The notes under the pieces were generated by a model. It saw only the letters and a list, made by a program, of their open reading frames with translations. It was not told the origin of the DNA and ran no database searches. Shown here piece after piece: positions 1 through 20,000 of a stretch of DNA of 20,000 nucleotides; position 1 is the stretch's first letter; every line of letters starts with the position of its first letter. The stretch lies in IMG/VR virus record IMGVR_UViG_3300027628_000015. One strand, 5' to 3'. A program made the translations under genes and the position numbers. The stretch is from an uncultured virus (IMG/VR IMGVR_UViG_3300027628_000015). Its lineage: Duplodnaviria; Heunggongvirae; Uroviricota; Caudoviricetes; Herelleviridae.

Positions 1-4
1 CGCT

Positions 5-577
5 ATGGAGCGGATTGGTAATACATTAGTGGAGAAGACGTTAGATGCAGGAATGCAGGCAATTAAGGAGCAAAAGCCAGATAATATCAAAGCTAAACGT
101 ATGCCTAAGTATTTGGAAGTTACAGAGGAACGTATGAACAAGCTAGGAGTTATTGACTTGAAACCTTTCTTTTCTAAAAGCTCACACAAGATTAGGAAGA
201 AGGGTGGGGGCTGGTATATACGAGTACCTATTCCTAGACGAAAGAAGAATATGTCTAGCCGTATGTACAATCAGTTACGGTCTATTAATATAGCTCCAGA
301 CCAACAGCGTACAGTCATCTCAGACTACCTATACGATAGAAGACGTGAATCAAGCTCCTCGATGCTCAACTATGAGCCAAAGAGTTATAATGTAAATAAG
401 CAGCGTACAGGTAAGCGTAAGCATACGTACGTAGCATACAGAACTGTATCAAATGAATCTCCGCCGAGTAGCTGGATTTTAAATAGAGACAAGGTAAATG
501 AATCCGATACGTCTAAAACATTTATTAAGAATGTAGAACGATTAATGAAATGGAAGATGAAAAACGGGTGGGATTGA
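5..577 (+). CDS. Conserved Herelleviridae neck/tail-completion region protein (probably 5'-truncated by the window edge)
   Basis: The frame is open to the window start. Motifs KRMPKYLEVTE, GVIDLKPFF, GGWYIRVPI and YVAYRTVS..SPPSSWILNR resemble the gene three upstream of the sheath in K/A511/Bastille-like phages (recalled, not searched). Confidence 0.7.
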   Translation: MERIGNTLVEKTLDAGMQAIKEQKPDNIKAKRMPKYLEVTEERMNKLGVIDLKPFFSKSSHKIRKKGGGWYIRVPIPRRKKNMSSRMYNQLRSINIAPDQQRTVISDYLYDRRRESSSSMLNYEPKSYNVNKQRTGKRKHTYVAYRTVSNESPPSSWILNRDKVNESDTSKTFIKNVERLMKWKMKNGWD

Positions 578-600
578 TCAGTATAGGAGGGAAGTAAACC

Positions 601-1449
601 ATGCTACCTAGTATTGATACGTATTTATATAACGAATTAGAAGAGAAAATGCAAATTATCTTATCGAACCGCTATATTATAGAGGAAATATTAAAAAGCA
701 TTCAACCAGATATAGCTAAGAACTTTATGAGGGCGTATACGGGCGATAACGCTAGAGAAATTCCTATCGTATACACAATGCCCCAAGATAAAGAAACCCA
801 ACAGGGGGCTATCTATATCGGTCTTAGAGAAGGTGCAGAATCAAAGACAAGCCTAGGAAACATTGAAGGTATCTACGAATTTAAAGAAGATGGAATGGAA
901 AGAGAATACTCTACCATTCAGGCAGAGGAAGGCAACAAACGCTGCTACTTCGAAGTTACATACAAGATCGGAGACCTAAACAATGTAGAGGGTATTGAGT
1001 TTGCACTAAGCGATAACGTTCATATTGAGCAGAATCGTATTTACTTTACTTACGACCCAGCACTAGTAGGAAGTACTCACAGAGTTAACTACATATCAGC
1101 AGCAGGAGAGGAAGTAGGTCTAAAAAAGGGTTTCACCGCTACAGAGATGTACTCCATTCTAGTTGTCTCAACCAATATGGATACAGTCCGATGTATTGAC
1201 TTAATTGTAAAAGCTATATTGATTTTAATGCGTAGCAATGATGAAGAGCTTAGCAGCTTTTTACTACAAAAATTGCAGTTCGGTCAAATAGAGGAAGTTC
1301 CAGTAGGTACAGATGACAACCCGGAGATTTTATATGGTAGAGAATCCATTGTAACTTACACAACCTCCTACAGTTTGGATGCTCCAATGCTAGATACAGT
1401 ATTGAAGGAAATTAATCTTAAAATTAACTACGATACGGAGGGACGTTAA
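601..1449 (+). CDS. Conserved virion neck / tail-terminator-like protein
   Basis: RBS AGGAGG at about 586-591. 282 aa. N-terminus SIDTYL..E....IL.NRYIIEEIL and position two genes upstream of the sheath match Herelleviridae synteny. Confidence 0.7.
   Translation: MLPSIDTYLYNELEEKMQIILSNRYIIEEILKSIQPDIAKNFMRAYTGDNAREIPIVYTMPQDKETQQGAIYIGLREGAESKTSLGNIEGIYEFKEDGMEREYSTIQAEEGNKRCYFEVTYKIGDLNNVEGIEFALSDNVHIEQNRIYFTYDPALVGSTHRVNYISAAGEEVGLKKGFTATEMYSILVVSTNMDTVRCIDLIVKAILILMRSNDEELSSFLLQKLQFGQIEEVPVGTDDNPEILYGRESIVTYTTSYSLDAPMLDTVLKEINLKINYDTEGR
670..679 (+). promoter_or_regulatory. Possible intragenic late promoter (CGCTATATTA)
   Basis: 9/10 match to the TGCTATATTA motif that is intergenic at 3959, 7387 and 12578. 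Confidence 0.35.
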
Positions 1450-1450
1450 A

Positions 1451-1690
1451 ATGGCTGAAAAGAATAAAAAAGATGTAGAAGTTTCTGAGAAAAAGGAACA
1501 GGAGCAAAAAGAAGTAGAAGCTCCAAAACCTTATATCCATGTAGACACATTCTTACAAACTGCTATCCCGTTGTTTGGTTTATCTAAAGTACAGGCAGCA
1601 GGTTTTAAGGCTATGATGCAAGGTCGGCAGTACCAAACTGACGAGCAAGTATTCGTAGATGAGCTAAAGAAACACTTCAAAATTGACTAA
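1451..1690 (+). CDS. Small conserved protein upstream of tail sheath
   Basis: RBS GGAGG at 1437-1441. 79 aa. Motifs YIHVDTFL and QAAGFKAMM and the position are typical of these phages. Confidence 0.7.
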   Translation: MAEKNKKDVEVSEKKEQEQKEVEAPKPYIHVDTFLQTAIPLFGLSKVQAAGFKAMMQGRQYQTDEQVFVDELKKHFKID

Positions 1691-1720
1691 ATTATTTAAG
1701 TAGAGAGGATGACATAAATT

Positions 1721-3430
1721 ATGGCAACATCTTACGGTTTCGATCGTCAACGCCCAAGAACAGAAATTTTCTTGGATGCTAGTTCTTTAGGAGCTGCAAA
1801 CACTCGTTCAGAAAAGCCTCTAGTGCTTATCGGTTCAGCTAATGGTGGAGAGCCAAACGTACCACACGTTATCTCTAACTTTGCTCAAGCTCGAGAATTA
1901 TTCCGTAGTGGAGAGCTATTAGACGCAATCGAGATGGCATGGAACCCTTCTCCAAACATTTCAGGAGCAGGTAAAATCATTGCTATTCGTTCTGATCAAG
2001 CTACACAAGCAAAATTAACTCAAGGTGCTTTAACATTCACTTCTAAGCTTTACGGTGTGGACGCTAACTCTATTCAGGTAGAAATGGCAGACAATACGCT
2101 TACAGGCTCTAAACGTGTCTCTGTGTACTTCACAAAAGAGCGTTATGAAAAAGTGTATGATAACATCGGTAATATCTTCACTGTACGTTACACAGGTACA
2201 AGCGCTGTGGCTACAGTAGAGGTACAAGTAGATTCTTCTTCTAAATTAGCTACTAAGTTAATTCTTAAAGCTGGTGCAGACGCAGGAAGCGCTACTGCTG
2301 TTCGTACGTACGAGCTAGGAGTAGGTGTTTATGAAGACGTTCACGTACTAGTAAACGATATCAATAACCTGCCAGATTTCGAAGCTAAGATGATTGTGCT
2401 AGGTGGTAACAAAAACATCGATACACAATATCTTGATGCTCTACCAGCAGGCGATATCAAAGGTAAAGACGTAACTGTAAAAGCTATCGGTGCAGATTTA
2501 CAAGCGCAATTAGCTAATGATAGCTATGTAGAGGTTAGTGTAGATCGTACTCAAGCAGTACCAGCTACAGTTACACTTTCTAGCTTATCAGGTGCAAAAA
2601 CAGAACCAGCTCCTGCTTCATGGGCTAGCCTATACGAAGCAATCAATGGTTTAGATGCTTACTACATTACGCCTCTAACATCTGATGCAGCTATCCACGG
2701 AGAGCTTTCTCAGTATTTAAGAGACGAGTCTAATGCTGGTATGCATCAACGAGGAATTGTTGGTGGAGGATTAGGAGAGTCTGAAGACGAACTTCGTTCT
2801 CGTCAAATGAACCTTCGTAATTCCCGTGTAGGAGTAGTAGGTGACTCAGGTACACGCCGTATGGCAGATGGACGAGTTTATAACTTCCCTGCTTACATGT
2901 ACGCTGCGTTAGTTGCAGGTATCGCTAGTGGACTAGAAATCGGAGAGCCATTGACTTACAAAAAAGTCAACATCGAAGGTCTAGACCGCAAGTTTACTGG
3001 AGATCAGCTTGACCAATTAAACAACTCAGGAATCATCATGACGGAGTTTGTACGTACTCGTACGTCATCTCACTTCCGTATTGTATCTGACCCAACTACT
3101 TACAATGTATCCACTGAGCCAGTACAAAACCGTATCTCTTTAGGAGAGGTTTCTGACTTCTTAACTACAGAGCTTCGTGAAGTACTGGATAACGAGTTTA
3201 TTGGTACACGTATCCGTAGCACTTCAGCTTCTATCATCAAAAACCGTGTTGAGTCTTTCCTAGATCAACAAAAGAAAGTTAACGGTCTAATTGTTGATTA
3301 TAGCCCGGATGACGTACAAGTTGTTATCTCTGGTAACACAGCTCGTATCAACTTGACAGTTCAACCTTCTCAAGGTCTAGATTTCATCAACGTGTTTATC
3401 ACATACGAGGATAATGAACTAACAGCTTAA
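1721..3430 (+). CDS. Major tail sheath protein
   Basis: 569 aa. Motifs RPRTEI..DAS.LG, LIGSANGGEP, FRSGELLDAIEMAW, and C-terminal ISLGEVSDFL..ELR..LD.EFIG.R are characteristic of A511/K-type sheath proteins. RBS GAGGA. Confidence 0.95.
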   Translation: MATSYGFDRQRPRTEIFLDASSLGAANTRSEKPLVLIGSANGGEPNVPHVISNFAQARELFRSGELLDAIEMAWNPSPNISGAGKIIAIRSDQATQAKLTQGALTFTSKLYGVDANSIQVEMADNTLTGSKRVSVYFTKERYEKVYDNIGNIFTVRYTGTSAVATVEVQVDSSSKLATKLILKAGADAGSATAVRTYELGVGVYEDVHVLVNDINNLPDFEAKMIVLGGNKNIDTQYLDALPAGDIKGKDVTVKAIGADLQAQLANDSYVEVSVDRTQAVPATVTLSSLSGAKTEPAPASWASLYEAINGLDAYYITPLTSDAAIHGELSQYLRDESNAGMHQRGIVGGGLGESEDELRSRQMNLRNSRVGVVGDSGTRRMADGRVYNFPAYMYAALVAGIASGLEIGEPLTYKKVNIEGLDRKFTGDQLDQLNNSGIIMTEFVRTRTSSHFRIVSDPTTYNVSTEPVQNRISLGEVSDFLTTELREVLDNEFIGTRIRSTSASIIKNRVESFLDQQKKVNGLIVDYSPDDVQVVISGNTARINLTVQPSQGLDFINVFITYEDNELTA

Positions 3431-3444
3431 TAGATTTAACACAA

Positions 3445-3467
3445 AGTAGGAGGTAAAATCTCCTACT
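3445..3467 (+). other. Intergenic hairpin without U-tract between sheath and tube
   Basis: AGTAGGAG(G)-TAAAA-(T)CTCCTACT inverted repeat. Confidence 0.55.
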
Positions 3468-3496
3468 AATTTACTAAAGAATTGGAGTGAAATTGG

Positions 3497-3922
3497 ATGG
3501 CATCTGTAACTAACCAGACAGTACAATCCGCTAATACGGTTTACTTTATGATCAAGAATGTGCCGATTGCTCGAGCTCAATCAATTTCTGCGGAACGTAG
3601 TTTCGGTACTACAGGGGTATACCAAATCGGTTCTATCATGCCTCAAGAGCACGTTTACTTGAGATATGAGGGTTCTGTAACAGTAGAACGTTTCCGTATG
3701 AAGAAAGAAAACTTAGCTTCTCTAGGCTTTGCGGCTTTAGGAGAAGAAGTTCTAAAAATGGATATTATGGACATCGTATTATATGACAACTACACTCAGG
3801 AAGTCGTGGTAGCCTACCGAGGCTGTAGTATTGATACGTATAGTGAAAGTACAAGTGTTGGAGAAATCTCATCTGAGAGTGCTCGTTTCTACTTCCTAAC
3901 TTCTGCTAACGTACGAGGATAA
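3497..3922 (+). CDS. Tail tube protein
   Basis: 141 aa directly after the sheath. MAS..NQTVQSANTVY.MIK, SAERSFGTTGVYQIGSIMPQEHVYLRYEG is the conserved Herelleviridae tube signature. RBS GGAGTG. Confidence 0.93.
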   Translation: MASVTNQTVQSANTVYFMIKNVPIARAQSISAERSFGTTGVYQIGSIMPQEHVYLRYEGSVTVERFRMKKENLASLGFAALGEEVLKMDIMDIVLYDNYTQEVVVAYRGCSIDTYSESTSVGEISSESARFYFLTSANVRG

Positions 3923-3925
3923 TAG

Positions 3926-3948
3926 AGAACCCTTCGGGGTTCTTTTTT
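3926..3948 (+). terminator. Rho-independent terminator
   Basis: AGAACCC-TTCG-GGGTTCT-TTTTT: cUUCGg tetraloop plus U-tract. Confidence 0.9.
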
Positions 3949-3958
3949 ACTATACAAA

Positions 3959-3968
3959 TGCTATATTA
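3959..3968 (+). promoter_or_regulatory. Putative phage late promoter TGCTATATTA
   Basis: Identical decamer upstream of the genes at 4003, 7430 and 12608. It resembles the TGTTATATTA-type late promoters of Herelleviridae. Confidence 0.7.
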
Positions 3969-4002
3969 TACAGGTACTACATAAAAGAACGGAGGTAAAA
4001 TA

Positions 4003-5595
4003 ATGTCAAATAACATTAGAGATAACATCTATGAGTCTTTTCCAGACCCTAATAGAAAAATAGAGGCTCTTCAAAAAGATGTAGATAGCTACAACGACCA
4101 ATTACAAGATATTGCTGTAAATATTAAAAAGTTCCCAAGGGAAGCAGGGGAGACAGATGATACCAATAGATTTAAACGTGCTATTGACTATTTATCATCT
4201 CTAGGTGGAGGGACATTAAACCTGAGATTAGAGAAATATTCCCTTAATAGCTTTACTATCCCTGAGAGTGTGACTATTAAAGGTATCTCTAATAAAGACC
4301 CGTGGAAAACAACAAAGACAAGTATCTTAGAATTTATCGGAACGGCTACTAGCGTTTTTATTGACATAAACTCTTATCATAACAGGAGAGCTAGACTACT
4401 AAATGTAAATGTAGTGAATAAGAACTCAAGTAGAACAAATTCCGTGACTGCTGTAAGGGTTAAGCTAGCTACTAACTTGTGGGGGGCGGCAGCAGACATC
4501 GAGAAGAATACATTTTACGGTTTTGGTAAGGCTATTCTACATCAAATGACATACCAAAGTTTAGTAAACAGTTGTCAGATGTGGGAGTGTGGCACAGCAA
4601 TCTCATTCAACCCGAAAGTTGAAGGCGCTACACAAACTCCAGCATCTTCATTCGGTAACGTCAATCTTGTAGAAAAAACAAATGCAATACAATGTAACAT
4701 CGGTATTGAGTTTGCAGGGGATACACTAAATACTGTAAGAAACTGTGACTTTGAAAAATGTTACGTTGGTATCTATACACATGCATTAGGTGGTGGATTT
4801 AATAAGCCGCAGCAACATGTTTTTGAGAATTGTTGGTTTGAGCGTAATGGGTGGGCAAGTGACGCTGATTATACTAATAACGTTAGTCCACGTTACCTAA
4901 TCTGTAACTCAGATATGGATGCTAATTTTAATGCATTAGGGACAAATGTAGCTGAAATCCCTAAATTTATTAACTGTCGTGACGATTTCAACGTTTTCCC
5001 TCAAGTCCCTAATCATAATACAAACTACCAAATCTATACAATTAGAGATGAGGGAACAACAAAAAGATACGCTACAGATGACACGATCTTAAACATGTAT
5101 AAGCTACCTAGTTATTTGATGTATCGAACTACAGCCGGTAAGAATAATGCATGGAGAGATACTTTTTCAGTAGGGAATAAGGGAACAGTGGCAAAGCTTA
5201 ACTTTAATGGATATGAATATCGAGACGATACAGCTAAGACAGGAGCAAGAACATACACAATAGATTATTCATCCATTGTTAAAGCAGACCCTTCAGTAAC
5301 TCAAAATGTTTTCTCTAGTACAGCGATTGTAACTGTATTTGCTAGACGAGTAGGTTATGGAACATATACAGCTATGTTTATGTTAACTGACATCGATGAG
5401 AATACAGCACCGTATATTTTAAAGATGGGCGAAGATAATGCTGCCTCTATTCTATCTAGCTGTGCTATAACTTCATCTATTGTAAGTCAAGCCAAACAGC
5501 TAAGTATAAATCTAACAGGCGTTACAGATACGGTTATCGTAAAAATAAACTATCTACCTAATGGGTTAATGAGGGGAGCAGGAACTCCTAGTTAA
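4003..5595 (+). CDS. Right-handed beta-helix (pectate lyase 3-like) protein, putative polysaccharide depolymerase / tailspike
   Basis: N-terminal VNIKKF...GETDDTNRFKRAI..L...GGGTL.L motif, followed by Asn/Cys-rich beta-helix rungs (NTVRNCDFE, HVFENCWFE). RBS GGAGGT. Confidence 0.7.
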   Translation: MSNNIRDNIYESFPDPNRKIEALQKDVDSYNDQLQDIAVNIKKFPREAGETDDTNRFKRAIDYLSSLGGGTLNLRLEKYSLNSFTIPESVTIKGISNKDPWKTTKTSILEFIGTATSVFIDINSYHNRRARLLNVNVVNKNSSRTNSVTAVRVKLATNLWGAAADIEKNTFYGFGKAILHQMTYQSLVNSCQMWECGTAISFNPKVEGATQTPASSFGNVNLVEKTNAIQCNIGIEFAGDTLNTVRNCDFEKCYVGIYTHALGGGFNKPQQHVFENCWFERNGWASDADYTNNVSPRYLICNSDMDANFNALGTNVAEIPKFINCRDDFNVFPQVPNHNTNYQIYTIRDEGTTKRYATDDTILNMYKLPSYLMYRTTAGKNNAWRDTFSVGNKGTVAKLNFNGYEYRDDTAKTGARTYTIDYSSIVKADPSVTQNVFSSTAIVTVFARRVGYGTYTAMFMLTDIDENTAPYILKMGEDNAASILSSCAITSSIVSQAKQLSINLTGVTDTVIVKINYLPNGLMRGAGTPS

Positions 5596-5603
5596 CCAAG
5601 TTT

Positions 5604-5632
5604 AAGGCATCCGAAAGGGTGTCTTTTTTTTT
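5604..5632 (+). terminator. Rho-independent terminator
   Basis: AAGGCATCC-GAAA-GGGTGTCTT-T-run: GNRA loop. Confidence 0.9.
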
Positions 5633-5652
5633 CTTTATAACTCTTCCTATAT

Positions 5653-5680
5653 ATTACAGTTAGTTTACAATACTGTAACA
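5653..5680 (-). promoter_or_regulatory. Triple WalR (YycF) box
   Basis: The minus strand reads TGTTAC-agtat-TGTAAA-ctaac-TGTAAT, three exact TGTWAH half-sites with N5 spacers. Confidence 0.7.
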
Positions 5681-5690
5681 TTCCGGGTTT

Positions 5691-5720
5691 TTGCTATAAA
5701 GTGTGTTACATTAGTATAGT
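5691..5720 (+). promoter_or_regulatory. Putative sigma-A-type promoter of the 3D-domain gene
   Basis: TTGCTA(5691)-N18-TATAGT(5715). Alternative: extended -10 TGtTACATT at 5704-5712. Confidence 0.45.
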
Positions 5721-5749
5721 AATGGAAACCAGAGAGGGGAAAGAAAATT

Positions 5750-6349
5750 ATGGGACTTAAGAAGCTTTTAGTAACAGGCGTAGCTACGTGTGGGCTATTA
5801 CTTGGTGGAGGTATTGCCGCTAGCGCAGCTGAAAATCAGAGTGTAGTAGACTATTTATATGTAAAAGGTGAAGATTATAGATTTAACCACCGTGCAGAAT
5901 TAGCAGGTCAATACGGTATCACAGGATATAAAGGTACCGCTGATCAAAATATTGCTTTACTAGGAAAATTACAAGGAACTCCAGTTGCTGCTCCTGCTCA
6001 AACACAAGAGGCAGCTCCAGCAGTTAAAGCAGCTACAACTACAGAAGCACAACCTAGCGGAAAAACTATGACAATGACCGCTACAGCATATACAGCAAAT
6101 TGCGCTGGATGTTCAGGGGTTACATATACAGGTATCAACCTAAAAGCTAATCCGAACCAAAAGGTAATTGCAGTGGACCCTAGAGTAATTCCTTTAGGTT
6201 CTAAAGTTTATGTAGAAGGATACGGAACAGCTATCGCAGCTGACACAGGCGGAGCAATTAAAGGTAATCGGATTGATCTTTTCATTGCTAGCCAATCAGC
6301 AGCTATGGCATATGGAATTAAAACAGTAAAGGTGACAATCCTTAATTAA
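5750..6349 (+). CDS. Secreted YocH-like protein: signal peptide, DUF3597-like domain, 3D (MltA-like) domain
   Basis: Signal peptide ending ASA-A. SVVDYL...F..R..LA..YGI..Y.GTA.QN..LL domain, then an Ala/Pro/Thr linker. C-terminal ATAYT...IAVDPRVIPLGSKVYVEGYG.AIAADTGGAIKGNRIDLF carries the three Asp residues of the 3D domain. Confidence 0.88.
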   Translation: MGLKKLLVTGVATCGLLLGGGIAASAAENQSVVDYLYVKGEDYRFNHRAELAGQYGITGYKGTADQNIALLGKLQGTPVAAPAQTQEAAPAVKAATTTEAQPSGKTMTMTATAYTANCAGCSGVTYTGINLKANPNQKVIAVDPRVIPLGSKVYVEGYGTAIAADTGGAIKGNRIDLFIASQSAAMAYGIKTVKVTILN

Positions 6350-6354
6350 TAGAG

Positions 6355-6382
6355 AAGACATCCGAGAGGGTGTCTTTTTTTT
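6355..6382 (+). terminator. Rho-independent terminator (near-copy of 5604-5632)
   Basis: AAGACATCC-GAGA-GGGTGTCTT-T-run. Confidence 0.9.
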
Positions 6383-6399
6383 ATGTTTAAAATTTGTAG

Positions 6400-6428
6400 T
6401 TGACTTAAAGAAAATCTAGTTTTATACT
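6400..6428 (+). promoter_or_regulatory. Sigma-A (host RNAP, early-type) promoter
   Basis: TTGACT(6400-6405)-N17-TATACT(6423-6428), with AT-rich upstream sequence. Confidence 0.8.
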
Positions 6429-6460
6429 AAAGTTGCAAATATTTAATAGGAGTTGTTGAC

Positions 6461-6625
6461 ATGGCACTTAAAGAGAAACTTACTGACGAACTAATGGAGC
6501 AGTTTGCGGAAGAGTTCCGTAGATTACGTGAAATGACGTTCGAGCAGTATGTAGCTGAGCAAATGCGATTAAGGGAATTAGAACACACGAAACTTGAAAA
6601 GTTAAAAAATGGATGGGGGAACTAA
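6461..6625 (+). CDS. 54-aa helical hypothetical protein (absent from the ORF track)
   Basis: RBS AGGAG at 6448-6452. MALKEKLTDELMEQFAEEFRRLREMTFEQYVAEQMRLRELEHTKLEKLKNGWGN*. Ends 3 nt before the next ATG. Confidence 0.8.
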   Translation: MALKEKLTDELMEQFAEEFRRLREMTFEQYVAEQMRLRELEHTKLEKLKNGWGN

Positions 6626-6628
6626 CAA

Positions 6629-7327
6629 ATGAGTATAACATTTACTGAAAGAAAAGCATTAGAGGAATATATCGAATACATTAAAGAAGAGAGAGCTCGA
6701 CAAGAAGCTAGACATGCGGAACAAATGGACAAGTTAATGGACGAGTATAAATCTACTATCCAACGTTTAAGTAAATTAGATGAGATCGATAACGTACATC
6801 CCATTCAAGCAGCAGTCGTTACTCCAACTAAAACAACTTCTAAAGAAGATATCGTAAAATTAATTGAAGAGTCTGAAGAGGAAGAACAGGTAAAAGACCC
6901 GGAGCCAGAAGTAAAGGAAGTCACTCAGGTCCCAAATGAACCTAAGCAAGAACAAACTAAAGAGGAATCATTAGCTGAGGCAGTGGAACGTTTTAACAAA
7001 CGATTCTTCGAACCGTTAAAAGAAGAGATTGACAATAAGCCAATCAATTATGATTCAGCAAAAGAAGCAGTAAAGGAACATGAGTATAAAAAATCTCGTA
7101 AATATCGTTCAAGAACATCTTCTCAGAGGGATGTACGGACAATCACTACGGAAATTGTTTCCTATTTAAAACAGGCTGGCATTCCTATTAAAACTTCTCA
7201 AATTATTAAACATTTAAAAAACAAGGGTCATAAGATGTCTTCACCTTATGCACTCATTTATCAAGCAAAAAATTATGACCCAAAAATTCAATCTGCTGGT
7301 TTTGGTTACTACCAGTACAAATTTTAA
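6629..7327 (+). CDS. Rok-like protein: N-terminal coiled coil, acidic linker, C-terminal winged helix
   Basis: N-terminus FTERKAL...IQRLSKLD parallels B. subtilis Rok FNEREAL...YAKLRELD. C-terminus LKQAGIPIKTSQI...DPKIQSAGFGYYQY parallels Rok LKRHNAAIKSSEL...YPEVKKPYRGQYIL (Rok sequence recalled from memory). Confidence 0.65.
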   Translation: MSITFTERKALEEYIEYIKEERARQEARHAEQMDKLMDEYKSTIQRLSKLDEIDNVHPIQAAVVTPTKTTSKEDIVKLIEESEEEEQVKDPEPEVKEVTQVPNEPKQEQTKEESLAEAVERFNKRFFEPLKEEIDNKPINYDSAKEAVKEHEYKKSRKYRSRTSSQRDVRTITTEIVSYLKQAGIPIKTSQIIKHLKNKGHKMSSPYALIYQAKNYDPKIQSAGFGYYQYKF

Positions 7328-7353
7328 GCTGCTACTCATGTAGTAGCTTTTTT
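7326..7353 (+). terminator. Rho-independent terminator
   Basis: AAGCTGCTAC-TCAT-GTAGTAGCTT-TTTT. Confidence 0.85.
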
Positions 7354-7356
7354 CTA

Positions 7357-7396
7357 TGCTATAATAAAGATAGATTAACTAAGTACTGCTATATTA
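7357..7396 (+). promoter_or_regulatory. Tandem promoters: TGCTATAATA (extended -10-like) and TGCTATATTA (late motif)
   Basis: Motifs at 7357-7366 and 7387-7396, upstream of RBS AGGAGG and the ATG at 7430. Confidence 0.65.
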
Positions 7397-7429
7397 CTAG
7401 TAGAGACTAATACATAGGAGGATTGAAAA

Positions 7430-7858
7430 ATGTCTGAAAATTATGAAAACCAGATCGAGGACTTAATGCCTAAACAAGACCTTACCCCTGAAGAACGTGA
7501 AGCAAACTTAAGCTTACAGAAGAAGAAAGCAGTAGATCGTATCGTCCGAGGAGTAAATGATACGTTTATTAAAGATTATACATTTGAAGATTTAGACTTA
7601 AAATTCACTATTAAAATTAAAGCGCCTAACGCATTAGATATCGGTAAAATTCAAGCCCGTGCAGCTGCTTACTTAGGTGGAATGAATACATACCTAGATA
7701 ACTACACAAACACAGTGTATCAAACTCTAGCAACAATTCGTACCACAGGAATTGAAGTACCAAAAGTATTAGCAAATGACGAGGACATATATAATCTAGA
7801 TATTCTATTTCAGATTGGGGTCGATTTCAAGCAGTGGCTTGACAACTTTCGACTTTGA
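7430..7858 (+). CDS. Tail assembly chaperone (G-like)
   Basis: 142 aa, two genes upstream of the TMP. Motifs RGVNDTF.K.Y.FE.LDL.F..KIK.PNA, AYLGGM, Y..LAT....GIEVP, C-terminal FRL. Confidence 0.85.
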   Translation: MSENYENQIEDLMPKQDLTPEEREANLSLQKKKAVDRIVRGVNDTFIKDYTFEDLDLKFTIKIKAPNALDIGKIQARAAAYLGGMNTYLDNYTNTVYQTLATIRTTGIEVPKVLANDEDIYNLDILFQIGVDFKQWLDNFRL

Positions 7859-8498
7859 GATAGAGAAGCTTGGTGGATTAAAAGCGCTATCTCGGACTCC
7901 ATATATGCGGAACTTGTGGGCACTAATGAAGACTTTCAATACAATGCCTACAAACCCGGATTTTCTTGCTTTAACAGATAGGCAAGTAGATTTAATGATC
8001 TATTCATTAAATGAAGATCACAGAGAAATGGAGCTTGCTCGTAAAGGACTTACTGTTGATTCTGAACACTACGATTCTAACTTTGAAGAAGAAGTATGGA
8101 ACAGACAAGTCGGTGATTGGGAAATTCTTAAAGATGGACATGACCCTGATGATATTGCTAGACAGGTGGAAGAGCTTACTCGAGCTGAAGATCGTAAGAA
8201 CCTCGCAATGAAATTTGACAGCCTAGAAGAGTATAACGATTACTTAGCCGCAGGTGGAAAAACAGTTCGTGAGACTGAAGTAGAGCAATATATTAACAAA
8301 CAAATCCAAGCAGCAGAAGAAATGGCTCGAAGACTTTCAGCAACAGGAGAAAAGAAAAAACTTGTGGACGATCAAGATAGACCTGAGACAGATTCAGCTC
8401 TTAGTGATCATTTACCTGACATTGATAAAGCAGCGATTGACAAATCGATTGCCCTATTTAATGCTCAAGATGATGATGACGATTTTAGTGCTTTGTAA
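7815..8498 (+). CDS. Tail assembly chaperone extension (T-like), probably expressed as a +1 frameshift fusion with 7430..7858
   Basis: Overlaps the previous ORF in the +1 frame. No convincing RBS at TTG 7815 or ATG 7905. RNLWA.MK.FN..PT motif. Candidate shift sequence TTT CGA CTT TGA at 7847-7858. Confidence 0.75.
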   Translation: MGSISSSGLTTFDFEIEKLGGLKALSRTPYMRNLWALMKTFNTMPTNPDFLALTDRQVDLMIYSLNEDHREMELARKGLTVDSEHYDSNFEEEVWNRQVGDWEILKDGHDPDDIARQVEELTRAEDRKNLAMKFDSLEEYNDYLAAGGKTVRETEVEQYINKQIQAAEEMARRLSATGEKKKLVDDQDRPETDSALSDHLPDIDKAAIDKSIALFNAQDDDDDFSAL

Positions 8499-8499
8499 A

Positions 8500-8531
8500 G
8501 GGGTAGGAGTTCAACTCCTGCTCCATTTTTT
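8500..8531 (+). terminator. Hairpin plus U-rich tract (possible partial terminator before the TMP)
   Basis: GGGGTAGGAGT-TCA-ACTCCTGCTCC-ATTTTTT. Confidence 0.55.
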
Positions 8532-8559
8532 ATAATGATGAAGGGAGAGTGATTTACAC

Positions 8560-11500
8560 ATGGCTAAAGAACAATTTATTTTTGATGTCGATGCGGAAAC
8601 CAGTAAGGCGGTCTCTAAGCTAGAGAAAATTGAAAGGCTAATGAATAAACTAAATAGTGTACATATTAAAGGTGTAGACAATTATTCTACAACCAATCAA
8701 AAAGATATGGACAAAAATATGCGTTCCATGAGACAGCTTACTAAACTCTATAGTGAGATGGACCGTGACCTTACAAATCTTCAAGCTAAGATGAGAAAAA
8801 TGTCCGATGGGCTTGAAGTACCTACAGGTGCTACACAAGAGCAACGTGAGGAAATCGAAAAGCTAAAGCAGGCTATCGTTGATCAAACAGAAACAGCAAT
8901 TAAACAACAGAAGAAGTTGAGTAGGGAATATGATCATTCATTAGCAGCTTACCGTGAGTTCGCTACATTTCAACAAAACTATTCTAAAAATTTTAAGAGC
9001 GCAATTAATTCTAAAGATATTTTTAACCTCCCTTCAGGTGCTGAGTCATTCGGTGAAGCTAGAAAAACTATGCAATCTTTAGCTAATGAAGCTGAGCATG
9101 CTGCTAGTAAAATCAGTCAAGTGACTGATAAAATCCAAGAGGTAAATAAATTAGATAGACGTGCAGACAGCCTTTCTCGAAGAGGGGCTGCATCTAAGTA
9201 TATGTCCTACCAACAGGCACAAAGTTTCTCTAAAGATTACCGTACCTCTTCTCAGGATTACGTAGCTCAACGTGAAGAGAATATGAACAATATGACTCGT
9301 ATAGGTCAAGAGCGTAGAACTCTTCATGAGCAAGTTACAGCGATTCAACAGAATCCAGAGGCTACTAATCAAGACATAGATAAAAAGATCGCTTACCAGC
9401 AGTCAATTGAATCTATGGATAAAGAGATGGATGCTCGATTAGAGTTAAACCGTGTTCTTAATCGTACAATCAAAAATATGGAAGGTTACAACGATCGCTT
9501 AACTAATGGTAACGTAGAAGTTAAGCCTGAACGTGGTACTCTATCTGGTATGATGTATGAACGTGCTCCGGCTATCGGTTTTGCTGCTAGTGGTGCATTC
9601 GCTGGAGTATTCGGTAGTCTATACGGTCAAGGTGCTTCACTTAATAAAGGTATCCGTGACGATGTAGTTTCTATTGGACAGCGTACAGGTATGGAAGGAG
9701 AGCAATGGAGAGAAGGTATCCGTGACAATGCACTAGAGTCTGGTCTTTCTGATAAGCTAGGTTATGGTGGGGCGGACATGCTTGCCTTCCAACAAAACTA
9801 TCTTTCTAATAACGGTTTCGAAGGTATGGACGATCTTAACGCTGCTATGAAAAACCAAGCTGTATTTAGCCGTACTACAGGGGTAGACGATGCCGCTACT
9901 AAAGAGTTCTTCAACTCTGTCTATAGTACAGGTGCAGTAAGCGGTACACAGTCTAAAGATATTCAAGATGCTTTTATTGGAGCTATTAAACAGAGTGGTA
10001 TGGAAGGTCGAGAGAAAGATCAGTTAAAAGCTTTACAAGGTTTAGTAGAGGGAGTGTCCCGTGGACGTACTCTAACAAACGATGAAGCAATGAATGTAAT
10101 GGGCATGCAGTCTGTACTAGCTCAGACAGGAGTTCGTTCTTTACAAGGAGAGCAAGGCGGACAGCTTTTAGCTAATCTAAACGAAGGTATCCGAGGCAGT
10201 TTCAATAACCCTCAAGCCCGTTTAATGTTCGGTCAAGGTACTAAGTATCAAGGTATCGAAGGTAGATGGGAACTTCGTAAACGTTTAGATAAAGGTATTA
10301 GTGACCCAGATAATGTTAATGATATAGCTCGTTCAGCAGTCGCTAACGGAAGTACAGAGAATGAACAAAACGAGATATTTGCTTCAGCAGTTCAAGAGGT
10401 TTTACAGACTGATATTACAGCTGAGCAATCAGAAGGTATCATGGATGCTTTCCGTAAAGGGGACCTGACTCAAGAGCAGCTTAATAATATTATCAAACAA
10501 GATAAAGAGACAGGTAAAAAAGAAGGAGATAAAAAATTAGCTAATTACCAAAACTCTCATGAGGCTATCGACAATCAATCTGAGTCTACAACTGAAAAGC
10601 AAGCTACTCAGCTATATGACTTTGGAGAAGCACTACGTAAGACGAACTCAGCTTTAGGTGGATTGAATCCTGCGCTCTATGCTTCAATTATAGCAGTAGG
10701 CGCATTCACAGCCGCTCTAGCCGCTTCTACGCTCTCTCTGGGAGGTTCTAGTTTACTTAGAGGGTTAGCAGGCAAGAAGTTCGGTGGACGTGGAGGCGGA
10801 GGTCCTAAAGGCGGAGGAGGCGGTCCCAAAGGTGGAGGCGGTGGCGGTGTACCACCAATCGTAGACGCTAGAGGTAACCCAATCCAATCTGAAAAGAAAG
10901 GCTGGTTCGGACGTACTAAAGATACTGTAGGTGGCTGGTTCGGTCGAAACGGTACTGACACTCCTAATGTACCTAAAGGTCCAAAACCTGAAGGAACGCC
11001 AAAAAGCGGATTCTTTAGCAGTGTTAAGGAGAAGGCTGGAGGTTTCTTAGGAGCCGCTAAAGATAAAACAGGTGGGTTCTTCAATTCAGCTAAAGAGAAA
11101 GTCGGAGGCTGGTTTAGTAAAGGTAAAGGCGGAGGAACATCTGGAGCTGTAGAAGGGGCAGCTAGTGGAGGTCTTAAAGGTTTCCTAGGTAAAGGTGGAA
11201 AAATCCTCGGTAAAGCTGCATTACCACTATCCTTAGCTATCGGTGCAGGAGAAATCCTAAGTGCCGAGAAAGGTAAGAAAGCAGAAGCAATCGGCTCTGT
11301 CGGAGGCGGTATCCTCGGAGGTATGGGAGGAGGAGCAGCTGCTGGTGCTGCATTAGGTTCTGTAGTTCCGGGACTAGGTACAGTTATCGGTGGTATCGGA
11401 GGCTCTATTGTCGGAGGTATAGCAGGAAGTAGTTTAGGAGGCTGGATTGGTAGCAAGTTCAATGGTGGAGAAAAGAAATTAGAGACTCCTGAAGAAGTTG

Positions 11501-12423
11501 CAGCAGCTAAAGAAACTATGAGCAAAGCCTTTACTATCGGAGAAGACAAGAAAGAGGAGAAAGGCTCTATCAAAGGTCAACTAGAGCGTGAAAATACGAA
11601 TACGAAAGATCGTGCTGAGAATAAGCGTTTATCTAACATCGGACAAGAAAGAGAAAACTTAAAGCTTTACGAAACTCTACTTAACCGTGCAGAACAAATC
11701 CTCGCTCAAGCTCGATCACAGAACGGTATTTTCGGTAATGGAAACGGTATGAGCGGTGGAGACGGAAGCGGAGGTACTGGTGCGGCAAGTCCTGTCACAG
11801 GTAACAGCAACTCAGAGAAGGCTTGGAACTTCTTCGCTAGTAAAGGGATGTCAGAAGGAGCTATTGCTGGTATCATGGGTAACCTACAGCAAGAGTCTCA
11901 GATAGACCCTACTGCTCCAAACGGAGGACTTGCTCAGTGGTTAGGACCTCGTAGAAAGGACCTTAACAACTACGCTAAGCAAACTGGCGGAGATGTTAAC
12001 TCGATGGAAACTCAGCTTAACTTCCTATGGAAAGAGTTAGAGTCTGGGCAGTATGGTAGCGTCGATGAGCTAAACAAGTTGAACCCTACAGAGGCTGCTA
12101 AGTACTTCGAGAAGCATTATGAAAAAGCTGGAAAACCTATGATGGAGAAACGTATTGGGTACGCTAATGATTGGTACAGTCAATACGGTAACGGTAAGAG
12201 CCCACAAGCTAAAACCAACTCCGGGACATCCAGCGTTAACTCTTCATCTAATACGAACAGTAGTGTTAAGGTTAATTCCAACATTAATGTTAACGTTAAG
12301 GGTGACGAGAAGACATCTGAGAAGCTTAAGAGCAATAAAGAGCTACAGAGTATTGCCGATTCAGTACAGCAAAAGATTTACGGTGCTATGGGATTCCATG
12401 CAATCGAAACGAAGAGAGCGTAA
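8560..12423 (+). CDS. Tape measure protein with C-terminal phage lysozyme 2-like muralytic domain
   Basis: 1287 aa, helical, follows the chaperones. Gly-rich hydrophobic segments. Around 11810-12190: AWNFF..KG.S..AIAGIMGNLQQES......GLAQW...R...QLNFLWKEL...AAKYF...YE. Confidence 0.9.
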   Translation: MAKEQFIFDVDAETSKAVSKLEKIERLMNKLNSVHIKGVDNYSTTNQKDMDKNMRSMRQLTKLYSEMDRDLTNLQAKMRKMSDGLEVPTGATQEQREEIEKLKQAIVDQTETAIKQQKKLSREYDHSLAAYREFATFQQNYSKNFKSAINSKDIFNLPSGAESFGEARKTMQSLANEAEHAASKISQVTDKIQEVNKLDRRADSLSRRGAASKYMSYQQAQSFSKDYRTSSQDYVAQREENMNNMTRIGQERRTLHEQVTAIQQNPEATNQDIDKKIAYQQSIESMDKEMDARLELNRVLNRTIKNMEGYNDRLTNGNVEVKPERGTLSGMMYERAPAIGFAASGAFAGVFGSLYGQGASLNKGIRDDVVSIGQRTGMEGEQWREGIRDNALESGLSDKLGYGGADMLAFQQNYLSNNGFEGMDDLNAAMKNQAVFSRTTGVDDAATKEFFNSVYSTGAVSGTQSKDIQDAFIGAIKQSGMEGREKDQLKALQGLVEGVSRGRTLTNDEAMNVMGMQSVLAQTGVRSLQGEQGGQLLANLNEGIRGSFNNPQARLMFGQGTKYQGIEGRWELRKRLDKGISDPDNVNDIARSAVANGSTENEQNEIFASAVQEVLQTDITAEQSEGIMDAFRKGDLTQEQLNNIIKQDKETGKKEGDKKLANYQNSHEAIDNQSESTTEKQATQLYDFGEALRKTNSALGGLNPALYASIIAVGAFTAALAASTLSLGGSSLLRGLAGKKFGGRGGGGPKGGGGGPKGGGGGGVPPIVDARGNPIQSEKKGWFGRTKDTVGGWFGRNGTDTPNVPKGPKPEGTPKSGFFSSVKEKAGGFLGAAKDKTGGFFNSAKEKVGGWFSKGKGGGTSGAVEGAASGGLKGFLGKGGKILGKAALPLSLAIGAGEILSAEKGKKAEAIGSVGGGILGGMGGGAAAGAALGSVVPGLGTVIGGIGGSIVGGIAGSSLGGWIGSKFNGGEKKLETPEEVAAAKETMSKAFTIGEDKKEEKGSIKGQLERENTNTKDRAENKRLSNIGQERENLKLYETLLNRAEQILAQARSQNGIFGNGNGMSGGDGSGGTGAASPVTGNSNSEKAWNFFASKGMSEGAIAGIMGNLQQESQIDPTAPNGGLAQWLGPRRKDLNNYAKQTGGDVNSMETQLNFLWKELESGQYGSVDELNKLNPTEAAKYFEKHYEKAGKPMMEKRIGYANDWYSQYGNGKSPQAKTNSGTSSVNSSSNTNSSVKVNSNINVNVKGDEKTSEKLKSNKELQSIADSVQQKIYGAMGFHAIETKRA
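10792..11120 (+). repeat. Coding repeats within the TMP: GGGG(G)PK units and about 11-aa K(D/E)KxGG(F/W)(F/L) units
   Basis: GGGGPKGGGGGPKGGGGGG at 10792-10848. SVKEKAGGFL/AAKDKTGGFF/SAKEKVGGWF at about 11018-11115. Confidence 0.7.
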
Positions 12424-12441
12424 CAGCTCTCTTTTTCTTTT
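12412..12441 (+). terminator. Rho-independent terminator overlapping the TMP stop
   Basis: AAGAGAGC-GTAACA-GCTCTCTT-TTTCTTTT. Confidence 0.75.
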
Positions 12442-12464
12442 ATTCAAAAAATTTAGAATGTTCG

Positions 12465-12474
12465 TGCTATAATA
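12465..12474 (+). promoter_or_regulatory. Putative promoter TGCTATAATA
   Basis: Identical to 7357-7366, just after a terminator. Confidence 0.55.
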
Positions 12475-12527
12475 GTATATGAAGGGGTTGACATATATGC
12501 GTAAATATGATAGAGGAGGAAAATAAA

Positions 12528-12572
12528 TTGACAACGATTATTAAGCTAAAAGGACACTCAGTTTTTAGGTAG
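12528..12572 (+). pseudogene. Orphaned original 5' end of the hub/tail-lysin gene (MTTIIK, then read-through to a stop in the insert)
   Basis: RBS AGGAGG at 12514-12519, then TTG ACA ACG ATT ATT AAG C. Compare ATG ACA ACA GTA ATT AAG C at 13519. Confidence 0.7.
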
Positions 12573-12577
12573 ACTTC

Positions 12578-12587
12578 TGCTATATTA
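12578..12587 (+). promoter_or_regulatory. Putative late promoter TGCTATATTA inside the endonuclease cassette
   Basis: Exact copy of the motif at 3959 and 7387, directly upstream of RBS AAGGAG (12594-12599). Confidence 0.7.
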
Positions 12588-12607
12588 ATAGTAAAGGAGT
12601 GGATACT

Positions 12608-13522
12608 ATGGAAAAATATTTACCTTTATTATCGTTTAAGACGAAAGCTGAACGTGCAGCATACGTAAAAGAACAAATGTTATTAGGAGGTTTAAAACTT
12701 CTAGAAGAATACAAAGGAAATAACACCCCCGTAGAGGTGGAAATCCTCGAAGGAATGTACACAGGTTACAAAGCTACCGCTACTTGGAACAATTTTATTA
12801 AGGGAAAAAGACCCGATTTTAGGGGGCTCCCTCATACGGAGAAAGAGAGATATTTAAAAAGTATATTCGAGCCAGAAGGTTACAAAATTATTAATCTCCC
12901 GGAGTACGTAAGACGCAGCGATAAAATTGATCTACTATCTCCAAATGGACATGAATGGTCTGTTACAGTCGATACTTTTTTAAAAGGTGTAAGATGTCCT
13001 CTCGACAGTGATAGAAGCTGGGGAGAGCGTTGTGTATCTACAATTCTAAAAGAGAACGGAGTCCCTTTTAAACCGCAAAAAGCTATTTTCCATAAAGACG
13101 GTTCTCGACAGTTCTTAGACTTTTATGTTGAATATGGAGACCTATTAATAGACATTGAATATAACGGAAGACAGCATTACCAAGAGGAAAGAATAAACAA
13201 GCTATTTAACTCTTTAGAATCTCAACAAAAAAGCGATAAAAAGAAAGCGGACTATTGTAAAGCTAATGGAATTGTTCAGGTCATTATACCTTATACAATT
13301 AGAGAGGTAAAAGACATAGCTACTGAAATAAACAAATACATACCCGTAGAGGTTAAGGACTACACAGTAGAGTCATATAGGTATGATGAAAAAGCAATTG
13401 TAGAATTTTACAAAACTCATACCCTTAAGGAGACCGCAGAGAAATTTAATCTCAGTGGGTCTACCATAAAGAACCTAGCTAGAAAAAATAAAGTTAGAAA
13501 GAATGGAGGAAGCTTAAAATGA
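12608..13522 (+). CDS. Putative homing endonuclease, Vsr/DUF559-like PD-(D/E)xK fold, with N-terminal repeats and C-terminal HTH
   Basis: GHEW.....F.KG.RCP, SWGE..V..IL, LDFY, IEYNG.QHY, D..K..YC..NGI....IPY. C-terminal LKETAEKFNLSGSTIKN HTH. ATG 12608 fits the RBS spacing better than GTG 12599. Confidence 0.8.
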   Translation: MEKYLPLLSFKTKAERAAYVKEQMLLGGLKLLEEYKGNNTPVEVEILEGMYTGYKATATWNNFIKGKRPDFRGLPHTEKERYLKSIFEPEGYKIINLPEYVRRSDKIDLLSPNGHEWSVTVDTFLKGVRCPLDSDRSWGERCVSTILKENGVPFKPQKAIFHKDGSRQFLDFYVEYGDLLIDIEYNGRQHYQEERINKLFNSLESQQKSDKKKADYCKANGIVQVIIPYTIREVKDIATEINKYIPVEVKDYTVESYRYDEKAIVEFYKTHTLKETAEKFNLSGSTIKNLARKNKVRKNGGSLK

Positions 13523-15820
13523 CAACAGTAATTAAGCGCTATCCCTAGTTTCGAAGTAGACCTAGTAACAGAAAAGACAAGCTACGAATTAACATACGAT
13601 ACAGGTAAACAGCTTAAACAATCGGACTTTGAAGAAGCTATTATTTCCTTCAGCTGTAAGAACTCAATGGCAGATGATAGCCCCGTATTCTCCCTTGTAA
13701 TTCTAGCAAAAGAAAAATGGGATGCAATGCTTAATTCAAATGATTTAATCCGTATTCGAGCAATCCCGGATAGTACAAAAGGTGTTCCAGATAATCCGTA
13801 CATTATGGTAGGACTTATCTCAGATATCCATAAAGAAGGGGAATATGAGAACGGAACTTTACTTTACCGTATCACAGGTCGAGCTATGACAAAAGCTTTA
13901 ATTGATTTTGAAGTAGGGGTTATTCAGGAAGTTTCTACAGTTATCCCTTCTATCGGATGGCTACCAGATACGACAGAAAAAGGATTAAAGTTTTCTGGAA
14001 ATACAGCAGCAGGTATTGGTAACGAACTAATGGAACGATTTGTGTACAAGCATGCAGTATATGAATTTTCTAATGGTAGAGGATTAAAAGATTATTTAAC
14101 TCACGGATTTACGAGCTGGCTTGAGGATGAGAGCTTGGCTGACGTTACCCCATTCATCAATTATGAAGGAAGTATTAGACAATTCTTGGAGGACATTACA
14201 GCTAAACCATTTAATGAATTATTTTTTGAATATACGCCAGATGGCAAGTGCGCTGCCGTTATGCGCCCTACGCCGTTCGATCAAGACAAATGGTCGGCTT
14301 TACCCTCTTACGGATTTACTTCTGATCTAGTAGTAGAAGAATCTTTCGGTAAGTCCGATGCAGAAATGTATTCCGTTTATGTTGTACAAGCACCTAACTT
14401 GTTAGAATTTAACAGTATGGATTTAGGAGTTTATCCAAAGTATCATCCAGAATTGTTAAAGAAATACGGTTATAAGAGATTGGATGCTCAAAACAGATAT
14501 TTACTTTCTGGTACGTTAGCAGGGGTAGACCCTAACACAAATGCAGCACCAGACGCAACAGATACTAGCGGTGGAGGAACAGGTACAGACACTGGAAACA
14601 ATAACGGAGGTACTGACCAAAACCAAGATCAACAACAGAATGCTCAGAATGTACGAGTACAAGAGAAGGAACCTGCAACGGACCCAGCTAAACCAACAAC
14701 TGCTCAGGCTCCAGCTTTTGATGATGTAGCAAAGTATGTTACCGATAATAAATTAACAGACCCGGAAACTCTTCGTAAAAAGGGAAACAAAGTAGCTACC
14801 GATTTAATGGCTCAATTCTCTGGACTTACTGAGAATAGTGCTAAGGCGATCGTAGATGCATTAAAAGATGGAAAGTTTGATAGAGAAAAATACGATAACA
14901 TTATTGCAACAACAGGTACAAAAGCTGATAAAGAATTGAGTAAAGAGAAAGGCGTAGCTAGTGAAAAGCTAGAGAAATTTACTCAAAAATTATTTAACTG
15001 GTATTGTGAGAATGCTAACTTCTATAGTGGGGATATTCGAGTACTAGGTAACCCAGCCTACCGTATCGGCACAATCGCTCTGTATGAGGACTTTGAACGT
15101 AACACTACATGGGAGTTTTATATTGAGTCCATTCAGCACGAATTTAGCTTTACAAACGGCTATACTACTATATTAGGAGTAACAAGAGGTTTACCTAATA
15201 AAGGTGCTAAACGTTTCTCAAATCTATGGGGTAAAGCTGAAGACTTTAAAGGTGGGTACCTAGGAGAAAGCTCTCTAGAAGACCTTTTAGCTCAAGCTCA
15301 AGAGGCAAATGCTACACAAGGTAACTCTGGGGGAACTACAGCAGATGGAAGCTGGGGCAATATGCAAGGTTCTGGTGGAGCAATGGGAGCACTTGCTACA
15401 GCTAGACAAATGACCCAACGATCTTCTACCTATATTTTCGGCGGAGGACGTTCGGGAACAAATATCTTCCTAAGCAATCCAATTAAAGGTGACTGTTCTT
15501 CGTTCGTATGGTGGTGCTATCAGTTAAACGGTGTTACCTTAAAAGGTGGTTCCACAGGAATGAATACAGACACAATCAAAATAGACCCACAGTTAAAAGT
15601 TATTAGCCAAAGAGGTAGTTCAAAAACAGCAGCCCAAAGTATGATGCAGGTCGGAGATATTGTTTACTTCGATACGTATAAGCAAGACGGACATATCGGA
15701 ATTTATTCAGGTAACGGAAAGTTCATTGGATTCCAGAAAAGTACAGGTATTGCAGAAGCTAGTATGTCTAGCGGATACTTCTGGAACAAGTTTAATGGAC
15801 ATGTACTAAGACTTCAGTAA
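13519..15820 (+). CDS. Baseplate hub / tail-associated lysin with C-terminal NlpC/P60 domain; true start 13519 needs a +1 shift at 13543-13548 (track ORF starts at 13667)
   Basis: RBS GGAGGA at 13505, ATG at 13519, MTTVIKRYP-stop. The +1 frame continues PSFEVDLVTE...CKNSMADDSPVF. C-terminus has DCSSFV, GDIVYF, GHIGIY.G.GKFI (NlpC/P60 Cys-His). Confidence 0.85.
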
Positions 15821-15826
15821 AGGTAG

Positions 15827-17872
15827 GTGAGTAAGTTGGATAATGGTAGCTTCGGTCCATTCTTAAACCCTCTATCCGGGATGAGACTACAATCTCAGTT
15901 AGGTAAAGAAGTAAAACGTATGAACAAAGAGGGACAGAACATCGTTAAACTTTCTTTAGCTCGGGTAGTAAAGGTTAACTATAAATACAATACAGTAGAT
16001 GTTGTAACAACATTATATAAAAACTCAACAGTAAAAAACCCGACCGATAATGGTAAATTCTCTGCTCGTTTACCTATCGGTTTCGGGGGAACTACTCCTG
16101 AAGGAAAAGTATACGGGACCAATACGTTAGTAACTATCGGTTCCCTTGTACTCATCGGGTTTATGGAAGGTAATAAAGACAATCCGATCGTATTAAATAT
16201 CTACGGGGATACAAGCAACCAATCTCAGCTAACTCGTACCTCCTTCACTAGTGCAGATGAATCAGACGAAGAGTTACAGAGAGAGTTATGGCAGCTATTT
16301 ACTTTGTACCCATCCATGACTTTCCGTAACATTGACGGAAACGGGAACCAAGAGGTAACGTTTTCAGGGAAATCATTTATGTATATCACAGACTCTGACC
16401 CAGAGAATGACTATGTAAATGACGTAGAATTTGATTACGATTTATTACCTAGCTCTAAATATGCAAACGGAGAGTTAATTGAGCCTAAGTCTCCAGACTC
16501 CCCTACTTTGCTTTATGTACATCAAGGAATTTATGATAAACATAGAGTAACCTTCTTCATTAAATCGGACGGTACTGTACGTCTAGGTAGCCGACATACA
16601 GAAGGAACAGGCGTTACATTTATGGAAATGACTACAGACGGAGCTTTCCAAATTACACAAAAAGTTGGCACAAATAATCCAGAGGAAGAAGCTGAGAAGT
16701 TTTCCAAGATGGGTATTGAGGCTGACGGTAGTGTAGTCCTTAAATCTAGAGATCATTTACTAGAGATTAATGAGGAAGGTGTGTTCATTGACGGTAAGTC
16801 TATCGCCTCTTTTGGTGGTGGAGGAAGCGGCGGTGGAGACGGAGAAATCTCTTTTGAAGATTTAATTAACGATTTGGAGGACGTAAAGACTACCATAACT
16901 GTAATTAATGGTAAAATAGAGACAAAGGTAAGTAAAACACAATATGATATCGATATGGAGGACGTTAAGAAGTACTCGGAAGACCTTGTAGCTGGAGCCA
17001 AGAAGGATATAGACGATCTTGAGAAAGTTATAGGGGACCTAGATACATATGTAGACGGGGCTTTTTTAGACGGGATTATCGACAGTACAGAAGCTAAAGC
17101 AATTGAAACTTATATCAACGGACTACGTACTGAAAAAGCAGACCTAGACGCTCGATACGGTGAGATTGCAGCAAACACTTACTTACCTGCAACAGAAAAA
17201 ACAGCTTTACAAAACGCTAAAACAGCGTACGATACTCAATTCACAAACCTAATTGATATTATTCATGCAGCGATTATAGATAATAAGGCAGATTCAGACG
17301 ATAGAGCCGCAGTAGATAGAGCATTTGACGATTATCATACAGCTATCGGAGCGCTCTCTACAGCTTTTCAAAAGGCTGCTGATGCTATTGCCTTAGCTCA
17401 AGCAAAAGAGGCGGAAGGAAACGCTAAGAAGTACACAGAGTCAACATTCACTCAAGTAGCGGATATGATTAAGTCCAAAGTAGAGTCTGAAGAGTTTACA
17501 AAAGCTATTTCCGATGTTAACCAAAAGGTTGCAGATGTGGAGAGCAATTTGACTGAAGCGGTAGTAGATACAAATAACCGAGTAGATGAAGTGGCTAAAA
17601 AGGTTACGTACAAGATGGAAATTTTTAGTACGAACGGTAACATTTTTAGAAAAGGCGCTATCAATACAATTCTATTTGCTAAGGCGTATCGAGGGGATGA
17701 AGATATTACAGACACTACAGACGTAAGTAAATTTAAGTGGACTCGAGTTTCGGATGATGCAGATGGAGATACAGCATGGAATAATGCACATTCTTCAGGA
17801 GCTAAATCTATTACGATTACACCAGCAGACGTGACAGTACGGGCGGTCTTCAATTGTGAATTATTAGAGTAG
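15827..17872 (+). CDS. Baseplate central spike-like protein: N-terminal OB-fold-like domain, coiled coil, C-terminal Ig-like domain
   Basis: MRLQSQLG, LSLARVVKVNYKYNTVD, VLIGF.EG.K..PIVLNIY match the gene that follows the hub in Herelleviridae. Gly linker at about 16815-16840. The start could instead be TTG 15836 (RBS AGGTGA). Confidence 0.7.
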   Translation: MSKLDNGSFGPFLNPLSGMRLQSQLGKEVKRMNKEGQNIVKLSLARVVKVNYKYNTVDVVTTLYKNSTVKNPTDNGKFSARLPIGFGGTTPEGKVYGTNTLVTIGSLVLIGFMEGNKDNPIVLNIYGDTSNQSQLTRTSFTSADESDEELQRELWQLFTLYPSMTFRNIDGNGNQEVTFSGKSFMYITDSDPENDYVNDVEFDYDLLPSSKYANGELIEPKSPDSPTLLYVHQGIYDKHRVTFFIKSDGTVRLGSRHTEGTGVTFMEMTTDGAFQITQKVGTNNPEEEAEKFSKMGIEADGSVVLKSRDHLLEINEEGVFIDGKSIASFGGGGSGGGDGEISFEDLINDLEDVKTTITVINGKIETKVSKTQYDIDMEDVKKYSEDLVAGAKKDIDDLEKVIGDLDTYVDGAFLDGIIDSTEAKAIETYINGLRTEKADLDARYGEIAANTYLPATEKTALQNAKTAYDTQFTNLIDIIHAAIIDNKADSDDRAAVDRAFDDYHTAIGALSTAFQKAADAIALAQAKEAEGNAKKYTESTFTQVADMIKSKVESEEFTKAISDVNQKVADVESNLTEAVVDTNNRVDEVAKKVTYKMEIFSTNGNIFRKGAINTILFAKAYRGDEDITDTTDVSKFKWTRVSDDADGDTAWNNAHSSGAKSITITPADVTVRAVFNCELLE

Positions 17873-17913
17873 AAAAAAAAATAATTTTTTAAGTGAAGAA
17901 GGAGAGAAAACCT

Positions 17914-20000
17914 ATGTCATTGGCTACAGCTCAAATAACTTTGACCGATTTGAACGATGTGAGGCAGTATATTCTTTTTGCAAACGGAAACTATAAAACG
18001 CAAATCTTTGACCCGAACAACTCTACCTATGTACCAAGTTTTAGCTCATCTAACTTGGTAATCACTCCCGAACTATATGTATCGGGAGGAGATGGGTCTA
18101 ACCTACTCCCTAGTACTCAAGTAAAATCAGTCAAGTGGTATGAAGGTACACAAACGGATACACCTTTAGCAGAAACAACAGGAGGGACTACTGGTAACGG
18201 ATTTACTTACGCTATCCCTACTGGAGCAGTAACTACTACTGCAAAGTCACTGTCCATTAAATCGAACATTCCGTCCAATATGGCGAACCAAATCTTTACT
18301 TGTGTAGTCGTATATACTGACCCACAAACTAATTTTGACGTTACAATCAAAGTACAGTATGAGATCGTAAAAGTTACAAATGGTCAAAAAGGGGACGTAG
18401 GTACAAACTCTGTAACTGCTTTCTTAACAAACAGCTCTGTAACAGTTCCTGCCGATAGTGCTGGTGCAGTTTCTTCCTACGCAAACACTGGTACAGACAT
18501 CTTTGTTTACGATGGAGCTACAGCGCTTTCTTATGTTGCTAGTAATCCGGGCAATGGGCAGTTCACAGTAACAGCTTCGCCTACAAGCATTTCAGCAGGA
18601 ACTATCTCAGCTGGAACAAATAAGGCTACAATGGCAAATGCTTCTGGTATGGCTGCTGGCTCTGATACAGCTACAATCAGTTTTGCTATTACAGGTAAGA
18701 CAAGTGCAGGAGCAGCGATCAATGTAACACTACTTCAGTCTTATACAAAGTCTAAGTCTGGGGCAACACCTACGTCTTATTGGATGGCTGTAAGTTCGCC
18801 TGTTATTCAGAAGAATGCTTCCAATGCGGTAACGCCTTCTTCAATCACAATCACAGGGTTCAGTCAAGTCGGTACAGCAGCTCCAACGTCACCAGCTAGC
18901 TTTAAGTTTGTTACAGATACAACTACAGACGGAAGTACATGGACAAATAACGTTGCTTCACCAACAGGAGCTGTAGCGTCAACTACATATACAACTAGTA
19001 ACGCTGTCAAAGGTGTACGTTTCAGAATGTATTTATCTTCTGTTACTCCTTCAACAACAAACTTTATCGATGAACAGATCGTATGGGTTGTTTCAGACGG
19101 TAGTAATGGTAACCCGGGTACAGATGCTTATTTCTTAAACTTATGGACTCCAAACGGAGATACAATCCGTAATAGCTCAGGTGAAATTCTTTTACAAGCT
19201 GACCTTTACAAAGGTTCTGGAAAAGTAACACCTACAGCGTTTAAGTGGTATATCCAAGACCCTAATGCTACTACAGCAAGCGGTGGAGATACAGACGGAG
19301 GAGATGGATGGAGACTAATTAACTCTGTAGCAACAGCTTCTACAGCTCCAACGTTGGCTCAAGTTGCTAATGCAAATACTAAATTGACTGCTGGAACGTA
19401 CTATGTTAAATACACATGGTTAGGGTTGTCTGGTGAGACTCTAGGCTCTACTGAAGCTTCTCTAGCGGTTGCGGCTGGAAACGACTTAAAAGTTACAATC
19501 CCAGTTTTCCCTACAAATGCGATCGGAGCTAAAGTGTATATCGGTACTGCATCTGGAGTACTTAAATACGCTGGAGACATCTCTACAAGTGCAGGTAACG
19601 TAGTAATCAGCAGATACGATGCATCTAACCCAGCAATCCCTACTGTGAATACTGCAACGTCTGTAGCTAATGCAACACTTACAGTTAAGCCGCATGCTAT
19701 CGCAGGTATCGAAGGGTTCAAAGTCGTAGCTACAGCGCCTACAACAAATATCAAATATTCTGCCGTAATTATGGTTAAGGATGTTCAAGATCAGATTCAA
19801 GCTAACGTACTTGGCTCTAGCATCTTTAAGAATGGGGAAGGAACTACAGTTCTTACCGTTCAATTGATTCAAGCAGGTGCAGTAATTTCTAACGCAGGAT
19901 ATAAATTTACATGGGCATTATATAATCCAAACGGTAGCCTTATAAAGGTATATCCGGGCACAGCAGATACACTAACAGTCCCTGCTACAGACGTTACAGG
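17914..20000 (+). CDS. Tail fibre / receptor-binding-type protein with tandem Ig-like beta domains (3'-truncated, absent from the ORF track)
   Basis: RBS AAGGAG at about 17899-17904, ATG at 17914, MSLATAQITLTDLNDVRQY... I read the frame with no stop to the window end (at least 695 codons). Thr/Ser/Ala/Gly-rich, with short Gly-X-Y linkers. Confidence 0.85.
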   Translation, partial: MSLATAQITLTDLNDVRQYILFANGNYKTQIFDPNNSTYVPSFSSSNLVITPELYVSGGDGSNLLPSTQVKSVKWYEGTQTDTPLAETTGGTTGNGFTYAIPTGAVTTTAKSLSIKSNIPSNMANQIFTCVVVYTDPQTNFDVTIKVQYEIVKVTNGQKGDVGTNSVTAFLTNSSVTVPADSAGAVSSYANTGTDIFVYDGATALSYVASNPGNGQFTVTASPTSISAGTISAGTNKATMANASGMAAGSDTATISFAITGKTSAGAAINVTLLQSYTKSKSGATPTSYWMAVSSPVIQKNASNAVTPSSITITGFSQVGTAAPTSPASFKFVTDTTTDGSTWTNNVASPTGAVASTTYTTSNAVKGVRFRMYLSSVTPSTTNFIDEQIVWVVSDGSNGNPGTDAYFLNLWTPNGDTIRNSSGEILLQADLYKGSGKVTPTAFKWYIQDPNATTASGGDTDGGDGWRLINSVATASTAPTLAQVANANTKLTAGTYYVKYTWLGLSGETLGSTEASLAVAAGNDLKVTIPVFPTNAIGAKVYIGTASGVLKYAGDISTSAGNVVISRYDASNPAIPTVNTATSVANATLTVKPHAIAGIEGFKVVATAPTTNIKYSAVIMVKDVQDQIQANVLGSSIFKNGEGTTVLTVQLIQAGAVISNAGYKFTWALYNPNGSLIKVYPGTADTLTVPATDVT

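Follow-up and report, generated by a model that had tools for sequence, protein, structure and literature searches.

The window, a metagenome-derived stretch of 20,000 nucleotides, is identified by its sequence as part of a Bacillus phage of the Bastillevirinae (Herelleviridae), and its hub region is ~93% identical to that of the Bacillus megaterium phage Goe8 (93.5% in one comparison). A putative endonuclease gene lies between the gene for a tail associated lysin, which is the upstream neighbor in all related loci inspected, and the body of the hub gene. The features of the locus are as follows.

8560..12423, plus strand: tape-measure-like "tail associated lysin" gene, 1287 aa (Pfam Phage_lysozyme2, E 1.9e-32)
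12411..12444, plus strand: terminator-like hairpin and T-run, 3' of the tail associated lysin gene (pattern scan)
12465..12473, plus strand: resident hub promoter motif TGCTATAAT, extended -10 type (motif scan and conservation)
12514..12572, plus strand: resident hub ribosome binding site (RBS) AGGAGG, 12514-12519, and old, dead hub start, TTG 12528 (sequence inspection)
12547..13553, plus strand: inserted cassette, 1007 bp (delimited against the closest empty allele, from run X3)
12578..12586, plus strand: the cassette's own promoter motif, TGCTATATT (motif scan)
12593..12599, plus strand: endonuclease RBS AAAGGAG, 8 nt before ATG 12608
12608..13522, plus strand: putative free-standing homing endonuclease gene, 304 aa (PHROG profiles, predicted fold, conserved residues)
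13505..13509, plus strand: replacement hub RBS GGAGG, within the last endonuclease codons (...GGSLK-stop)
13519..13548, plus strand: replacement hub start, MTTVIKRYP, nine codons and then TAG (sequence and alignment)
13543..13549, plus strand: proposed site of +1 frameshifting, CCC_TAG_T, with P-site rare Pro codon and A-site stop (one-base excess)
13547..15820, plus strand: baseplate-hub/tail-lysin body in the +1 frame, 757 codons and stop (PHROG 1015, E 3.9e-302)

The hub promoter motif of the TGCTATAAT type is kept in Goe8, Goe7, SBSphiJ3, and other phages. TGYTATAWT occurs six times in the window against 1.5 expected, and each of the five plus-strand copies lies no more than ~70 nt upstream of an ORF start (~33 to 65 nt). 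A simple sigma-70 scan made no call at the resident hub promoter because a -35 box is absent. The hub protein carries a C-terminal NlpC/P60 domain (Pfam NLPC_P60, E 5.4e-15), and conservation of its N terminus at the level of KRYP extends to phages of Listeria, Staphylococcus, and Enterococcus (tblastn).

Two copies of the hub start flank the endonuclease gene, as an earlier note on this DNA had claimed, and all of the features that it described were found where it had placed them. These include the promoter of the insert (TGCTATATT at 12578 to 12586), the replacement RBS in the last endonuclease codons, and the ATGA overlap of the endonuclease stop (TGA, 13520 to 13522) with the replacement ATG (13519 to 13521). 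The old start at TTG 12528 reads MTTIIK... for 14 codons up to an in-frame TAG (12570 to 12572). Window sequence up to 12546 is identical to the X3 empty allele, and the cassette takes the place of 15 bases of that allele near hub codons 7 to 12. Bases 12560 to 12577 are still recognizable by eye in alignments as hub codons ~10 to 15 in another frame; this upstream remnant reaching past 12546 had been overlooked in the earlier note. A repeat search returned the duplicate hub start as 23 nt at 83% identity (12524 to 12546 versus 13515 to 13537). The observed 15/19 repeat match was reached in 9 of 2,000 mononucleotide shuffles of 12547 to 13700; therefore, the repeat alone is modest evidence, and the case rests on comparative data. 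The mobile unit thus delimited consists, in order, of a mutated remnant of hub codons ~8 to 15, an extended -10 promoter with an RBS, the endonuclease gene, and a copy of the hub start. The last comprises the hub RBS, the start, and the first ~12 codons and overlaps the final codons of the endonuclease gene.

An empty allele joining the two flanks had been predicted and was found in Goe8 and in two contigs of run X3. Goe8 lacks ~993 bp at the cassette position and reads ATG ACA ACA ATT ATT AAG CGT TAT CCA ACA right after the same promoter and RBS; in the X3 contigs, 12546 is joined to 13554 via 15 in-frame bases and 12541 to 13563 via 29. Presence and absence of the cassette are scattered among close relatives (window versus Goe8; SBSphiJ3 versus SBSphiJ4 and 035JT004; TimeGriffin and fHSPT3 versus SIOphi). 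Differences between the window and Goe8 are concentrated in the initial ~42 nt of the hub gene. In addition, 010DV004 and 035JT004 are ~96% identical, yet ~11 differences fall within one 38-nt patch that runs from the RBS spacer to codon 10. Such clustering of differences at the junctions points to co-conversion of flanking markers.

The endonuclease matches PHROG 559 (E 4.7e-46), PHROG 7140 ("intron encoded nuclease"), and PHROG 9084 ("homing endonuclease"); Pfam returned a weak match to sigma-70 region 4 and nothing else, and no sequence-level match was found in the PDB. Its AF2 model (mean pLDDT, 80.3) predicts a Vsr-like PD-(D/E)xK core at residues ~130 to 246 and a C-terminal helix-turn-helix (HTH) at residues 259 to 304. 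VIA-align matched residues 130 to 246 to the catalytic domain of I-Bth0305I (3r3p_B, Z 9.3, the best structural match of the core, with an rmsd of 2.9 over 93 residues; 3hrl, Z 9.1) and to Vsr (1cw0_A, Z 9.1). Residues D171, F172, E184, Y185, G187, Q189, and H190 are invariant across 17 endonuclease sequences; D171 and E184-Y-x-G-x-Q-H190 resemble a Vsr-type site, a resemblance that implies no residue-by-residue match to the E-D-x-H-D motif. Homologues share the N-terminal consensus M-x-x-Y-x-P-L. Consistent with the earlier proposal of an element without intron or intein, the ORF has an RBS and a stop of its own, and a search of 12000 to 14200 gave neither an Rfam intron match at E<=1 nor a match to a group I intron model. 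The non-coding part of the insert is ~60 nt, and its flanks are duplicated coding sequence rather than a ribozyme. A group I intron-encoded endonuclease was considered and rejected, as no ribozyme core flanks the ORF.

Homologues with a duplicated target-gene start, for which a search had been proposed, recur at this one locus. The best 10 of 287 matching records were inspected (CM1, fHSPT3, SBSphiJ3, TimeGriffin, Goe7, JBP901, BCP8-2, BMBsp2, Emiliahah, and Troll), and all 10 homologues sit between the tail associated lysin and hub genes, with a second hub start at or adjoining the endonuclease stop. In nine of the 10 phages (10 of 11 occupied alleles, including the window), the upstream hub start is decayed and TG[CT]TATATTA comes directly after it; the exception is Troll, in which the endonuclease ORF is fused to the first 8 codons of the hub gene. 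Overall, hub 5' ends were read in 19 genomes, a chosen rather than random sample.

The ORF could instead encode a domesticated Vsr-fold/HTH protein, such as a regulator or a nuclease that interferes with co-infecting phages, and not an active homing endonuclease, with the duplicated start a by-product of one old illegitimate recombination followed by vertical inheritance. The HTH resembles those of sigma region 4 and of resolvases, as this explanation would allow, and the upstream remnant common to the cassettes fits a single origin. Nevertheless, we consider it quite unlikely: close relatives differ in carrying or lacking the cassette, substitutions are concentrated at its junctions, and the gene occupies one site in at least seven genera at 51 to 60% protein identity, a pattern that repeated homing and loss fit better than vertical descent. 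The predicted fold, the presence or absence at a fixed site, the lack of an intron, and the co-conversion all point to a putative free-standing homing endonuclease.

The replacement start and the hub body differ in frame by one base, a point that the earlier note had overlooked. Translation from this start meets TAG 13546 to 13548 once nine codons have been read; the body is in the +1 frame, from 13547 onward. The window has a one-base excess relative to the Goe8, Bcp1, 035JT004, and X3 alleles, and alignment against Goe8, Bcp1, and 035JT004 places the extra base of the window, CM1, Moonbeam, BSP36, and 010DV004 in the codon-9 C-run (010DV005 carries the same shifted allele as 010DV004). These five also have in common the GGAGGnAGCTTA haplotype at the replacement RBS; therefore, they may reflect one or two events and provide no independent evidence for selection of CCC. 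Joined together, the nine frame-0 codons and the 757 codons in +1 give 743 identities in 766 columns with the Goe8 hub, beginning at residue 1.

The shifted allele could be a defect (a pseudogene or a sequencing or assembly error) in a phage that is non-viable or uses another hub copy. The window is metagenomic, and minor variants can be hidden in contigs. However, different groups have sequenced four cultured lineages with the same one-base excess (CM1, Moonbeam, BSP36, and 010DV004/5), tblastn finds one hub place per record, the likely source run shows zero variants at the shifted allele at a depth of 314, and a contig from a second run is identical over 13518 to 13741. A defect is therefore very improbable.

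A cassette that is real and involves no frameshift would leave the nine codons as a leader peptide, with the hub initiated at ATC 13541 or at the internal ATG 13667. Of the five shifted alleles, four (window, CM1, Moonbeam, and 010DV004) have a body-frame ATC just upstream, and the hub alleles of fHSPT3, SBSphiJ3, Goe3, Emiliahah, and JBP901 appear to start at ATC or ATT, suggesting that odd starts are tolerated at this gene. Annotators of Moonbeam, BSP36, and 010DV004 start the hub at an internal Met, and those of CM1 assumed a body-frame TTG, which could serve as the initiation codon instead. Against these points, BSP36 has neither an ATC nor any other candidate start (its body frame reads AGC GTT TTC CCT after TAA), and no Shine-Dalgarno (SD) sequence precedes ATC 13541 or ATG 13667. 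The nine frame-0 codons vary mainly at third positions and keep the peptide M-T-[TI]-[VI]-[IVS]-K-R-[YF]-P, which is unexpected for a leader ORF without a protein role; the Tyr/Phe alternation occurs in unshifted alleles too. Furthermore, the +1 frame is open and conserved across codons 10 to 49 in each of the five shifted alleles, four of which lack ATG, GTG, or TTG before codon ~50. We regard a leader peptide as unlikely, though less so than domestication of the endonuclease.

The best explanation, which we hold to be reasonably probable, is that the cassette interrupts the hub start and supplies a replacement start read via a +1 frameshift. Hub synthesis would then probably need +1 ribosomal frameshifting at CCC_UAG. 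CCC is rare (9 of 193 Pro codons, 4.7%, in 14 window ORFs), and peptidyl-tRNA-Pro paired with it would re-pair on CCU while UAG waits in the A site, and the next codon read would be AGU, restoring a full-length hub of 766 aa. No stimulatory structure was detected, folding of the 80 nt downstream being no more stable than that of shuffled sequences (z 0.70), and no SD-like sequence was seen just upstream of CCC. Stimulatory elements are not obligatory for +1 sites. The tail-chaperone pair of the window phage overlaps at CTT_TGA_G and also needs a +1 shift, and the Moonbeam genome announcement mentions a +1 chaperone frameshift. In the account of Atkins (2016, PMC5009743), Listeria phage tsh genes use +1 shifting at CCC_UGA, and CCC_UGA sites in Escherichia coli give 1 to 15% +1 shifting. 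In the literature searched, no report was found of an obligatory CCC_UAG +1 site nine codons into a gene of a Firmicute phage, and no description of a cassette with a frameshifted hub start. The earlier suggestion that the element repairs the hub gene with a diverged N terminus stands in part: the replacement RBS and start are carried, but the start is out of frame with the body (TAG 13546 to 13548), and repair holds only if ribosomes shift +1.

Homing would begin with cleavage of empty hub alleles within roughly codons 5 to 12, and break repair would copy the whole mobile unit; in an occupied genome, sequence changes in both hub-start copies would spare them from cutting. We regard the added base of the C-run as a probable "savior indel" that would change the endonuclease target, with low-level compensatory frameshifting still supplying a protein needed in few copies per virion. 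Like the bypass insert of T4 mobA/gene 60, this base may move with the cassette as an indel that confers immunity. More generally, we tentatively propose, at somewhat less than an even chance, that a one-base "immunity indel" in the start carried by the cassette destroys the nuclease target and is tolerated by a +1 shift at CCC_UAG or at CUU_UGA/UUU_UGA, the latter sites being made by insertion in the hub sequence ...ACC TTT GAR.... The replacement start is in frame in nine of the 11 occupied alleles (Goe7, BCP8-2, BMBsp2, JBP901, Emiliahah, Troll, TimeGriffin, fHSPT3, and SBSphiJ3), so immunity does not require the indel in general.

The shifted start is found both with and without the nuclease. 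CM1 has the shifted start and the endonuclease, and Moonbeam, BSP36, and 010DV004/5 have the shifted start and lack the endonuclease gene. In BSP36, ~15 terminal endonuclease codons remain upstream of the shifted start, the 38-nt patch of 010DV004 still encodes the endonuclease C terminus ...GGSL, and Moonbeam retains weak cassette traces only. The recoding site at 13546 lies within the cassette (12547 to 13553). Among phages that lost the endonuclease, BSP36, Goe3, 010DV004, and perhaps Moonbeam kept the start of the cassette over the old one, which fits the earlier idea that hub expression becomes tied to the element.

The window element appears to work similarly to the T4 mobA/gene 60-type cassette without being a member of that type. 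That system, a homing endonuclease with a 50-nt translational bypass (Bonocora et al. 2011, as described by Atkins 2016, PMC5009743), is also treated in section 12 of Manning and Atkins (bioRxiv 2022.08.31.505936). Both involve a free-standing endonuclease in an essential phage gene, an element that supplies the start of the downstream gene part, extra nucleotides in the element-derived region that ribosomes must recode, a stop or "hungry" codon at the recoding site, and retention of the recoding feature in genomes without the endonuclease. Unlike gene 60, the window cassette has one extra base and a putative +1 shift rather than a 50-nt hop, and no 50-nt coding gap with matched take-off and landing codons; the hub is not split into two proteins, its first ~12 codons being duplicated and the old copy dead, and the endonuclease has a predicted Vsr fold, unlike the HNH fold of MobA. 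MobE within nrdA of Aeromonas phage Aeh1, described in the same preprint as a split gene with added N- and C-terminal tails, is likewise a free-standing endonuclease inside a coding sequence, without intron or intein, where new translation signals come from the element. The two polypeptides of Aeh1 nrdA reassemble, whereas in the window a 14-codon dead-end fragment is left and the whole protein would come from the downstream start.

Among nucleases, I-Bth0305I is encoded in an intron in recA of a Bacillus phage, has N-terminal NUMOD repeats and a C-terminal nuclease, and tolerates most single target substitutions (Taylor et al. 2011, PMC3239194). The "EDxHD" family to which it belongs includes free-standing genes. 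I-Bth0305I resembles the window enzyme in its Vsr-like catalytic core and its origin in a Bacillus phage; the N-terminal NUMOD layout is not seen in the window protein, in which the nuclease is central (~130 to 246) and the HTH C-terminal. PHROG 559 "VSR" endonucleases, of the same family and phage subfamily, are described in group I introns of the large terminase genes of Bastillevirinae (Weglewska et al. 2025, PMC11878797), unlike the intron-free endonuclease in the hub gene; the searched text of that article contains no occurrence of "tail lysin," "baseplate," "free-standing," or "duplicat." The tsh genes of Listeria phages PSA, A118, and A500 are also tail genes of low-GC Firmicutes phages with a rare CCC Pro codon followed by a stop; as described (PMC5009743), their shift occurs at the 3' end of the gene and gives an additional, longer product, whereas the putative shift in the window would be obligatory, lie nine codons in, and use UAG rather than UGA.

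Mobile endonuclease ORFs of mitochondria carry a replacement 3' end of the invaded gene, as in Allomyces atp6, where the element introduces a second copy of the terminal coding segment in place of the resident segment, which persists as a pseudo-copy. That arrangement is the mirror image of the hub cassette (3' end), occurs in organelles, and involves no recoding.

If the proposed reading is correct, hub annotations are ~50 codons short in Moonbeam, BSP36, and 010DV004, and the TTG assigned as the CM1 hub start is out of frame with the conserved N terminus. Homing endonucleases would be able to enter an essential structural gene at its extreme 5' end, duplicating and recoding the start, with no need for an intron, an intein, or a gene split. 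Such invasions could leave obligatory ribosomal frameshifts, for which the T4 gene 60 bypass has so far been the standard example; with a one-base counterpart in Bacillus phages that can be cultivated, the link between endonuclease and recoding could readily be tested. The hub cassette would be a second natural case after T4 mobA/gene 60, by another mechanism, of a selfish nuclease spreading a translational recoding signal into an essential gene, and the recoding would outlive the nuclease as a footprint in several phage genera.

The region represents the tail module of a Bastillevirinae Bacillus myophage, and run look-up traces the DNA to a plant metagenome. In megablast searches, positions 12100-14500 matched 13 phage records, every one a Bacillus phage, the best being the B. 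megaterium phage vB_BmeM-Goe8 (93.5% identity, over only 60% of the query), whose two matching pieces span 1408 bp there versus 2401 bp in the window. The upstream flank encodes a tape-measure-like “tail associated lysin” (1287 aa, Phage_lysozyme2) and the downstream flank a “tail protein with lysin activity” (PHROG 1015, E 3.9e-302; C-terminal NlpC/P60), annotated as baseplate hub in one GenBank record. Compared with the closest empty allele, i.e., a hub start without the endonuclease cassette, 1007 bp (12547-13553) are inserted in place of 15 bp. The earlier note had described this insert as an endonuclease gene flanked by two hub starts, and all of the features that it named are present:

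upstream of the insert: RBS and TTG of the old start, reading MTTIIK
12570: in-frame TAG ending the old start
12578, plus strand: cassette promoter motif TGCTATATT
12608-13522: endonuclease ORF
13505: GGAGG, the replacement RBS, within the final endonuclease codons
13519: ATG, the replacement hub start, overlapping the TGA stop of the endonuclease

The duplicated start comprises 23 nt at 83% identity in a repeat search, and a match as good as 15/19 was obtained in 9 of 2000 shuffles, so that the duplicate alone is suggestive, short of decisive. Empty alleles show the flank junction that the note had predicted for relatives lacking the endonuclease. In Goe8, terminator, promoter, and RBS are as in the window and are followed at once by ATG ACA ACA ATT ATT AAG CGT TAT CCA ACA TTT CAA..., and contigs from X3, an independent rhizosphere run, join window position 12546 to 13554 via 15 bases and 12541 to 13563 via 29, both in frame and reading ...IIKRYPTFQVDLV.... 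These X3 contigs (on window 12470-13654) represent two distinct empty alleles in one sample, at depths of 9 and 3 and both with the TTG type of upstream flank found in the window, indicating that the hub start is polymorphic within one habitat. A low-depth contig of the RNA run X10 is also an empty-allele relative and is uninformative on expression. The insert contains no intron, as proposed: a cmscan search (E<=1) found no ribozyme in 12000-14200, and the non-coding part of the insert amounts to only ~60 nt.

The arrangement recurs in other phages. The endonuclease matches 287 phage records (tblastn), and the loci inspected were those of the ten distinct phages with the closest matches; SBSphiJ2, duplicate records, and ~270 further records lie outside this set. 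These phages (CM1, fHSPT3, SBSphiJ3, TimeGriffin, Goe7, JBP901, BCP8-2, BMBsp2, Emiliahah, and Troll; 50-60% identity) belong to Siophivirus, Nitunavirus, Grisebachstrassevirus, Caeruleovirus, Tsarbombavirus, and Bequatrovirus, with CM1 unclassified. In all ten, the endonuclease gene is flanked by the tail-associated lysin gene on one side and the hub gene on the other, and a search for duplicated hub starts beside homologous endonucleases, as suggested earlier, found a second start at, or a few bases from, the endonuclease stop in every case (e.g., TTGA in Goe7 and GTGA in TimeGriffin). On the 5' side, nine of the ten share one order of elements: the resident RBS, hub codons 1-9, a 1-2-base deficit around codons 10-11, codons ~12-15 (F-E-[IM]-[DE]-L), and then TG[CT]TATATTA with an RBS. 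The left-hand remnant “TTTCGAAAT...” is common to cassettes of different genera, which indicates that it travels with the element. Troll is the exception, as its endonuclease ORF (2486-3478 of extracted locus L004) opens with the RBS and first eight codons of the hub itself, MVQIQKRY. The Troll enzyme also differs in its N-terminal ~66 residues, and a separate 33-codon ORF lies upstream. A cassette with a duplicated, element-supplied hub start is firmly established.

Hub starts also appear to vary in their initiation codons. No ATG, GTG, or TTG is present in the hub frame of fHSPT3, SBSphiJ3, and the endonuclease-less phage Goe3, where an apparent ATC start lies 9 nt after GAGG and is closely preceded by an ATG in another frame. 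An apparent ATT start is present in Emiliahah and JBP901, and the dead upstream copy of TimeGriffin is also of the ATC form. The host labels of two further records, MN364664.1 (“Xanthomonas phage Xoo-sp15”) and MN940411.1 (“Phage f2b1,” host listed as S. aureus), look doubtful; their hub starts share ~70% DNA identity with those of Bacillus Bastillevirinae.

Apparent ATC/ATT hub starts (coordinates of the extracted phage loci)
L006: ~3665-3680
L007: ~3665-3680
L021 (Goe3): ~484-500
L003: ~3540-3560
L009: ~3660-3680

The cassette promoter motif is one of several in the window. TGYTATAWT occurs 6 times versus 1.5 expected, and each of the five plus-strand copies has an ORF start no more than about 70 nt downstream; judging by this enrichment and position, the tail module likely uses TGCTATAWT as its promoter type. 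A simple sigma-70 pattern scan called neither the resident hub motif nor the cassette copy. The latter is similar to the resident hub promoter region, also in the ...TAGTA..AGG.. bases that come next.

TGCTATAWT motifs
3959, plus strand
7357, plus strand
7387, plus strand
12465, plus strand
12578, plus strand

The endonuclease matches PHROG 559, 7140 (“intron encoded nuclease”), and 9084 (“homing endonuclease”). Its sole Pfam match is a sub-threshold sigma-70 region 4 helix-turn-helix, its sequence has no match in PDB, and its AlphaFold2 model (mean pLDDT 80.3) gave nothing in Foldseek at E<=0.001, with weak PD-(D/E)xK rows only. The fold emerged only from an exhaustive VIA-align search, in which residues 130-246 of the model matched the catalytic domain of I-Bth0305I as the top chain (3r3p_B; Z 9.3, rmsd 2.9, 93 residues), followed by a DUF559-like endonuclease (3hrl, Z 9.1) and Escherichia coli Vsr (1cw0, Z 9.1). 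Helix-turn-helix domains of resolvase, LysR, and sigma-4 types match at residues 259-304 (Z about 5). Invariant residues in an alignment of 17 homologues include D171, F172, E184, Y185, G187, Q189, and H190. A protein-pattern scan of viral contigs found no relative of the endonuclease, and the 80 metagenome loci matching its alignment, all at <=40% identity, have no bearing on the hub locus. Weglewska et al. 2025 (PMC11878797) described PHROG 559 members bearing a VSR signature within group I introns, located in terminase genes of Bastillevirinae; the searched text of that study does not mention the hub gene.

The earlier claim that the cassette supplies a replacement hub start holds, but the note missed that this start is out of frame. 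Nine codons from ATG 13519 (MTTVIKRYP) are followed by TAG at 13546-13548, homology to the Goe8 hub resumes at AGT 13547 in the +1 frame (SFEVDLVTEK...), and no ATG, GTG, or TTG occurs in the frame of the hub body until 13667, some 50 codons downstream. If one base is skipped after the nine codons, 743 of 766 aligned positions are identical to the Goe8 hub, from residue 1. An assembly error is rejected as the source of the extra base: the likely source run covers it at a depth of 314 with no variant, 13518-13741 is identical in a second run, and the same one-base excess occurs in cultured phages of other laboratories.

Shifted alleles in cultured phages
CM1: TAT CCC TAC CTT TGA G; endonuclease present
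Moonbeam: CCC TAG T; endonuclease absent
BSP36: CCC TAG C; endonuclease absent, about 15 terminal endonuclease codons left upstream
010DV004/5: CCC CAC TTT TGA A; endonuclease absent

Five shifted alleles were found among 19 hub starts read as DNA, a chosen, non-random sample, and two further X3 alleles are unshifted. Alignments to the Goe8 N-terminus (tblastn) started at residue 9 rather than 1-2 in two of 19 Bacillus rows of an evenly spread sample and in two of the best 60 rows, and short blastn queries from CM1 and Moonbeam retrieved no more close copies of the site. By these counts the shifted allele is rare, yet it is present in four or five lineages. Seven viral contigs matching a DNA pattern of the shifted site were all unrelated by blastn and tblastx. 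Classing of alleles by tblastn alignment start with the body-frame peptide of the window was discarded, as Goe3 and SBSphiJ4 align from residue 1 yet are unshifted in DNA.

A putative ribosomal +1 frameshift is probably needed for hub synthesis from these alleles, a reading well supported by sequence comparison. In all five, a good SD at correct spacing precedes the 0-frame start, the nine 0-frame codons preserve the hub N-terminal peptide with changes mainly at third positions, and the next ~40 codons are open and conserved in the +1 frame and contain no start codon. K-R-[YF]-P lies within a conserved block that could be aligned out to Listeria, Staphylococcus, and Enterococcus phages (tblastn). 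The putative shift codon is invariably CCC, the rarest proline codon here (9/193). UAG follows this codon directly in three alleles (window, Moonbeam, and BSP36), whereas CM1 and 010DV004 have a shifty stop two codons on (CUU_UGA_G and UUU_UGA_A). Slippage would be favoured by a proline at the C-terminus of the nascent chain, since it slows peptide release. As to the shifty stop, a one-base insertion upstream of the hub sequence ...ACC TTT GAR... always creates such a stop, which may explain tolerance at this spot. The tail-assembly chaperone pair of the window (7430-7858 and 7815-8498), which precedes the tape-measure-like gene, overlaps at CTT_TGA_G (shift site 7850-7856), and its longer product needs a +1 shift, as stated for the chaperone in the Moonbeam announcement (PMC4299906). 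CM1 and BSP36 have the chaperone heptamer in their shifted hub starts as well. Listeria phage tsh genes, where CCC makes up about 5% of proline codons, use +1 shifting at CCC_UGA, and shifting of 1-15% is reported for CCC_UGA sites of E. coli (Atkins et al., PMC5009743).

Other routes to the hub body were considered. A phage-encoded frameshift-suppressor tRNA is excluded as a general explanation, as neither a tRNA-Pro nor an odd tRNA is encoded by Moonbeam, BSP36, or 010DV004; unshifted Goe8 has tRNA-Pro(UGG), and the window has no tRNA. No stimulatory RNA structure was found downstream. A fusion product by readthrough from endonuclease into hub is rejected: the two are in one frame in the window, but TGA 13520 and TAA 13529 intervene, and the shared frame (13520-13531) is probably coincidence, since the two genes are in different frames in CM1.

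The putative frameshift alleles share a haplotype: RBS GGAGGnAGCTTA, start, then ...AAG CG[CT] T[AT]T CCC. This RBS stretch forms the C-terminal codons of the endonuclease (...GGSL-x-stop) in the window and CM1. The endonuclease-less 010DV004 is about 96% identical to its close relative 035JT004 around the locus and differs at about 11 positions in the 38 nt from RBS spacer to codon 10, a patch still encoding ...GGSLL-stop; BSP36 keeps more of the endonuclease 3' end. By their sequences, 010DV004 and BSP36 look like past cassette carriers that would have lost the endonuclease by deletion between the RBS/start copies and kept the cassette start. In Goe3, an endonuclease remnant of a different cassette type (...KKARR-stop) is followed by the apparent ATC start. 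The last 5-15 endonuclease codons lie directly upstream of the hub start in Goe3 (L021 460-485) and BSP36 (L019 1495-1542), and these terminal codons are putative footprints of cassette loss.

In the proposed homing cycle, the enzyme would cut empty hub starts at roughly codons 5-12, and repair off an occupied genome would copy the whole unit, with the RBS and codons 1-7 as left homology and codons ~13 onward as right homology. Both hub-start copies of occupied genomes differ from empty alleles at roughly codons 5-12: dead upstream copies have the 1-2-base deficit at codons 10-11, and live copies have codons 4-8 recoded (e.g., ...INRRF... types) or the extra base. I-Bth0305I tolerates most single target substitutions (PMC3239194), and in T4 MobA is stopped by the gene 60 insert and not by flanking polymorphisms (Manning & Atkins preprint, section 12), which makes an indel a plausible route to immunity. 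That the extra base is such an immunity indel may be advanced, tentatively, as a reasonable hypothesis; against it, nine of 11 occupied alleles are without any indel.

Among known systems, the T4 mobA/gene 60 cassette comes closest. There and here, a free-standing endonuclease lies in an essential gene, the downstream start is supplied by the element, and a recoding feature carried by the element is kept after nuclease loss. The recoding is a 50-nt bypass in gene 60 versus a putative one-base +1 shift here, and, unlike in T4, the hub gene does not yield two functional part-proteins and the nuclease has a Vsr fold. Neither a hub-locus cassette nor a hub-gene frameshift was described in the literature searched, which excluded subscription journals and supplementary files. 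The cassette is conserved in the Bastillevirinae and apparently undescribed.
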